Source: a virus
IMG/VR virus record: IMGVR_UViG_3300031552_000001
Location: 96,001-160,000 of that record
DNA length: 64,000 bases
Strand: one strand, 5' to 3'
Shown: positions 1-64,000 of the stretch, piece after piece
Layout: each line of letters opens with the position of its first letter
Position numbering within the stretch: position 1 is the first letter of the stretch
Made by a program: the position numbers and the translations under genes
The notes under the pieces: model-generated
Seen by the model: only the letters and a program-made list of their open reading frames with translations
Database searches by the model: none
Told to the model about the DNA's origin: nothing

Positions 1-659
1 GAAATCTCAGGGTCTAATGGATACCCCATAGAACAAGCTTTAGCAGCCAACTTCGTTGCGTATTGCCTCCGGATTTCGGGCTCCATTCGCTTCTTTTCGT
101 CTTGGAAGTATTCCTCTGCTTTCTTTACAAGATCCCAGGAGTAGATAGGGTAGCAGTGACGACCGTCTGGTAAAACTACAGCGTAATCTTCAGACCGCCT
201 CGATTGTGCCTGCTTTACTTTTATCTGCGGACGCTTACCTGTAATGTCTACCGCCCCTTTCCGCACAGACCCTACTTTATCTAATGACTTATCGCAGTTG
301 GGGGCCAACATAGCCAGCTTCCGTAAAGCGGGCGGCCCCTCGATGCCGAATGCGGCACACTTAGAAGAAAGATTCCAGGCTGCTGTCTTTTGCGCTTCTT
401 CAGGAAGCTTGTCTCCATGCTCCATGAAGTAAATAACTGACATTGCCGTCGTACCGGGATCGTGACAGGCAAACTTATGTAGAACATCCCCGCCATCAAT
501 TGCTACAAGAGCAAAATCTGCGTGATCAAGCTTTTCTAGTGGTTTAATATCGGCCTCTTTGATAACACCAGGCAAAGAATCCGGTGTGGGGAACTTACTT
601 TTTAGAGTATCTCCATGATCATCGTACCAGTCCAATACGACTCCGCTCATTCTTCCCAT
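1..659 (-). CDS. hypothetical phage protein, partial (runs off left edge)
   Basis: Manual translation from ATG at 659 (AGGAG SD upstream) stays open to position 1: MGRMSGVVLDWYDDHGDTLKSKFPTP...ACHDPGTTAMSVIYFMEHGDKLPEEAQKTAA...YPIYSWDLVKKAEEYF. Missing from the ORF track because the stop lies outside the window. Confidence 0.85.
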   Translation of the reverse strand, partial: MGRMSGVVLDWYDDHGDTLKSKFPTPDSLPGVIKEADIKPLEKLDHADFALVAIDGGDVLHKFACHDPGTTAMSVIYFMEHGDKLPEEAQKTAAWNLSSKCAAFGIEGPPALRKLAMLAPNCDKSLDKVGSVRKGAVDITGKRPQIKVKQAQSRRSEDYAVVLPDGRHCYPIYSWDLVKKAEEYFQDEKKRMEPEIRRQYATKLAAKACSMGYPLDPEI

Positions 660-722
660 AACAATCTCCTAAGCGAACACATGTTGCTTATTAGCTACAC
701 AAATACAGGTTCGTAGCTACCG

Positions 723-750
723 AAAAACTCGGAATTTCGTGGGTATAAGT
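723..750 (+). promoter_or_regulatory. putative phage promoter, copy A (AAAAAC-N11-TGGGTATAAG)
   Basis: Lies in a divergent intergenic region upstream of the AAGGAGG SD of 788. Same spacing as the copy at 61784-61810. Confidence 0.5.
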
Positions 751-787
751 ATCCTGTACCTACGTTTAATTCCAAGGAGGTTTCTTT

Positions 788-1237
788 GTGGATCACGAAT
801 TGATATCTCAATGCATCAACGGGGAAAGACATCGAGACTGCGAATATTGCCACGAGCATCCGTCTAGAGGGGGCGAATGTTGCTTTGGTTCTAGGCATGA
901 ATACGGAGACCCCGATTGTTATCAGTGCGCTCTTCAAGAAGACTGCGCTCGAGCAACGCACACACACGAACGCGAATACCCTTCTCGAAGGATAATATAC
1001 CCAAGTACCCCTTCGGCCAAGGCTATGGTTCGCAATACGCCCATGTATAAGCAAAAACTCTCCACAACGCCAAATAACTCGCCGTTGCTGCCGCAATCCT
1101 CATCTAGCGTAGATCCGATAGAAATTAACCCCAAACATGGGCTAGTGCAGCAATTCCTGCTAGTTGGGGCATGGGGAGCCATAGAGGGGTTCTTCTCCCT
1201 AGCGCTCGATTTTCTAAGAAAGAAGAGACCACAATAA
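788..1237 (+). CDS. Cys/His-rich hypothetical protein with C-terminal hydrophobic helix
   Basis: GTG start after AAGGAGG; N-terminal CxxC/CC clusters; first gene of the replication operon. Confidence 0.7.
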   Translation: MDHELISQCINGERHRDCEYCHEHPSRGGECCFGSRHEYGDPDCYQCALQEDCARATHTHEREYPSRRIIYPSTPSAKAMVRNTPMYKQKLSTTPNNSPLLPQSSSSVDPIEINPKHGLVQQFLLVGAWGAIEGFFSLALDFLRKKRPQ

Positions 1238-1249
1238 CATACATAGATT

Positions 1250-1684
1250 ATGTGCGTAGAAACCAAACCAGCATTGTATGACTTCCGTAAGGCACTTATA
1301 AAGCTCCGTTCTGCGTCTCAATGGCACACCCCACAAGAGTTTAGTTATCAGGTGGGTCTGTACTTCAAAAGCTACAAGAGGATAGAAGAGGGAGGAGAGC
1401 TGCCAGCCAAAAGCACATTAGAAAGGATTTTTGCGAGGCTTAGGCCCTCTAAAGAAGTAGAAGCTAAAATATGGGAGTTATGGGCTAGAGCGAGACTAGA
1501 ACGAGACGGAGTTTATTTGCCAGAACCCTTTCCCTGTGAGTCTGACCTTGACGACGTTTCAGAAAAAATAAAGAGCGAGGTAATTTACATTCTTAAACAA
1601 GAAGGGGTTTACTTGAGGAAGACGGCGGAGAAGGTAATTCGTAATAGGATAGCTATGATTCTCAAGTCGATGCTCGGAGAGTAA
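1250..1684 (+). CDS. putative XRE-like helix-turn-helix DNA-binding protein
   Basis: LIKLR...PQEFSYQVGLYFKSYKRIEEGGELPAKSTLERI resembles the XRE HTH pattern. Confidence 0.5.
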   Translation: MCVETKPALYDFRKALIKLRSASQWHTPQEFSYQVGLYFKSYKRIEEGGELPAKSTLERIFARLRPSKEVEAKIWELWARARLERDGVYLPEPFPCESDLDDVSEKIKSEVIYILKQEGVYLRKTAEKVIRNRIAMILKSMLGE

Positions 1685-1685
1685 C

Positions 1686-4049
1686 GTGACCTCTTACCGA
1701 TACTTAGTTAAGGACCCAGACAAGGCGTATATATCAAACAATCTGTGGCTCCCCAAAAAATCAATAAACCAGTCAGTAGTAAAAGCTGCCCTTACCTTCT
1801 CTCTCAATGATGAAGAAGTGGTAGTAGACGAGCTTACCGGGGAGGCCATAGGCACAAAAACAAAAACCTTACGATTATGGGACGAGACAGAGCGTCACAT
1901 TATCACCCCCAAAGAATTTATTTCTCCTAGCAACTACCCCAACTTCCCGTGTGAATTTGAACAAATACCTCCTCCAGATTTCGAACAGGTACGAATAGAT
2001 GATCGTATAGAGCTAAGAAATGAAGAGCAACAAAGAGCGTACGAGGCCCTGTTACAAGACGGAAACGGCACACTGCACGTAAGTTGCGGCAAAGGGAAAA
2101 CGGTAATCGCGCTAAAAGTTGCCGCCACCCTTAAAGTGCCCACTATTGTGATAGTAAACAGCACGGCCTTACTTGAGCAGTGGAAAGAGGAAATAACAAA
2201 ACACTTGGGAGTACAAAGCATAGGGGTTCTACAAGGGCAACTACAGGACTGGAAAGGGCGCCCTATCGTGTTGTCTATGGTTCACACTCTTTCAAATAGA
2301 AGAAAGATGTGGTCTTCGGACTTCAAGCGTTACTTCGGGTTAGCGATATACGATGAGTGCTTTACTTCTGACACTTTAATTGACGACACTCCCATACAAA
2401 AAATTAGGGTAGGTGATACTGTTAGCAGTTACTCTGAAGCAGATGAAAGCCTATGCCGAAAAAAAGTGCTGCGTGTATTCAAGAAAAAACCCTTCAAACT
2501 CATAAGAATACAAGCCGAAGGCAAAAACGTAATTTGCACCCCCAATCACCCTTTCTTGACTGAAAAAGGGTGGGCTAATGCGGAGAACTTGACATGCGGG
2601 TCTGTGGTGCTATGCGCCATAAAGCATCGAAGCTTTATAGGAAAGGAAGGAAGGCGTGACCCCTCCAAAAGTCATAGTCTCTGTTTGCAAAGAGTGCGGA
2701 ACTCAAACAGTAAAAACGGGAAAAGCTGGGTTAGAGCAAGTGAGAAGGGGCGCAGTGTACTGCTCCCGACAATGCGCTCAACGTCACCTACATCGGGAGA
2801 GATCAAAGAGGATGTCAGAAACAAATCGAAAATACGCCTCAGAGAGAATGAAAAAGAACAACCCGATGAAAAGAAAAGAAGTGCGCGAGAAAATGAAATC
2901 TACACTAAGGGCGATGGGGTGGAAGCCCCCTGTTCAAGGAGGGAACGGAAGAACTCCCCCGGCGGCTCAACAGCTTTTAGCTTGCGCCCTGGGCTGGCCC
3001 ATGGAAGTAGCTATTGGGATTCAAAACGCGAGGGCAAAGCACAGCGCGAATGTATACAAACTCGATATCGGGAACAGGGCGTTGAAGCTGGGAATAGAAG
3101 TAGACGGGTATTCCCATTGCTCCCTTACGAGAAAAAAGCAAGACAAGAAGAAAGAGAAAATCTTAGCTGGGTTAGGGTGGACAGTATTGAGATTCTCGAA
3201 CCGGGAAGTGACGGAACATTTGGCGGATTGTGTCCAGACGGTTTTGTCTACAATCTCGAAGTTGAAGATACGCACACCTACTTAGCCAATGGTTTTGTAG
3301 TTCATAATTGCCACCACATGTCAGCTCCTGTTTTTGTACTAAGTGCTGACATGTTTTACGGAAAAAGAATTTCCCTGACTGCTACTGCTTCCAGAACAGA
3401 TGGACTAGAGACCGTTTACCAGTATCATCTGGGCAGAGTGATTCACAAAAATTTGTCGCAAGACCTTATTCCTCATACAGTTTTTCATGTGCTTCACTGG
3501 AAAATGCCTCCTGAGCACAAAAAGCTGGTCATAGATCGGAATAAAGAAGTAAGTACCCCCCGAGTTAGGACTTACCTTGGAAAGCTAGAGTGGAGAAATA
3601 ACCTAATCTACGAATACCTGGCCCAAGATCTAAAAAACGGAAGAAGTATTTTGGTGCTGAGCCACAGCGTAGACCATGTGGAAGTATTGCATAACTACCT
3701 GAGTGCGGCCGGGGCAGGTATGATTGTAGGAAAAACCCCTCAAGAAAGCCGAATGGCTATTTTGAGAAATGGTAATCCCGTATTTGGTACTTTTCAGTTA
3801 GCTAGAGAGGGATTAAATAAGCCCTCTCTAGATACCCTGTATGTGGTCACCCCTTTCAATAACTCCAACGACCTGCAACAGGCTTGGGGGCGAATTCAAC
3901 GAAGACATGAGGGTAAAAAGGAGCCTCTAATCAGGGTTTTTGAAGACCGGGCGTTTCAATGCTGTTTTAGGTCTTGCCGAGGACTACGAAACGTTCTTAA
4001 GAAGTTCGGCTATCCGTACACGAAAGAGGAGTGGGTAAAGTATGAGTGA
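1686..4049 (+). CDS. superfamily II (DExH, UvsW/Rad25-like) helicase, intein-containing
   Basis: Walker A SCGKGKT; motif II YDE|CHH split by the intein; motif III LTAT; motif VI QAWGRIQR. Confidence 0.93.
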   Translation: MTSYRYLVKDPDKAYISNNLWLPKKSINQSVVKAALTFSLNDEEVVVDELTGEAIGTKTKTLRLWDETERHIITPKEFISPSNYPNFPCEFEQIPPPDFEQVRIDDRIELRNEEQQRAYEALLQDGNGTLHVSCGKGKTVIALKVAATLKVPTIVIVNSTALLEQWKEEITKHLGVQSIGVLQGQLQDWKGRPIVLSMVHTLSNRRKMWSSDFKRYFGLAIYDECFTSDTLIDDTPIQKIRVGDTVSSYSEADESLCRKKVLRVFKKKPFKLIRIQAEGKNVICTPNHPFLTEKGWANAENLTCGSVVLCAIKHRSFIGKEGRRDPSKSHSLCLQRVRNSNSKNGKSWVRASEKGRSVLLPTMRSTSPTSGEIKEDVRNKSKIRLRENEKEQPDEKKRSARENEIYTKGDGVEAPCSRRERKNSPGGSTAFSLRPGLAHGSSYWDSKREGKAQRECIQTRYREQGVEAGNRSRRVFPLLPYEKKARQEERENLSWVRVDSIEILEPGSDGTFGGLCPDGFVYNLEVEDTHTYLANGFVVHNCHHMSAPVFVLSADMFYGKRISLTATASRTDGLETVYQYHLGRVIHKNLSQDLIPHTVFHVLHWKMPPEHKKLVIDRNKEVSTPRVRTYLGKLEWRNNLIYEYLAQDLKNGRSILVLSHSVDHVEVLHNYLSAAGAGMIVGKTPQESRMAILRNGNPVFGTFQLAREGLNKPSLDTLYVVTPFNNSNDLQQAWGRIQRRHEGKKEPLIRVFEDRAFQCCFRSCRGLRNVLKKFGYPYTKEEWVKYE
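2358..3308 (+). mobile_element. intein (317 aa) inserted in helicase motif II
   Basis: Starts with Cys (CFTSDTLI), block B CTPNHPFLT, block F VYNLEVEDTHTYLANG, ends VVHN followed by Cys+1. Removal restores DECHH. Confidence 0.95.
2656..3285 (+). CDS. DUF559/Vsr-like (PD-(D/E)xK) endonuclease nested in the intein in the +1 frame; putative homing endonuclease
   Basis: GTG preceded by AGGAAGGAAGG; Zn-finger CKEC...CSRQC; basic helix SERMKKNNPM; catalytic-like YKLDIG...GIEVDGYSH and DKKKEKILAGLGWTVLRFSNREV. Confidence 0.85.
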   Translation: MTPPKVIVSVCKECGTQTVKTGKAGLEQVRRGAVYCSRQCAQRHLHRERSKRMSETNRKYASERMKKNNPMKRKEVREKMKSTLRAMGWKPPVQGGNGRTPPAAQQLLACALGWPMEVAIGIQNARAKHSANVYKLDIGNRALKLGIEVDGYSHCSLTRKKQDKKKEKILAGLGWTVLRFSNREVTEHLADCVQTVLSTISKLKIRTPT

Positions 4050-4476
4050 CATTGATTGGACAAAACTTGTAGTAGTTACTGCATTGCACGGAGAGAAGTG
4101 TTTAGGGTGGCTACCAGAGGAGATAAAAGACCCAAAAGCTTACCTCGAAGAGAAGGTCACTAAAGGCGAGCCGATAGTCCTACACGAGGCCAGAAACCTC
4201 ATAGGGCAGGTTAGCCCTAGTTACGACCAATCCACGGGTAAACTTATGGGAATAGGAAGAATGATCCTTTTAACGCCGTTTGACGCGCTAATAGGACCGC
4301 TCCCTTCTCTCTTTCTGATTCCTTCCACTTGGTACTTTCCCGGAGAGTTTGAACACGTAAGGGCCAAAGTAGAAGGCCTATTGCGCCAAGCTGTAGAGTT
4401 TGAGACCAGTCTAGCTGCTGCTGAAGCCGGGATTATACGCCCCGTTTCTGGCATCGAACCTAGGGGGCTTCAGTGA
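4042..4476 (+). CDS. hypothetical protein
   Basis: Overlap-coupled to both neighbours; 144 aa. Confidence 0.7.
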   Translation: MSDIDWTKLVVVTALHGEKCLGWLPEEIKDPKAYLEEKVTKGEPIVLHEARNLIGQVSPSYDQSTGKLMGIGRMILLTPFDALIGPLPSLFLIPSTWYFPGEFEHVRAKVEGLLRQAVEFETSLAAAEAGIIRPVSGIEPRGLQ

Positions 4477-5252
4477 CCGAATCTTCTCTCGTTCCTTGGA
4501 CTCCTGAGTGGAAAGAGGAGAAGCTTTTTCATTTGTACGAACAATGGAAGCATTGCGATAGCTGCCCTATAAGCCAGGTAAGAAATAACATCGTATTTGG
4601 AATGGGCAATGCTGACGCCCGAATAATGTTCATCGGAGAGGCTCCTGGAGAAGAAGAAGACAAACAAGGGGAGCCTTTTTGCGGGGCGTCGGGTCAGCTA
4701 TTTAGGGCTTTGCTCGAGCAGGCGCGTATTTCTTGGAAAGACATCTACGTCACCAACGTTATCAGTTGTAGGCCTGTAGACGAAAATGGAAAGAACCGAG
4801 ACCCTTCCATAGCAGAGAGGAATGCATGCCTCCCTAGAGTACACGAGATAATTTACATTGTGGACCCCTGGTTCATAGTGCCTGTAGGTAAAATTGCCCT
4901 GAAGGCATTAGCCAAAGGAAGAGATTGGGGTATTCTAGAACACAGAAGTCGCGTGTTTAGCGCCCCTCATGCTTCTGCCAGATTGGTTGGCGACAGAAAT
5001 AGCGCAGAAATTCAAGGAAGAGTTTTTCCCCGTAAGGATACAGAAAAAAGGGTAGTTAACCTAGAGTACGACCTCATACCGATACTTCACCCAGCTTACC
5101 TTCTAAGAGAAGATAGCTATGACGAAAAGAAGAAGAGGTTTCCTTCGGACGGCATAACTCAAAAAACGTTCGAAGATCTAAAGAAGATTAAGAAGTATCT
5201 GCTGTCTCTTGAAGAGGAGTATACCTCAGTGCCGAGGTTCAACTTACCATAA
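4473..5252 (+). CDS. uracil-DNA glycosylase family 4 (Fe-S type)
   Basis: [51 protein letters not shown]. Confidence 0.92.
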
Positions 5253-5261
5253 GGTGAGACA

Positions 5262-5807
5262 ATGATCAGACCATCAATTAGAGTAGCCCCTAAACCTGTT
5301 AGAGAGCCTAAAGGCTTACCTAAACCCAAATCGAGGGTAAAAGAAGAAACCCCTGGACATGCCTTAGCTGAAAAAGCGGTAGAGGAGTTTGAAAATCAAA
5401 GAAGAGTGCTTTCTGAGATGAAAGAGGACTGGGCTGCTAACTTTCCAGAAGCTAATGAGGCCTATCAAGATATACTTCGACAAGAAGACGTTGTTATGGA
5501 GGCCCTTTCGGCCGCTAAAGTTCTAGTAGCTGAGATAAAAACCAGCATTGGAGAGTTCAAAGCAACCAGGAAGTTCGAAAAACCTCATTACGACAAAAAA
5601 GAAGTCAAAAACATTTTAGCTTCCCTAGAAAACAAAGTGGCTATCTTAGAGGATTTATTCGAAAGTGGAATCGTATCCTCAGTAGAGTTTGACCGCGAGG
5701 CCTCCCTTGCGTGGTTTGCACAACGTCCCTCTTATTCGGAGATATTCAAACCCGCGTTTACGGAAGAGAACGAAAAGTCTTGCGCGGTCTCTGTACCGAA
5801 AATTTGA
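5262..5807 (+). CDS. hypothetical protein
   Basis: AGGTGAG SD before ATG; 181 aa helical/charged. Confidence 0.7.
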   Translation: MIRPSIRVAPKPVREPKGLPKPKSRVKEETPGHALAEKAVEEFENQRRVLSEMKEDWAANFPEANEAYQDILRQEDVVMEALSAAKVLVAEIKTSIGEFKATRKFEKPHYDKKEVKNILASLENKVAILEDLFESGIVSSVEFDREASLAWFAQRPSYSEIFKPAFTEENEKSCAVSVPKI

Positions 5808-5812
5808 GTCTT

Positions 5813-6310
5813 ATGAAAAACAACATCTCTGAAGTCTTTGACGTTGGGATGTTGGACTGTGTGGTGCGTCACAGGAGCTGGAATATAGATCTGGGAAGCA
5901 CAAGAGCCACAAGAAACCAACACCTACACACATCTATACCGGAGAACATCATGTCTGCATTAGAAGAACACCTAGGAGACGGTTTAGCGAAAGTAACCGT
6001 AGGGTGCGAACTAGCGCACAACAAAGAATTTGGGTGCAAAGCGCAATCCTTCGTCAGCGTGTCTGTAACTTGCGGAAATAACGAACACGACATTAACGCC
6101 GTGCATGGAATAGTCCAATCTCTAGCCCGACAACTAACGAATACCGACTTAGAGGCTATGAAGCTAGACCGAGATGCTCATATGACAGGCTCAGCAACTA
6201 CCGCACGGGTGTCTTCCCCCCCAGGAGGACGCGTGTCCTCTCCACCTAAAGCGCAGGGTCCTGCCCTTACGGCTAAAGCGGAAGTTAATAGACCTTCCTT
6301 CCGGAGGTGA
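5813..6310 (+). CDS. hypothetical protein
   Basis: ATG at 5813 chosen to avoid overlap with the previous gene; same frame as track ORF 5711-6310. Confidence 0.65.
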   Translation: MKNNISEVFDVGMLDCVVRHRSWNIDLGSTRATRNQHLHTSIPENIMSALEEHLGDGLAKVTVGCELAHNKEFGCKAQSFVSVSVTCGNNEHDINAVHGIVQSLARQLTNTDLEAMKLDRDAHMTGSATTARVSSPPGGRVSSPPKAQGPALTAKAEVNRPSFRR

Positions 6311-6654
6311 CAATGTACGTAAGAACGGATAGTGATCACACCGCAATAGATTCAATAGAGGCTGTTGAAGGTAGTTTCGAATACAGGCCAGGTATGCGCT
6401 CAGTGCCTTTAGTAGAGGTTACTATGATGTATGCCAATAGTGCTACTAAAGTCACGTATGGCACGTGCCCTGTTAACTCGTTCAGCCTTAAAACTTTAGA
6501 GGCTCTTCTGGAGTTTATCCGCTGTGCTGAGCAAGACTTTGGAGAAGCTGTGTTTCGGGGCGGAACACTTGGCGCCTCCGGCTCTATAGCATCTCAAGAA
6601 GGAGCTGAATCTAATGAAGGGCTGCCCAAAGGTCTAGGAGAGGGGGGCTCTTAA
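6307..6654 (+). CDS. hypothetical protein
   Basis: GGAGG upstream; overlap-coupled with neighbours. Confidence 0.65.
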   Translation: MTMYVRTDSDHTAIDSIEAVEGSFEYRPGMRSVPLVEVTMMYANSATKVTYGTCPVNSFSLKTLEALLEFIRCAEQDFGEAVFRGGTLGASGSIASQEGAESNEGLPKGLGEGGS

Positions 6655-8249
6655 TGGCTGCACTAGAAGACCGCGTGCTGACCAAAATACTCACTAGCAG
6701 ATCTTTAGAACTAGCCCTAAAAAGAGGATTAACAGAAGAACATTTCCTAAATCCAGAATCAAAAATCATATACAGGTTTCTACGACAACACTGGTTTGAC
6801 CCAAAGACTTGTGGAGAGCTCCCAACCATAGAAAGAGTTAGGCAAAGGTGGCCCGCCTTTACGCTTACGGCTACCACCATAATGGAAGAAGGGGGCCTGT
6901 CTACTCTCATAGATGACCTAAAAATGAAGTCGTTCGAATCCGACGCATGGGCCATGTCGGACTATTATCGAGAACTCCTCGATGAGGACCCGGTAAACGC
7001 TGTACGGGTAATGAAAAAACACTTCTTGGAAATGGAGGCTAAGCTAAATACTTCAAGTAACTACGAAGGTATGGGGCTGCAAAGCATACTAACTATGGCC
7101 AAGGAGCACTACAAAGGCGCTCAAAACGGCTCCATTTACGGAATACCTTGGCCATGGGAATGTTTGACCAATGACACTCTTGGTAAGCGAGCAGGGGATT
7201 TCACCGTATTTTACGGTAGAATGAAGTCTCTTAAAACTTGGGTCTTACTTTATTGCGCTATCGTAGACTACTTGTTCCACAACAAACGAGTGCTAATATG
7301 GTCCCGAGAAATGTCACCCGAGAAGCTGGGGCTGCGCGTCGCTTCTTTGCTGTCTGGAGTAGATTATCAGCTTTTTAAGAAAGGCCTGTTGCCTCCTAAA
7401 ATAAGAGACAGGTGCTTCCTTGCTTTAGAGTCTCTTGTAGCGGGCAGACCTCTTCACGACATTGGAAAGGGGGGCGATTTTTCTACTCGAGACCTTCGCA
7501 TACTATCTGGCAGACAGGCTCCCCACACTCTAGACGGGTTAAAGAAAGAAGTAGATGAGTTCGAGCCCCACGTTATTTACTTAGACAGCTTCTACCACTT
7601 GGACACGGAAAAGTCTTTAAAGACAAATCAAAGATGGCAGAGAGTGGCTGTAATAGCCGAAGACGTAAAGTCCTACGCTGAAACCGCTGGGCTACCCATA
7701 GTAGCAGTACACCAGGCCAACAGAGCGGGAGAGAAAACATACGGCAATACATTAGCAGACCTAGCAGATGCAGATGTTATTGCCCGAGAAGCGGACCTTA
7801 TCATTAGAATATTGAAGCCTCCAGGAGCTCCCCGAGAGCTTTACGAAGAAGAATACGAGGAAGAGATAGCTCGGCTTTTGAAGGCAAAAGCTAAACCTAA
7901 ACTCCCTGTTGGCGTTCGCCGTCCAAAACTCAGGCTAAGAGAAGAACATATGGAAGACGACATAATGCTAGACAGAATTGCGCAACATGCTGGGAATCCT
8001 AGAGTAGGAAGCGAGCTTGCTCTAGTAATGGGAGGAAACAGAGAAGGCACCTTAGAGGCTTTCATAATCAAAGCGATTCCTGCCTACAACTTTAGTTTGA
8101 TAACGGATTCTCCCGATATGAGTAGAATAAAAGACTGGGTAAAAGCCGACGATGCTAAAGACGACACGTCTGTCATAAAAGGCAAGAAAGATAAGCCCGC
8201 GGATACGGCAGCTTGGGGGAAGGCGCTGGCTGAATCAGGTATCAAATGA
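6654..8249 (+). CDS. DnaB-like (SF4) replicative helicase
   Basis: GIPWPW..L, P-loop region FYGRMKSLKTW, WSREMS, Walker B VIYLDSFY, AVHQANR, ADADVIAREAD. Confidence 0.85.
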   Translation: MAALEDRVLTKILTSRSLELALKRGLTEEHFLNPESKIIYRFLRQHWFDPKTCGELPTIERVRQRWPAFTLTATTIMEEGGLSTLIDDLKMKSFESDAWAMSDYYRELLDEDPVNAVRVMKKHFLEMEAKLNTSSNYEGMGLQSILTMAKEHYKGAQNGSIYGIPWPWECLTNDTLGKRAGDFTVFYGRMKSLKTWVLLYCAIVDYLFHNKRVLIWSREMSPEKLGLRVASLLSGVDYQLFKKGLLPPKIRDRCFLALESLVAGRPLHDIGKGGDFSTRDLRILSGRQAPHTLDGLKKEVDEFEPHVIYLDSFYHLDTEKSLKTNQRWQRVAVIAEDVKSYAETAGLPIVAVHQANRAGEKTYGNTLADLADADVIAREADLIIRILKPPGAPRELYEEEYEEEIARLLKAKAKPKLPVGVRRPKLRLREEHMEDDIMLDRIAQHAGNPRVGSELALVMGGNREGTLEAFIIKAIPAYNFSLITDSPDMSRIKDWVKADDAKDDTSVIKGKKDKPADTAAWGKALAESGIK

Positions 8250-9304
8250 GTGTTTTGGGTTTAGCTGATTCTATCGCCCAACAATACTTAAGAAGAGTAA
8301 GGATAAAGAGCGAATTCATTTCTGCTGTATGCCCCTTTCATAAAGAAGGCACAGAATCACATCCGTCCTTTTGGGTTAATCGACAAACAGGTCATTGGGG
8401 TTGCTTTACCTGCGAGGCTCATGGAGGGGGTCTTAAATGGCTACTCAAAGACCTGGGCGTAGGCACTGCGGGCTTTGCAGAAAGGCTGAAAGAGGCAGAA
8501 AAGCAGGCAAGCAAGACCGCCGATCTAGAAAAAAGCCGAACCAGAAGGAAAAATAAGAAGTCTTTTGCAGGAGAGTATACACTGCCAGACGCGCTTTTGG
8601 GGGTATTTGATTTCCTTCCTTTAGACTTAGTGGATGCTGGCTTCGACAAAAAAATCCTTAAAGAATATGACGTCGGATACGACCGTAGAAATAACCGCAT
8701 CACTTTCCCCATAAGGGATCTGTTTGGGAACCTTGTAGGTATCTCAGGCAGAGCTACTTTGATAGGGGACGAGCCGAAGTACCTAGTCTATAACGGCAAG
8801 AGGGTGCTTGACGGAAAAGAAACCATGGGGGAGCTTGGAGAATGGTACCCGGAGTATAGCAATGAGAGTGTACGAGATAACTTATGGGGTATGGATAAGC
8901 GCTACAACGCGCTTCTAAATAACGAGAGCGGAGAAGAGTACCTGATAGTAGTCGAAGGATATAAAGCGGCTTTATGGTTAATACAGCATAGGTGGATAAA
9001 TACAGTGGCTCTTATGGGGTCTAGAATGTCTCCGTGCCAAGAAAGAATAATACGGAAGCTAGGTGTGCCCGTTTTCGTATTGCTGGACAATAACCTCCCT
9101 GGAAGAGAAGGAAGCCGAAATATATGTCAGAGGCTCGCAGTAAGTACCTTTCCAGTGTATGAGGTTCGTTACGATCGGGACTGTGAAAGCAGTACCCAAC
9201 CAGATGACCTTGACGAAGAGGAAATCACAAAGGCGCTCAACAGTGCAATCAGAGTTGGAGGAAGAAGCTATGCAAGAACAAGAAAAAAGCACTCAACAGT
9301 ATGA
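8246..9304 (+). CDS. DnaG-like primase (CHC2 zinc finger + TOPRIM)
   Basis: CPFHKEG...WGCFTC; RITFPIRD; VVEGYKAALWL; LLDNN; QPDDL. Confidence 0.9.
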   Translation: MSVLGLADSIAQQYLRRVRIKSEFISAVCPFHKEGTESHPSFWVNRQTGHWGCFTCEAHGGGLKWLLKDLGVGTAGFAERLKEAEKQASKTADLEKSRTRRKNKKSFAGEYTLPDALLGVFDFLPLDLVDAGFDKKILKEYDVGYDRRNNRITFPIRDLFGNLVGISGRATLIGDEPKYLVYNGKRVLDGKETMGELGEWYPEYSNESVRDNLWGMDKRYNALLNNESGEEYLIVVEGYKAALWLIQHRWINTVALMGSRMSPCQERIIRKLGVPVFVLLDNNLPGREGSRNICQRLAVSTFPVYEVRYDRDCESSTQPDDLDEEEITKALNSAIRVGGRSYARTRKKHSTV

Positions 9305-10472
9305 TTCATGGGACGATGATCTTAGAGAGCATCAACAATCCCAACACAAACCTGGCGGGAAAAAATACGGGTTCTTCTGGAAGCTTTCAGAAACCCCCGT
9401 TAAATTTCACCCCGTGCTACCAGAACCGCTCTACACTCACCCCACAAGCGGGAGGAAACACCCCTTCCGAACAGGATTTCGGCACTTTGTTCCTGGAAGA
9501 GGGAAAGCGTCCGGTACTTATGTGGAATGCGCATACGAACGGGACAAAACTTCTCCGTGTGTCGTACACGCCTATGCATATCCTGAACTGTATAATCTTA
9601 CTAACGTGAAAAGAGACGCAGCACTCGCAGATTGTAAAGCAAACCCGTACTTCGCTATTGGCGGTTTCGTAGAAGAAGAATTTCACCTTGTCGTAGAAAA
9701 AGAAAACGGTAAAGAATATAATAGGCGGGTTTTATGTACAGGTAGAGGGTGTGAAGAATGTCAAAAAGGCAGCCTTATAGTTTTTGGCAAAAAGGGTTTT
9801 TTGGAGATGAGCCCTAGCCAGTGGCAACAGTCGCTTCACCCATGCAACAAGCAAATAGAAAATAGCTTTTGCGCCTGCGGAGGAGACTTATTCGTATCGT
9901 GCTTCTGCTGCACAAATTGCGGGAAGGTAATTTTGGACGTTAGCCTCGCCTGCGACCGATGCAACGGCCAGAACCTGTCAATAGATGTAGAAAGCAAGCA
10001 AGTAACCTGCATGGATTGCCAACGAAGCTGGTCTGCCCTGTACACAGAACACAAGCAGATTTACGAAGAGAGCCTAGACGTTCATAAATGCAAGGATTGC
10101 GGGCATGAGGGGTTCTTACGAGCCGAGAGGTTCTGTTCACAAGAGGGATGCAAAGGCTTCCCTATGTCTATTTTCGATGCTCAGATAACGCTGCATAAAA
10201 GTGGCGAGAAGACAAGTACTAAAGTGTTTGTGGACACGTACTCTATTCAGCCATTAGACGAAAGATTGTTCCTTCCTGAATTTCAAGGCAATGACGAAAT
10301 AGCGTCCAAAATAGTGGAAGCACATAAGAAGGCCTTGAATCTAGAGTACCTGCTTCAGCCAAAAAACATCGAAGACCAGTGTCATGATTTAGGACGACCA
10401 AACCCGTTTACGTCCCAATCAAGGGCTCAAAGCTTTGCTCGTTACGACGGCGAAGGTTCGTCTGGAACGTAG
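9270..10472 (+). CDS. Cys-rich protein, candidate ssDNA-binding protein with multiple zinc ribbons
   Basis: ATG after GGAGGAAG; lies between primase and polymerase; aromatic-rich N-terminus (YGFFWKL) and many CxxC pairs. Function is inferred from position. Confidence 0.45.
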   Translation: MQEQEKSTQQYDSWDDDLREHQQSQHKPGGKKYGFFWKLSETPVKFHPVLPEPLYTHPTSGRKHPFRTGFRHFVPGRGKASGTYVECAYERDKTSPCVVHAYAYPELYNLTNVKRDAALADCKANPYFAIGGFVEEEFHLVVEKENGKEYNRRVLCTGRGCEECQKGSLIVFGKKGFLEMSPSQWQQSLHPCNKQIENSFCACGGDLFVSCFCCTNCGKVILDVSLACDRCNGQNLSIDVESKQVTCMDCQRSWSALYTEHKQIYEESLDVHKCKDCGHEGFLRAERFCSQEGCKGFPMSIFDAQITLHKSGEKTSTKVFVDTYSIQPLDERLFLPEFQGNDEIASKIVEAHKKALNLEYLLQPKNIEDQCHDLGRPNPFTSQSRAQSFARYDGEGSSGT

Positions 10473-10473
10473 C

Positions 10474-10761
10474 ATGGGTTGGACCAAGCATCCTGGGACG
10501 GTTAATTCTTACAGGAACGCTAGGTCGCAGGCATACGCCGACATCAAAAAGTTATCGAAGCGCCTTCGAGTAGAGCTGGAAGATCCCAGCGACATTCACG
10601 GAGCCGAGCTTTACTCGTTGGCGTATGCTTTGCATAGCGAGCTAAGAAGGTTTGTCTGGTTTAGGCGGGCAGTTGGAGGGCACGAATGGGTAGATACTCG
10701 CCCTTTTGTGAATCTTTTACTGGAATCGTTTCCACAATTCAAATGGAGCGTGCATGTTTAA
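10474..10761 (+). CDS. hypothetical protein
   Basis: ATG just after the upstream stop; overlaps the polymerase start. Confidence 0.6.
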   Translation: MGWTKHPGTVNSYRNARSQAYADIKKLSKRLRVELEDPSDIHGAELYSLAYALHSELRRFVWFRRAVGGHEWVDTRPFVNLLLESFPQFKWSVHV

Positions 10762-13078
10762 ACTTGTTCCTCCTCCTGTATACATAGATACCGACGAAAG
10801 GGCTCAGGATCTTCTTCATACGTCGTTGAGGAAAGTAAAAGAAGAGCCCAAAAGCCTCATTGGTTTTGATACTGAAACTCACGGTAAGAAGATTCCCATC
10901 AAAATGGGCACGAAATGCCCTTTAGACTGGATGTCGGATACCGTAACCTTCTGGTCTTTGTCCTTTAGATACAGAGGCGAGCCTTTCCGTTTTTGTATAC
11001 TAGGAGAATACCTACAGTACTTCTCAAGTCTACTAGAGAACCCTGAAGCGTGGCTTGCCTGCTGGAACGCTAAATACGACGCCCACGTGTCATACAACAG
11101 CGGCATAAATATTTGGAACGCAAACGTAATCGACGGCTTAGCGCTAGCAGGACTTCACGACGAGAACAAAAAGCAAAGGGGTTTAAAGGTCTGCGCACGA
11201 GATTGGGCAGGCTTGTCCATGACGAAATATCAGGACCTCTTTCCAAACAGAGATAAATTCGGAAGGAAAATAAAGGAATTCGAAACCTCATTGTTAGACC
11301 TAGTAGAAGACGGGTACGCTGAGCAGGTAGCTGATTACGCATCCTACGACGCGTTTTGCCATTTAGAAACAGTTGAGTGGGTAATCGCTCGTCTTCAAAA
11401 TACCCTCATAGACGCTGATTATAGTTTGTGGGATTACTACTTGAGCATGGAGAAGGACGTCACCGAAGTTCTGTGGAGGATGGAACGTCGAGGCCTCTAC
11501 ATGGACTTAGACTATCTGAGGTCTCAAGTGCCTCTTATAGACGAAGAGATGCTGAAGATAGAGTCGGACATTAACAATGCAGCTAACGGCGTGATCAACA
11601 TAGGTTCTCCTGTTCAGCTTACCAAGTTTTTCTTTGGCAGCGAGATTGATGGAGGGCTAAATCTAACTCCCATAAAAATGACAAAAGGCGATAAGCCTTC
11701 TGTAGATAAAGAAGTGTTAGAGCTATTATCTAGTTCAGGTTATGACGTTGCTAAGAAAATTTTGCGGCACCGACATCTAGCTAAAACAAAAAGCACCTAC
11801 TTAACTTCTTTGATAGCGTTAGCCGAGCACTACGGGGACTGTCGCATCCACCCCAACTTCAACCAGTTTGGAGCTGCCACAGGTAGGTTTTCTACCGATT
11901 CCCCGAATAGTCAGAACTTTCCGAGGCCTGACAATGACGAATTTGGTATCCGAAAGGCTTTCATAGCTCCTCCAGGGCATAAACTGATTGTAGCTGACTA
12001 CGAACAGCTTGAAATGAGAATTATGGCTCATATGTCTGGGGACAGGTCTATGATTCAAGCCATACTGGAAGGCAAAGACTTGCACTCATTCACTGTGTCT
12101 AGAATGGTCCCTAACGTTACATATGAAGAAGTAGACGAAGCAAAAAACCAAAAGGATAAAGACAAGTCGGCCATGACAGGCGAGCAAAAACACCTGCTGC
12201 AAGCACGACAAGACAATAAAGCCATCGGTTTCGGTATTATCTACGGAGCAGGCCCGCCCAGAATAGCTCAAGCAATAGAAATCCCAGAAGAAGATATCGA
12301 GAAACGTATAAAGAGACTGACTGCTGAAGAACTGACGGCCTCTAGTGTCGACATAAAGAGGAAGAGGACTCTTAGCGGCAGAATAGAAAGAGCCATTCAA
12401 AATAATCCGCTGTTGACTCCAGAAAAAGCCACGGTCTTAGTGGCACGTCAGTCCATAGCGGCAGAAAAAATACAGGCGTACTTCGATACCTTTCCTGGTG
12501 TCTATGAGTACATGAAAGCCGTCCCTGAAGAATGTAGACAAACAATGGAATGGTCAGAAGCCTTCCACGGGGAAGCGTCCAAGCCAAAAGGTAGACCAAA
12601 AGGCTCTAATGGCGACCTTATAGATGACGGAGTCGAATACGACTGGGACATGGATTATTGGATTCCAGGTCAAACAGAAAAGCTTACCAGAACAGGTCAT
12701 TTGAAGAAGTTCGGGTATGTAAAAACCCTGTGCGGGCGATACCGGCGCTTAGAGGATATCAACCATACCAACTACCGATTCAAGTCTGAAGCAGAAAGGC
12801 AGGCAGTGAATACTACGATTCAAGGCTCTGCCGCTGACATCACTAAAGCGGCAATGCTAAGGATAGAAAAGAACCCTGAACTAAACCTTATGGGGGTGCA
12901 GCTACTTAATCAAATACACGACGAGTTAGTGCTACAAGTCCCAGAAGAAAATGCCGAAAGAGCTCTGCCTATAGTGAAAGAGTGCATGGAGCATCCATTC
13001 TCAAAGGGGAAAGAGGCTTTGGTAGTCCCTATTCCTTCCGACGCAAAAATAGTCAATTCGTGGGCAGAGGCGAAGTAG
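10754..13078 (+). CDS. polA: family A DNA polymerase (3'-5' exonuclease + polymerase, no 5'-3' exonuclease)
   Basis: ExoI FDTET, ExoII WNAKYD, ExoIII YASYDA; motif A ADYEQLEMR; motif B RQDNKAIGFGIIYG; AERQAVNTTIQGSAAD; motif C QIHDEL. Confidence 0.96.
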   Translation: MFKLVPPPVYIDTDERAQDLLHTSLRKVKEEPKSLIGFDTETHGKKIPIKMGTKCPLDWMSDTVTFWSLSFRYRGEPFRFCILGEYLQYFSSLLENPEAWLACWNAKYDAHVSYNSGINIWNANVIDGLALAGLHDENKKQRGLKVCARDWAGLSMTKYQDLFPNRDKFGRKIKEFETSLLDLVEDGYAEQVADYASYDAFCHLETVEWVIARLQNTLIDADYSLWDYYLSMEKDVTEVLWRMERRGLYMDLDYLRSQVPLIDEEMLKIESDINNAANGVINIGSPVQLTKFFFGSEIDGGLNLTPIKMTKGDKPSVDKEVLELLSSSGYDVAKKILRHRHLAKTKSTYLTSLIALAEHYGDCRIHPNFNQFGAATGRFSTDSPNSQNFPRPDNDEFGIRKAFIAPPGHKLIVADYEQLEMRIMAHMSGDRSMIQAILEGKDLHSFTVSRMVPNVTYEEVDEAKNQKDKDKSAMTGEQKHLLQARQDNKAIGFGIIYGAGPPRIAQAIEIPEEDIEKRIKRLTAEELTASSVDIKRKRTLSGRIERAIQNNPLLTPEKATVLVARQSIAAEKIQAYFDTFPGVYEYMKAVPEECRQTMEWSEAFHGEASKPKGRPKGSNGDLIDDGVEYDWDMDYWIPGQTEKLTRTGHLKKFGYVKTLCGRYRRLEDINHTNYRFKSEAERQAVNTTIQGSAADITKAAMLRIEKNPELNLMGVQLLNQIHDELVLQVPEENAERALPIVKECMEHPFSKGKEALVVPIPSDAKIVNSWAEAK

Positions 13079-13080
13079 CT

Positions 13081-13347
13081 GTGACCATCACGGATATTAT
13101 CAATGCCGTTTCTTCGCGGCTAGATGTAGACCGAAAACTCACTGCCGGATTCGTATTTGAGGTCGTAAATGAGACGATACAGGCTCTTGAATCCGGCAAG
13201 TCAGTTAAGATCAAAGGGCTGGGCACTTTTACGTGGAAGCCGGTATCAAAACGCTCTGGAACTGGGGTTCGGTCGGGAACTTATGTGCCAGAAGGAAAAA
13301 AGTTGAAGTTCGTTCCAGCTAAAAAATTCAGAAGTAGAAGACCATAA
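13081..13347 (+). CDS. HU/IHF-like DNA-binding protein
   Basis: GTG after GAGG; DIINAVS...ALESGKSVKIKGLGTF...KKLKFVPAKKF. Confidence 0.85.
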   Translation: MTITDIINAVSSRLDVDRKLTAGFVFEVVNETIQALESGKSVKIKGLGTFTWKPVSKRSGTGVRSGTYVPEGKKLKFVPAKKFRSRRP

Positions 13348-13369
13348 CTCTACACAGGAGGCTAGCATC

Positions 13370-13633
13370 ATGCCGAAAGACTGCGACAAAAAAGTACTTG
13401 TTGAGGTTTTGATATGCCCCGCTCACGGGGTTACGGCTCTTGCCATTAACCACAATATAACGACGTCTTCAAAGTGCTGCGTCCTGTGGGACGTGCAAGA
13501 CAGCTTTGTCGTAACAGCAGAAAACGTAAAAAACGCACTAAAAGATAAGGTGTCGCAGAAAGACATTACATTTTCAACAAAAGCGGCCGCGGAGCGTAAA
13601 TGTGGCTCAAAAACTAAAAAGAAACGAGGGTAA
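13370..13633 (+). CDS. hypothetical protein
   Basis: CAGGAGG SD; 87 aa. Confidence 0.65.
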   Translation: MPKDCDKKVLVEVLICPAHGVTALAINHNITTSSKCCVLWDVQDSFVVTAENVKNALKDKVSQKDITFSTKAAAERKCGSKTKKKRG

Positions 13634-13634
13634 A

Positions 13635-14258
13635 ATGACTACTGATCTACAAAAAACATACTATGTTCATGCCTACGTTGGAGAAACAGGAGGACGAGCA
13701 ACGTTAGCTCTCACCCCCACCAGAAAATTTGCCACAGCTGGGGCGCCACCCACTACTGAAGTCGCTACTTTAACACCCCAGGCGTTTATGGCCACGGCAG
13801 CTTGGTGTAACCCAAACGATAGGTTTAGGTTTTGCAAAGCAAAAGGCAGAAAAATAGCTACAGGCCGTATGAACAAAAACAAGAAAGCTATACTCGTTGG
13901 AAGCTTCAACGGGACTCTTACTAGGAAAATTTTGCTGGATGCGCTTTCCTCCTTATCAGACGTTATGCAAGGAGATGAACGAGGAGCCCACTGGGAAGGA
14001 GTGCCTCGGTGGGCGCGAAATCAAACTCTGCACTTAGAAACCCCTAACAAAGAAGGAGCTACCATGAACAAATACGGGGTTGAGCTGGACGACTCTAAAG
14101 TCGATGACCTTCAAACAAAAACGGCGTCTGGGGACGGTAAGAAAAGATGTGCTTGTGGTAACGAGCTAGACGATGGAGGGGCGTGCCCGTTCCACGGTAC
14201 AGAGCCCCTGGAAAAAGCGTCTGCTGTTTCTCCTTGCAAGGATTGCGATAAGGAGTAG
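13635..14258 (+). CDS. hypothetical protein (possible second in-frame start at 14064)
   Basis: GAGGG SD before ATG 13635; AAGGAG SD before in-frame ATG 14064; Cys-rich C-terminal part. Confidence 0.6.
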   Translation: MTTDLQKTYYVHAYVGETGGRATLALTPTRKFATAGAPPTTEVATLTPQAFMATAAWCNPNDRFRFCKAKGRKIATGRMNKNKKAILVGSFNGTLTRKILLDALSSLSDVMQGDERGAHWEGVPRWARNQTLHLETPNKEGATMNKYGVELDDSKVDDLQTKTASGDGKKRCACGNELDDGGACPFHGTEPLEKASAVSPCKDCDKE

Positions 14259-14260
14259 CT

Positions 14261-15583
14261 ATGATTCAAAAAGCTAAAAAGGGGGCGACTCCGCCCCCTA
14301 AGGGCAAATCGATCTCTTCATCTAAACGCCCCTCTAAAGTAGACAAAGGGGGTGATCGCCCCCTAAGCGCTTCAGAAAAAGTGCAAGCATACGTTAAGTC
14401 CGTTAGCGTGAACCCTAGATACAAAGGGAAAGTGCAGGTTAGATTAGCCAAAGATTACAAAACACCCTTTAACTTACGCAGGCCTACCGGACTGCTGTCT
14501 CTAGACTTAGCCCTTGGTGGGGGTTTTCCTGCCGGCGGGTGTTCTCAAGTATACGGGGCTCGATCTTCTGGAAAAACGCACATATGCTTCTGTGTAGCTG
14601 GGCAGATACAAAAACACTACGGAAACAACTCGGTTATCTTAATCGCCATGAGCGAAATGAGGTCAGACGTAGGTTTCGCTCGAATGTCCGGGGTGTGTGT
14701 CAGGTATTCAGACTATGAAATAGAGGAATACGACAAGATACGAAAAAACAAAGGACTACCTCCTTTCACTAGCGAAGAAAGGGCGGATTTACAAAAACAA
14801 ATAGGCGAGGTAATTTTTACTGGAGGAAACACGGGAGGGGACGTTCTTGATGGCACGTTAGAAGCGCTAGATCGTATGGGAAACGTGTGCCAACTAGTTA
14901 TTGTAGACTCGTTGGGCTCTCTTCTTACACCAGACCAGGAGGCGAAATCCGTAAGTGACAAGCATTACGGGGGGAGCTCTGGGTTACTGACCATATGGCA
15001 AAACAAGCTACAGCCTAAATTTGTCAATGACCTCCCTGACGGTACCATGCTCGAGACTACTATTCTCGGCATCAATCAAGTGCGTGCCCTTATCGGCAGT
15101 CCTATGCCCAACAGCACCAGGCCCGCCGCAGGCGCGAAATCATGGGAACACGCTCAACTAACTAATGTAGAGCTCAAAACGTCTGAGCCGTTATGGGCAG
15201 ATACTAAGCACAATGAACAAAGCGGCAAAGTTATAAAGTGGGGAGTCAAAAAGGGTAAGGCGGGTACACATGATGGAGCAAAGGGGGAGTTTGATTGGTA
15301 CTATTTTCCTCATCACGACCCTGTGTTCTGGAAAGACGTAGTCGAGAACAGCGTATCCTATGGGGCAGATAAGATCTCCGATCTCATCAACGTCTGTAAG
15401 AAGCTAGGAGTCATAGAGATGGGCGGGCCCTGGAGGTATATAAAAGACGATGCAGGAAACTTACTGGTCCGTACTCAAGGCGACGAGCCTCTTGTAGAGC
15501 GCGTACTAGAAGACCCAGAATTAGAGGCTAGACTCCGGGAATCCTGCTTAAAATCATCAGGCTTAACAGTAAGGTACAAGTAA
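14261..15583 (+). CDS. recA: RecA/UvsX-like recombinase
   Basis: TGLLSLDLALGGGFP, Walker A GARSSGKT, Walker B VIVDSLGSL, GINQVR. Confidence 0.92.
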   Translation: MIQKAKKGATPPPKGKSISSSKRPSKVDKGGDRPLSASEKVQAYVKSVSVNPRYKGKVQVRLAKDYKTPFNLRRPTGLLSLDLALGGGFPAGGCSQVYGARSSGKTHICFCVAGQIQKHYGNNSVILIAMSEMRSDVGFARMSGVCVRYSDYEIEEYDKIRKNKGLPPFTSEERADLQKQIGEVIFTGGNTGGDVLDGTLEALDRMGNVCQLVIVDSLGSLLTPDQEAKSVSDKHYGGSSGLLTIWQNKLQPKFVNDLPDGTMLETTILGINQVRALIGSPMPNSTRPAAGAKSWEHAQLTNVELKTSEPLWADTKHNEQSGKVIKWGVKKGKAGTHDGAKGEFDWYYFPHHDPVFWKDVVENSVSYGADKISDLINVCKKLGVIEMGGPWRYIKDDAGNLLVRTQGDEPLVERVLEDPELEARLRESCLKSSGLTVRYK

Positions 15584-16068
15584 TGCGCATACTATGCCCT
15601 GTCTGCGGGGACATAACAAAATCGGTTAACCGAGACTGCTTTAAGAAGCTACTCTCTACGGGTATTACTCCCAAATGCCCGTTTTGTAATGAAGAAGCTC
15701 GCAGGGAATACACCAAGAGGGGCATTACTGACAGCCAAAAAAGAAGCAGAAACCAAGAAAAGAGAGTAGCCAGAAGAGAAGGGGGGAGGAGGCAGCCTTG
15801 CTCAGGCGCAATGGACGGATTTGAGGGGGACGTTAGGCGAGTAGGTAAGTTTCGAGGAGAGTGCAAATTTACTAGGGCCGCATCGTATAGGCTAAAATTA
15901 GAAGATTTGAAAAAGATAGAGCATCAAGCTTGTGGCTCGGAACTGCCAGTCTTTGACCTTGAATTTCAGTCAGAATCTCCTGCTAAACGGTATGTCGTGT
16001 TGCCTGAGTGGGTTTATGAAACCCTGATGGTTGAATCTGGAAGGCGAGACTCTTCTGAAGGAGGTTAA
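15583..16068 (+). CDS. Hjc-like PD-(D/E)xK Holliday junction resolvase with N-terminal zinc ribbon
   Basis: CPVC...CPFC; QEKRVARREGG, SGA...GDV...GECK. Confidence 0.65.
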   Translation: MRILCPVCGDITKSVNRDCFKKLLSTGITPKCPFCNEEARREYTKRGITDSQKRSRNQEKRVARREGGRRQPCSGAMDGFEGDVRRVGKFRGECKFTRAASYRLKLEDLKKIEHQACGSELPVFDLEFQSESPAKRYVVLPEWVYETLMVESGRRDSSEGG

Positions 16069-16885
16069 ATTGTTAGAATCTATACGAACAATAGATGACC
16101 TTACTCGAGCGCTGAAGGGAGATGGCTTTGATATAGTACAGCATTACCTTAACCAAGTAACTGTACAGGCGGATATAGAGGACTACCTGCTCTGGCTGTA
16201 CGATAATGAGGTAACCACTGACATAGTAGCTAAGTTAAGAAGAGAAAGAACCCGCGCTTTAGGGATCCATCCCTCCTCGGCGTCCAAAGTAGGTGTGTGT
16301 CTTCTAAAGCTCTACTATGAATGCACCCACGAGGTTCCTCCGGGATCGGCGTACAACCAGAAGTCTCAACTCACTTGGGATATAGGCACACTTCTTCATG
16401 AGACGTGCCAACAATGGTTTCGTGATATGTATGGGGACCAGTTTCAAAGTGAAGTAAGTCTAAAAAATGACGACGGCACTATCTGTAGCCATACCGATGG
16501 TATTTTCTCCTTTACGTATTACAAGTTCATCTTAGAGATAAAATCGATAAAAGAAGGAGGAAACTACGGATGGGAAAAGGTGCAGTCGAAACCGCAAGTA
16601 GACCATGTTCGACAAGCCCACTTCTATATGAAGCTCAGCAATACCCCTTATGCGCTAGTGCTGTACCTCAATAAAAACGCCGGAGAGTTCAAGGAGCATG
16701 CGGTATACTTCAACCAATCAATATGGGATGACCTTCAAAACAATGTAATAGACCCCGTTGTATCCGCCGCGTACAAAAAAGGACCACGCGTTCCGGCCAA
16801 GCCTGGTTGGCATTGTAAGTGGTGCGCGTTTCAGCACGGATGTCCTGAAAAGAGAAGAGGAACTGTTGATCATGCAAAATGGTGA
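16031..16885 (+). CDS. Cas4-like PD-(D/E)xK exonuclease
   Basis: IHPSS...C, GTLLH, HTDGI, LEIKS, QAHFY, C-terminal CKWC...C (Fe-S pattern). Confidence 0.85.
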   Translation: MNLEGETLLKEVKLLESIRTIDDLTRALKGDGFDIVQHYLNQVTVQADIEDYLLWLYDNEVTTDIVAKLRRERTRALGIHPSSASKVGVCLLKLYYECTHEVPPGSAYNQKSQLTWDIGTLLHETCQQWFRDMYGDQFQSEVSLKNDDGTICSHTDGIFSFTYYKFILEIKSIKEGGNYGWEKVQSKPQVDHVRQAHFYMKLSNTPYALVLYLNKNAGEFKEHAVYFNQSIWDDLQNNVIDPVVSAAYKKGPRVPAKPGWHCKWCAFQHGCPEKRRGTVDHAKW

Positions 16886-17618
16886 ACCTAACGACGCCTT
16901 TCTCACAGATGAGAACGAAGGTATAAGTGCTTATACCTTCGCTGATAGGGTAACAGCCCGAATTCAAAAGTTGGGGGTAGGTAACTACGAAAGACCGAGG
17001 CTTGAAGAAGATCACGAGGGGGTGATCCTTCATCTGAAGCGCGGGGACTATTTTGATGGCCGCCTTCCTATAATCATCAGGAAACTGACTTTAGATCAGC
17101 TCTCTGCTCTATATTCCCTGTACTCTAACTGGTTCGGCTATATCACCACTCAGTTCATGATGATTGCTGCCGAACGGTCTGAGGCTACCTGCCAAAAAGA
17201 GTTTTTGATAAACCATCTTAAAAACCACTACAGGACCCCCTATGCGGGGAAGAAGCTACCTGAAACGGCGGTAACAGACGCAGCAAAGACGGACAAGCGT
17301 TACGTTTTAGCGAACGCTAGGTACGAAGAGCTCACGGCTATTTACAACATGCTGGAGGCTATGAAAGAAGTAGCCAACCAAGACATGAAGGTAATTAGTC
17401 GAGAGGTGACTATACAGCAAGAGAAGGCCAGAAAAGACTTGCTATTACACGGATTCGGAAATCGCGGAAAAGACTATTCGGACTTTCAAAACGCGGTCTC
17501 TGATACAGAGTGGGGGGCCCAGAAGGAGCATCATGGTTCAACGCCCGGCACTACGTCTAAGAAACCAGGAAGGGTTTACCCCAAGCCAGAAATCAAACGG
17601 CCAAGAGCCCTTCGATAG
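16872..17618 (+). CDS. helical hypothetical protein, possibly UvsY-like recombination mediator
   Basis: Amphipathic helical C-terminal half (AAKTDKRYVLANARYEELTAIYNMLEAM); context next to RecA. Weak. Confidence 0.4.
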   Translation: MQNGEPNDAFLTDENEGISAYTFADRVTARIQKLGVGNYERPRLEEDHEGVILHLKRGDYFDGRLPIIIRKLTLDQLSALYSLYSNWFGYITTQFMMIAAERSEATCQKEFLINHLKNHYRTPYAGKKLPETAVTDAAKTDKRYVLANARYEELTAIYNMLEAMKEVANQDMKVISREVTIQQEKARKDLLLHGFGNRGKDYSDFQNAVSDTEWGAQKEHHGSTPGTTSKKPGRVYPKPEIKRPRALR

Positions 17619-18159
17619 TCTCACGTTGGTTACAGACCTCCCTCCTTCAGTAAACGCATTGTATCAACATCGAAGGGGCGGAAAACTAGCCCTTACGGAA
17701 ACGGCCTATCGATTTAGAGAGTCCGTAAAAGCAGTAGTTACTACCAATTTAGCTAAAGTACTCACCTTTCCTACGGGTCCAGAAGTTATATACAGATTTG
17801 ACATTACCCTTTACTTCGAGCAGTTAGAGAACCCTGGCTGGTTTGAGTTTTGGGAGCGAGATGTTTTCTATCAAAAGGACTCTAAGGACGGAAAGCATAA
17901 GAAAGGGAGTCTAAAATACAAGAAGGGGGAAAGGAAAGCAGTAAGTCGATATAAGCAAATCGATTACGACAATCGCATTAAGTTTTTGCAGGATTGTGTA
18001 TCGAAATCGATAGGTATACCTAATGACTCACAAATCTTTGTAGGGCACCAAGAAAAAAGGGAAGACCCGCGCGACCCAAGAGCGGAAGTTACTGTAACGG
18101 TAGAGAAGGACCCTTCTCGATTCTTTCACGAAAGGAGAGGTGATGGCTTCCGCCCCTGA
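17533..18159 (+). CDS. RusA-like Holliday junction resolvase
   Basis: AAGGAG SD; LPPSVNALY, DYDNRIKFLQD, NDSQI. Confidence 0.8.
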   Translation: MVQRPALRLRNQEGFTPSQKSNGQEPFDSLTLVTDLPPSVNALYQHRRGGKLALTETAYRFRESVKAVVTTNLAKVLTFPTGPEVIYRFDITLYFEQLENPGWFEFWERDVFYQKDSKDGKHKKGSLKYKKGERKAVSRYKQIDYDNRIKFLQDCVSKSIGIPNDSQIFVGHQEKREDPRDPRAEVTVTVEKDPSRFFHERRGDGFRP

Positions 18160-18478
18160 CATAACCCTAGATTTAACAGAATTGAATCATACTGAGTTGG
18201 TTTTACTGGCCAAGTGGTGTGGGCTACCTGCTTCCCGAGGCATTCCCCGAGAAGTAATAATCGAGTCTCTTGAAACATTTCAGCCTATAAGCGCGGCTAT
18301 CCCGTTTGATGAAAAAAGGCGCTGCTTATCCACATGGATAACCAGAAACTGGAGCATAGTACGGATGCAGGTGCCAAAAAAGGTATGCCCGCGATGTGAT
18401 TTGTGCAAAGACCTTCAAATACTAGATTGCTACACGGTGAATGAGGACCTAATAAAGCCCAAACGGCCGAGGAGATAA
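18140..18478 (+). CDS. hypothetical protein (C-terminal CxxC-x-C)
   Basis: AGGAG SD upstream; operon-coupled. Confidence 0.7.
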   Translation: MMASAPDITLDLTELNHTELVLLAKWCGLPASRGIPREVIIESLETFQPISAAIPFDEKRRCLSTWITRNWSIVRMQVPKKVCPRCDLCKDLQILDCYTVNEDLIKPKRPRR

Positions 18479-19819
18479 ATGGTAGGCCAGTGTCGTCAGT
18501 GCAAACATTTGTTGGGGTGCCCTCTTTTACTCGGAAGTAATAAGGTATTTGACGAAACCCTACTTCTCAATGAAGAGGACCCGCCGTGTAGTAGCTTTGA
18601 GGAGGTAGTAGGGGCTCGAGAAAAAAACGTTAGGGAGTGGTGCTACGCTTCTTTTGGCTTGGGCTACCTCAGAGCATTACACGGTCTTCCAGAACTAATG
18701 ATGGAGGGTTTAAGACAAGGAGAAAAGGACGAACAGATGTATGAGAACATACCCGATTTTTCAGACCCCATTCTACTTAGAGAAGGGATGACTGCTGTAG
18801 ATAGAGAGGAAGTTCTTAGGTACCAAACAGATGAAAACGGGCAAGTCATAATAGAAAAAGACTCCGAAGGAGTAGAGCATAAGCTAGCTAGGCCTGAATA
18901 CCACATAAAGGCCTACGCCTGCGACCCTGATAGACCCATAGGATTGGAAAAAGAAGTTGCTTGGGCGTGGAATATCAATCAAATAATTGACCACATCCTA
19001 AAGCGTGAGGCAGAACTAGGCCTCGTAGTTAAAGTGAGAAAGTCGGCTAAGAAGCCGGCAAATCAACCACAAGAAAGTGAGAAAAGCATGGCCGGAAGAG
19101 AAGTACGTACAACCATTCGAAGGGGGCCTCCAAGCTCAACGCCTCAAGCTCCTGCTCCTTCCACGCAAGCCCCGGTACAGCAAGCTCCGGCATCGGTACA
19201 GGCTCCTGCCCCTAGAGCCAATCCTCGCCCTCCTGCCGCTTCGGCTCAAGGTCCTAGGCCGATGCCTAGACCCGCCCCAGCTGCTTCAGGGGGTAGAGTG
19301 GCCAATCCTCCTACAAGAAGGTCTCCTACACCTTCGGCGGGTCCTGCTAGAGCTCCGGCTCCTTCAGCCCCTCCGTCGGGAGGATCTGTAGCTACCCAAG
19401 GCCCCGGCATATCAGAAGAGTCGCTGGTTGCTTTGGTGGAGCAGTGTGTTGCTAAAACTCTAGACATTAGAGTCAAGGATATTCTAGAAAAGGCCCAAAA
19501 GAACTACGACCTTACGGCATCCTGCTGCGAAAAAATCCTGGACGCCATTACCATCGTCCATGATATCGCAGGACAAACAGGCGGTACGTTCCAAATTAAA
19601 AGGGTAGACGCGGAAAACAACTACCTCGTGAAGCCTGACGGAACTTTTGAGATGGAAGCTCCTCAACTGTTTCCTCATCCTTCAAAAGTGTTCGCCTACG
19701 TTGAGGGGTCTGCTTACGACCCCGAAAACATGCAAGCGGTAGACGCTGACCTGCCCCAAGAGTATTACGACGACACAGCCGCCCCAGGAGGTGAATACGC
19801 CCAAGAGGGGGAAGCTTAG
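18479..19819 (+). CDS. hypothetical protein with Pro/Ala-rich linker
   Basis: AGGAG SD; 446 aa; long low-complexity P/A/S region between two globular-looking parts. Confidence 0.7.
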   Translation: MVGQCRQCKHLLGCPLLLGSNKVFDETLLLNEEDPPCSSFEEVVGAREKNVREWCYASFGLGYLRALHGLPELMMEGLRQGEKDEQMYENIPDFSDPILLREGMTAVDREEVLRYQTDENGQVIIEKDSEGVEHKLARPEYHIKAYACDPDRPIGLEKEVAWAWNINQIIDHILKREAELGLVVKVRKSAKKPANQPQESEKSMAGREVRTTIRRGPPSSTPQAPAPSTQAPVQQAPASVQAPAPRANPRPPAASAQGPRPMPRPAPAASGGRVANPPTRRSPTPSAGPARAPAPSAPPSGGSVATQGPGISEESLVALVEQCVAKTLDIRVKDILEKAQKNYDLTASCCEKILDAITIVHDIAGQTGGTFQIKRVDAENNYLVKPDGTFEMEAPQLFPHPSKVFAYVEGSAYDPENMQAVDADLPQEYYDDTAAPGGEYAQEGEA

Positions 19820-19839
19820 AGGCAACGGCCTATGCGTCG

Positions 19840-19998
19840 TTGCCTTCAGTAACTATTTCTACTGACTCCCTAGCGAGTATGTCGTTAGAAGAGCTTCAGA
19901 ATTTTGCGTCTAAGGTAGGAGTTGGATACTTCGATCTCGGACAAGAGGCTCTCCTCGAAAAGATAATACTGTCGGGAGAGCCAGTCTTACCCTATTAA
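19840..19998 (+). CDS. small protein (52 aa from TTG, or from ATG 19879), Rho-N/HeH-like helix pattern
   Basis: Manual translation LPSVTISTDSLASMSLEELQNFASKVGVGYFDLGQEALLEKIILSGEPVLPY; fills the gap before the terminator. Confidence 0.45.
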   Translation: MPSVTISTDSLASMSLEELQNFASKVGVGYFDLGQEALLEKIILSGEPVLPY

Positions 19999-20000
19999 CA

Positions 20001-20032
20001 GAAGCCCGCATAAAGCGGGCTTCTTTTTAGCT
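20001..20032 (+). terminator. intrinsic terminator at convergent junction
   Basis: GAAGCCCGC-ATAAA-GCGGGCTTC followed by TTTTTAGCT. Confidence 0.85.
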
Positions 20033-20034
20033 AT

Positions 20035-20475
20035 TTACTTTTTTGATAGAGAGACAAAGTACAAAGCCGTCCCCGCTATCCCCACTACTACTCCACCGCC
20101 AGCTACGAAATAGGGCCAAGTAGGACCACCGGCGCCGTCTATCGCCCTCTTTTCTGCTTCGTGCCAGTTCTTCTCTGTCCTTTTAAGCCTAGCATTCACT
20201 GTTGCATTATCATTCTTCAGTGCAGTGATTACTAAGTCTAACTGAGTTACTTGCTTCGCGCAGCTTTCCTCTAGCTTTTTGAAGTCCTCTACTTGCTGCG
20301 TCAACGCCCACAACTCGTCATCCATACGCAATAGTTTTTTGTACTCTTCAAACGTGTAGTATCTGACTTCTTCCTTATTAGGTAGCTTTAGAGAAGTGCC
20401 CGGAGGCATATAGTGGAGCTCCACCGTAAGTGGATCTGCCAATAGACTCATAGATAGTAATACCGCAGTTAACAT
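20035..20475 (-). CDS. signal peptide + coiled coil + C-terminal TM protein (spanin-like candidate)
   Basis: MLTAVLLSMSLLA, central heptads, WPYFVAGGGVVVGIAGTALYFV. Confidence 0.5.
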   Translation of the reverse strand: MLTAVLLSMSLLADPLTVELHYMPPGTSLKLPNKEEVRYYTFEEYKKLLRMDDELWALTQQVEDFKKLEESCAKQVTQLDLVITALKNDNATVNARLKRTEKNWHEAEKRAIDGAGGPTWPYFVAGGGVVVGIAGTALYFVSLSKK

Positions 20476-20919
20476 TTAGCCCCTCCTTCCGTTCACCACT
20501 GTAAGCTCTTTCCAGCCCGCCACTTTGGCTAAGAGGCGAGCTCTCTCCTTCATTTCAGCCTCATTAGCTGCCAGCCTGTCTTTTATGTTTGCAATGTCAA
20601 CGGACAAACTACTGACAGCTTTCATTGCGGACTCTCTATCTACCTTATTTTTTGCAAGCTCCGCGTCTTCTGCTAGTCGAGCTTTCTCCTCCTCTTGAAC
20701 CCTAAGCTCGTATTCTAACTGAGCAGACTTCCGTTTTGCCATTACGGCTCTCCAGCCCAATAGAGCGAAGCCGATAGAAATAACCGCAGTGATGACTATG
20801 TAAACGACAAAGGAAGACCCCTTCGAGCCCTCCTCCGCCGTCTTCTTTGCTGCCTTATCAGCTAAGCTCAGCAATACCTTTTCGAGCCCTCCTGGCTCGT
20901 TGGATTTTTCTTCAGCCAC
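20476..20919 (-). CDS. TM + coiled-coil protein (i-spanin/Rz-like candidate)
   Basis: Single TM FVVYIVITAVISIGFALLGW then coiled coil; GTG 20919 preferred over TTG 20943. Confidence 0.5.
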   Translation of the reverse strand: MAEEKSNEPGGLEKVLLSLADKAAKKTAEEGSKGSSFVVYIVITAVISIGFALLGWRAVMAKRKSAQLEYELRVQEEEKARLAEDAELAKNKVDRESAMKAVSSLSVDIANIKDRLAANEAEMKERARLLAKVAGWKELTVVNGRRG

Positions 20920-21418
20920 GTGCTTCTTCCGTTTTGTCGACAACCTTAGAGTCGGAAGTATATTCGTGGATTGCTACAGATAGCGGGCCAGATAGGAGGA
21001 TAGTAAGGGCATCTACCCAACTCAGTCCAAACGCCAGATTAGATACAAGAGCCGCGGCAGAGCCTAAGCCTATCGTGCTGTACTTAAGGATTCGCTTGCC
21101 GTCCTGAGATTTGAACCAAGACAAGTTCTTAGCCAGCACTTTAAGTAAGCTAAGCAGCAGCTTAAATACCGCCGCAAGAAGCAACGCCACTAGTAGGCTA
21201 GTCGGTCGATCGTCGTTCTCTCGGTTTGCAATATCTTTGGCCGCGGAAACCACAGACGCCCCATCTTTCACAACGTCAGTGGGGGTAGCGTCGGCTTCCA
21301 CTACAGCGGTAGTTTCCGCAGCGTCTACCTTACCGTCCTGATTCGTATCCAAAGACTCTTGAGAAAAAGCCGCAGTAGGTGCAAGAACCAAACAAAACGT
21401 CAATAATAGGTGTTTCAT
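20912..21418 (-). CDS. multi-TM membrane protein (holin-like candidate)
   Basis: AAAGGAG SD; signal-like N-terminus plus 2-3 hydrophobic helices. Confidence 0.5.
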   Translation of the reverse strand: MKHLLLTFCLVLAPTAAFSQESLDTNQDGKVDAAETTAVVEADATPTDVVKDGASVVSAAKDIANRENDDRPTSLLVALLLAAVFKLLLSLLKVLAKNLSWFKSQDGKRILKYSTIGLGSAAALVSNLAFGLSWVDALTILLSGPLSVAIHEYTSDSKVVDKTEEARG

Positions 21419-21486
21419 AACCACTCCTTTTGAGAAACAGTACCCCTATTTAGTACACCCCCTGATGTCCGGTCTCAAGTGCTATA

Positions 21487-21522
21487 AACCTGCAATTTTG
21501 GCATACTTCATGGGATAAGAAA
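21487..21522 (+). promoter_or_regulatory. putative phage promoter, copy B (AACCT-N23-ATAAGAAA)
   Basis: Matches 60817-60852 at 24/36 positions without gaps. Confidence 0.5.
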
Positions 21523-21566
21523 AATGGAGAACAAGACGATGTTCTTCGTTTCCTGGAGGAACCCAC

Positions 21567-22448
21567 ATGAAGCGTATAACTCTTATTCTTGCAGCAGTTT
21601 TGGCTAGTTGCGGCACAGCCAATGTTCGCAGTTTTCCATGTTCGATCGAAGACAACGAAGATGGAAGCTACACCCTTTCCTGCTCTAACGGCACAAGCGT
21701 CACCGTCTCCAATGGCAAAGACGGTAAAGACGGAGAGTCTTGCTCAGTGTCCGAGCCCGAAGCTGGTACGAAGCTCATCTCGTGTACAGACGGGACGTCC
21801 GTTTCAGTGCATGACGGCGAGCAGGGTCAGACAGGCTACTCGTGCTCAGTGGTGGACAATGGCAACGGCACATCCACTGTTGGGTGCGAAGATGGTACCA
21901 GCGCTACCGTAAAAGACGGTGAGCTGTGTGAAGTGACACCGAACGGCGATGGCACAAATGTTATTGTCAGTTGCCCAAATGATTACATCGTAGAGGGGTC
22001 TGCTATAATAGAAGGCGACGTAGACATACGAGACTCGGTAACATTGGCCCTTATCAAAAACTACAGCCGCATTACGGGCGACCTATACATAGCTAACATC
22101 ACAAATATCTCACTTCCAAATTTGGTCGAGGTTGGAGGCGCCCTGTCAATCAGCTATAGCGAAATCGTTGAAACCATAGATCTACCGGCCCTAGTTTCCG
22201 TAGCAAAAGACCCAAACGGCTCTGGAGTCACTGGTTTGAGAATAGGGGGCAATACCAAATTACGATCCGTCAACCTAAACTCCCTAGAAGAAGTGGGAGG
22301 GGCGGACTTGCCCACAATGCCACTGGAAGTCAGAATACAAGACAATCCTCAATTGCCGTCATGTTGGGCTGACGCCCTCTTGGCGCAAATAACAACCGTC
22401 GGGGACGTTTATCAATCAGGTAACGACGATACAGCAACCTGCGACTAG
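21567..22448 (+). CDS. lipoprotein with Cys-paired GxDG repeats and receptor-L-domain-like solenoid
   Basis: GGAGG SD; lipobox LASC; about 4 repeats C-S-[IV]-x-x-N-x-D-G...C-x-[DN]-G-T; LPNLVEVGG / LNSLEEVGG repeats. Confidence 0.8.
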   Translation: MKRITLILAAVLASCGTANVRSFPCSIEDNEDGSYTLSCSNGTSVTVSNGKDGKDGESCSVSEPEAGTKLISCTDGTSVSVHDGEQGQTGYSCSVVDNGNGTSTVGCEDGTSATVKDGELCEVTPNGDGTNVIVSCPNDYIVEGSAIIEGDVDIRDSVTLALIKNYSRITGDLYIANITNISLPNLVEVGGALSISYSEIVETIDLPALVSVAKDPNGSGVTGLRIGGNTKLRSVNLNSLEEVGGADLPTMPLEVRIQDNPQLPSCWADALLAQITTVGDVYQSGNDDTATCD

Positions 22449-22455
22449 AATATCT

Positions 22456-22482
22456 GGAGCCCTAATTGGGCTCCTTTTAGCT
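22456..22482 (+). terminator. intrinsic terminator at convergent junction
   Basis: GGAGCCC-TAATT-GGGCTCC followed by TTTTAGCT. Confidence 0.8.
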
Positions 22483-22749
22483 CTAAATAGCGTAATTCAA
22501 CTCAATTTCTAAATCTACCCCTCCAGTATGCCACTCTAGCTGAAGTCCTCCTTTTACTGTAGGTACGATAGTAGGCTCCGGAACTCCTGTATCAAGTAGT
22601 GCAGATATAAGAAATACGGCTTGCTCCGCTACAATAGGGTTGACTCGGGCCGCTCCGTACGAGTCCCAATTGCTATCCAACTCAAGAAGCTCGTTTATTC
22701 GGCGAGTTACAGCATCTAAACGCCCGCTCTGCTTTGAAGGCGGCTCCAT
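22483..22749 (-). CDS. small hypothetical protein
   Basis: LLELDSNWDSYGA...PTIVPTVKGGLQLEWH, a recurring hypothetical-protein pattern. Confidence 0.65.
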   Translation of the reverse strand: MEPPSKQSGRLDAVTRRINELLELDSNWDSYGAARVNPIVAEQAVFLISALLDTGVPEPTIVPTVKGGLQLEWHTGGVDLEIELNYAI

Positions 22750-22768
22750 TGCTTCAAGAACGCCTATC

Positions 22769-23098
22769 CTAAAATTCAGCTAGAGCTTCCTTATTTGATA
22801 GAGACTCATCTTCAAATTTTAAAGACAGCAACTCATCTGCGTAAGCATTGGCCGCGCCTTGATGATTCTCTATCTGTAGCTGTAGAGACCTAAGGCGCGC
22901 TTCTGCTTGAGTTATCTGATTTCTCAAAGCCTGAACGTCTTTAATAGACTGTTGGGCTGCATCAGACTCTTTTTTTAGCTTCCCCAACAACCTCCGTTCG
23001 TTCTTCTCCAATGAATCGGGGTCTTCAGTTAGCTTTTTTATGCTATCGCTGAGGTAGGCTTGAAATTTTTCCGGGTTAGGTCTTTTCTGGTCTGACAT
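22769..23098 (-). CDS. coiled-coil protein downstream of tail fibre (possible assembly chaperone)
   Basis: GGAG SD; long heptad pattern; position. Confidence 0.55.
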   Translation of the reverse strand: MSDQKRPNPEKFQAYLSDSIKKLTEDPDSLEKNERRLLGKLKKESDAAQQSIKDVQALRNQITQAEARLRSLQLQIENHQGAANAYADELLSLKFEDESLSNKEALAEF

Positions 23099-23108
23099 GT
23101 AATCTCCG

Positions 23109-26100
23109 TCAATTAGTTTCTAGCAAGTCTAGCCGTTTTTTTAACTCTTGAATTTCTCGTTCTTTTTGAAACAGATGCAAGTACAAATCTTCTATTTTCT
23201 CGACTGCAAACAGCACCTGATCGAACAGGCCCATTGGTTTTTTTAAATGAGAGTTAGGTAAGCTCCATACCTTCTTTGCATAATCCTCTAGTTCTTCCAA
23301 GCTCATAAATTGGTATAGGGCCGCTTTGTCACTTTTATACTTTTCAACTTTACCTGTAAACGCCTTTTCAAAAACGTAGTCAGGCCAGATTTGAGATCCT
23401 CCATTTAGATAAATGTTCGTAGCCACATTTATAGTGCCGGAGCCCATATCCCCGCTTCCAGGGTTACCGACTACAATGCCGTCGGAAGACACTCTAACAG
23501 TTCCGCCATCTGTATAAACAGCATAGTTGGTAGTGGCTCCTGATGCCCCTACTCTTAGACCGTAAGCCGTAGTGGCTATCGTAGCGCCTAATCCGGCATC
23601 AACATTGCAAACTATTCCGTAAGCTGAAGATAGCGAACTAGAACTTCGACCAGTAACACCTAAAGATACAGACAGCCCGGTAAGTACAGACATACTTACA
23701 GCGGAAGTTCCAGCAGGGGTCCAATTATTGGTAAAATAAGCTCCGATTTGATCCCCTATACTACCCTCACCGCTAGTAGCATCATGGTTTGCGCGGAACC
23801 CGACTATACTGCTGGTTTCATTCGCCGGAACAGAAGTATCAACGGTAAAAAATCCAGTACTTCCAGTGTGCGCGTTGTCATTATAAGTATGGGAGAAACT
23901 CCAAGGATGCTCTGCCAACGTATCACTGCTGTCTGAGCTGAAAGAACATCCGTGCGCGTAAAACCTATCCCAAAGATAAGAAGAACTTCCAAGGTCTAAT
24001 ACGTCTGTTACTGCTGGGCTGAGTTCATCGGCAGTAAGCTTCAATTTGGCAACACTTCCTACATACCACTCCCATTGATTGCTCGCTGCAACGTAAGTTT
24101 CATAATCTCCCGTGTCCCACTGAATTAATGGATTAGTGGCGTCTCTTTTTATCTGAAATGCGATAGACGGCGTGCCACTTATAAGCATATTTAGGGCTAC
24201 GTCGCCTGAAGAAGTAAGAGGGGCGGAAAATCCCTCTACCCCAGTGACTAAATCGCCAAACCTGACATCTCCGTCATTCGTATAGATAGCGTAATCAGTC
24301 GTACCACCTGTAATGTTGTCTACATACAGACCTGCGTGGGTGCCGCTTTCGTTTGCAAATGTTCCGTCAGTAAGACGAAGAATGCTATGAAGGCCTGTAT
24401 TGTTAACAGCAGTAGATTTCTGAAAACGAAGCCACACAGCAGATGCGTTGAATGCGGCCGCCCCTGTATGAGCCATATCGTAATCAAGCGTCAAACCTGC
24501 TGAGCCCGTAGGAGTCGCGCCATTCTCAGAAAGAGTAAACGAGGCTCCTAGCCCTAACGTAGTGCTGTCTAGAGAGTCAGAAACTTCCGAAATGATTCTG
24601 TCGCCAAACCTCACCAAACCTGCATTGGTGTAGATGGCGTAATTGTTTCCACTTCCTGCAGGGTCTCCAGGTATTCCCGTACCTGCATAAAGGATGTCCT
24701 CTATGAGAATACCAATATGGTCCCCTATGATTCTTGTGGAGCTCGCCGTTTGATGGTTGACGTGCACGCCCGTAAGCGCAGTAATGTAGTCGTATCCAGC
24801 ATAGTCGGTGCCGTCTCCACTAAGGTCTCCAGAGAGCTCCAGAAACGTAATGCCCGAGCCCCAGAAGCCTTTTGATGCCGACGTAGCTGACCAATCGCAG
24901 TTTAGCTTCAGCAAAGTTACGCCGTCATAGCCATCGACTGCTGCGCCTGGGACGTTGTTGACAAACGAGAGCTCGTTCATCGCCATTCCTACGTTTCCAG
25001 GGTCCGTAGTAAAGTTGAACTCTAGCTTTTGACCAGTCCATACGCTCGAGTCAGAACTGCCCCACAACTTGTACCTATCTGTTGCGTCTACAAACAAATC
25101 GATGAGAGCGTGAGTAGAGTCGAAAGAATCGTGGTTGGTAATATGCCCAAGGGCGGTGACGGCTAATTTCTTGACGTCGTTAACATCCCTGACAGATATA
25201 AGTTCATGAGGGTCAGTTAGGGTGGCACTTGATGAATCTGCTGTGCTGCGCAGATACATTCTTGTTTCTGCTGTGGAGTAGCCCCACATGTTAATAGTAT
25301 CTGGACGGATGTCTTTATGCCTACCCCATGACCTGGTGTCGTCAGCAGAACTACCCGTCTTCTCGGCATCGTCATACGAGTAGTGCTCCTCATTCAATCT
25401 AGAATCAATGTGCTCTAGGTTAATACGATAATCGCCATAGAGCACATCATCTATTGAAGTGACAGAGGGGCCCCATATCCGTAAAACAGCTCTAGCAACC
25501 GTATCGTCGGCCTCTTGATTGAAACGAACGTCGCTCTGGAATATTGCGGGGTTATTATCCGTAGCTTCTCTAAAAGTAGTCCCTTTGAGATACACTACTT
25601 CAAAAACCTCTCCCACATCGGGGAGGGCGTCCGAGTCCGTACTAGGAAACCGGAGGAAGGGGTTCAATATGAAATCACCATCCGTTGATATTGTCAACGT
25701 GCCTATAGAGCCGCCCGTAGTGGCAGGATTTAGTATAGCCGAGCCCCAATCAGAGGCGATCACTTGAATGGTCTCAGGGTCTATAACCTTGTCTACTCGA
25801 TACGTGCCGTTATTGTTGAACGGTGAGTCGATAGTAGAACTAGCCCAAGTAACAAGGTCTCCTACCTGCAATGCGGGCGATGCAGTAAAGTCTTCTCCTG
25901 CGCATACAATACGATTGCCTAACTCTATTCTGGTAGGTACTATCGAAGAGCGCTTCGCTACAGGAGTATTCTCCAAACGAGGAGTACCCGCTGTAGCAGT
26001 CGTTACGTTCTCGAAAACACCGTCCACTACGACTTTGGTGGCAGTCCTTTCACATACCTCAAAGGCTATACCCGAATCGGTGATGGCTATCACGTCTCCT

Positions 26101-27134
26101 GTAGCAGGGTCGATATTCTCTATTGCCGCCTCGCTACTGGCCCCTAACCCTCCTCGAATCTCTACAATCTTGAGAGGCTTACCGTTAAGGACAGCCGCCC
26201 CTCCTGTAAAGGCACTACTGACAAGATAATAGGCTCCAGCTTCGTATGTAGCCTCAGAGAGGGCGTTAAACGCGGCAGAGGTACAGATCTGCTTGCCGGA
26301 CCCGTCTGTGGCTGTAGAGAACGTCCCTGTCACACCAGTCACGTCCGGAACATACAGGACCTTTGTGAGTTCCCTACCTTCGGAATCCAAAATAGAGAAG
26401 AACTTCTGGAGCTCCGCTACGCTAGGTGTTGAAGTCCTTCCAGCGTAGGCTAACAGATCGCCGCTAAGTTGTATGCCGTGTACGGCTCCCGGCACGGAGT
26501 AAGAGGCCACATCGAAGCTGTCTCTAGAGGCCACTCTCTTCTTACTTAGCTGACCCTCGTTCCTGTCATTGTTAATAGCTAACGAGGCAAGAGCTCTATT
26601 GAATACCCTAGCTTCGAAGCTCTCCCCCTCTGCCATCGCCATCTGGCCTGGAGTGGCCACTTGGCGATCAGGGTCCACGTGTTGAGCTTGAGTTAAGTCT
26701 CCGGCGTACGCTTCTGTTTCAGGAAACAGACCCAAGTTCAGCAAAACGTCGGTAGGGCTAGAAGAGGGGTCCGTCTCGATTTTTAGATAGCTAGTATCTC
26801 CGGCAGTGGGGCTCTGCAATTTCAGAAAACCGTTGTCATTATAAGCAACGGTTACCCCCGCGCCCGAGTTAATCTGACTGATTACCTCACTCAACGGGAG
26901 GGTGCTAGCGTAGCTAAAGCTAATCGTATGCGGCGTGCTGTCTACGTTCAACAAAAAAGAACGGCCGTCAAGATCGTATCCGGCAGCAGTTTCCCTCTGA
27001 ATTCCTAAGATCGTGGCGTTTTCTCTTATCGTTCTTGGCAAAAGAACCGGCTGCCCAGCCACTACGGAGGGAAGGATAGGCCATGACCCAATAAAAGAGC
27101 CTGCGTTAGCGTGTCGCCCTTGAAAAGACATCAC
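23109..27134 (-). CDS. tail fibre/spike with C-terminal intramolecular chaperone (S74-like)
   Basis: G/T/S-rich beta repeats; C-terminal WPDYVF...EKIEDLYLHLFQKEREIQELKKRL. Confidence 0.8.
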   Translation of the reverse strand: MMSFQGRHANAGSFIGSWPILPSVVAGQPVLLPRTIRENATILGIQRETAAGYDLDGRSFLLNVDSTPHTISFSYASTLPLSEVISQINSGAGVTVAYNDNGFLKLQSPTAGDTSYLKIETDPSSSPTDVLLNLGLFPETEAYAGDLTQAQHVDPDRQVATPGQMAMAEGESFEARVFNRALASLAINNDRNEGQLSKKRVASRDSFDVASYSVPGAVHGIQLSGDLLAYAGRTSTPSVAELQKFFSILDSEGRELTKVLYVPDVTGVTGTFSTATDGSGKQICTSAAFNALSEATYEAGAYYLVSSAFTGGAAVLNGKPLKIVEIRGGLGASSEAAIENIDPATGDVIAITDSGIAFEVCERTATKVVVDGVFENVTTATAGTPRLENTPVAKRSSIVPTRIELGNRIVCAGEDFTASPALQVGDLVTWASSTIDSPFNNNGTYRVDKVIDPETIQVIASDWGSAILNPATTGGSIGTLTISTDGDFILNPFLRFPSTDSDALPDVGEVFEVVYLKGTTFREATDNNPAIFQSDVRFNQEADDTVARAVLRIWGPSVTSIDDVLYGDYRINLEHIDSRLNEEHYSYDDAEKTGSSADDTRSWGRHKDIRPDTINMWGYSTAETRMYLRSTADSSSATLTDPHELISVRDVNDVKKLAVTALGHITNHDSFDSTHALIDLFVDATDRYKLWGSSDSSVWTGQKLEFNFTTDPGNVGMAMNELSFVNNVPGAAVDGYDGVTLLKLNCDWSATSASKGFWGSGITFLELSGDLSGDGTDYAGYDYITALTGVHVNHQTASSTRIIGDHIGILIEDILYAGTGIPGDPAGSGNNYAIYTNAGLVRFGDRIISEVSDSLDSTTLGLGASFTLSENGATPTGSAGLTLDYDMAHTGAAAFNASAVWLRFQKSTAVNNTGLHSILRLTDGTFANESGTHAGLYVDNITGGTTDYAIYTNDGDVRFGDLVTGVEGFSAPLTSSGDVALNMLISGTPSIAFQIKRDATNPLIQWDTGDYETYVAASNQWEWYVGSVAKLKLTADELSPAVTDVLDLGSSSYLWDRFYAHGCSFSSDSSDTLAEHPWSFSHTYNDNAHTGSTGFFTVDTSVPANETSSIVGFRANHDATSGEGSIGDQIGAYFTNNWTPAGTSAVSMSVLTGLSVSLGVTGRSSSSLSSAYGIVCNVDAGLGATIATTAYGLRVGASGATTNYAVYTDGGTVRVSSDGIVVGNPGSGDMGSGTINVATNIYLNGGSQIWPDYVFEKAFTGKVEKYKSDKAALYQFMSLEELEDYAKKVWSLPNSHLKKPMGLFDQVLFAVEKIEDLYLHLFQKEREIQELKKRLDLLETN

Positions 27135-27140
27135 AACCTC

Positions 27141-27770
27141 CTACTCAAAGCGTAAATCCCATCTCAGCTCGAGGGTAAAGTCCGACGTTTTTGTCATACC
27201 ACCAAAAGCCTTGTAAGCCACAGGGGCATTCGTAGCTATAGCTGGATTAAGAACTGTCTCCACCACCCCGGGAGTATACGCGTTGTCTTCATACCCATCA
27301 TTAGGGTTTCCTGGAGTGGCCGGATTCACATCAGCGAATAGACCGGCTTCTGATATGGTTACGGGAATTCCGGCTATCGTTATCTCTGACAAAGAAAACT
27401 CTTTTATAAAACGAACAGAGGAGGTAGTGGGAAACTCCACACTTTGAATTTCCGCAAGGTAGTAAGAGGAGGTAGCGAGAAGAGAAGAATTCAGGGAAGC
27501 TACTGTAGGAGCTTCTAACTGAGCTCCGCTACCTAAACCCACCCAGCGTATTCTTCGTTGCGTATATGGCACATCATTCGTGCCGAGCGTTTTCCATGTC
27601 ACCAGCTTACTTAACCAGTTACGGCCTGTGACAGTAAAGACGTTATGCCCTTCTCGTCTAGAGCCTGGGACTAGCTTTCCTCCACAGCGCAGCAGTGCGC
27701 TGAAATTTCCGATTACCTGTATGTTGGAGAACGTTCGCATGGCCACCTCAAAACACCAATTCCCACTCAA
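27141..27770 (-). CDS. tail/baseplate structural protein (paralogue of 27748-28281)
   Basis: GHNVFT..G, DVPYTQRR, VGLGSG, ISEAGLF, LELRWDL. Confidence 0.7.
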   Translation of the reverse strand: MSGNWCFEVAMRTFSNIQVIGNFSALLRCGGKLVPGSRREGHNVFTVTGRNWLSKLVTWKTLGTNDVPYTQRRIRWVGLGSGAQLEAPTVASLNSSLLATSSYYLAEIQSVEFPTTSSVRFIKEFSLSEITIAGIPVTISEAGLFADVNPATPGNPNDGYEDNAYTPGVVETVLNPAIATNAPVAYKAFGGMTKTSDFTLELRWDLRFE

Positions 27771-28281
27771 TTTCCAACGTGAATCCGTTGAATTTCAATA
27801 AGGGATCGAATTTTTTATAGAATGCCGGTGTGTTAGTAGGAGAAGATACAGAAAGCACTCCTCCAGGAGAAGAATCGAAATACAACCCCACCTCTGAAAT
27901 CTTAATAGCCAACACTCCGTACGGCGCCTGCACCTCAGAGGAGGTAAATTCCGCTTTTACTTTTACAGAAGTAGACGAGGGGAAAACATTCAATGAAGGA
28001 CTGAGCTCTTTTAAATATACCCCAGAAGAAATTTGAAGAGGGGAAGCCAGGGCTACAACGTTTTTATCTTCTGGTTGAGAGCCGTTTCCAACACCTACGT
28101 ATCTAGCTCTACGCTGAGTATAAGGAACGTCTGGGTCCGAAATAGTATTCCAAGCCACCAAGCTGGTTAATAGGTCTGCTCCGTCTGTAGTCATAACATT
28201 ATGCCCAGAGCGAACGGAATCCGGAACCACTCTACCGGAGAGGTCTCTCATGAATATCTTAACGTTGTTTTTTACACTCAC
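27748..28281 (-). CDS. tail/baseplate structural protein (paralogue of 27141-27770)
   Basis: GHNVMT..G, DVPYTQRR, VGVGNG, ISEVGLY, LEIEWEL. Confidence 0.7.
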   Translation of the reverse strand: MSVKNNVKIFMRDLSGRVVPDSVRSGHNVMTTDGADLLTSLVAWNTISDPDVPYTQRRARYVGVGNGSQPEDKNVVALASPLQISSGVYLKELSPSLNVFPSSTSVKVKAEFTSSEVQAPYGVLAIKISEVGLYFDSSPGGVLSVSSPTNTPAFYKKFDPLLKFNGFTLEIEWELVF

Positions 28282-31200
28282 GGCTTTCTCCGAAACGCGA
28301 TGAAGTCGTAGTAATTGGCATCCGGAGTCACCATTGTTTCCAGGACAGTGATCGTTGAGGGGTCAGTAAATGTCAGCTCTCTATCATGGTTCGGTTCTGT
28401 GCCAGCAGCACCGATAAGCCTGAGCTTATCCCCTTTTTCAAAACCAAGCTTGTAGGTAGCAGCATCCGCGGGCCCTTCAAATAAATAAGGAATGTGGGCG
28501 TAAGAAGGATGAAGCTGAAGAGTGTTAGAGCTTGTGACTTGTAACTTGTTATTGATTATAGGCCTGGACACCATAACAAAGAACTCGGCATCTGAGGGAC
28601 TAGGGTTCTCTAGGCTTCCATAAAAATCTCTCCCGTATGGAGCTCTTAGGAAATCGATCTTTTGGCCTCCGGGTGAGGGCTCTGATGTCGTACTTACGCT
28701 ATCAATTTTGACTCTGCCGCTATTGATATACTCGGTAATGAGAAATTTTCCGTCATTGGACGGATCGTTCGAATCACTCACGTTTACGGTTAAGCCTACC
28801 ATACCAGGAGTAAACACGTCTCTCCACTCAGAGGAAAGCCCTATGCCGTAAGCTGTGCCGTATCCCGCCTCCATGATATAACCGGCAGGAGATGCGCTAT
28901 AGTAAAAACGCATCCGCTCCATCCTACGCTTATGGAGAAACGGCCTAACCACTCTGAATCTTTGCCCCGAAGCAGAAGTTAACGCAAGTTCAGAACCGTC
29001 TGTGTTTCTCAACAAGACTCGGTCTTCTTCAAGGTAAGGAGCAACGGGCTTTTCTAACCAATCTACCCCTGTCTCGAGAACTGCGCTAGGGTGCCATACC
29101 TTAACAACATACGTAGAGTTGTACGCTACGATTCTATAAATTCCCGCGTTTAATCCCCCAACAAACTCTAGCTCCCTACCAATAGAAGAGGGGGACATCC
29201 CCGACAGACCTCCTATAGTGGAAACACCGGAAACAGGGGTGTTAACTGCGGCAGTTGACCCCCCTCTCACTATAGAATCTATCAAATACTCCCCTTTGTT
29301 TACTCCGTCCTCTATACAAAGAAAATCCCCCACCCTAACATGGTTCCTCAAAAATCCAGCCAGGGAGGACTGCACGATATCGGTGCCGTCTGTTACTAAG
29401 TCCGTCTCCCAAAGTACAGTAGGGTTTTCTCTCCTTAAAATGCAGCAGGCAAGCCCAGACCCGTACTGAAACGCAGTCGCATCTAGCGCAGTTTTTGCGA
29501 GCTCGGCCGTTACGTACTGATCGGGGTCTACAGAACACGCAACCCACCCTAGCTTTAGAGTGTTGGCGTCTATCACCTCTTCTATTTCATACATCCCCGG
29601 AGTCGTAGAAGACGATCCCGCCTGTCCAGGCAAAATTGCTAAAATATCGCCCTCTTGGGGAGGTAATCGCCCTTCGTCAAAAGTAGGAAACCCACTAGTT
29701 GCATCGTGTTTTCTTGGACGTATGTAGTCCACATCCCACCCAGTTACGGAAGTAGCATGAACGTCTCCACTAACGTTTACAGTCTCCACGTCAGTTAAAA
29801 GCTGCGGCGTTCTAGTCCCAAAAGGATACGACCCTACGTTCCATAAAACACTACCTTGATGATTGAGATCGTTCGCCCTAGCCGTAGCTTCTAAACCCCA
29901 AGGGTTGTCATAGAATTTCAATGTACTGCCGATACCAAGAGCTTCAGTAACCACTACGTCGTCTGAAAGCTCCAGCAAAGCCGCGCTAATAATATTGACG
30001 TACGTCGGTTTTATAGCCCTGATGAACTCAAGAGCAAATTGAGCGTCGTTAGAGTCAAAAACGCTACTATCCACAACGACTTTGAATGTGAAAAACTTCA
30101 AAATCTCCAACCCATAAAGGGACCTGGACCACCATAGAGGGTCTTTCACATAATCCGATACAGTAACCCCCTTAGATATGGGAGCAAACCTCGATATAGC
30201 ATCCCCTGCTTTGTATAACTCTGTAGTGACTGGGTTGGTTTCCAACCCCACTAGGGTGGGGTATAGGTACACCCGTCTGAAACCTGTTCTCCCCCCATTC
30301 TCGTCTAGGTCTTCTACGAGAACTCTCCCTAACACTGTTCCGGCCGTATCGACCGAGAAGTTCTCTTGAACTTCTAAGATAATCCCGTCTTCTTCCGCGA
30401 AAGGCAATCCCAATAAAATTTGAAGGCCCAGCCTCATGTTAGCTACGGTAGGACCATTGGTGTACGCAAATACCAGCCCTTTAACAGCACTCAAGTACGG
30501 AGCGCGCGTTCTTTTCTGCGTAAGGTCGTCCCTGGACAAATCTACCAAACGCCCGAAGTTTCGCTCAATTACGGCCGAGTTATCATACAGAGCACACTCT
30601 GCCCAAAAACGATCTGGTGCAGGGGACTCTAAGCTGAATAGCCCTCCTACAAAAGTCAGGTAGCCAGCTTCTATGAAATAGTCGAGGTTTTCTCTTAGAA
30701 CTACAGGAGGATCTTCTATACTCTCCTGCAACACAGGAGCGCTTACCAATTCGGTGGGTACTTTTATTGCCGAGTTATGAATTACCTTCTTAGCCTTAAA
30801 CACTATCCCGAATTTAGAAAATGGACGAGTACTAAGATTGATTCCTGGAGGTATAAAGCTAATAAGAGCCCCTGCTGCCGCGTCTACGTCTTCATCAGAA
30901 GCGGAAGTGGGGACTAGCTTTAATTCTCTAACTACTCTCTGGAAAATAGTCCGGTCTACATCCCTTCCTGTCTTTCCTCTTTCAACCCATTGTATTGACG
31001 GATTGCCAGAGTCCGCTCCAGAAGCTAACAAATTACTTATGACAACAGAATCTTCGCTAACATACTGTCGTATTTTGTAAGTTCCTGGATTATCTCCGTT
31101 GAGAACCTCTATATGCCCGCCTACAGAAGTGGGCCTCATATTCTGTAGCCCGCTTATAGTGACTACACCCCCGGATTCTACTATGCTGGCGTCACTGCCT

Positions 31201-32543
31201 TCGTTTTCCGCAGAACCCAAATCTCCTAACGTAAACTCAAACCCTAACCTGTCGCCAGAGGCACCTACAATTTGAGCGTAAATCTCAGCAGACAGGCCTA
31301 GGTCAGAGCGCACTACATCAAACACTACTAAATCCCCAGCACGAACCCCTTCTTCCTCGAAATTTGAGCCGGGCACGTGAAGTAGATGAGGTATTCTCCA
31401 CGAGGCTCCTACTATACCTTCTGGTATCGCACTCTCATTAACAACGGCTAAGGAAAACCTACGGGCCAAAATAAAGCTGATAGACGAGCCGTTTTGGAAA
31501 AACGGTAAGGGCCCTCCGGGCGGATCGGAGGGATAAACCAAAGTGACTGTTGTGGCCCCTCCTATTGATTTAATCTTATAAGACCCTACATCCAACCCTG
31601 AGCGAATAGTTACGTAGTCTCCCTCTTGAGCATCTGCAAAAGGAGAGCTCGCAGAGCTGACTACGTTAGACCCTAGAGAGGTAACCAAATCTGAGCCGGA
31701 ATGCAGCTCATAGCTTTGATTGACCACCCTCTCCAAGACATATGAGGAGTCATTGACTACGATAATTCTGCCTTTGGGGCCGTAGTTTCCCAAAAGGTTC
31801 GTAAAGTCCGTACGATCTCCGTCCCCTACATCCCCTAACGGGGTATAAAAAATAGAGGTAGTACCTACTCCAGGGGTAACCCCTATATTTCCTGACGAAC
31901 CCCCCGTTCCGCTGTCTGTCTTACCTACGATTATTCTTTGGTCATAAAATTCGGTCAAGTTAGTGACCATGCTGAATTCTTGCCATCTTCTCTGAAAATT
32001 GGGTTGAATGGTACTCAAAGCCTTATTGTAATCGTTACTCCAAAGCTTGATTATCTCAGCGCCTATAAGTTGAATAGCGGAAGACCAGATGGCAGTAATC
32101 TTTTCTCTATCTTCCACCAGCTTCCAAAAATCGGAGATGTATTCCCATAAGAATTGAGCTTCGGGAATGATGTTCTCTCCACAGGGTACTCGGGATAATT
32201 GAATGTTTACGGTAGCTGTAATAGGGAGGCTATCCAACTCCCCGTCGTTAACCACAAGCTCCACTACATAGTAGCCGGTCTTATCTGGTATAAAGGACAC
32301 CGCTGAGGAATTCGGGCGTATGTCTTTAAGGCTAGAGTCGACTATCTCACTGCCAATAGGAACTTGGACAAATCTCCAATGAAAACTTATAGGCTGCCCT
32401 TCAGGATCGTAACTCTTCCTACCATCAAGCTGAATAATCGCGCCTATAACTGTGTCTATTTTTGCGTGGGCCAATAAGGCGACAGGTTTCTGATTATCAG
32501 AACCTGTAGTGGTAGTTGTAAATCTCCTGGATGGAGTGGCCAT
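28278..32543 (-). CDS. large baseplate wedge-like protein with N-terminal PKD/Ig-like domain
   Basis: LDGRKSYDPEG...PDKTGYYVVELVVNDG (PKD-like); YLSAVKGLVFAYTNGPT...LLGLP; repeated beta modules. Confidence 0.7.
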   Translation of the reverse strand: MATPSRRFTTTTTGSDNQKPVALLAHAKIDTVIGAIIQLDGRKSYDPEGQPISFHWRFVQVPIGSEIVDSSLKDIRPNSSAVSFIPDKTGYYVVELVVNDGELDSLPITATVNIQLSRVPCGENIIPEAQFLWEYISDFWKLVEDREKITAIWSSAIQLIGAEIIKLWSNDYNKALSTIQPNFQRRWQEFSMVTNLTEFYDQRIIVGKTDSGTGGSSGNIGVTPGVGTTSIFYTPLGDVGDGDRTDFTNLLGNYGPKGRIIVVNDSSYVLERVVNQSYELHSGSDLVTSLGSNVVSSASSPFADAQEGDYVTIRSGLDVGSYKIKSIGGATTVTLVYPSDPPGGPLPFFQNGSSISFILARRFSLAVVNESAIPEGIVGASWRIPHLLHVPGSNFEEEGVRAGDLVVFDVVRSDLGLSAEIYAQIVGASGDRLGFEFTLGDLGSAENEGSDASIVESGGVVTISGLQNMRPTSVGGHIEVLNGDNPGTYKIRQYVSEDSVVISNLLASGADSGNPSIQWVERGKTGRDVDRTIFQRVVRELKLVPTSASDEDVDAAAGALISFIPPGINLSTRPFSKFGIVFKAKKVIHNSAIKVPTELVSAPVLQESIEDPPVVLRENLDYFIEAGYLTFVGGLFSLESPAPDRFWAECALYDNSAVIERNFGRLVDLSRDDLTQKRTRAPYLSAVKGLVFAYTNGPTVANMRLGLQILLGLPFAEEDGIILEVQENFSVDTAGTVLGRVLVEDLDENGGRTGFRRVYLYPTLVGLETNPVTTELYKAGDAISRFAPISKGVTVSDYVKDPLWWSRSLYGLEILKFFTFKVVVDSSVFDSNDAQFALEFIRAIKPTYVNIISAALLELSDDVVVTEALGIGSTLKFYDNPWGLEATARANDLNHQGSVLWNVGSYPFGTRTPQLLTDVETVNVSGDVHATSVTGWDVDYIRPRKHDATSGFPTFDEGRLPPQEGDILAILPGQAGSSSTTPGMYEIEEVIDANTLKLGWVACSVDPDQYVTAELAKTALDATAFQYGSGLACCILRRENPTVLWETDLVTDGTDIVQSSLAGFLRNHVRVGDFLCIEDGVNKGEYLIDSIVRGGSTAAVNTPVSGVSTIGGLSGMSPSSIGRELEFVGGLNAGIYRIVAYNSTYVVKVWHPSAVLETGVDWLEKPVAPYLEEDRVLLRNTDGSELALTSASGQRFRVVRPFLHKRRMERMRFYYSASPAGYIMEAGYGTAYGIGLSSEWRDVFTPGMVGLTVNVSDSNDPSNDGKFLITEYINSGRVKIDSVSTTSEPSPGGQKIDFLRAPYGRDFYGSLENPSPSDAEFFVMVSRPIINNKLQVTSSNTLQLHPSYAHIPYLFEGPADAATYKLGFEKGDKLRLIGAAGTEPNHDRELTFTDPSTITVLETMVTPDANYYDFIAFRRKP

Positions 32544-35065
32544 TACACGTCCTCTACCTCAACCAAAACATCCGTACCGTGGTTGAATCGTGTCAGCAAT
32601 TCTTGCTCTGATAGTACAGGCGCCGAAGATACGTCGTATCCGTCAGATATGCAAAAGGACAGATTTTGTATATCGCTAATAGTAGCAATACCACTCTCCG
32701 CATGCCCAATCTCTACTCTGGGATTACCTCCCCCTAAGTGTGCGGGGTAGTCAAACAACCGCTCTTCAAAATCTATAACAGGCAACGGGCTTTCATCTAC
32801 GAATAGCCGAAGACTTCCCCCTACGTTTTTCTCTAGCCGGTAAAGATGGAACATTGTCCAATCTATTGCATAATACGAACCCTCTAACGCCCTACCAGAG
32901 CGAATGGCAAAAAGATTTTCCCAGGCGTTATCGAAGGTCGCAAGCATCACAATTTTTCCGATATCTGGGCCGGCATCTGCGAATATCAGAGCAGTACGAT
33001 TTACTCCATCTAGTACTTGGGCCATAAGTCCAGTACTGACTCTCACTGGATTTAGCCCAGATACTCCGTAATCCGAAAGCGTCTCATCGTGGGTATAAGA
33101 GAACACTCTGGCTCTGAATTCTAAGGTCCATCCGCTATTCGACTGTAGAGTAGTGGCATACTCTCTTTTCAAATACGTATTGTCGGAAGCGCTATCATCG
33201 GATATTCTAACGAAGCTAGGGTCAATAATCTCATTCCACCGAATGGCAGGGTTTCCTGAGTCTGCCCCAGAAGCAGCAGGGTTATCGATAATAACCGAAG
33301 TAGGGTCTATGAATGCGGTAATGAGGTAAATGCCGGGGTTATCACCATTAAAAATTTCCAGGTAGTTCCCTGGAGCATCTGTGCTTATCCCAGTCAAGCC
33401 GCTTACGGTAACAACCGTACCAGACTTTACTATGCTGGCTAAAGAGCCTGAGTTGACCTCTGAGGACAAAGTGGACGGGGCTACTTCGCCCGACCCCATT
33501 TTAGTCCACATGGGGGAAGACGAAATGAAATCCTTCCAGTCTACCGCCTCGATGTTCGTAGAATACCTAGCCTGGCGTACGGCCATTCTAGCGATAGCCC
33601 TCCCAGAATTTGCGTTATGTAAAAAACCCAAACCGGGGCCCGGCATTCCTGACACGGGCAAAGAGGCGTAGTTCACTTCGATTATCGAAAGTATTTCGAC
33701 CCCTTCTTCTGTTTCCGAAAGTACGAAAAGTTCAGCGCTTATTCCCGGTGTAAGCACCAACCTGTATGTTCTTTCTATAGAGAACCCCACTACCTCTGAT
33801 TCGTAGGACGAGATTAACGAAGGGTTTCCTGCGCCAATTAGAATTCCAACACCCTGCTCGCCAGAAGAGTCTTGAAGAAAGGCGAGCCTAGCTTGTCTAG
33901 TTCCGTCATCAATGTATACCTCAATTCCCGTAGTCTCCACTAAAACATCCTGGAACAGCACTTCACCAGAGATCTTGATATCGAATAGAGTTTTTTCTGT
34001 AACTTTCGGTTCTGCTCGATAATACCCTATGCTTTCGACTAAAGAGCTTCTTTCTAGAACAAGACCTCTAGTACTTATGCTGCTACCCCCGCCTATAGTG
34101 CCAAAAGAGGAGGGTAGTGATTGCCACGCGCTTAGGGAATTTTCAGGAGGGTCCGTGCCTTCATAGTACGTTTGATTATTTGTAATGATAGAAGTTATGT
34201 GCTCTCCCCTGACTATGCCGTTCAATATGGGGTTAGTAACTATATTGAATAGATATATATCCTTCCACTCACTAATGCTCACTTGCGTAGCGTAGTTTCC
34301 GTGACCAAAAAACAGCCAAGGTTGTTGGTCTCTCTGTTCCTGAGAAGGTAACGTGGAGAAATCCGACACCGCTCCGGTAATTAGTAACTGGTCCGTATCC
34401 GAAGAAGCATCTTTCACATACAGTTTTACCAAATCCTGTTCTGGACACCAAAGTAGCTTGTACGTATTTGAGCCGTCCGCATTTAATGCCACTGCCTCAT
34501 CCCAATCGAAACTAGAGACGTAAGAGCCGCTAGGGGGCGTAGTAGCTGTCAACGCGGCCGAATGGATTTCAATTCTTTGAGTCCCTGCATTCGTAAAAAA
34601 CTTAACTGTCAGCCCTGAGTTGTTAATGAGAATGCCGACAAGAACTCCGCAAAAATCCGTACCGTCTACGGTAACCTCAGTTCTGTTTAAGCGCAGAGTG
34701 AATTCTGCCATTAGAGAATCTAAAGGTTCAGCAGGGGCTTCTAACCCTCCCATGAAGTAAACAGCCTCTTGGTTTTGGCTAGGAGTGTTCTTGTCAATTC
34801 TTAGAAAATCGTCCGGCAAAATGGACCTATCTGCCGGAACTCCAGGAGACCCTGACAAGGCTTGAAAGCTTATAGTAGGAGGAGGATCTATTTCCTCGGG
34901 GAGTTCCCCTCCTCGATAAAATACCGGACCTGTGCCCAAAAAAAGCTGTAAAGTAGAGCGATCTATCCCCGTAACCGCGTCTCTCAAACTGAACCTAGTT
35001 GATGCCCCTATCGGAGCGATAGAGCCGTCTAATGGGGCCATATTGGTGATAATAGGAGTTGTCAA
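32543..35065 (-). CDS. virion structural protein (beta-rich, lectin/Ig-like domains)
   Basis: TTG start after GGGAG; beta-strand composition; coupled to 28278-32543. Confidence 0.65.
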   Translation of the reverse strand: MTTPIITNMAPLDGSIAPIGASTRFSLRDAVTGIDRSTLQLFLGTGPVFYRGGELPEEIDPPPTISFQALSGSPGVPADRSILPDDFLRIDKNTPSQNQEAVYFMGGLEAPAEPLDSLMAEFTLRLNRTEVTVDGTDFCGVLVGILINNSGLTVKFFTNAGTQRIEIHSAALTATTPPSGSYVSSFDWDEAVALNADGSNTYKLLWCPEQDLVKLYVKDASSDTDQLLITGAVSDFSTLPSQEQRDQQPWLFFGHGNYATQVSISEWKDIYLFNIVTNPILNGIVRGEHITSIITNNQTYYEGTDPPENSLSAWQSLPSSFGTIGGGSSISTRGLVLERSSLVESIGYYRAEPKVTEKTLFDIKISGEVLFQDVLVETTGIEVYIDDGTRQARLAFLQDSSGEQGVGILIGAGNPSLISSYESEVVGFSIERTYRLVLTPGISAELFVLSETEEGVEILSIIEVNYASLPVSGMPGPGLGFLHNANSGRAIARMAVRQARYSTNIEAVDWKDFISSSPMWTKMGSGEVAPSTLSSEVNSGSLASIVKSGTVVTVSGLTGISTDAPGNYLEIFNGDNPGIYLITAFIDPTSVIIDNPAASGADSGNPAIRWNEIIDPSFVRISDDSASDNTYLKREYATTLQSNSGWTLEFRARVFSYTHDETLSDYGVSGLNPVRVSTGLMAQVLDGVNRTALIFADAGPDIGKIVMLATFDNAWENLFAIRSGRALEGSYYAIDWTMFHLYRLEKNVGGSLRLFVDESPLPVIDFEERLFDYPAHLGGGNPRVEIGHAESGIATISDIQNLSFCISDGYDVSSAPVLSEQELLTRFNHGTDVLVEVEDV

Positions 35066-35088
35066 AGAAATGACTCCCGCGTTATAGT
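35059..35088 (+). promoter_or_regulatory. sigma70-like promoter TTGTCA-N18-TATAGT
   Basis: Each hexamer is one mismatch from TTGACA / TATAAT; ATG 35095 lies 6 nt downstream with no SD. Confidence 0.5.
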
Positions 35089-35094
35089 AGACGA

Positions 35095-35475
35095 ATGCTC
35101 CGCACTATGGACCCGAGTATTGTACGTAAACTCCTCGAAGAGCAACCCGATACTCTCTCTGAAGAGGTCAAAAAAGAAGAGGAGCTTTTCCAAAGGCTGT
35201 CTTGCCCCATGTGCAAGGAGCGAGGGGGATGTGAAAAAAGACTTACGCCGCCAAAAGTTGTAGTAGATGAAACGGGGGCTGTGACGCTCCTGTCTTCCCC
35301 GTTCTCCTCCGAATATGCTCTTCCCCAAGGATACGCTCATTGTGCTCATTGCGGCACCGATTTCGACCCTCATTCAGGCGTCATTTCAAGAACGGAGACT
35401 ACGGGAATCGCCCCAGTCGACTCCGACCCGGCTTCTAAGATTCTCGTTCCACCTTTAGGCTCTCACCAAGAGTAG
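35095..35475 (+). CDS. zinc-ribbon protein, probably leaderless, antisense within the virion operon
   Basis: CPMC...CAHC; fills the gap between two minus-strand genes. Confidence 0.7.
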   Translation: MLRTMDPSIVRKLLEEQPDTLSEEVKKEEELFQRLSCPMCKERGGCEKRLTPPKVVVDETGAVTLLSSPFSSEYALPQGYAHCAHCGTDFDPHSGVISRTETTGIAPVDSDPASKILVPPLGSHQE

Positions 35476-38400
35476 TAAAAAAGCACGAGATTCTTCCAGT
35501 GCCGTTATACGGCACATCCATGCTTCCTCCTAGACGATTCTCTGTTCGATTTACAACCAGCTTTCGATCCAAGTCATGAGTTAAGGTGGCTAAAATAATA
35601 GGGTGGTCTACAGAAGACGCCCCTCTTCTAGTAGCAAAAGCTTCAATATCCGACACCTCTAATTCATCTAACGCCCCTAAATTATTGATATACTCCTCTA
35701 TGACAGCCCCTATATCTGCAGCCGAAGAACCTCCACGGTACGTGATTTGAGTAAACACATATGAAGGTAAAAAATGCCTTCCTAGAGGATTTGCGTTTAT
35801 GGGCCTCTCCGAGTCGGAACGCATAAGGTCATGAACCAATTTGGCGGTAGTGGAAGTCTCATAGGTAACTTTTAAATTACGACCGCTAACCTCAGTCATA
35901 TTCTCCGGGCTGTCACTATTACCTACAGGTAAAAACCTTCTGTCAAACGTTAATGAGACTTGCTCAAACGGTGAAAAAGTAAGATTGTTGTTCTCCACTA
36001 CATAAGTGTACCCGTCCGCCGTCATACCAGATTGAACCACTAACCTGTCGTTCCTGTTCAGGTTAAACTCATCCCCAGAACCTGACGACTCCACAGGGAC
36101 ATCGACGTAGTAGAAAGAGCCGTCGGTGCTTTCACTCATCTCAGTTGCACCTACTCGAAAGACTCCAGGCCTCACTAGTCTAAACGGCACCAGTTCTCCT
36201 GGCGCAAGCTGACCGTCGTCACTTTCATACTTGCCGACGGTTAGCATCTTTACAGAGCCGTAAAGCCCACCCCAAATCCTATAAGGATAGTTGGTCCCTG
36301 TAACCAAAAACAGCTTGGACGGGTTGCCTACAATCTCCAAAGCGGTTTCTGACCCAACTGAAGCAATAGGGTATACTCCTGCATTTTGCCCAGTAAGAAT
36401 CTCCAGTCTATCCCCCGCAACTACTCCCGAGCTCACGAAGGTGGCCGAGGCGTCTACAAAATCCACGGTAGTGGTCACATTTCCTCTACCGCTCAAGCTT
36501 ATGTCTTGCCTCTTTGTGGCAACCTGAAGTACCTCAGCCTGAGTAGGGACGGATTTGTAAATTCGAAAGGCGTGACTTACGTTTACGCTGCCCGCCGTAT
36601 TTACCCAAGAGAACAGTCCTGTAGCGAAGGGTATAATATCACCAGAAACGTAATCCACTTGTGGGTAGGTACCGGGGTCCATATCAAGCTCAGCTTGACT
36701 CACTCCCGGAATGGAGATCACTTCAAACGTGCCGTCTATATCGCCTCGAGTAGACTCGAAGATAGTGACAAAATTACCTATTTGCGTTCCTGGGCTATCG
36801 GTTAAGTCCTCCATTGTTATTGTAGATACGCCTGGGGTAAGAGTAGCGTCTCTGGACGACCCCGGGGCTTCTTGCAGTGCTATACTCTCGGTCGAGGTAG
36901 TCATTACCGTATTCAAACGAAGAACCTTATCGCTGACCACCTCCTCTATGACGTACTCTCCTGCGTCAGGGCCCTCATCGATATACAAAGCTTGGCCGAC
37001 TAGCGGATACGCTGAATTCATAGCGGTAAAGTCGATAAGAGAATTTGACGGCACAGACACTCTGTTAGAGCCGGCAATGGTCCTTAGCCCCGCGGGCTTT
37101 CCGAAAATGCCCAGCTCTTGAAAAGTTTCTCCGCCTGAATTACGGAACGGTATTTGTTCATTGACTTCTAATACGTCTCCTACTTCAATCTCTAGACCGA
37201 ATACTTGTGTTACTGATGGATCGGTCAACTCTAAGATAGATTCGAACTCATTAGGTGTACTTGTCTCATAGTTCCTAACGACTCTTAGGTATCTAGACTT
37301 TTCATCACCAGAACCCTCAGCCGGTAGAAGTCTATACCCATCAACCTCTGAGAAAAAATACTCCTTGGGCGTCCCATCGTTATCGTAATTTAATCTGCCT
37401 CCGGGCAACCCCGTTACGATCTCTACAGAAGTGGGTTCATGAAAATAAATGCGGGCTATGCCAGCAGAAGCTACCCCTACCGTGTAATGAATCCCTGTTA
37501 TTAGCTGAGACCATTCCACCCCACCGTCTGCAGCAGCTACAACTTCTATGTAATTGTCGGAAGGAAGCCCGTCCCCCGTACCCACACGCGCAACGGTATA
37601 TTTACCCTCATTGTCCGTGTTGAATATGTTAAGCCTATACCCAGGTACTACGCCTTCCGCTACGAAATCTACCTCTGCGTCATAGAGCCGAATGTTGACC
37701 GTTCCAGTGCCTACTTGAGATTCTCCGGTAAAGCTCTCCTGCTGCACCCCCTCGGCCCTGTTGGAAAAGACCCCTAACGCTCTAACGTCTATCGCTTCCC
37801 CATAAGGAATCGTTATTCCTGTAGGTTGAGAGCTAGAGTCTAGCAGCTCCACCTCCTTAACTCGCACTAAGGGCCTCTCTATGCCAGTAAAAGATCGATA
37901 AACGAGAAAGTCTAGGGGAGACCCCGAAGAAGGGAGCACGGAGTCTAATAAAGCCGTAGTGCCTGTTACCGAAATTATAGAGTAAGTCCCCTTACTCTGC
38001 CCCTCAAGTATTTCCAACACGTCCCCTTCTTCCACTCCAGCAAGAAGGAAATTAGTAGTCCCCGACACTCCAACTTGAGCACTACCCGCGGTAGCGACCA
38101 AATCGTCGCCTAAAAACACGCTTCCAAGAGGTATCTTCGTTATCCGGGGATCAACGAGGCTCACATTGAGCTCGTCAGCTATTCTGTAGCGTATTCCACT
38201 GCCGTCTCCCGTACCTAACGGCGTTACTGTCTTGGTCAGATCCCTATCCAGAAGAATAGTATCCCCCGTATCTAACCAATCGAATATTTCTCGAATAGTG
38301 TATATTCCTGCATCGTCCCCGTTCTCTATTACAACGGAATCTCCCACTTCCGCTCCAATAACTTCCAAGTCTGAACCAGAAGGCACATCAGGGCTAGCAT

Positions 38401-40213
38401 AGACCAACCGCGTGCCGTCTCTATCTCGTACCCTGTTTTTGATACTCACCTTCTCTACCACTCTAAAGTCGGTATCAAACGCCGCATCATTTGAACCAAG
38501 GGTATAAGGGGTAGAGGGGTCTTCTTCGTTAGTAAGACTTACCTGTATACGCACCACCCTTACGGGCGGAGAGATAGTCCCTCCGTTGCTGTAGTACTCC
38601 TCGTCCAAGACATCTAGTATTTCCAGTAGAGCTTGACCTCCGCCGTCGAGTATTTGGATATATCGCCCTACATCCTCCTCAGTTGGCTTCCACGGAACGT
38701 ACGGGTCTGAAGGGTCGGTGACGTCGTCGTACTGGCAAATAAGTATGTGGTCTGTTACGCCGTTTCCGAATCTATCTATGCTAGGTCTAAGGGCCTGGTC
38801 TTCTATTCTAGGCGTTACGTGAACGAACTCGTCCTCCCGCTCGCCGAAAGTCTCTAGGTCCACGCCAAAGTGCAAAGGGCTGCCATCTAACACACCCTCA
38901 AACGCTACTTCTCTTTGAATAGGAGCTCCTGCCCTTACAAACACATCTACCATACCGCCAATGTGTATTTCACCTGAATTTATTTGTATCTCCCCAGCAG
39001 GGGTAGTCGGCTGAAGTATTCCTCCAGGTATCCCAGAAAGAGTTATCGACGCCCTGGCTCTGGAAACAGAGAAGCTTCCTCCAGTGATACCGCCAGCTAT
39101 GGAAGGAGAGACCTGTATAGTTTGAAGGGATACAGCCGTGACGGTGTGCTCAGATACGACACCCGTAGAAACGTCCATGTACACAACATGGTCGCCTACC
39201 AACAACTCAGCCTCGAAGAAAGTATCCTCTAGTGTTCCGTCATGGGCGAGAATGGAGTTAGTGGGGTTAGTTAATGTAATAGTAGGCCCACCAGCCCCCG
39301 TGTCCCCCAAGAAATAAACAAAAGGTAAAGGCCTAGCCGACTCTCCTGTTACAATGTCGCGGTTCATTTCAGGGTCGCCGTAGCCTATAGCCTGCACTAG
39401 CCTTATGTTTTCAAACACTTCTAGAAGGCGGGCATTGATTCCCCTGAAAGTCACTAAAGACTTCTCTGTAAGAGAATTACTGACTCGAGTTATATAAGCA
39501 GCGGTGTTTTCCTTATCGGCGCCCTCTTCAAACTTGTACCTATTCTTCACTTTTACTACAGAGGGCAGCTCTTCTATTCCAGTAAGAGAGTTGGGCTCTA
39601 TATTGTAGTCCAGCCCCTCTTGCTCTGCTCTCACTATGATATCGAAATAGAACAAGTTATCTTCTGAATTGAAAAGCATATTACTGGAAGAGATAGCTTG
39701 ATTCTCTACCGGAAAAAATCTGTGCCCTGAGCCGTCGTAAACTGCGTTATTGGGAGTTACCGTAGCTCCTTGAGGCGCTGTAAAGTAAAGCCTAGCAATT
39801 CCGACAGAAGTACCGCCTGCTCTTCTCTTCCCAAAATAATTTGCGCAAAGGTTATCTGCCTCCCTCTCATTAAGATTGCCTGGATCCGCTAAAGACTGAT
39901 TAACAGACACCTGTTGGATTTGTCTTCTAAACGGTTCTAAGAGAATTTGGAGAGGCTTTACTAATAAGTCATCTAAGGGCTCTCCGTCTTGAAGAACCAT
40001 ATCGGGAAAGGCGGTAGCTAATCTATTCAGGATAAAAGTTCGTATAGGCGTATTGTAAGGGTCTGGGCCCAGTCTAGTTAAAAGAGGCAGGATTACCGTA
40101 GTGTAGAAAGAAGAGCCGGAGCTTGTGTCGATAGCCGAATCGTATTCTTGAATCCTCTCTTGAATGTACAGAGTGAGTTCTTCAAGGTCAGTAATCACGT
40201 TTATGTCAGACAT
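35435..40213 (-). CDS. baseplate J-like protein, greatly expanded (1592 aa)
   Basis: RRAGGTSVGIARLYF, VRAEQEGLDYNI, GADKE...YITRV; split J-like termini around many beta repeats. Confidence 0.8.
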   Translation of the reverse strand: MSDINVITDLEELTLYIQERIQEYDSAIDTSSGSSFYTTVILPLLTRLGPDPYNTPIRTFILNRLATAFPDMVLQDGEPLDDLLVKPLQILLEPFRRQIQQVSVNQSLADPGNLNEREADNLCANYFGKRRAGGTSVGIARLYFTAPQGATVTPNNAVYDGSGHRFFPVENQAISSSNMLFNSEDNLFYFDIIVRAEQEGLDYNIEPNSLTGIEELPSVVKVKNRYKFEEGADKENTAAYITRVSNSLTEKSLVTFRGINARLLEVFENIRLVQAIGYGDPEMNRDIVTGESARPLPFVYFLGDTGAGGPTITLTNPTNSILAHDGTLEDTFFEAELLVGDHVVYMDVSTGVVSEHTVTAVSLQTIQVSPSIAGGITGGSFSVSRARASITLSGIPGGILQPTTPAGEIQINSGEIHIGGMVDVFVRAGAPIQREVAFEGVLDGSPLHFGVDLETFGEREDEFVHVTPRIEDQALRPSIDRFGNGVTDHILICQYDDVTDPSDPYVPWKPTEEDVGRYIQILDGGGQALLEILDVLDEEYYSNGGTISPPVRVVRIQVSLTNEEDPSTPYTLGSNDAAFDTDFRVVEKVSIKNRVRDRDGTRLVYASPDVPSGSDLEVIGAEVGDSVVIENGDDAGIYTIREIFDWLDTGDTILLDRDLTKTVTPLGTGDGSGIRYRIADELNVSLVDPRITKIPLGSVFLGDDLVATAGSAQVGVSGTTNFLLAGVEEGDVLEILEGQSKGTYSIISVTGTTALLDSVLPSSGSPLDFLVYRSFTGIERPLVRVKEVELLDSSSQPTGITIPYGEAIDVRALGVFSNRAEGVQQESFTGESQVGTGTVNIRLYDAEVDFVAEGVVPGYRLNIFNTDNEGKYTVARVGTGDGLPSDNYIEVVAAADGGVEWSQLITGIHYTVGVASAGIARIYFHEPTSVEIVTGLPGGRLNYDNDGTPKEYFFSEVDGYRLLPAEGSGDEKSRYLRVVRNYETSTPNEFESILELTDPSVTQVFGLEIEVGDVLEVNEQIPFRNSGGETFQELGIFGKPAGLRTIAGSNRVSVPSNSLIDFTAMNSAYPLVGQALYIDEGPDAGEYVIEEVVSDKVLRLNTVMTTSTESIALQEAPGSSRDATLTPGVSTITMEDLTDSPGTQIGNFVTIFESTRGDIDGTFEVISIPGVSQAELDMDPGTYPQVDYVSGDIIPFATGLFSWVNTAGSVNVSHAFRIYKSVPTQAEVLQVATKRQDISLSGRGNVTTTVDFVDASATFVSSGVVAGDRLEILTGQNAGVYPIASVGSETALEIVGNPSKLFLVTGTNYPYRIWGGLYGSVKMLTVGKYESDDGQLAPGELVPFRLVRPGVFRVGATEMSESTDGSFYYVDVPVESSGSGDEFNLNRNDRLVVQSGMTADGYTYVVENNNLTFSPFEQVSLTFDRRFLPVGNSDSPENMTEVSGRNLKVTYETSTTAKLVHDLMRSDSERPINANPLGRHFLPSYVFTQITYRGGSSAADIGAVIEEYINNLGALDELEVSDIEAFATRRGASSVDHPIILATLTHDLDRKLVVNRTENRLGGSMDVPYNGTGRISCFFTTLGESLKVERES

Positions 40214-40221
40214 AACTCACC

Positions 40222-40878
40222 TCACAGCACAAGGGCACTAACTGCATCAGTACCGCCCGCGCTTTCTATGAATACTCTAGCTCTGGCTTGCATGTGCTCT
40301 TCATAAACCTTTAAGTCTACAAGGTTCGCACTTAACAATCTTTCGCTTAAAGGAAGTGTCGGTACCGCAATTTGAGCCGCTCTGATTTGAGAAACCGTCG
40401 TGCTTACAGCCCTAGTAATGGACGCCAGTACAGGCTGCATATCTCTGCTAGTAGAAACCTTGCCCACTATCTGCTGTAACCCTCCTCCTCTAGAAGGGTT
40501 GAACAAATCAGAGCCCGGAGACTGAAGAATCCATTTAGTGAATAACTGTATCAGCTTCAGTATCCCATCTATTTTCTGGGTCTTATTCCCTATTTCAAAT
40601 TCGATCTTTGAAGACTCCACCTCTCTAGAAAAAGAACTGCTCAGTACCTCAATTGAGGAAATAGGGCCGGTATTATCGGGTAGCTGCGCGTAAATCGTTT
40701 TCTTATTTACTATCATAAACTCTGGGACTTCTACCTCATTTACTGTCACCTTCATAGCTGTAGAGAAGTTACGGCCTTTAAGTTCTATCGTCAAAGGGGT
40801 GAGGCCTTCAACAAACCCCGGTATAGCCAGCACGGGAAGAATGTCTCTAAATTTAATCACTTCCAGTTGATAGGCCAC
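40222..40878 (-). CDS. gp25-like baseplate wedge protein with N-terminal IPT/TIG-like domain
   Basis: IELKGRNFSTAMKVTVN; KLIQLFTKWILQSPGSDLFNPSRGGGL; upstream of baseplate J. Confidence 0.7.
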   Translation of the reverse strand: MAYQLEVIKFRDILPVLAIPGFVEGLTPLTIELKGRNFSTAMKVTVNEVEVPEFMIVNKKTIYAQLPDNTGPISSIEVLSSSFSREVESSKIEFEIGNKTQKIDGILKLIQLFTKWILQSPGSDLFNPSRGGGLQQIVGKVSTSRDMQPVLASITRAVSTTVSQIRAAQIAVPTLPLSERLLSANLVDLKVYEEHMQARARVFIESAGGTDAVSALVL

Positions 40879-40881
40879 GAG

Positions 40882-41322
40882 CTATTCCTCTGGTGCCGCA
40901 ACATCCGCCACGTCAGTGTATTCCTCCGGCGACGCCACTTCAATGGGCTCTTGGTCCTTAACCTCTTCCACGACCTGGTCCAACTCATTCACAATTGCAA
41001 GGAGTCTGTCCAGTTTTGTAGGTCGGTTAGTGTCGCTGCCTCCAAGAAAATTTGCTCGAGCAACTTCACTCTTTCCCGCTTCTTCTATGGCATCGGGGTT
41101 GTAGGAGTAAGGGTCATATTGAGCCGCGTTAGACCTTTCGGATTCTCCATTTCGCTGAATCTGGTCTCCCATCAACTGCTCAATGGTAACCGTGGCAAAG
41201 GCACTGTTTGCTTCTGCGCTGCGGATAAAAGAAAAGGCATCTGCTATAGCGTCTCGAAGTCGCTTTCCCGTACTAGGGTCTAAATTAGCATCTACAAACG
41301 CAGCAAGAGAATCTTCACTCAT
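40882..41322 (-). CDS. hypothetical acidic protein
   Basis: Operon-coupled; 146 aa. Confidence 0.65.
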   Translation of the reverse strand: MSEDSLAAFVDANLDPSTGKRLRDAIADAFSFIRSAEANSAFATVTIEQLMGDQIQRNGESERSNAAQYDPYSYNPDAIEEAGKSEVARANFLGGSDTNRPTKLDRLLAIVNELDQVVEEVKDQEPIEVASPEEYTDVADVAAPEE

Positions 41323-44300
41323 AGATCCAACTCCCCTAAGTCATTTTCAGTGTCACTGAAATCCTCATCTGCGTCCGTCGAAGTTTGAACAGCCTTCGCT
41401 AAGTCCCTTTGATTTAAAAAGTCAAACCTAGTCCTAGACACCCTAGGCAAATCTTTTACAGCGGCCCTAGATGCACTCATTACTGCACCACTAAACGACC
41501 CCGTTTCATCGTCTGTCTCGTACAGTAAAGTAAATCTTCCCCTTCTAAGCAAGTCCGCGGCCCTATCGTACTTGCGATCTACAAAAGCGTCTATGAGATT
41601 ATCTACGGCTGTCACTGACACGGCTTCGTAAGAAGCCAAAACAGCACTCAGATTGTTTGGGTTGTTAACTATCTCAGACGTGTACTCGTCTTCTCTGTGA
41701 AGGTCGTCGCTAAGAATAGAGAGCAGCTCAGCCACTATCCTCTTAGCTTGATTTCTAGAAGAAGTGAAGTTCTGACCCGGCAAAATAGCGGTAGTACACG
41801 CGTTATCTAGCAGCTCTACGCCTTCATCGAACCTATTCTTTTTCAACAAATTCGACGAGGATGAAAAAGACTTAAGCTTAGCTATAAGTTCCGAAAACGC
41901 TTTTGCTGACGCACTACGTATTTCGAAGCCTGCCCTTTCGACGGTAGAAGGTAAGCCCCTCTCTAATAGCAGCGTCGTGCCGCCAGACACTCCCGATACA
42001 GCAACTTCTGACTGCCCTACAACCTTCAATAGGTCTCCGGGTACCACAGTAGAAAACTTCCACCGATTTTCTAGCTTATCAACTGCCTCAAAAGAAGAGA
42101 GCAGACTGTAAACGGTAGAGGCGCTCAAGCCCAATTCAGCGGGCGAAGAGGTAGTCGTAAGATACGTATTAGGGCCAGAGTCAGTAAGATAAATACGGAC
42201 TTGCTCTCTGAAAATCCTATACGGCAACCCTGACTCCTTAACGTCAAAAGCAGAGCGATCTAGGTCTAACGAAGAGGTACTGGGAATAGACGAGATCCTA
42301 TAAGTTCCTGCACTACTTTCTCCCCGTATCTCTACCTGGTCGTTTGCTTGTACGCCAATAGCAGAAAAGTTCTCCCCGCCAAGGCCCGTAACTCTAGAGA
42401 GAGTAGGAACTGTCTCCAGTAACCCTTCTGCTAATTCAACAGTAACGACTTCTGCGCTCAATCCTGACTGCGCCCCCACTAGGTCTGCTAATTCAGAGGG
42501 AGACAGCAAGTTTGTTGTATCGCTTTCACCTTCCCTATAGCCAAGAATCAAGTGGGCAGATTCCTCTTCAGTTACCGCGGCACCTACAGGATTCCGTATT
42601 CTCAAGAACCTGCCGGAAATTTGTATAAAAGGGTTCATTTTACTGCGTATTCTTAGGCATACTCGAGTAGGGTCTCCTGACACTAATTCAGCCTTCACAT
42701 GCCAATTAAGCTTTGCACCGTCATGGCCTGTATCGAACACCCCACTCTCCGACTCTATGTCCGACACTATCTGCGCGGCCGTCCTAGACCCAGCCGTAAG
42801 CTGCGCCGTTTTAATAGAAGGCCCCACCCTTACTGCGTCACTTGCCGAAGGGGACGTAGTCAGCGCAGGTAAGAAATTGAAGTTTGTAGTTCCTGAACCG
42901 GCAGAGAACTGCCCGCGGAGTTCTAGACCACTAGAGAAGTCGGGGGTTTTTCCTCTAACATCTATTACGCACTGCGTAGCACTTATCACTTGAATGACTT
43001 CAAAGCGCTCCCCTGCGCTATCTTTGATATAGGCTCCGACATGCCCAGACTGGAACCCTATAGCCCCTTCATCGCCAGCAGAGAATGTAGATACTGTTAG
43101 AGTTGGGTCTGAAAAAAGGATATCTCCAAAGGCCGCTGTCTGCAAAATCCTCAGATCTTCTATAAACCGCAAATGAAGATCAGTTAAACTTCCTCCTCCG
43201 GAACTTCCGCCATTGATTACCATAGTAATTACATCGGGGGTGCCGGGGCTATTAGTAAGTGCCCACTCGAACTTCAGGTCTCCGTTTGCTGGAGTAGTGC
43301 CAGGATAAACGTCGTGATTAGCAGAAGCGTCCGCACCGTTTCTGACCAACACCCCGTTAACGAAAATATCTACGTCCTGAACAAAATCACCTGAACTATA
43401 GTCTCCCAACTGCGCGTCTAAATTAGGACTTCCTCCTGCTCCAGTAACATTGGTATCTGCTGCGATGTTTGACGTAACCACCGCCACGGTCTTATCCCTA
43501 GTTACAGACCCTCCAGTAGAGGTAAAATCCGGAAAAGCTACGGCGGCACCTAAGTGCTTAAAGCCTAAAGGCATAAATCCTGTCAAAGTGACTGCTGTAG
43601 TAGTAGCAGTCGATACCGAACCCTCCTGAACTTCCGGGTCGACGATAACATGTAAGTTACGAGCATCAGACGGTATAACGTAGGCTTGACTATTTCTGGC
43701 ATTCAGCACCGCACCTACAACGTCGTCCAGCCCTATACTGATAGGAGAACCGCCGCTGCACGATAATACCAACGGGGCAGATATTGGTAGCTCCCAGGGT
43801 CCTGCGCTAGTTAACACAGAAGCCGGTTCACCGTCCCCTATTACCCTTCCGTAATGCCGAAGGTTGGGCGGTATCGGTCGAGGCGGACTTCTGTACTTTA
43901 AAAGCGTGGGGTCAGAAAAAGCAGTTAGAGCCTTTACACTGATTTTGTTAGCTAAGGCCTCCAAAAACATCTTTCGATTTAGGGCTAGATTGTCGACATC
44001 GGTAGAACCAGCCACAGATTCATAGGTAGCGGCGAGTCTGCTACTAACCGCCGAAAGGACTGAAGTAGACACCCTAGCTGGCAAGTCCAACGCTAAAAAA
44101 GAGTCGAGCAGCCCTAACAAAGACGCTAACTGATCTAAAAGGCGCTCATGTAATAACTCTAAGGACGCTAGATTCTCTAGTATTAACCCCCTAGCCTCCT
44201 CCCTTGGGCGCACAAAAGCTCCTCCTCTTTCCGAGGAAACTAGATTCTTACGAAGCTCTTCGGCAAATGAATCCATCTGTTTAATGAAGCGATCGGTCTC

Positions 44301-44657
44301 CGGTCGGTCCGTCACAGATTGGGCGGCATCCAAAGAAAGGACTGCCGTTCTTGCGTTTGATAAAGTGGCCGTGTCCCTAACAGGCGCGCCTATTTGTCCT
44401 AAATCATCCAAGGATACGAGTATGTCTTCTAATACTGCCACCTCTTGCACTAGCGTAGCGTTAAGCTGATTTGCAGCAAGCCGCGCTATGTAAAACACTG
44501 AGTCTGGATTCAGGAGAAAAGTAACAGCTGCCATTTCCAATAGCTGTCGGTATTCAGTAGTGGTGTTGAGCGTTCCTCCACTACTGCCGGGAGAGAGCCC
44601 TGCCCTAAAAATCTTCGACACTTCAGTCAGAAGCTCTGCTCGTGTAAAATCAGTCAT
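41319..44657 (-). CDS. virion structural protein (helical termini, beta-rich centre)
   Basis: 1112 aa within the tail block. Confidence 0.65.
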   Translation of the reverse strand: MTDFTRAELLTEVSKIFRAGLSPGSSGGTLNTTTEYRQLLEMAAVTFLLNPDSVFYIARLAANQLNATLVQEVAVLEDILVSLDDLGQIGAPVRDTATLSNARTAVLSLDAAQSVTDRPETDRFIKQMDSFAEELRKNLVSSERGGAFVRPREEARGLILENLASLELLHERLLDQLASLLGLLDSFLALDLPARVSTSVLSAVSSRLAATYESVAGSTDVDNLALNRKMFLEALANKISVKALTAFSDPTLLKYRSPPRPIPPNLRHYGRVIGDGEPASVLTSAGPWELPISAPLVLSCSGGSPISIGLDDVVGAVLNARNSQAYVIPSDARNLHVIVDPEVQEGSVSTATTTAVTLTGFMPLGFKHLGAAVAFPDFTSTGGSVTRDKTVAVVTSNIAADTNVTGAGGSPNLDAQLGDYSSGDFVQDVDIFVNGVLVRNGADASANHDVYPGTTPANGDLKFEWALTNSPGTPDVITMVINGGSSGGGSLTDLHLRFIEDLRILQTAAFGDILFSDPTLTVSTFSAGDEGAIGFQSGHVGAYIKDSAGERFEVIQVISATQCVIDVRGKTPDFSSGLELRGQFSAGSGTTNFNFLPALTTSPSASDAVRVGPSIKTAQLTAGSRTAAQIVSDIESESGVFDTGHDGAKLNWHVKAELVSGDPTRVCLRIRSKMNPFIQISGRFLRIRNPVGAAVTEEESAHLILGYREGESDTTNLLSPSELADLVGAQSGLSAEVVTVELAEGLLETVPTLSRVTGLGGENFSAIGVQANDQVEIRGESSAGTYRISSIPSTSSLDLDRSAFDVKESGLPYRIFREQVRIYLTDSGPNTYLTTTSSPAELGLSASTVYSLLSSFEAVDKLENRWKFSTVVPGDLLKVVGQSEVAVSGVSGGTTLLLERGLPSTVERAGFEIRSASAKAFSELIAKLKSFSSSSNLLKKNRFDEGVELLDNACTTAILPGQNFTSSRNQAKRIVAELLSILSDDLHREDEYTSEIVNNPNNLSAVLASYEAVSVTAVDNLIDAFVDRKYDRAADLLRRGRFTLLYETDDETGSFSGAVMSASRAAVKDLPRVSRTRFDFLNQRDLAKAVQTSTDADEDFSDTENDLGELDL

Positions 44658-45140
44658 CTACATAGATGCTTGCCAGCGAACCATGGGTGTTGTCGAGCGA
44701 AAAAACGTCTCCCGCTTAATAGTTTTGGGTTGAAACCTTTTTCGATACTCAGCGCTATATCGATAGAGCGGCAAAAAAGGAGCGGCAAAGTTTGAAGTTT
44801 TCCACTTCTCTGTCTGGGAAACCACTACTTCTACCTCATCAAACATGAAGTCTTCGCGAAGCTGAGTCACCTCCATCTTTTTTATATCGCTGCGCGTAAG
44901 TTTTGCTGTAAGCCTTTGAAGGTACTCTGCATCCCACCCAAACAAGTCGCATACTTCATGAAAACTGAGCCCCTCATCTCTTTTATGCCCTTCTACAAAT
45001 ATATACTGGAAGGCCCTTTTCCACTCTAAGGAGTGCTGCCTAGAGCCTTTGTACAAGACATAGTCGAATACTGCCCTCCTCAATACGGAAGCCCATAACA
45101 TTTTCCCGCCGTGAACTAACTTTTCGTTTTTGGTCATCAA
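44658..45140 (-). CDS. hypothetical protein
   Basis: LWASVLRRAVFDY...SFHEVCDLFGWD; compositionally unlike its virion-protein neighbours. Confidence 0.65.
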   Translation of the reverse strand: MMTKNEKLVHGGKMLWASVLRRAVFDYVLYKGSRQHSLEWKRAFQYIFVEGHKRDEGLSFHEVCDLFGWDAEYLQRLTAKLTRSDIKKMEVTQLREDFMFDEVEVVVSQTEKWKTSNFAAPFLPLYRYSAEYRKRFQPKTIKRETFFRSTTPMVRWQASM

Positions 45141-46786
45141 GTCACCGTAATCGTAGGAGTAGACGGAAGTAGGGCTAAATCAGGAACATCTGGCCGCCTT
45201 GGAGCAAAAGACCCTACCACTCGAGAAGCCTGTATTGTAGCCGAGCCGGCAGCAATTCCGGTAACAAGAAGAGTGCCTTCAGAGGTGACAGTCACGGTAA
45301 CTTTTGTCTCGTCGCTAGAAGAAAAGTCTAAAAGGGCGTTGAGTGCTTCACTCCCTGCTATAGGCTGCAAGTTCGAAGAAGCTAGTGTAAGGTCAATCTC
45401 CACAGACTCCCCGACAGCTAAGGACAACGCCGTCGTTGAGTACGTAATTGAGGTCAAGTACGGGAACAAAATCTCTTGGATGTCTATTCCCGCCGCATCC
45501 GGTATGTAGATTGACGCCTGTAGCGTATGATCTCCCGCCCCCAGTCCTTGTACAAATACGTCAAATACACTTTCTCTGGGTAAGTCTATTTCTACTCGCC
45601 CATTCTTGTCTGTGGTGACATGCAACTCCGAAGCTATAATGTTATTCCTGACCATGGTGGGCTCAGCACTGAACGGCATGCCAGCAATAACCTTAATCGG
45701 GTACCCTTCTCTCGGGTGAAACAGCAGAGTTACGTTCTTCAACGGGTGAAGACTCGGGTCTGTAAAACACCCAGAAACCCTGCACATATCCGAGTCCGTG
45801 CTTACCGGAACTTCGGACGGGGGATACACTACAAAATCAAATACATTGGTTTCCGACGGACCCAATGGGTCTATAACCGCTATTGTCCGAGTAGGCCCAC
45901 CGTAATACCCCGAAGGGGGGCTCAATCGAATAATATACTCCTTTCCGCTCGGCCCAGCAGCCCCTTCCAATATCAAGGAGGCTTCTCCAGCGGCATCAGT
46001 ATCCAATTCCGTAATAAACGTGTCATCTGGTGAACTGAAAATGCGAACTCTTACGTCTTCTACTGGATTAGGGGTAGGAGTTTCGGTATCCACCACAGCA
46101 AAAGTAACCATCACCCCACTCATACCTGTAGCGCCTTCAAACTCAAAAATATTAAAATCAGGACTCGTAGGGGGGTATTTGGCTACAAACGTCTTCAAAG
46201 CTTCAGGAAGGAAAGAAACTCCTTCCTTATACAAAAGGGCCTTGTATGTTGTTCCTCCCGCAGTGGCGGGCACTGAAAAATGCGCTTCCCCACTTCCAGG
46301 TACAGCCCCTCCTGTGTATCCATACGCTATAAATGTGTCCGAATTGTCAAGTATTGTAACTCGTACGCCGTCTATAGGAGACGACCCCTCGTCTACGGTT
46401 CTTATAGTTACGTTACCTGACCCCAAAGGAAACAGAGGGAACTGCCTACAAACATGAAGCTCATACTCATTCAAAATTAAGCCCACGGAGTCGATGTTTA
46501 TTCGTACTAAGTACCTCTCCTCTACAAGAGAAGTGTTTCCTGAAAAAACATATCTATACAGGCCAGGTAGATTAGTGCCGTCTACCTCAAATGGAACAAG
46601 CACTGTAGGAGATGGCCCCCATGAGGAGCCACTCCACCATTGTTCATCGGATACCCTCTGAATGGTGACTTCTATATCTGACGCTATTCCTACAACCCCG
46701 AGTCCTGTATCGGAATCTATTGCCGCAATATCAATTGGAAAGTCATCCCCTAAATTCCATAATTTTTGATCACTCGGCATAAGCAA
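45137..46786 (-). CDS. multi-Ig/carboxypeptidase-regulatory-like domain virion protein
   Basis: PIDGVRVTI, PVEDVRVRI, TDKNGRVEIDL; C-terminal Big_2-like FSSSDETKVTV...GIAAGSATI. Confidence 0.7.
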   Translation of the reverse strand: MLMPSDQKLWNLGDDFPIDIAAIDSDTGLGVVGIASDIEVTIQRVSDEQWWSGSSWGPSPTVLVPFEVDGTNLPGLYRYVFSGNTSLVEERYLVRINIDSVGLILNEYELHVCRQFPLFPLGSGNVTIRTVDEGSSPIDGVRVTILDNSDTFIAYGYTGGAVPGSGEAHFSVPATAGGTTYKALLYKEGVSFLPEALKTFVAKYPPTSPDFNIFEFEGATGMSGVMVTFAVVDTETPTPNPVEDVRVRIFSSPDDTFITELDTDAAGEASLILEGAAGPSGKEYIIRLSPPSGYYGGPTRTIAVIDPLGPSETNVFDFVVYPPSEVPVSTDSDMCRVSGCFTDPSLHPLKNVTLLFHPREGYPIKVIAGMPFSAEPTMVRNNIIASELHVTTDKNGRVEIDLPRESVFDVFVQGLGAGDHTLQASIYIPDAAGIDIQEILFPYLTSITYSTTALSLAVGESVEIDLTLASSNLQPIAGSEALNALLDFSSSDETKVTVTVTSEGTLLVTGIAAGSATIQASRVVGSFAPRRPDVPDLALLPSTPTITVT

Positions 46787-46792
46787 CTCCGT

Positions 46793-47734
46793 CTACAAAG
46801 TTCTACGTGGTGCGGCAGGAAATTGGGGTTCTGCTATCTCAAACGGGTCAGAGGCGGCAGCCATTATAGTTAAGAGGTCGAAAGTCTCTTCATCTGGGAC
46901 CACAAACTCCCGAACAAAAGACGTGCCGTTAAACACAGCTCTCCACTTACTGCCTCGAACTAATGATACCTCCGCGTGACCTACCGTGTTCGTAGTTATT
47001 GTAATCGGGGCCCTTGTAAGAGCTATCTGGTAGTCACCTACAGAAAAAGCTTCGTCTACGCCATAGAGGCTTATTTCTTGCCCCTCTAGAGGCATACCTC
47101 TGCCGTCAATAAGGTCTACTGTAGCCGTAGAGCGGTCTTCCAAAGGCACAACAGAAGTGGCTTCACTTTGAAACGGGTCGGACTCATCACTTGTAAAATC
47201 GTTGTCTGTATTCAGGTATTGTACTTTGTAATACCCGCCGCTTTCCCCGTCATGGTCAGTGAACCAATAGAGGTTTTGGCCTTCGACAAGTTGGACGTGC
47301 GCCTCTTCTCCTATATCTTCATCCCCCGCTGACCAGCCAAAATCTGCAATGGAACTCCCGCCTACGATTTCCAACTTAGAGGCAGTTCCTACCTCCTGTG
47401 ACGTCAGTACCAGTTCTCCTCCTACTTCACTGGCAATCGTTTCGCCCAATGCAGCGTTAATTTGAGGTGCTAGCTGCGCAGCGCTTAGAGGGTTTGTCCC
47501 TGTAAACGCGATATTCACTTGTGGCCCCGAGTCCACTTTTACCTGAAGCACCTCTCCAGTGACGTTGTACGGGCTGCCTATAGGGGGCTGTAACGTTGCG
47601 GGTTGCGGAGTCGTATCCGTCAAGTCAACATACGTCCCCGATATGCCTGTTGTGGACCGTTTGAGCTTAATGACATTGTAAAGTGCCAGGGTGGACTCAA
47701 TATCAGATACGTGTATGGTTAAAGAGACAGCCAT
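46793..47734 (-). CDS. virion structural protein
   Basis: Beta-rich; ITTNTVGHAEVSLVRG; similar C-terminal pattern to 45137-46786. Confidence 0.65.
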   Translation of the reverse strand: MAVSLTIHVSDIESTLALYNVIKLKRSTTGISGTYVDLTDTTPQPATLQPPIGSPYNVTGEVLQVKVDSGPQVNIAFTGTNPLSAAQLAPQINAALGETIASEVGGELVLTSQEVGTASKLEIVGGSSIADFGWSAGDEDIGEEAHVQLVEGQNLYWFTDHDGESGGYYKVQYLNTDNDFTSDESDPFQSEATSVVPLEDRSTATVDLIDGRGMPLEGQEISLYGVDEAFSVGDYQIALTRAPITITTNTVGHAEVSLVRGSKWRAVFNGTSFVREFVVPDEETFDLLTIMAAASDPFEIAEPQFPAAPRRTL

Positions 47735-47739
47735 GGCGC

Positions 47740-47871
47740 TTACCCTTCAGACCTTAGTTTGAGGAAGACAATAAACGGAGCGGGAACACCCACTCCGGAT
47801 GGAACAGGGACCTGGTTTTGTATTGTCTTGGCCGCCAAAATCTTAGGACGTCCAGCAGGCTTAATTTCCAT
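47740..47871 (-). CDS. small protein (43 aa)
   Basis: GAGG-preceded ATG; MEIKPAGRPKILAAKTIQNQVPVPSGVGVPAPFIVFLKLRSEG; fills the intergenic gap on the operon strand. Confidence 0.5.
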   Translation of the reverse strand: MEIKPAGRPKILAAKTIQNQVPVPSGVGVPAPFIVFLKLRSEG

Positions 47872-47885
47872 GCCTCGATCCTACC

Positions 47886-48536
47886 CTAAAAGACAATTAA
47901 GTCCACGGTTTGCTCGTATGATACCCGAAGAATAATGTTCGTATTAGGAGCCGGGTTAAACGTCGGGCTCTCTCGAACGCCGTCATCAACCAAAGATATG
48001 TGAAGCTCCGAATTAGCTGACTGCGTTCCCGGATTGGGCCCTCCGGCACAAGCCCCGTGAAACGCCCATACCTTTACAGTCTCCCCTTGTGTAAGTCTCT
48101 GCCGCATATTGTGAAACGGGTTTTTAATTGAAGAGGTCCACGCGTTTATCCAAGTGTGCCAGTAGTATTTCCCGCACACACTCCCCTCGTAACCCGAAGT
48201 GGAATACCCGTACTGAAGCATATTTACCCAAGAAACTACCCCTTGGATAAAGTAATCGCCGTCTACTGGCGCGGTAAAACGATGCGTTGTCGTATTGAAG
48301 TTACTCCCCAAGTCCCATGTAATGGTGTCTAAATTTATGTCCACTTCCCCAATAGCGCACGATTGAGCAGACGCTAGTTTAACGTTCAAATCGCACACGG
48401 TAGAGGTAGGGCGAGTTAGAATAAAGCCAGAGTAGGTTTTACCGAGACCATGGGGCACTGTATTGTCTACCCACGGCTGTAGGGTGACTCCAGTAAGAAG
48501 AGCAGTACCTGGAAACCTATATGGAGTTCTCGGCAT
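47886..48536 (-). CDS. small virion protein containing a C1q/TNF-like domain
   Basis: FNTTTHRFTAPVDGDYF is a gC1q-type signature. Confidence 0.65.
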   Translation of the reverse strand: MPRTPYRFPGTALLTGVTLQPWVDNTVPHGLGKTYSGFILTRPTSTVCDLNVKLASAQSCAIGEVDINLDTITWDLGSNFNTTTHRFTAPVDGDYFIQGVVSWVNMLQYGYSTSGYEGSVCGKYYWHTWINAWTSSIKNPFHNMRQRLTQGETVKVWAFHGACAGGPNPGTQSANSELHISLVDDGVRESPTFNPAPNTNIILRVSYEQTVDLIVF

Positions 48537-48553
48537 ACGCCTGCCTTGTCTTA

Positions 48554-48802
48554 CTACGTTCTGTTTTCGTCGCCACCTGAAGCTATAAAGTCTTCTATTT
48601 CAAGACTCAATATTTCCTGAAGCGTATCCAAGTTTTGAGTTCCAGCTTTCTCAGAACCCGTTCTGCCTTTCAAGACAGCTCTCATAAACTTCACTTCATT
48701 CTCTAAACGAGCCTTCTCTTTATCCCCCCATTCTTTAACAGCAGTCTTCAAAGCATCGAGGTTTGCGTCTCGTTCTCTTTTTGTAGGGGGCCTCTTAGCC
48801 AT
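48554..48802 (-). CDS. hypothetical protein
   Basis: GAGGG SD; 82 aa helical. Confidence 0.65.
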   Translation of the reverse strand: MAKRPPTKRERDANLDALKTAVKEWGDKEKARLENEVKFMRAVLKGRTGSEKAGTQNLDTLQEILSLEIEDFIASGGDENRT

Positions 48803-48809
48803 AAAACCC

Positions 48810-49604
48810 TCAATAATACTTTTTGATCTTCTCTGCGATAGAATTTCGCAAACGAGATACCTTTGACGGGCTCATATTGAGCTTGTTAGCTATCTCGCCG
48901 GGTCGAAGTTGCGGCTTTCCGCCATCGCCAGTAGTATGCTCCCATACTAACATTTCTTCCGGCGAAAGCTCTGGTTTGATAAACCTAGCTATTTCAGTAG
49001 CTCTAGAAGGCATATGAGTAGCCGGGTCTAAGCCGTACGGAGCAGAAGAAGAATATACCGCTTTTCTTCCTTCAGACAGAGCTCGCTCAACTTCAGGTAA
49101 CGACCATTCGAGATATTCCGAAAGCTCTTGTGATGTAGGTTCTCGACCTAACTGGTCGTCCAGAGTGGCCATCGCGCTGTCGAACACTCCTCGACGGGCT
49201 CCGGTACGAGTTTCAACGATACGGGCAGGGTTTTGGTATGTGGTAAGGAATCTTTGTGGGGCCTTTTTTAGGTAACTACCCACCCACGTGCCCAGTTTGC
49301 CTTTATCTGGGTCATAGGTTCGAAGCGCGCGAAGAAACTGGCTATTATGCTCCGCGTGGATTACCGCGGGGGGCATATCTATTCCGGCCCACCTGTTCGC
49401 GCTTTGCCGAATCATCCCTCTAAATTGGGTCAGCAACGGTCTTAGTTTATCGGGGTCTTCGTTGCTGTCTTTCCACTCTTTCCAGAGCGCGTAATCTTCG
49501 TGCGTCTGTCTTTTAGACGCATCCTTTTCCAGCCACTCTTCGAATTCTGTGTCGGTTATCGGACCAGAAGCATTTAGAGCTTCGATAGAAGAAGGAATAG
49601 ACAA
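48810..49604 (-). CDS. phage RNA polymerase sigma-70 family factor (FliA/SigB-like architecture)
   Basis: Region 2 FLRALRTYDPDKGKLGTWV; region 3 LGREPTSQELSEYLEWS; region 4 ELSPEE...GEIANKLNMSPSKVSRL. Confidence 0.88.
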   Translation of the reverse strand: MSIPSSIEALNASGPITDTEFEEWLEKDASKRQTHEDYALWKEWKDSNEDPDKLRPLLTQFRGMIRQSANRWAGIDMPPAVIHAEHNSQFLRALRTYDPDKGKLGTWVGSYLKKAPQRFLTTYQNPARIVETRTGARRGVFDSAMATLDDQLGREPTSQELSEYLEWSLPEVERALSEGRKAVYSSSAPYGLDPATHMPSRATEIARFIKPELSPEEMLVWEHTTGDGGKPQLRPGEIANKLNMSPSKVSRLRNSIAEKIKKYY

Positions 49605-49617
49605 GAGGATCCTCTAC

Positions 49618-50544
49618 TTATAGCGCCAGCACCCGGTCTACTACTCCCTTATCAGAGCCTGTAAGGGGCTTTTCCTTATCTAGAAATTTCCGCCTTTGTC
49701 CTTTTTTTCCGTCGAACAAGGGGCTCAGAGAAAGCTTAGCGTCTGAGGCCCCCCTGTCTTTCATCTCTTTAGTCGGACAAGGGCATCTGCTGGCGAGCTC
49801 CGTACCTAGATCGGGGTTTACAGGAAGGTTTTCTTCGTTGTCTTTCAACGCCCCCTTTCCGTCCACCAACCCGGTAAGAGGAGGGGTGTACGCCTCTTCT
49901 GCCGTTTTTCTTAAGTAGCAAATCAGGGGATCACTAGAGATGGGGTCTAACGAGCTCATATCGCCTCCTACCGACGACCATTTTTGCTTAGGTTTTGGAG
50001 CAGGCACATAGTCGTCAAGTTTCGCTCCACCCGGAGAGATGCCCGCCATCGGGCCCACCTCTGCCATAGACTTATGAAGTTTGTTTTGAGCCGAAGAGGT
50101 ACTATCCGCAGTGGGGAATTTAGTGCCTCCTGTTATAGGCAATCTAAGGTCTTGACCCGCTGTTGACGCCTTTTTAATTGCCGGTGTTGGTACGGCAGCT
50201 AATGATCGTCTTTCTGCTTTTCTTTCAGCAAGCCTTCTAGCACGAGCAGCTCGATTATTTGCCTCCTGTTGTATATTTCTCTCCAAACTATGACGTATAA
50301 CAGGAACCGCTCCACTAATAATAGCGCCCGTAGCCATAGTACCCGCCAACCAACGAGGCACGGACTTTACCCCACTCGGCAGTATTTTCCCTCGTTGCAC
50401 AAGATTGCTCGCCGCCCCAATAACAGGTCCGCTCAACGCCCCTAATGCCCCAAACTGTAAGGCTTGACGTTGCCTCTCAGACTTATTCAAAAAGGCTGAT
50501 ACCTTTGTAAGTTCATCTAGGAAGAAAGGTACCCAATTTTGCAT
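49618..50544 (-). CDS. hypothetical protein with FxDELxK motif, putative head-associated
   Basis: ATG 50544 overlaps the upstream TGA; begins MQNWVPFFLDELTKVSA; contains Gly-rich hydrophobic segments. Confidence 0.7.
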   Translation of the reverse strand: MQNWVPFFLDELTKVSAFLNKSERQRQALQFGALGALSGPVIGAASNLVQRGKILPSGVKSVPRWLAGTMATGAIISGAVPVIRHSLERNIQQEANNRAARARRLAERKAERRSLAAVPTPAIKKASTAGQDLRLPITGGTKFPTADSTSSAQNKLHKSMAEVGPMAGISPGGAKLDDYVPAPKPKQKWSSVGGDMSSLDPISSDPLICYLRKTAEEAYTPPLTGLVDGKGALKDNEENLPVNPDLGTELASRCPCPTKEMKDRGASDAKLSLSPLFDGKKGQRRKFLDKEKPLTGSDKGVVDRVLAL

Positions 50545-50702
50545 CACTTCACTAATCCTGCCCTTTTCAGTCGTTCGCATTTCTCTACCGTCATTTTCTT
50601 TTTGTACTGGGCTTCTGCTTTCCTGGCATGCGCCTTCTGAGAAATAGACGGCGATGCTTGGGTTTTCTTTAACAACTTAGTGCCTTTTCCGATTGCGATC
50701 AT
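50544..50702 (-). CDS. small basic protein (52 aa)
   Basis: AGGAG SD; MIAIGKGTKLLKKTQASPSISQKAHARKAEAQYKKKMTVEKCERLKRAGLVK; stop coupled to the next start. Confidence 0.6.
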   Translation of the reverse strand: MIAIGKGTKLLKKTQASPSISQKAHARKAEAQYKKKMTVEKCERLKRAGLVK

Positions 50703-50711
50703 GACCAGCTC

Positions 50712-50930
50712 CTATATACCACCACGGGTTACGATTTCAGGCTCCTGCCAGTATACTTGATTCGGAATATAGTCAGAATTGGGTTCTTCATCTTGTGTAA
50801 GAAGCGACGAATACGGCCTATCGTTTCTCATATCCATTCCGTCCTCTTTCTCCGATTGTTGGCTCTCGAGTATCTTACTCAACTCATCGAAAAAAGCAGA
50901 GGTAGTATTAGCAAAAGCGTTTTCGGCCAT
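50712..50930 (-). CDS. small protein with FFDELSK motif
   Basis: AAAGGGG SD; MAENAFANTTSAFFDELSKIL. Confidence 0.65.
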   Translation of the reverse strand: MAENAFANTTSAFFDELSKILESQQSEKEDGMDMRNDRPYSSLLTQDEEPNSDYIPNQVYWQEPEIVTRGGI

Positions 50931-50940
50931 CATTACCCCT

Positions 50941-51390
50941 TTACGAGACGAGGCTCTTATACTCTTTGATGTGTTTACACTCATACCCGGGATTCACGCT
51001 GCCCCTAAATTTCCAATCGTTACACTGACACCCTAAACCCCCTCCTGACAGTTCACGCACCTCGTAAGTCTTTCCCGGTAAAGATTTGCTTTTTATCTTA
51101 CTCACGGGTTTTCCTTTAGCCAACGAGTGCATGGACTGCACATGCATTCTGAGCTTATCGTCTGCGAGGGGGTTGCGCACAAAAGCGTCTACGAATGTTG
51201 GATCCTTCACTTGGGTTAGAAGTTTTGTCCATTTATCCGCTCCTGCTCTAGGGGAGAAAAAATAGTCTACCTTTCTTTGTACGCGCTCTTCTTTAGGGCG
51301 AAAGAAGTCGGTAACTCTTCGCCAAAGCTCTCGCAGCCCTGCGATCTTAGTTATCTCGTCTTCGAAAGCAGCAAGGCCTATAGGATCCAT
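50941..51390 (-). CDS. SWIM zinc-finger protein with FEDEITKIA motif
   Basis: YEVR...GCQCNDW...CKHI (CxC-xn-CxH). Confidence 0.75.
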   Translation of the reverse strand: MDPIGLAAFEDEITKIAGLRELWRRVTDFFRPKEERVQRKVDYFFSPRAGADKWTKLLTQVKDPTFVDAFVRNPLADDKLRMHVQSMHSLAKGKPVSKIKSKSLPGKTYEVRELSGGGLGCQCNDWKFRGSVNPGYECKHIKEYKSLVS

Positions 51391-51393
51391 ACC

Positions 51394-51612
51394 CTAACCT
51401 TGCGCTTGCATCTGCTCGTAAACTCTGCGACCTAAAAGATACTTATCGAGCTCCTTCTTCCCTAAGTGATAGCCGGTAGCCCCAATTCCAATAAGCCCCA
51501 ACGGCTTCCCATACTGTTTCAGAAAAGGCATCAGTTTCTGGGAATGCTCCAAAGCGGCGCCCGCCGCTGATATCTTTGTCAACTCGTCCAAAAACGCTCT
51601 CATGCTAAACAC
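51394..51612 (-). CDS. small protein with FLDELTKISA motif
   Basis: GGAG SD + GTG; single hydrophobic segment. Confidence 0.7.
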   Translation of the reverse strand: MFSMRAFLDELTKISAAGAALEHSQKLMPFLKQYGKPLGLIGIGATGYHLGKKELDKYLLGRRVYEQMQAQG

Positions 51613-51620
51613 GGTAACTC

Positions 51621-54600
51621 CTATGAGCTCAACAAGCCTCTGCTAATTTGTAGCTCTTCCACATAAGCGCGAATTCTACCTCTGGCTCTACCCCTTGGGT
51701 CTAATTCTGGCCTAATCCCAGACGCGGCCTCGTCTCTGCCAACGATGCCCGGACGCTGCACACTACCAGGATTTGCTACTCCTTCCATAAGTGCGTGTAG
51801 AGCTCTCGTGCCGGGAGAAGTAGAAGCTCCTTCCTTTTCAGGCAACTGCACGTCTGTATTGTAGTCCCCAAAAGCCCTACTATGGAAGCCCTCTATCATA
51901 GCGTCAGGGTCTGTGACTTTTCCGTCATCGCCAAATTCTAGATTTTGAGTGCCTAGAATATCCACCATGTTAGCAATAGGGCGCCTAGTAAAGTCTCGGA
52001 TGAACTCATGAACGTTACCCCCTCTCTCCTTGATAAGGCTGTACACCAAGGATAAGCCATCAATAGACTCTTCTACACTACCCGGTACTACGGAGTATTT
52101 GAATTTTTTATCCGAGGTGGTTTCTACATCTACAGTCCCAGGTTCTCCATCAGGAGGGTCAGTTCTACGAGCTTGATCCGTTTTCCATCTTTTCAACAAC
52201 TTATCCTGCTGTTCTTGCCCCAGACTCACATCATCCGTAATAGCCATAGTGCCCAGTAGGGGCGAGTACACAGTCTCCGTTATCTTGTCATTCTTCCATA
52301 TATCCTTAGAAAACCAACCGGGGCGAATCGCGTCCTCAAGGGCAAGCCCGGACCTTTCTACCCTACCGGAACCGGGTATTTGTGTGTACACCAACGTTAT
52401 CTTTTCTGGTACGTCGATCACATCCCCCGAACCAGACGATTTTTTGTTCTCCAAGAAGTAAGAAGTGGGAATGCCAAGAATGTCTGATTGACTCTGTGTC
52501 AGTGACGAAGTTCCGGCTTCTGTGACTTTTTTTACTTTACCTAAAGAGGGTACTATTATTCCCGTCTTTAGTTTGCTGCTTGCCCACATTCTAACGACGG
52601 TTTTACGTATGGTCGTAGTAGAAGAAGTTCTGCTAAGTTGCTTAACTCTAACCTCCGACTCTTCTCCGCGCTGCTCGGACATGCTAGCGGGGTCGAGGCC
52701 CTCCGCTAGTTTCAGCGCGTTCACTACTAAAGTTTGCTCTTTGCCATTTTCAGAAATTTCCGTTCCAAGCACCCCTAAAAACTCATCATCTAACCCTCTA
52801 TGTGTTCTGGCATACACGTAACGAATCGAGGTCGACCCTCCCTGTTGGCCTATGGCATGTGTGTAAGAGTAAACCTTTCCTAGAAACTGAGTAGGCAACA
52901 TTCGTCTGCCAAGCGTCTTCTCGAGTTGTTCCACTACATAAGGGGAAGGAGACGCGCGATCTATAATTACACCAGGAAGGCCTGCAACAACATTGGCGTT
53001 AAAAACACCAGAAATAGTGAGTTGTCGGGCAGACCATCTGTGTAGAAAGAACTGAAAGTTGGCTAGTCTTTGCAAATAGTGAATTTTTTGGGTCTTTTTT
53101 ACGTTCCCGACGGAATCAGATGCATAGGCTGCTTTTATCCCCCACCTGTGGCCGTCCGTAGCCCATTCGAACTTCGGCACGATCCCAGAATGTACCTCAT
53201 GAGGGAGTAATACCCTGGCCCCTTGAGAGAATGAAGCCTTCAACAACTTGCCTCTAACATCCCTGATGTTAGGCGCCAGGTATTCACTCCCTAACAATTG
53301 AGCCCCTTGTCTGCCTCCCGCTAGCATTCCTAACCCAGCATGACAAGAAAGCCTCGTCACCTCTCTCATAAAGTTTCGACTATAGGTTAAATCGAAATAT
53401 TGATCCGGAAACACCACGTTGCATCTAGGAGGAGACACGAAAAATGCTTCAGGAAGAAATAGCTGATTATACAACATGCTAGCACCCGGCACTTTGAGCG
53501 CCTTAGTGCTTTTTTGCACAATTGCTTTATTCAAAAGCGAGTCCAGATTCTCCTGTGACAGCTTAACCAAGTTAAGTGCCTTGGACAGCTTATCTGATAT
53601 GTTCCCTCCAGAATCTTCAGTAGGCAGCCTATCAATAGATGTCTGTATGTCTTCGCTTATGCTCTTAAGGTCCGACGACACACTTTGGGCATTGTCTGCT
53701 CCCGAAGTCTCTACTCGCGTTGCCCCCGCTACGACCTTATCGTAAATCCCCAACAAACTTGTTCTGGCTCTTGCAGCAGACGAGAAAGACGCCCCCTCCT
53801 TACCGATGGCAGTTTCCAACATATGAATAACTTCGACCATTGAGGTAAGCACTCTTTTAAGATCTCCCTTTATTGCACTCCCTTCCGCTGCATCTAGAAA
53901 AGTAGTACTGCCTACCTTCACCGTTCTTTTAGTAGTAACATCACCCCCAGGTACATATCGAGCACACGGGTTTGGGTAGATATTATGGAAGATGTACCTG
54001 TTAACGTGATTTAAGATATCTCTGAACGACACTAAGGACCCTATTGAGGTCATGCCGTTTCGTATCCATTCCATAAAAGCCTTTGCGGCGTACAATCTGG
54101 CTGAGGTCTTATCGGCCGTAACCGCGCCTAACATACTCAGTAGCCCGTAGCGCAACTCTGCAATAGTAAAGAAGTCATTGACCCCGTTATATCCCTTAAA
54201 ATCACTATTTCTGTATTTCAGACCGCCTACAGCTTCAAGAAGGTGAATAAGCCCACCGAGCAACCCACTGCAACTTTGATACTCAGGAGACTTCGGAGCG
54301 GTTGTAATGAGAGAGGAGATTACCCATTGATGGCCGCCAAGGTTATCAAAAATACCGTCTCCAGCCCCAACAAACTGATGTGTCTTGTCCGTAAGGCCGT
54401 TGCCGCTAGCAGAATAGTCAGAGAAGAACTGGTAGCATGTATCCCAATATGATGAGAGGTCCATACATTGCAATACATGCTGTCTACTAGATGAGGCCTT
54501 CTTGTAATGGAACCCAATCACCTCTCCCGTAAACAAGAGTTTATACGCGAAGTCTGCCGTCTCATTTCGATCCATATCGTTCTGCTCTACCCTTACGGTA

Positions 54601-54851
54601 GTGCGAACTTTCGCAGTCTTGTCCGCAGTCTTCCTGGCTATTTCGACTTCGTCGTCCGTTAAATATGAATCCAAATAGAAGAGGTGGACCAACGTCCTAG
54701 GCAGGAAATGAAGACTCATATCTGTAGGTATAATTTGAATCGCTGCCGTAGCAGGCATGTCCGGTTGAACAGTTACATTTGCGGATATGACAGGCACCTC
54801 AATGCCTTCCATGAACAACCTAAGCCCTAATGGAGAAACTTTAGTTGGCAT
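51621..54851 (-). CDS. baseplate hub / tail-tip protein candidate
   Basis: LRLFMEGIEVPVISANV..., LLFTGEV, CMDLSSYW; second gene after the tape measure. Confidence 0.6.
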   Translation of the reverse strand: MPTKVSPLGLRLFMEGIEVPVISANVTVQPDMPATAAIQIIPTDMSLHFLPRTLVHLFYLDSYLTDDEVEIARKTADKTAKVRTTVRVEQNDMDRNETADFAYKLLFTGEVIGFHYKKASSSRQHVLQCMDLSSYWDTCYQFFSDYSASGNGLTDKTHQFVGAGDGIFDNLGGHQWVISSLITTAPKSPEYQSCSGLLGGLIHLLEAVGGLKYRNSDFKGYNGVNDFFTIAELRYGLLSMLGAVTADKTSARLYAAKAFMEWIRNGMTSIGSLVSFRDILNHVNRYIFHNIYPNPCARYVPGGDVTTKRTVKVGSTTFLDAAEGSAIKGDLKRVLTSMVEVIHMLETAIGKEGASFSSAARARTSLLGIYDKVVAGATRVETSGADNAQSVSSDLKSISEDIQTSIDRLPTEDSGGNISDKLSKALNLVKLSQENLDSLLNKAIVQKSTKALKVPGASMLYNQLFLPEAFFVSPPRCNVVFPDQYFDLTYSRNFMREVTRLSCHAGLGMLAGGRQGAQLLGSEYLAPNIRDVRGKLLKASFSQGARVLLPHEVHSGIVPKFEWATDGHRWGIKAAYASDSVGNVKKTQKIHYLQRLANFQFFLHRWSARQLTISGVFNANVVAGLPGVIIDRASPSPYVVEQLEKTLGRRMLPTQFLGKVYSYTHAIGQQGGSTSIRYVYARTHRGLDDEFLGVLGTEISENGKEQTLVVNALKLAEGLDPASMSEQRGEESEVRVKQLSRTSSTTTIRKTVVRMWASSKLKTGIIVPSLGKVKKVTEAGTSSLTQSQSDILGIPTSYFLENKKSSGSGDVIDVPEKITLVYTQIPGSGRVERSGLALEDAIRPGWFSKDIWKNDKITETVYSPLLGTMAITDDVSLGQEQQDKLLKRWKTDQARRTDPPDGEPGTVDVETTSDKKFKYSVVPGSVEESIDGLSLVYSLIKERGGNVHEFIRDFTRRPIANMVDILGTQNLEFGDDGKVTDPDAMIEGFHSRAFGDYNTDVQLPEKEGASTSPGTRALHALMEGVANPGSVQRPGIVGRDEAASGIRPELDPRGRARGRIRAYVEELQISRGLLSS

Positions 54852-54854
54852 AGT

Positions 54855-56840
54855 TTAAACAACCGGGTCTATGGGCGCCCCGTCAGCGTCCTCTGCGGTA
54901 ATACCAGAAGTGTCCGTGTCACTTACAGGAACATTTCCATTGTAAGCCTCCTGCAAAAGCAGGGAGCGCCGTTCTGCACTTAACGCAGTAGATTGAATAG
55001 TGCCGTTCTGCCCGTATACGTACGCTAGCGAATCTGGACTGTCCCCTTGTTCTGTGTTGTCTGAGCTGTCCGTATTTCCGTACACTTCATCGAGGGTTAA
55101 TGCAATTTTATCCGCATTAGGCTCAGTTCTATCGATATCATTCGGAAGGTCTGCTTCTGCTTCAGCGATACTTTCATCAATATTTTCTTGAGATTCAATT
55201 AGCCCAGAGTAATCGGCCCCTCCATACGCCAAGTCGTACGAGGCGTCATTCGGTCGAGAAGCCGCATTGGGTGTGTATTCCACAGACTTGAACACGTCCC
55301 CTATTTTTGCGTCTCCTACTCTATCTAACCACCCCTCCCAGGTTCTACGAGCTGCGCCGCCTACGAACATGCTCACCCCGGGAATGAACGCTCCGTCTTT
55401 TAACCCATCTCCGATCATCTTTACGTTTTGTGGGGTTATTCCTATAGCGGAGGTAACGACTCCCAAGGGGTTCTCGACAAAATTAGCAGCTGTAAGCAGC
55501 ATCCCATATCCTTCTCTTACAGCGGACACTACAGAAGAAATAGTGCTGAGAAGATCTCCAGCCGCGGCCCTGATATTGAATAGGGCGAGTTGCTGCTGAA
55601 AAGCACGCATAAAGAAATTGCGCCCTTCTGCGTCAGACATAACTTTCGCATACTGACTTTTAGTGAGCAAATCTTTCAGAGATGTGGGAAGGGTACGAGT
55701 AGGGTACTCGTCGTAGTTCTCATAAATCATACCTCTAGATGTGTTTGTTACCGCAGATACCCACGATGGTGCAAATTTGGCAGGGCCCATAATCGTCAGC
55801 TTATTTCCGGGAATCAGAACGCCGTTCACCTCTATGCTTCCGAATCGATCTCCCGTGGCTACGTCAAAACTCGAGGTGCCTACTGATACGATATTTGCGG
55901 AAGACGCAGCAATTTCTCCCTCAGCAGATAGGGTAAGAAAACTGGCTGCTCCAATCGGCATTCGTAACGTTCTTCCACCCAACAGTCGGTTGGCAATGTC
56001 TAGTTTATCACCGAGCCAAGTCGCCGCTGAATTCCAAGCCTGTACTCCACTCCTAAGCAAAGCTAGCGCACTGTTAGTTTGGGGCAACTGGGAAGATAGG
56101 CTTCCTGTCATATTTTCTCGACGCACTGCTAAAGTAGTAGAAACAAACTTTTTACGGCTTTCTTCCAAAGCCTGATTCAGTATCTCTAAGCTCTCTGCTC
56201 GTACGCCTGGGAATCGAGTTTCTCCAATAACAGAATACTCGTGGTAGTCCGTCATCAGCATTGTCATGGAAAACGAGACTTGATAAGGGCTATCCGCGTC
56301 ATCTACAGCAACGGCGCTTAACGGGTACCCTTCTATAACAAGCGTGTCGTACGCAAGGTAGCATCTTGCATTGAGCTGTACGAGCTTAGATCCCCGAAGG
56401 TAGTTTTCGTAATTGTACCAAAATTGAGCTCTCCAGTTAAAGTCCTCCGTATTCATTAACTGGCCGCTGAATGTAACCATTCTAGGACGCTCTCCAAAGA
56501 AGTACACAAAAGTGTCTCCGAACGTCTCAATGATTTGCTGCCGCTCCATGCGCTGGTCTTGTACTTGTTGTAAAATAAAATCTGAGTATTCTGATACCCT
56601 CCCCATGCCTCCCGTAGTTTGTGCAGATTCCGGTACGGCCGAGCTAGAAGCTAGGGGTATGGGCTCTCCGGTCGGTCTTCTAACAGAGAGTACTGCATAA
56701 GTGTCGTCTTTTATTTGAATGCCGCGATAAGGTCTACGTATAGCAGCATCCTCTTTTAGCACCTTTTGTGTTTCTAGTGCCTGTCCTCCAGACAATCGAC
56801 TCTGAGACTCAAAGCTGTCTCTTTCCAAGAAGATGAACAT
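54855..56840 (-). CDS. tail tube-initiator-like protein candidate
   Basis: FILQQVQDQRMERQQIIETFG..YFFGERPRMVTFSGQL; position after tape measure. Confidence 0.5.
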   Translation of the reverse strand: MFIFLERDSFESQSRLSGGQALETQKVLKEDAAIRRPYRGIQIKDDTYAVLSVRRPTGEPIPLASSSAVPESAQTTGGMGRVSEYSDFILQQVQDQRMERQQIIETFGDTFVYFFGERPRMVTFSGQLMNTEDFNWRAQFWYNYENYLRGSKLVQLNARCYLAYDTLVIEGYPLSAVAVDDADSPYQVSFSMTMLMTDYHEYSVIGETRFPGVRAESLEILNQALEESRKKFVSTTLAVRRENMTGSLSSQLPQTNSALALLRSGVQAWNSAATWLGDKLDIANRLLGGRTLRMPIGAASFLTLSAEGEIAASSANIVSVGTSSFDVATGDRFGSIEVNGVLIPGNKLTIMGPAKFAPSWVSAVTNTSRGMIYENYDEYPTRTLPTSLKDLLTKSQYAKVMSDAEGRNFFMRAFQQQLALFNIRAAAGDLLSTISSVVSAVREGYGMLLTAANFVENPLGVVTSAIGITPQNVKMIGDGLKDGAFIPGVSMFVGGAARRTWEGWLDRVGDAKIGDVFKSVEYTPNAASRPNDASYDLAYGGADYSGLIESQENIDESIAEAEADLPNDIDRTEPNADKIALTLDEVYGNTDSSDNTEQGDSPDSLAYVYGQNGTIQSTALSAERRSLLLQEAYNGNVPVSDTDTSGITAEDADGAPIDPVV

Positions 56841-57070
56841 TAGCTTTGTCCTGCTGTATAGCGTTCTTTAAGAAGAAACTCTTTGAATAGAGGTTCTACT
56901 TCTGAACCGGGATCGGTGCCCACAGACAATCTGTATATCTCCCTATTAACCAAATGAAGAAATACGTCGTCCACGTTAATCCTATCCACCAAGCGAATGG
57001 TAATTTTCCCCCTCTCCTGAGCCGTGAGGGTTAGTTTTTGGTCAAACCTGGAGCTCTCTTCATCCGCCAT
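56840..57070 (-). CDS. hypothetical protein
   Basis: AGGTG SD; coupled to the next gene. Confidence 0.65.
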   Translation of the reverse strand: MADEESSRFDQKLTLTAQERGKITIRLVDRINVDDVFLHLVNREIYRLSVGTDPGSEVEPLFKEFLLKERYTAGQS

Positions 57071-57078
57071 TTAGTCAC

Positions 57079-60000
57079 CTATTGAGCTACCACAGGATTA
57101 GCTTCTTTGACGTCCTGTGCAGCCTTTCCTAAATCGTCTCCCAAAACCTTTCCTACAGCCGTGACAAATCGTTCATTGGCTGCGATATATTTCATTTGCG
57201 ACTCTTCGGCAGCCGTGCGTTGTGCGCCTGCTCCTTGCCCCAATGCCCCCGGAGCCGCTTTAGCTAAAAGCTCTTTTAGTTCCTTAATTTCTCCCCCTGA
57301 TATCTTACCGCCGCTTTTTAGCATCTCATCTACCCTAGCGGCGATTTCTGGGCTTTGAAATAAGTCCACTCCGCTGCTACCTACCAACCTATTCTTAAAC
57401 TTCTCTAGGGCCCTCTCGTCCATTTCTCCCATGTTACCTATTGCTGCTAATCTACCGAGTTGCTGCCCAACCATTCCGCCTCTTCCATACAGCAACAAAT
57501 CTATTTCTTTTCTTCCCATTTTTTGGGAGCTTGCAATTTCACCTAACGCCTGTTCACCGGCAGTAATATCCCCCGCAGCGAAGCTACGTCTTGCACCCTC
57601 CAACCTACTAGTGATCCCCGCTCTTACGCCACTTATTCCCTTAAGAGGGCCTTGAGACCCAGCAATAGACTGCATTCTAGAGCGGCGCTCGTCTTCGTAC
57701 TGCTTCCGCTGAACTGCGGACACGTTACCCATGCTTTGGAGAAATTGCTTTTGCTCTTCTGGAGAGGAAGATTTAAGAAAGGCAGCTATCTTCTCCGCAG
57801 CAACATCGCCGCTACTCACAGCGGCGGCAAACGGGTTGTTAGGGTTGTCCGGAGCTTCCCCGTTAAGGATTTTTGCATACTCTTCGATGTCCTTTGCCAA
57901 AAACTTGTCCGAACTCATTGCCGCTTGAACATCAGATTCATTTATTCCTCGAGACCCTAGATATCTGGCGGCCTCTCCCACCGCGCCGATTAGGGTCCCT
58001 GGAAGAGTGCCAATTCCTCCTGCCAATAGTCCAGAACCACCTCCAGCAACGGCGCCCTTCCCTACCGCCTTTAAGAACCCACCAAACCCAAAGCCACCAG
58101 CGGCTTCAGTCATAGCTTCAATATTATCTTGCCGAAATTCCTCTATCTCCTTCGGGGTGGTGGGGATTTGTATGTCCCTAGCCATCTTTCCGAAGTCCAT
58201 AGCGTGTTTGGCATTTTCGTAACCGAGCTCCTTTTGTCCGGCGGCAATAACGTCTAGTTCCGCTTCCGCAGAGTCCACACCGCCAGGGGAAGCTTCCTCA
58301 AGAAGTCTCATGGCTTTAGCCGCTTCAGGGTCCTGCTTCAACAGCCTGGCTATGGCTTGCCGGTGCTTAACTGGGTCTTTTTTAAGCTTCTCCAGCATCG
58401 CCGAATTTCTGGGTGAGTTGTAAATAGCCCTCATTCTAGCGCTGACTGTATTTAGCGCAGCTCTCTTACCTTCCGTCTCACCGCCAAAAAGGTCCCCCAA
58501 CGAGGCGTTGGTTGCTCTAGTATAGGATCGACGAGCCACCCTTTCCGCATTCTCTAAATTAGCGACGAGCCCTCCTCCTACTGCTACATCACCTACTCCG
58601 GCTTCTCCTGTTCTAGTCTCCATGCCGGCAGCCATCAGCGCCCTAGTTTGGGGAGTCAAAGAACTTCCACCAAATGGGCCGACCCCCAACAAGGCGGATG
58701 CCCCTCCTATTACCGACCCGGCTACCATTCCGGGCACCATTCCAAGTGAGCCCGCTGCGGTTCCTGCCGCCACTCCCCCCATAAACCTAGAGCCAAACCC
58801 CTCCTCCCCAATTCTACCTATAGCTCCGCTAAACATATCCCCTTGCGCAAAAGACTGGCCTACGTTACGAATACCCATGGACTCCCAAGAGGCCGTACTG
58901 CCGCCCCCAGATCCCGCTATCATAAATCTCTGGTTCATCGTCATTCTAGGGATAGCCTTTGTTCTACCCATTATATTGTTAACGGCTCTATCTGTAGCGT
59001 CGCTTAACTGTGCGGCTATGCCCTCTCCGAGCTCGGATAAGGGACGAGTAATCCCTTCCCGATAGGCGTGCTTAACTGCATCTCCTAGCCCCGCCAAACT
59101 TCTGTTTCTTCTCTCGTCGAGACGCCTAAAGGAGTCATCCAAAGCGGCAGCATTTGTTCTATCTTGTTCTGCCTGGATTCTAGGCAGGTCCTTAATCAGT
59201 TTCTGAACCATATCAGCCTGGCGCTGATTGGACCCAGTAATGAGCTGAATGAACCTATTCTGAACGGGATCAGAAGCCCCGGCATAACCGGCTTTAACCA
59301 TAGCCTGCTGTATTCCCTGGGCCATACCAGCAATGCCGCCTTGCTGAGCCATAGACTGGCCTAATTGGTCTGCGCGATTAAAGAAGGAAACAGCTAGGGA
59401 TTTGTTGCCTTGGATTCTTCCTTTTCCTCTTCTCTGCAACTCCTCAACACCAATTTCACCCCTTTGGAATCGAGCTAAAAGCTCCTCATCCATTTGGCCG
59501 GTGAATTCACCCCCTTTAATTTCCCCCAGTCCGGCCATCATTAAACGGCCCATGCCCGTTTGGCCAAAGCCAGACATTACCTGCTGAAGCCCCCCCGCAA
59601 GCATTCGTTGCCCCTCAGCGCCCCCTACACCTCCTGTGAAGTTACGTATATCCTCTTGAGAAAACACCCCAGCTCTAGTTGCCGCAGATACTTGCCCAAA
59701 AAGTTCTTGCCCAAGCCGCGCGCCAGAGGCTAACCGCCCTCCCATCTGATACGACATCTGAGCGCCTTGCTGCATTGCGCCCACCATAGCTCTAGCCCCT
59801 CCAGGCCCAGCCGCTTTTGTCGCGGCAGCAGTCCCTAAAACATCCTGCGCCGTCCACATCCCCATTTGTTGAAGCTGATTAACTAAAGGAAGGGCTTCTT
59901 CAAGAGTGGTGCCTAAAACCTCTGCCATAGTTCTTGTTTGACGAACTATATTCTTGAATCGAGTCTTGAATTGATTAGCATCCCCTACCCCCTGCAACAT

Positions 60001-60759
60001 TCCCATAGACCCGGCTCGGTCCATAAGAGTGCGCATCTCTTTCATGCTAGTCATAACGTCTTCTGACGCTAATTCATGCATAAAAGAGGTTATGTTCTTG
60101 ACCATACCCGCGGCGGGTTTGCCACCTAAACCAGCTCCTGGTTGTCCAAACTGGGGCTCGAAATACTGAGAAGACATACGACGAACATCCTGAAAATTCT
60201 GCACGCCTTCATATATATTCTCCCCAACTTGCCCTATTGCCTTACCTGCTAGATAATAGGGAACAGCTGCCGTTGCGGCACCGGCTATGCCGCCCCCAAG
60301 AGCTCCCAAACCTGCTCTAAGGCCGCCACTAGAAAACGCCCCAGCAATATTGCCAGCCGCGTACCTCAAACCCATCCCCTCGGCGCCCCCCATAACGCCC
60401 GCTCTCATGCCCAAAGTCCCCCCTGTGCCCGCACCAAAAGCCCTACTCACTCCCGTAAAAGGGTCGAGTAATCCTAGAGGGTTTCGGTACCCTAGAAGGC
60501 TCGCTGCCATGGTACCGCCAGCCGCGATACCCGGAATGGCCATTGCAGCCCCTCCAGCTAAACTGGTCCCCAAATCTGGAGCAGAGGGGTCCATATGCAT
60601 ACCGTAAGAAGGAGCCGGAACAGGATAGGGATTAGACATCGAGGAAGACGCGCCGCCTCCTCCCAGCACTCCTACTTGATGGGCAAATGAAATCTGGTTG
60701 GAGAACATTACTTGCTGTCCTCCAACTAGTCCTGAAATCTGAGTACTTGATAACGCCAT
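57079..60759 (-). CDS. tape measure protein
   Basis: 1226 aa, Gly/Ala/Met/Gln-rich helical with hydrophobic Gly-rich stretches; heads the tail operon. Confidence 0.75.
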   Translation of the reverse strand: MALSSTQISGLVGGQQVMFSNQISFAHQVGVLGGGGASSSMSNPYPVPAPSYGMHMDPSAPDLGTSLAGGAAMAIPGIAAGGTMAASLLGYRNPLGLLDPFTGVSRAFGAGTGGTLGMRAGVMGGAEGMGLRYAAGNIAGAFSSGGLRAGLGALGGGIAGAATAAVPYYLAGKAIGQVGENIYEGVQNFQDVRRMSSQYFEPQFGQPGAGLGGKPAAGMVKNITSFMHELASEDVMTSMKEMRTLMDRAGSMGMLQGVGDANQFKTRFKNIVRQTRTMAEVLGTTLEEALPLVNQLQQMGMWTAQDVLGTAAATKAAGPGGARAMVGAMQQGAQMSYQMGGRLASGARLGQELFGQVSAATRAGVFSQEDIRNFTGGVGGAEGQRMLAGGLQQVMSGFGQTGMGRLMMAGLGEIKGGEFTGQMDEELLARFQRGEIGVEELQRRGKGRIQGNKSLAVSFFNRADQLGQSMAQQGGIAGMAQGIQQAMVKAGYAGASDPVQNRFIQLITGSNQRQADMVQKLIKDLPRIQAEQDRTNAAALDDSFRRLDERRNRSLAGLGDAVKHAYREGITRPLSELGEGIAAQLSDATDRAVNNIMGRTKAIPRMTMNQRFMIAGSGGGSTASWESMGIRNVGQSFAQGDMFSGAIGRIGEEGFGSRFMGGVAAGTAAGSLGMVPGMVAGSVIGGASALLGVGPFGGSSLTPQTRALMAAGMETRTGEAGVGDVAVGGGLVANLENAERVARRSYTRATNASLGDLFGGETEGKRAALNTVSARMRAIYNSPRNSAMLEKLKKDPVKHRQAIARLLKQDPEAAKAMRLLEEASPGGVDSAEAELDVIAAGQKELGYENAKHAMDFGKMARDIQIPTTPKEIEEFRQDNIEAMTEAAGGFGFGGFLKAVGKGAVAGGGSGLLAGGIGTLPGTLIGAVGEAARYLGSRGINESDVQAAMSSDKFLAKDIEEYAKILNGEAPDNPNNPFAAAVSSGDVAAEKIAAFLKSSSPEEQKQFLQSMGNVSAVQRKQYEDERRSRMQSIAGSQGPLKGISGVRAGITSRLEGARRSFAAGDITAGEQALGEIASSQKMGRKEIDLLLYGRGGMVGQQLGRLAAIGNMGEMDERALEKFKNRLVGSSGVDLFQSPEIAARVDEMLKSGGKISGGEIKELKELLAKAAPGALGQGAGAQRTAAEESQMKYIAANERFVTAVGKVLGDDLGKAAQDVKEANPVVAQ

Positions 60760-60816
60760 TTGGGGTTAAGCTACCACTGATAGACACCCAAGAACACACC
60801 TTAGATGTCTGTTTCT

Positions 60817-60852
60817 AACCTAAAAATTGCACACCCATACTGGAATAAGAAA
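60817..60852 (+). promoter_or_regulatory. putative phage promoter, copy C (AACCT-N23-ATAAGAAA)
   Basis: Ungapped match to 21487-21522. Confidence 0.5.
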
Positions 60853-60902
60853 TATGAACAGAAGGCAATTATTGTCCTTCTACAACCTACCTGGAGTTTA
60901 AA

Positions 60903-61739
60903 ATGTCAGTCCGCAACCTTGAGATCCTTGCAAGCAATTACGCCTTTTCATTTCCAACAAAAATGCTCACAGCTATCAAAGAAAACGCAGTGTCGGGCCA
61001 AACAATAAACTATCGCACAACATTAGGCGGCAGAGCTGACATAGAGCAGAAGCGCCTAAGCTCTGTTCTAAATATGCGCCCGGTACCTGGAGTCATAGGT
61101 ATTTCTGTCCGGCCAGACCCAGAGTTTGTTGAAATGTACCGGCAAGCAGGAATATCTCTTGTCATCATCGACGAAGAGGCAGAAGGGGCGTCCACTATCG
61201 CAGTCGATAACTACAAGGGCGGGGTATTGGCCGCAAGAAGATTTCTTGAATCTGGAAAGAAAATCCCAGGCATCGTTTGCGGAAGAACAGAAGTCAAAGG
61301 TGGGATCAACGCAGTACAAAGACTACAAGGGTTCCAAGACACTCTGGAAAGCGCTGGAAGAGAGAAAGTTCTTTCTCAAAACATCAAACAAGTCCTAGAT
61401 TACTCTTACCAGGATGGGATCGATTCCATGCAGGAATTCTTCCGTCAACAAAACCCACCTGACTTCATATTCTCCGCAGCAGGCGACGATTGCGCCGTCG
61501 GAATATTGAGAGCCTCTGTGAATTTTGGACTTAGTGTTCCAAAGGACCTCTCGGTCATGGGCTTCGATGATCTGGAAATGGCAAAAATGACTACTCCCAC
61601 ATTAACGACGATACGGCAGCCTATAAAAGAAATTGCTGCAAGAGCGTATGGCATAGCGTCTACTATGGGGAATAGGTACATAGACAGCCCAGAACAGATA
61701 GTACTGGAACCAACTCTTGTAGAAAGAGACTCGGCGTAA
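60903..61739 (+). CDS. LacI/GalR-family ligand-binding domain lacking the HTH
   Basis: VDNYKGG, GLSVPKDLSVMGFDD, PTLTTIRQPIKE, PTLVERDS; in-frame TGA at 60855 excludes an upstream HTH. Confidence 0.9.
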   Translation: MSVRNLEILASNYAFSFPTKMLTAIKENAVSGQTINYRTTLGGRADIEQKRLSSVLNMRPVPGVIGISVRPDPEFVEMYRQAGISLVIIDEEAEGASTIAVDNYKGGVLAARRFLESGKKIPGIVCGRTEVKGGINAVQRLQGFQDTLESAGREKVLSQNIKQVLDYSYQDGIDSMQEFFRQQNPPDFIFSAAGDDCAVGILRASVNFGLSVPKDLSVMGFDDLEMAKMTTPTLTTIRQPIKEIAARAYGIASTMGNRYIDSPEQIVLEPTLVERDSA

Positions 61740-61750
61740 CCCAAAACAAC

Positions 61751-61781
61751 AAAGGCCTCCTAACGGGAGGCCTTTTTAGCT
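61751..61781 (+). terminator. intrinsic terminator
   Basis: AAAGGCCTCC-TAACG-GGAGGCCTTT then TTAGCT. Confidence 0.85.
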
Positions 61782-61783
61782 GT

Positions 61784-61810
61784 AAAAATAAGCCAGCATA
61801 TGGGTATAAG
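61784..61810 (+). promoter_or_regulatory. putative phage promoter, copy D (AAAAAT-N11-TGGGTATAAG)
   Basis: Same 10-mer and A-tract spacing as copy A. Confidence 0.5.
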
Positions 61811-61813
61811 ACG

Positions 61814-61920
61814 AATGTTGGAACTACGAACGTGGAGCGCGACCTTGATGGTACGCAGCAAGACCGTCGTAGTGTCTGGTGGCGACATAAAGAGGCCTCA
61901 GCTACCGGACTCCAACAATT
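61814..61920 (+). ncRNA. candidate structured ncRNA (three-way junction)
   Basis: P1 61816-22/61911-17, P2 61823-29/61867-73, P3 61874-83/61901-10; two G-U pairs favour the plus strand; begins just after promoter D. Confidence 0.5.
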
Positions 61921-62218
61921 ACCCTCGCCCCAAGAATCCGTGCTTCTTTTTTATCTCCTCTTGCTGCTGTTGATTTGCGTCAGCTCCTTCTGTAACAGCT
62001 TCGACTTCTGTCTTATCTTCAGTCTTACAAAGTATGCGAGCGTAGTACCCCCTGACCGCATTCCTACATCGTCTACACAGATCTCCAAACGACGTCTTCT
62101 CGTTTGAGAATGTAGCCTCAAATTCTGGGCCTGCGGGAGAAGGCAACTCAGATACGTTTTGGTTCTCTTTTCTCCCGCACCTATCGCACACTACTTCAAC
62201 TACATCTCTTCTGGCCAT
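61919..62218 (-). CDS. small CxxC protein (MARR..VCDRC...DLCRRC)
   Basis: AGGAG SD before ATG 62218; two CxxC pairs. Confidence 0.7.
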   Translation of the reverse strand: MARRDVVEVVCDRCGRKENQNVSELPSPAGPEFEATFSNEKTSFGDLCRRCRNAVRGYYARILCKTEDKTEVEAVTEGADANQQQQEEIKKKHGFLGRG

Positions 62219-62268
62219 TTTAGCTCCTCTTATATAAGTTACAGACCTTTTGGTTCTCATGCCTCTGA

Positions 62269-62511
62269 TTATGTATTTTGTGGGTATGTGATGTGGCCGC
62301 GCAATTTCTGATATATGTATCCTTCCACAGCCAGCCTTTCAATCTTCACCAAACCATCCGAGTAGTCAGGATGAAGAACCATACTAGCCTCGAAAGCTTC
62401 TACCTCTTTTCGGCATAAGACTCGCAGAGGAAGAGCATTACCCCTATCAGACTCTTTCTTAGCTTCAGTCAGCTCTGACTCTGAAAAAGGAAATTCTAGT
62501 TCAAGCTTCAT
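62269..62511 (-). CDS. hypothetical protein
   Basis: AAAAGGAG SD; 80 aa. Confidence 0.7.
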   Translation of the reverse strand: MKLELEFPFSESELTEAKKESDRGNALPLRVLCRKEVEAFEASMVLHPDYSDGLVKIERLAVEGYIYQKLRGHITYPQNT

Positions 62512-62590
62512 ACGGGCTCCTTTTAGCTAGTTTCCATAAGATCGCTAGCCTATACATATTTTCTATGTTGGACATATTCAAGGAGGAATT

Positions 62591-62923
62591 ATGGGTTACC
62601 CAATAGCTCATCTGCCTTATCAGCGTACAGAAAAAGCAAAAAATGTTGTTTCAATTACAGTACCAAGAACCTGTTGGAAGCCGTGCGGGCCCGATGACGA
62701 CATTACAGCATGCTTGACGTGCTGCCTCACGATAAACGGTACAAACTACCATTTAACGGCGTATGCCGTAATGACTAATTCAGAGCTAGGACAAACTGCT
62801 GTTCACGCTCAATTTAACGACGAAGTAGACAAAATATACGAGTTAGGAAGACCAGTCGGGCCCTTCTGCACAACAGAAATTGACGGGCGAGACTACCTCC
62901 TAACTATAATCCCATACTGCTAA
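62591..62923 (+). CDS. hypothetical protein
   Basis: AAGGAGG SD; 110 aa. Confidence 0.7.
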   Translation: MGYPIAHLPYQRTEKAKNVVSITVPRTCWKPCGPDDDITACLTCCLTINGTNYHLTAYAVMTNSELGQTAVHAQFNDEVDKIYELGRPVGPFCTTEIDGRDYLLTIIPYC

Positions 62924-62928
62924 GGAGC

Positions 62929-63297
62929 GTGTTTATGGTATGCCAACGATGCGGGTATTGTTGCATTATGTGTTTTGTACCTATCGTAGTAGACGGAAGG
63001 GTAAAGAAAAAACCCCTCGGAGTTAAGTGCCCTCACCTTACAATAGAGCCTGACGGTACCGCAAGCTGCGCTGTTCATAACGAACCTTGGTATAAAGAAA
63101 CCCCTTGCTTCTCCCACGGTAACCCGGACCTAGACCCGGATTTTGCTGCAAACCCCTCCAAGCCGTGCGCAATAGGAGTAATTCGCCGGAGTCACAAGCT
63201 GAATGTTTTACACGACGTTGTTGCTGATGTAGAGCTGGAAGACTTAGGCCCTTACCCAGTAGAAGAAGAAGACGACGTAAAAGAAAACCTTTCATAG
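62929..63297 (+). CDS. YkgJ-like cysteine-cluster (Zn/Fe-S) protein
   Basis: CQRCGYCC...CPHL...CAVH...C; AAGGAG SD. Confidence 0.7.
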   Translation: MFMVCQRCGYCCIMCFVPIVVDGRVKKKPLGVKCPHLTIEPDGTASCAVHNEPWYKETPCFSHGNPDLDPDFAANPSKPCAIGVIRRSHKLNVLHDVVADVELEDLGPYPVEEEDDVKENLS

Positions 63298-63331
63298 CAA
63301 AGCGCGTGCTCTGCTCTAACCAGGGACAGTT

Positions 63332-64000
63332 ATGAGAAGATTCTTACAGCATCAAGGAAGAACAAGTGCACCTCAGTTATGGGAAATAGAAGTATTCGGC
63401 AACGCCGTAACACTAACATGGGGCCAACTTGGCGGCGCTATGCAACACACCACTCAAACCTTCAGTGGCGTAAATATAGGTAAAGCCAATGAAAAGACTC
63501 CTATACAGGTAGCACAAGAGTGGGCCGATAGACAAATACTTCTACGTACCAGAAAAGGGTACGTAGAAGTCGACCTTGAGACAAATAACCCAATAGAGGA
63601 GGCAGCCTCCTCTGAAATAGACTGGGAGAAGGAGCTGCCTCAGAATCTTCGGTTCTTCAAACCACAAAATAGTCTTAATGCCTACTGCACGAAACTTCTA
63701 CAAGAAAAGAAAGCTACACTCCTGCGAAAAAGAGACGGGATGATGCACATCCTCTTAGTAAAAGAGGACGGAGATGTGGCCGTATACTCATCTACGCTTC
63801 AGGCGTGCCATAAAGACGAGCCTGAAATTCCGTGGGCCAGAAGATACCCTCATCTAGTAAAAGAGGTACGAGATTTAAATTTACCGGGCGGGACTGTGTT
63901 GTTGGGGGAGTTATGTACTGCCGCATGTCACGGGCACAAGGACACATTCGGCATGCCCGTAGACGATTACAATTACGTAAGCACCATCACGAAATCCCTG
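63332..64000 (+). CDS. WGR-domain ATP-dependent DNA ligase, partial
   Basis: Manual translation: LWEIEV...VTLTWGQLGG (WGR-like), RKGY, motif I LRKRDG, motif III VLLGEL; open to the window end. Confidence 0.75.
   Translation, partial: MRRFLQHQGRTSAPQLWEIEVFGNAVTLTWGQLGGAMQHTTQTFSGVNIGKANEKTPIQVAQEWADRQILLRTRKGYVEVDLETNNPIEEAASSEIDWEKELPQNLRFFKPQNSLNAYCTKLLQEKKATLLRKRDGMMHILLVKEDGDVAVYSSTLQACHKDEPEIPWARRYPHLVKEVRDLNLPGGTVLLGELCTAACHGHKDTFGMPVDDYNYVSTITKSL

Follow-up and report, generated by a model that had tools for sequence, protein, structure and literature searches.

Few structured RNAs of phages have good comparative support, and the role of most of them is unknown. The pRNA of phage phi29 is roughly 120 nt long, folds around a three-way junction and multimerises by loop-loop pairing, while the OLE, GOLLD and ROOL RNAs reach sizes of roughly 500-800 nt or more. 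Structured antisense RNAs of phages and plasmids include CopA, RNA I, lambda OOP and P22 sar, and the bacterial Y RNA YrlA has a tRNA-like module without an anticodon loop. Two smaller structures are also relevant here: the hammerhead, a three-way junction in which the unpaired core reads CUGANGA ... GAAA ... and a cleavage site is present, and the kink-turn, in which a canonical helix is followed by a 3-nt bulge, tandem sheared G-A/A-G pairs and then a non-canonical helix. GOLLD sometimes carries tRNAs in a linker region. The pRNA has been named a biologically relevant RNA homomer (Kretsch et al., bioRxiv 10.1101/2024.12.08.627333), and according to a 2026 preprint RNAs under 200 nt form defined oligomers via kissing loops, GNRA contacts and kink-turns.

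Here we describe a family of small structured non-coding RNAs (ncRNAs), not previously described, from a group of uncultured large phages. The window, i.e. the whole 64,000-nt stretch of DNA that was analysed, comprises bases 96001-160000 of a 192,137-bp IMG/VR virus record. The DNA polymerase of this phage is at most 32% identical to that of any deposited phage, and by this measure of sequence the lineage is without close cultured relatives. The following features of the window are referred to below:

57079-60759, minus strand: gene of the tape-measure protein (TMP).
60903-61739, plus strand: LacI-type sensor domain without the DNA-binding head (Pfam Peripla_BP_3/1/4).
61751-61775, both strands: bidirectional terminator hairpin, read from the sequence, with a terminator-like site on the minus strand and a U-run following on the plus strand.
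61782-61810, plus strand: promoter-like motif, GTAAA(A), 16 nt, GG-T-ATAAG.
61816-61917, plus strand: ncRNA core of 102 nt, a three-way junction of P1, P2 and P3, based on folding energy, z-score, covariance-model match and covariation.
61816-61822, plus strand: 5' strand of P1, pairing with 61911-61917.
61823-61873, plus strand: P2 arm, with the basal helix 61823-29 with 61867-73.
61837-44 with 61850-59, plus strand: distal helix of P2 with the apical loop UUGAU.
61874-61910, plus strand: P3 arm, with the stem 61874-83 with 61901-10, two G-U pairs and a 17-nt loop.
61919-62218, minus strand: zinc-ribbon (ZnF) gene of 99 aa, based on homologues, with the motifs MARRDVVEVVCDRC...CRRCR...KKHGFLG.
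61932-61952, plus strand: possible 3' end of the RNA, a weak AAGAA/UUCUU hairpin followed by a U-run, based on the fold.

An initial annotation, made from the letters of the window alone, had proposed a perfect three-way junction at this place, and all its coordinates and pairings were found base for base in the sequence. P1 is formed by TGTTGGA (61816-22) and TCCAACA (61911-17), P2 by ACTACGA (61823-29) and TCGTAGT (61867-73), and P3 by GTCTGGTGGC (61874-83) and GCTACCGGAC (61901-10), two G-U pairs included. P2 is prolonged as a hairpin of GCGCGACC, UUGAU and GGUACGCAGC, and TATAAG is located at 61805-10, 5 nt ahead of P1. When the plus strand of 61810-61925 was folded with RNAfold, the same three-way junction was obtained with a minimum free energy of -43.4 kcal/mol (z = -3.73), and none of 200 dinucleotide shuffles folded as well. 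The reverse strand was weaker, with -37.0 kcal/mol (z = -1.78). That no unpaired base lies at the junction, as had been pointed out in the initial annotation, was true for this phage but not for the family: an A-rich unpaired linker (AA/AAA) separates P1 from P2 in the relatives, and the junction-closing A-U pairs 61822-61911 and 61823-61873 are not kept there. The part of P1 that is conserved across the family consists of 61817-61821 with 61912-61916. A covariance model of the family matched the window with 96 bits (E about 1e-28), and the RNA was found to be single-copy both in the window and in the whole 192-kb genome. It measures about 105 nt; were its 3' end at the next U-run, the length would be up to about 140 nt.

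The fold was then set against known RNAs. No family of Rfam 15 covered the three-way junction when 61000-62800 was scanned at E up to 10; the only matches were sub-threshold and were due to the terminator at 61751-75. Nor was the fold matched by the C4 and ctRNA models of Rfam. The region is not a tRNA, in agreement with the initial annotation, since ARAGORN found none in the window and RF00005 gave no match in 61000-62800 at E up to 10. Likewise, the hammerhead core is absent from the window sequence, and hammerhead models gave no match, with cut-offs of E up to 10 for the window and of E up to 0.1 for ten relatives. The CUGAUGAG that occurs in one relative (L013) is not conserved across the family. 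Among the ten relatives scanned against Rfam, only the tRNA match of one variant (L020, see below) and two chance snoRNA matches were obtained.

Direct DNA searches did not lead to homologues. A blastn search of the region against deposited phages found nothing, exact 17-mers of the RNA in IMG/VR gave either nothing or two chance matches within a tail-fibre-like gene, and the ZnF and LacI-like proteins, used as single queries in IMG/VR, had no relatives there. Homologues of the RNA were therefore sought via the ZnF protein. In a protein collection four ZnF relatives were found, two of them with DNA (L005 and L006), and in both loci the gap after the ZnF stop codon holds a recognisable antisense copy of the RNA with the promoter motif. 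A search with an alignment of ZnF proteins then yielded 20 metagenomic and 2 viral loci. Enough downstream DNA was available for 21 loci, L005 and L006 among them, and all 21 showed the same order of ZnF stop, RNA and TMP start, with the RNA always antisense to the ZnF and TMP genes. Covariance models built from the alignments described below recovered the RNA in 17 sources, namely the window and 16 loci, and every match was on the strand antisense to ZnF. Divergent versions were recognised by eye in L014, L028, L020 and L023, and L025 was assigned only tentatively, from its promoter motif and an AGACC motif.

Other routes to homologues gave no further members. On a 416-kb contig that was reached via a 122-aa neighbour protein, the sole model match lay inside an ORF with P1 unpaired and was rejected. 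No ZnF relative was found in bacterial genomes. A degenerate pattern of the RNA gave 15 matches in bacterial genomes, all weak (at most 21.7 bits) and regarded as chance; the best of them sits within a 433-aa ORF with many pairs broken. The same pattern found nothing in IMG/VR.

In this phage the stop codon of the ZnF gene (61919-21) abuts the 3' side of the RNA, and the RNA is antisense to a transcript continuing out of that gene. The AlphaFold model of the ZnF protein consists of four strands and a helix, with pLDDT above 84 for residues 1-60. No informative match was found in PDB sequences, in Foldseek searches (PDB, BFVD), in Pfam or in PHROGs, and on the basis of the model the protein is a generic zinc ribbon. 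In the relatives no gene lies between the promoter and the TMP start, which are about 30-60 nt apart (about 190 nt in L005). This phage is the only one, compared with the 21 related loci, in which a LacI cassette with a terminator is located between the RNA and the TMP gene; the RNA is intact in spite of this separation. The cassette (window 60760-61781) consists of a promoter motif, the ORF 60903-61739 and the terminator at 61751-75, which closes the insert just upstream of the RNA promoter. Since cassette and RNA agree in orientation and in type of promoter, the gap between RNA and TMP looks like an insertion site for accessory cassettes.

Two further observations were made on the same record. 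The ORF 63332-64000 (plus strand), truncated to 223 aa by the end of the window, contains LLRKRDGMMH, a sequence similar by eye to the KxDG motif for adenylation in ATP-dependent DNA ligases; the ORF had no Pfam match. Outside the window, an identical stretch of at least 70 nt occurs at both record ends (genome 41-110 and 192040-192109) and includes a GGTATAAGA promoter-like box. Such a duplication points to a terminal repeat or to the overlap of a circular assembly; in IMG/VR the record is classed as linear.

Whether homologues conserve base pairs or codons was decided in favour of the base pairs. In an alignment of 8 members made by MAFFT from sequence alone, 87% of the cells were paired and 15 of the 27 pairs showed a compensatory change, with a covariation score of 0.413 compared to 0.134 or less when the pairing partners were slid by 1-3 columns. 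The model-based alignment comprised 19 rows (17 members and two sub-threshold rows of L028); here 92% of the cells were paired, 20 of 27 pairs had compensatory changes, the score was 0.496 versus 0.112 or less with slid partners, and 0-1 of 500 shuffles reached any of these measures. Model-based alignments are biased towards the structure of the model and towards G-U pairs. Compensatory changes were found in 4/5 modelled pairs of P1, in 6/8 pairs of the basal helix of P2 (97% of cells paired) and in 7/8 pairs of the P3 stem. The P1 variants include UGUUGG/CCAACA, UGUCAGG/CCUGGCA and UGGUCAGG/CCUGAUCA. Thus, as far as the alignments reach, all three helices covary. Folding of single sequences gave P1, P2 and P3 in most members, the exceptions being L007, L009, L010, L023 and L027.

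Coding of the region was investigated by six-frame translation of all members, and no frame was open or conserved throughout on either strand. The leaderless 52-aa ORF from 61815, which had been offered as an alternative to an ncRNA, is a shorter form, in the same frame, of a 57-aa plus-strand ORF (61800-61973); it could not be upheld, as stops and frameshifts break the frame in relatives, and the plus-strand ORF has stops in most of them. On the minus strand an ORF beginning 'MSP...' has 42 codons in this phage and is frame-shifted in the closest relative, L005. It has 5-15 codons in L006, L009, L015, L017 and L018 and is absent in L013, L022 and L027. On the mRNA strand of 61760-61888 (minus), the palindrome of the P3 loop together with the ACAUAAAG complement resembles a ribosome-binding site with its AUG (GAGG-n8-AUG UCG CC). 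That AUG opens a short ORF of 5-47 codons, not conserved in sequence, in about 12/17 members, which may be a translated upstream ORF before TMP or simply a by-product.

We concluded that the plus strand of the window is the RNA strand, for which no expression data exist. The assignment rests on five independent lines: the asymmetry of G-U and A-C pairs, stability, the conserved promoter motif, the restriction of this motif to the plus strand genome-wide, and the terminator-like ends together with the tRNA mimic of L020. Read in the RNA sense, the model-based alignment contained 44 G-U versus 9 A-C combinations and the sequence-only alignment 26 versus 5. The plus sense was more stable in 15/17 members, by 4.1 kcal/mol on average; L005 and L027 were exceptions that fold better on the other strand, and the P3 region of L006 forms better pairs on the opposite strand. 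The initial annotation of an ncRNA of about 105 nt on the plus strand, of unknown class, is in this way supported by base-pair conservation, by strand asymmetry and by the lack of an Rfam or tRNA match.

The same annotation had placed the RNA behind its own promoter. This found support in the comparative evidence, not in a generic sigma-70 scan, which gave no call because TATAAG ends in G. By regular expression the motif was found in 20/21 loci at a fixed distance from P1; the one locus without it, L014, is on a contig that breaks off within the upstream region. In the family the consensus reads (T/C)GAAA, about 16-17 nt, GGnATAAG, then about 5 nt and then P1. Across the 20 loci ATAAG is invariant and GAAA and GG are nearly so. 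In the form RAAA-N16-20-G(G/A)nATAAG, 10 sites of the motif were counted across the 192-kb genome; all are on the plus strand and none lies within a long same-strand ORF; several are 38-84 nt before ORFs. The sites in the window are at 722, 60822, 62392 and, as a variant, 61782. One site lies upstream of the LacI cassette, and another precedes the three tRNA genes (genome 180321-180593) by about 320 nt. A particular sigma factor of the host, or the one encoded by the phage, may recognise the motif.

The 3' end is not defined in this phage. A terminator scan made no call for 61932-61952, a hairpin that sits inside the last codons of the ZnF gene, and there is no clear terminator after P1. In the RNA sense of the relatives, either a U-run follows P1 or there is a separate hairpin with a U-run. 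L012 has a terminator-like site in the RNA sense at the 3' end of ZnF. The C-terminal ZnF peptide KK(R/H)GFLGG is encoded by a self-complementary stretch, CCCAAGAAGC-nnn-GCUUCUUGGG, seen at 61922-61955 of the window and at the ZnF 3' ends of L006-L010, L014 and L028; it comprises 9-10 bp in relatives and is weaker in this phage. Conservation of the peptide may partly reflect an RNA hairpin, possibly a terminator of the antisense ncRNA. Transcription as well as both the 5' and the 3' end of the RNA are thus inferred, without expression data.

Beyond the helices, two parts of the fold are conserved. In the internal loop of P2, GUGGA (61832-36) faces AAGACC (61860-65), and in our model tandem G-A pairs are formed by G61835-A61863 and A61836-G61862, with A61860-61 as a bulge. 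GGAGCG and AAGACC are nearly invariant, the 5' side being GUGGA-GCG and the 3' side GC-AAGACC. Compared with a kink-turn, GA (61835-36) lies opposite GA (61862-63) between two helices, and the bulge has 2 nt, not 3. In the absence of 3D or probing data we describe the P2 internal loop only as resembling a kink-turn. The tip of P2 is a GNRA tetraloop in L007-L010, L012 and L021.

The second part is the loop of P3, which across the family consists of (G/A)ACAUAAAG followed by a G/C-rich 8-nt palindrome. In this phage ACAUAAAG is at 61885-92 and the palindrome GAGGCCUC at 61892-99. Six perfect palindromes were found at the same loop position among the members (GGGGCCCC, GAGGCCUC, GGGCGCCC, GAGCGCUC, GGACGUCC and GAGUACUC), each with a P of about 0.01-0.04 against shuffled loops. 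The loop of L017, GGGUGCCC, is self-complementary through G-U pairs only, and in L012, L024 and L020 no open loop holds a palindrome of 8 nt. At the centre of the palindromes the dinucleotide is GC, CG or UA, and to convert one palindrome into another, symmetric double changes are required that include the two adjacent central bases. As adjacent central bases cannot pair within one loop, this switching fits the criterion for an intermolecular kissing loop. The same criterion was used for the symmetric intermolecular kissing loops of OLE and GOLLD (Kretsch et al., bioRxiv 10.1101/2024.12.08.627333). Judged on sequence only, the P3 loop meets this comparative criterion for symmetric kissing-loop homodimer RNAs, among which the retroviral dimerisation site is also counted; it asks for an exposed hairpin loop whose self-complementarity is preserved by covariation. 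A palindrome that is kept while its sequence changes suggests loop-loop dimerisation, which remains putative. Elsewhere in the genome the palindrome shows no enrichment (4 copies versus 2.4 expected). Only one further copy of the loop sequence exists, at 12350; it was considered as a target in trans and rejected, being on the same strand and inside the DNA polymerase gene.

Several members deviate from this plan. In L020 a tRNA-like module (1750-1819, minus strand; Rfam tRNA, 42 bits) takes the place of P3. Its D and T arms are normal, the anticodon stem is capped by a GAGA tetraloop and there is no anticodon; ARAGORN made no call for it. The module is a tRNA mimic nested in an ncRNA. Longer variants of 150-210 nt occur in L015 (1774-1982), L017 (1771-1979), L018 (376-525) and L022 (1768-1899), all on the minus strand of their loci and all with a separate 3' hairpin and U-run. 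L015 and L017 have an extra domain between P3 and the 3' strand of P1. In L015 the palindrome of the P3 loop, GGACGUCC, is repeated in the extra domain, and in the corresponding place of L017 there is GGCGCUCU, with which the loop AGGGUGCC is able to pair. This suggests that L015 and L017 can form the loop contact in cis.

The structure and the position of the RNA are conserved, it is non-coding and of plus sense, and its loop stays palindromic. As the best explanation of the whole we propose a plus-strand ncRNA of a new family which has its own promoter, folds into a three-way junction, dimerises and acts in trans; we give this reading a probability of roughly 60%. The RNA would be transcribed from the plus strand of the window by the conserved promoter (GAAA, about 17 nt, GGnATAAG), a class of promoter that would also precede the tRNA cluster and small accessory cassettes of the phage. 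P1 would join both ends of the RNA, P2 would be a long arm and P3 would present the palindromic loop. This loop could then pair with the same loop of a second molecule in a symmetric kissing loop, giving a homodimer or a higher oligomer, and the RNA would act in trans, as a folded RNA or RNA-protein particle, not only by base-pairing with the overlapping mRNA. The homodimer is our best mechanistic guess, at roughly even odds. Action in trans as a folded RNA or RNP is inferred from the intact state of the RNA after the insertion, from the features that look like tertiary motifs and from the tRNA mimic that can stand in for P3. As a partner of the RNA the ZnF protein is plausible, and no protein partner has been shown. 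The biological role of the RNA is unknown. A bolder version is held only tentatively and is by us considered less probable than its opposite: a miniature self-assembling phage RNA that forms a dimer or larger assembly with a kissing loop, a kink-turn-like bend, a GNRA tip and an exchangeable P3, maybe together with ZnF in tail or late-gene expression.

Antisense control had been named in the initial annotation as another possibility, and this part of it still stands. A cis-antisense regulator would pair with the ZnF-to-TMP intercistronic mRNA, or act by promoter interference, and lower or time the expression of the tape-measure protein; its stem-loops would provide stability and the first kissing contact with the mirror-image structure of the mRNA. 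Many structured antisense RNAs of this kind are known. In every relative the RNA is opposite the ZnF-to-TMP junction, and its promoter is at the above short distance from the TMP start in most of them, so that a purely cis-antisense role cannot be excluded. However, in this phage a cassette and a terminator part the RNA from TMP and all its features are kept. Moreover, antisense complementarity holds for any sequence and hence leaves the palindromic loop unexplained, as it does the conserved G-A loop, the GNRA tips and the exchange of P3 for a tRNA mimic. We consider cis-antisense action on the ZnF-to-TMP transcript unlikely, but an alternative to be taken seriously. That the mirror structure functions in the minus-strand mRNA, as a processing site or translational coupling device between ZnF and TMP or as a short upstream ORF at the conserved AUG opposite ACAUAAAG, is a weaker one and in our opinion improbable; what we call the promoter would then be something else. 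The mirror fold does form in the window (z = -1.78), L005 and L027 fold better in that sense as does the P3 region of L006, and the 5' half of the palindrome with its AUG resembles a ribosome-binding site in about 12/17 members. Yet the excess of G-U over A-C (44 to 9, and 26 to 5 without a model) and the greater stability of the plus sense in 15/17 members are opposed to it, the promoter motif is strand-specific genome-wide, the U-runs, terminator-like sites and L020 tRNA mimic are in the plus sense, and the mini-ORF varies from 5 to 47 codons, is frame-shifted among close relatives and is absent in L013, L022 and L027.

The remaining two explanations do without a functional RNA structure. 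If the element acted at the DNA level, the palindrome would be the operator of a dimeric protein, or a cruciform, and the RNA structure would be incidental. The 8-bp pattern GRRNNYYC could suit the site of a dimeric protein, and a zinc-ribbon protein is encoded alongside, but a short operator does not account for three helices that covary over more than 50 positions. In addition, the G-U versus A-C asymmetry is a property of RNA, copies of the palindrome in the genome do not exceed chance and GGGUGCCC is no DNA palindrome; we therefore regard this explanation as very improbable. Still less can be said for a small protein, encoded by the 57-aa plus-strand ORF (61800-61973) or the 42-aa minus-strand ORF (61760-61888), to which we give next to no weight. 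Both ORFs are open in this phage, but the frames of the homologues carry stops or are shifted, the peptides show no conservation other than that imposed by the conserved nucleotides, and no Pfam family matches.

With about 105 nt the RNA is small enough for direct biophysics, and it has a fixed genomic partner, the zinc-ribbon gene beside the tape-measure gene. If the dimer is true, the RNA would provide a natural and compact example of RNA quaternary structure, from viruses whose hosts are uncultured, and a route to study what such RNAs do in infection. If, instead, the antisense explanation is true, this large-phage lineage would have a conserved regulator of tail-gene expression that is new.

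Compared with the known systems, our RNA shares with the antisense RNAs lambda OOP, P22 sar, P1 C4, CopA and RNA I that it is short and structured, has its own promoter and is both convergent with an operon and complementary to its transcript. The tandem G-A loop, the GNRA tip, the palindromic loop and the survival of the RNA after its uncoupling from TMP would be unexpected for a simple antisense RNA. YrlA and other bacterial Y RNAs also combine a stem that joins the ends with modular arms, and the tRNA-like module of YrlA is similar to the L020 variant. Membership in this group was rejected: no TROVE domain was found in the genome, with positive controls, and no Rfam Y-RNA model matched. Unlike the Ro-binding helix of Y RNA, P1 varies freely in sequence here.

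As GOLLD and ROOL, the RNA is phage-encoded and of unknown function. A hairpin loop that switches between different palindromes is found in OLE and GOLLD and also here, and to the occasional tRNAs of GOLLD corresponds the tRNA mimic of one member, L020. In contrast to OLE, GOLLD and ROOL, which have roughly 500-800 nt or more and five or more contacts, the RNA has about 105 nt and a single candidate contact, its oligomerisation is not shown, it adjoins tail genes and not a tRNA island, and Rfam does not match it. The pRNA of the phi29 family is encoded at the genome end of small podoviruses, a different context, and no match in sequence or model to it was obtained. It uses two different complementary loops and forms a ring on the portal, whereas one self-complementary loop would lead to a dimer. 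The two RNAs are nevertheless alike in size, in the three-way junction and, as proposed here, in loop-loop pairing. Finally, the RNA combines three recently named signs of self-assembly, i.e. a kissing loop, GNRA contacts and a kink-turn-like motif, and the 2026 preprint on oligomers of small RNAs makes the self-assembly reading testable, not proven.
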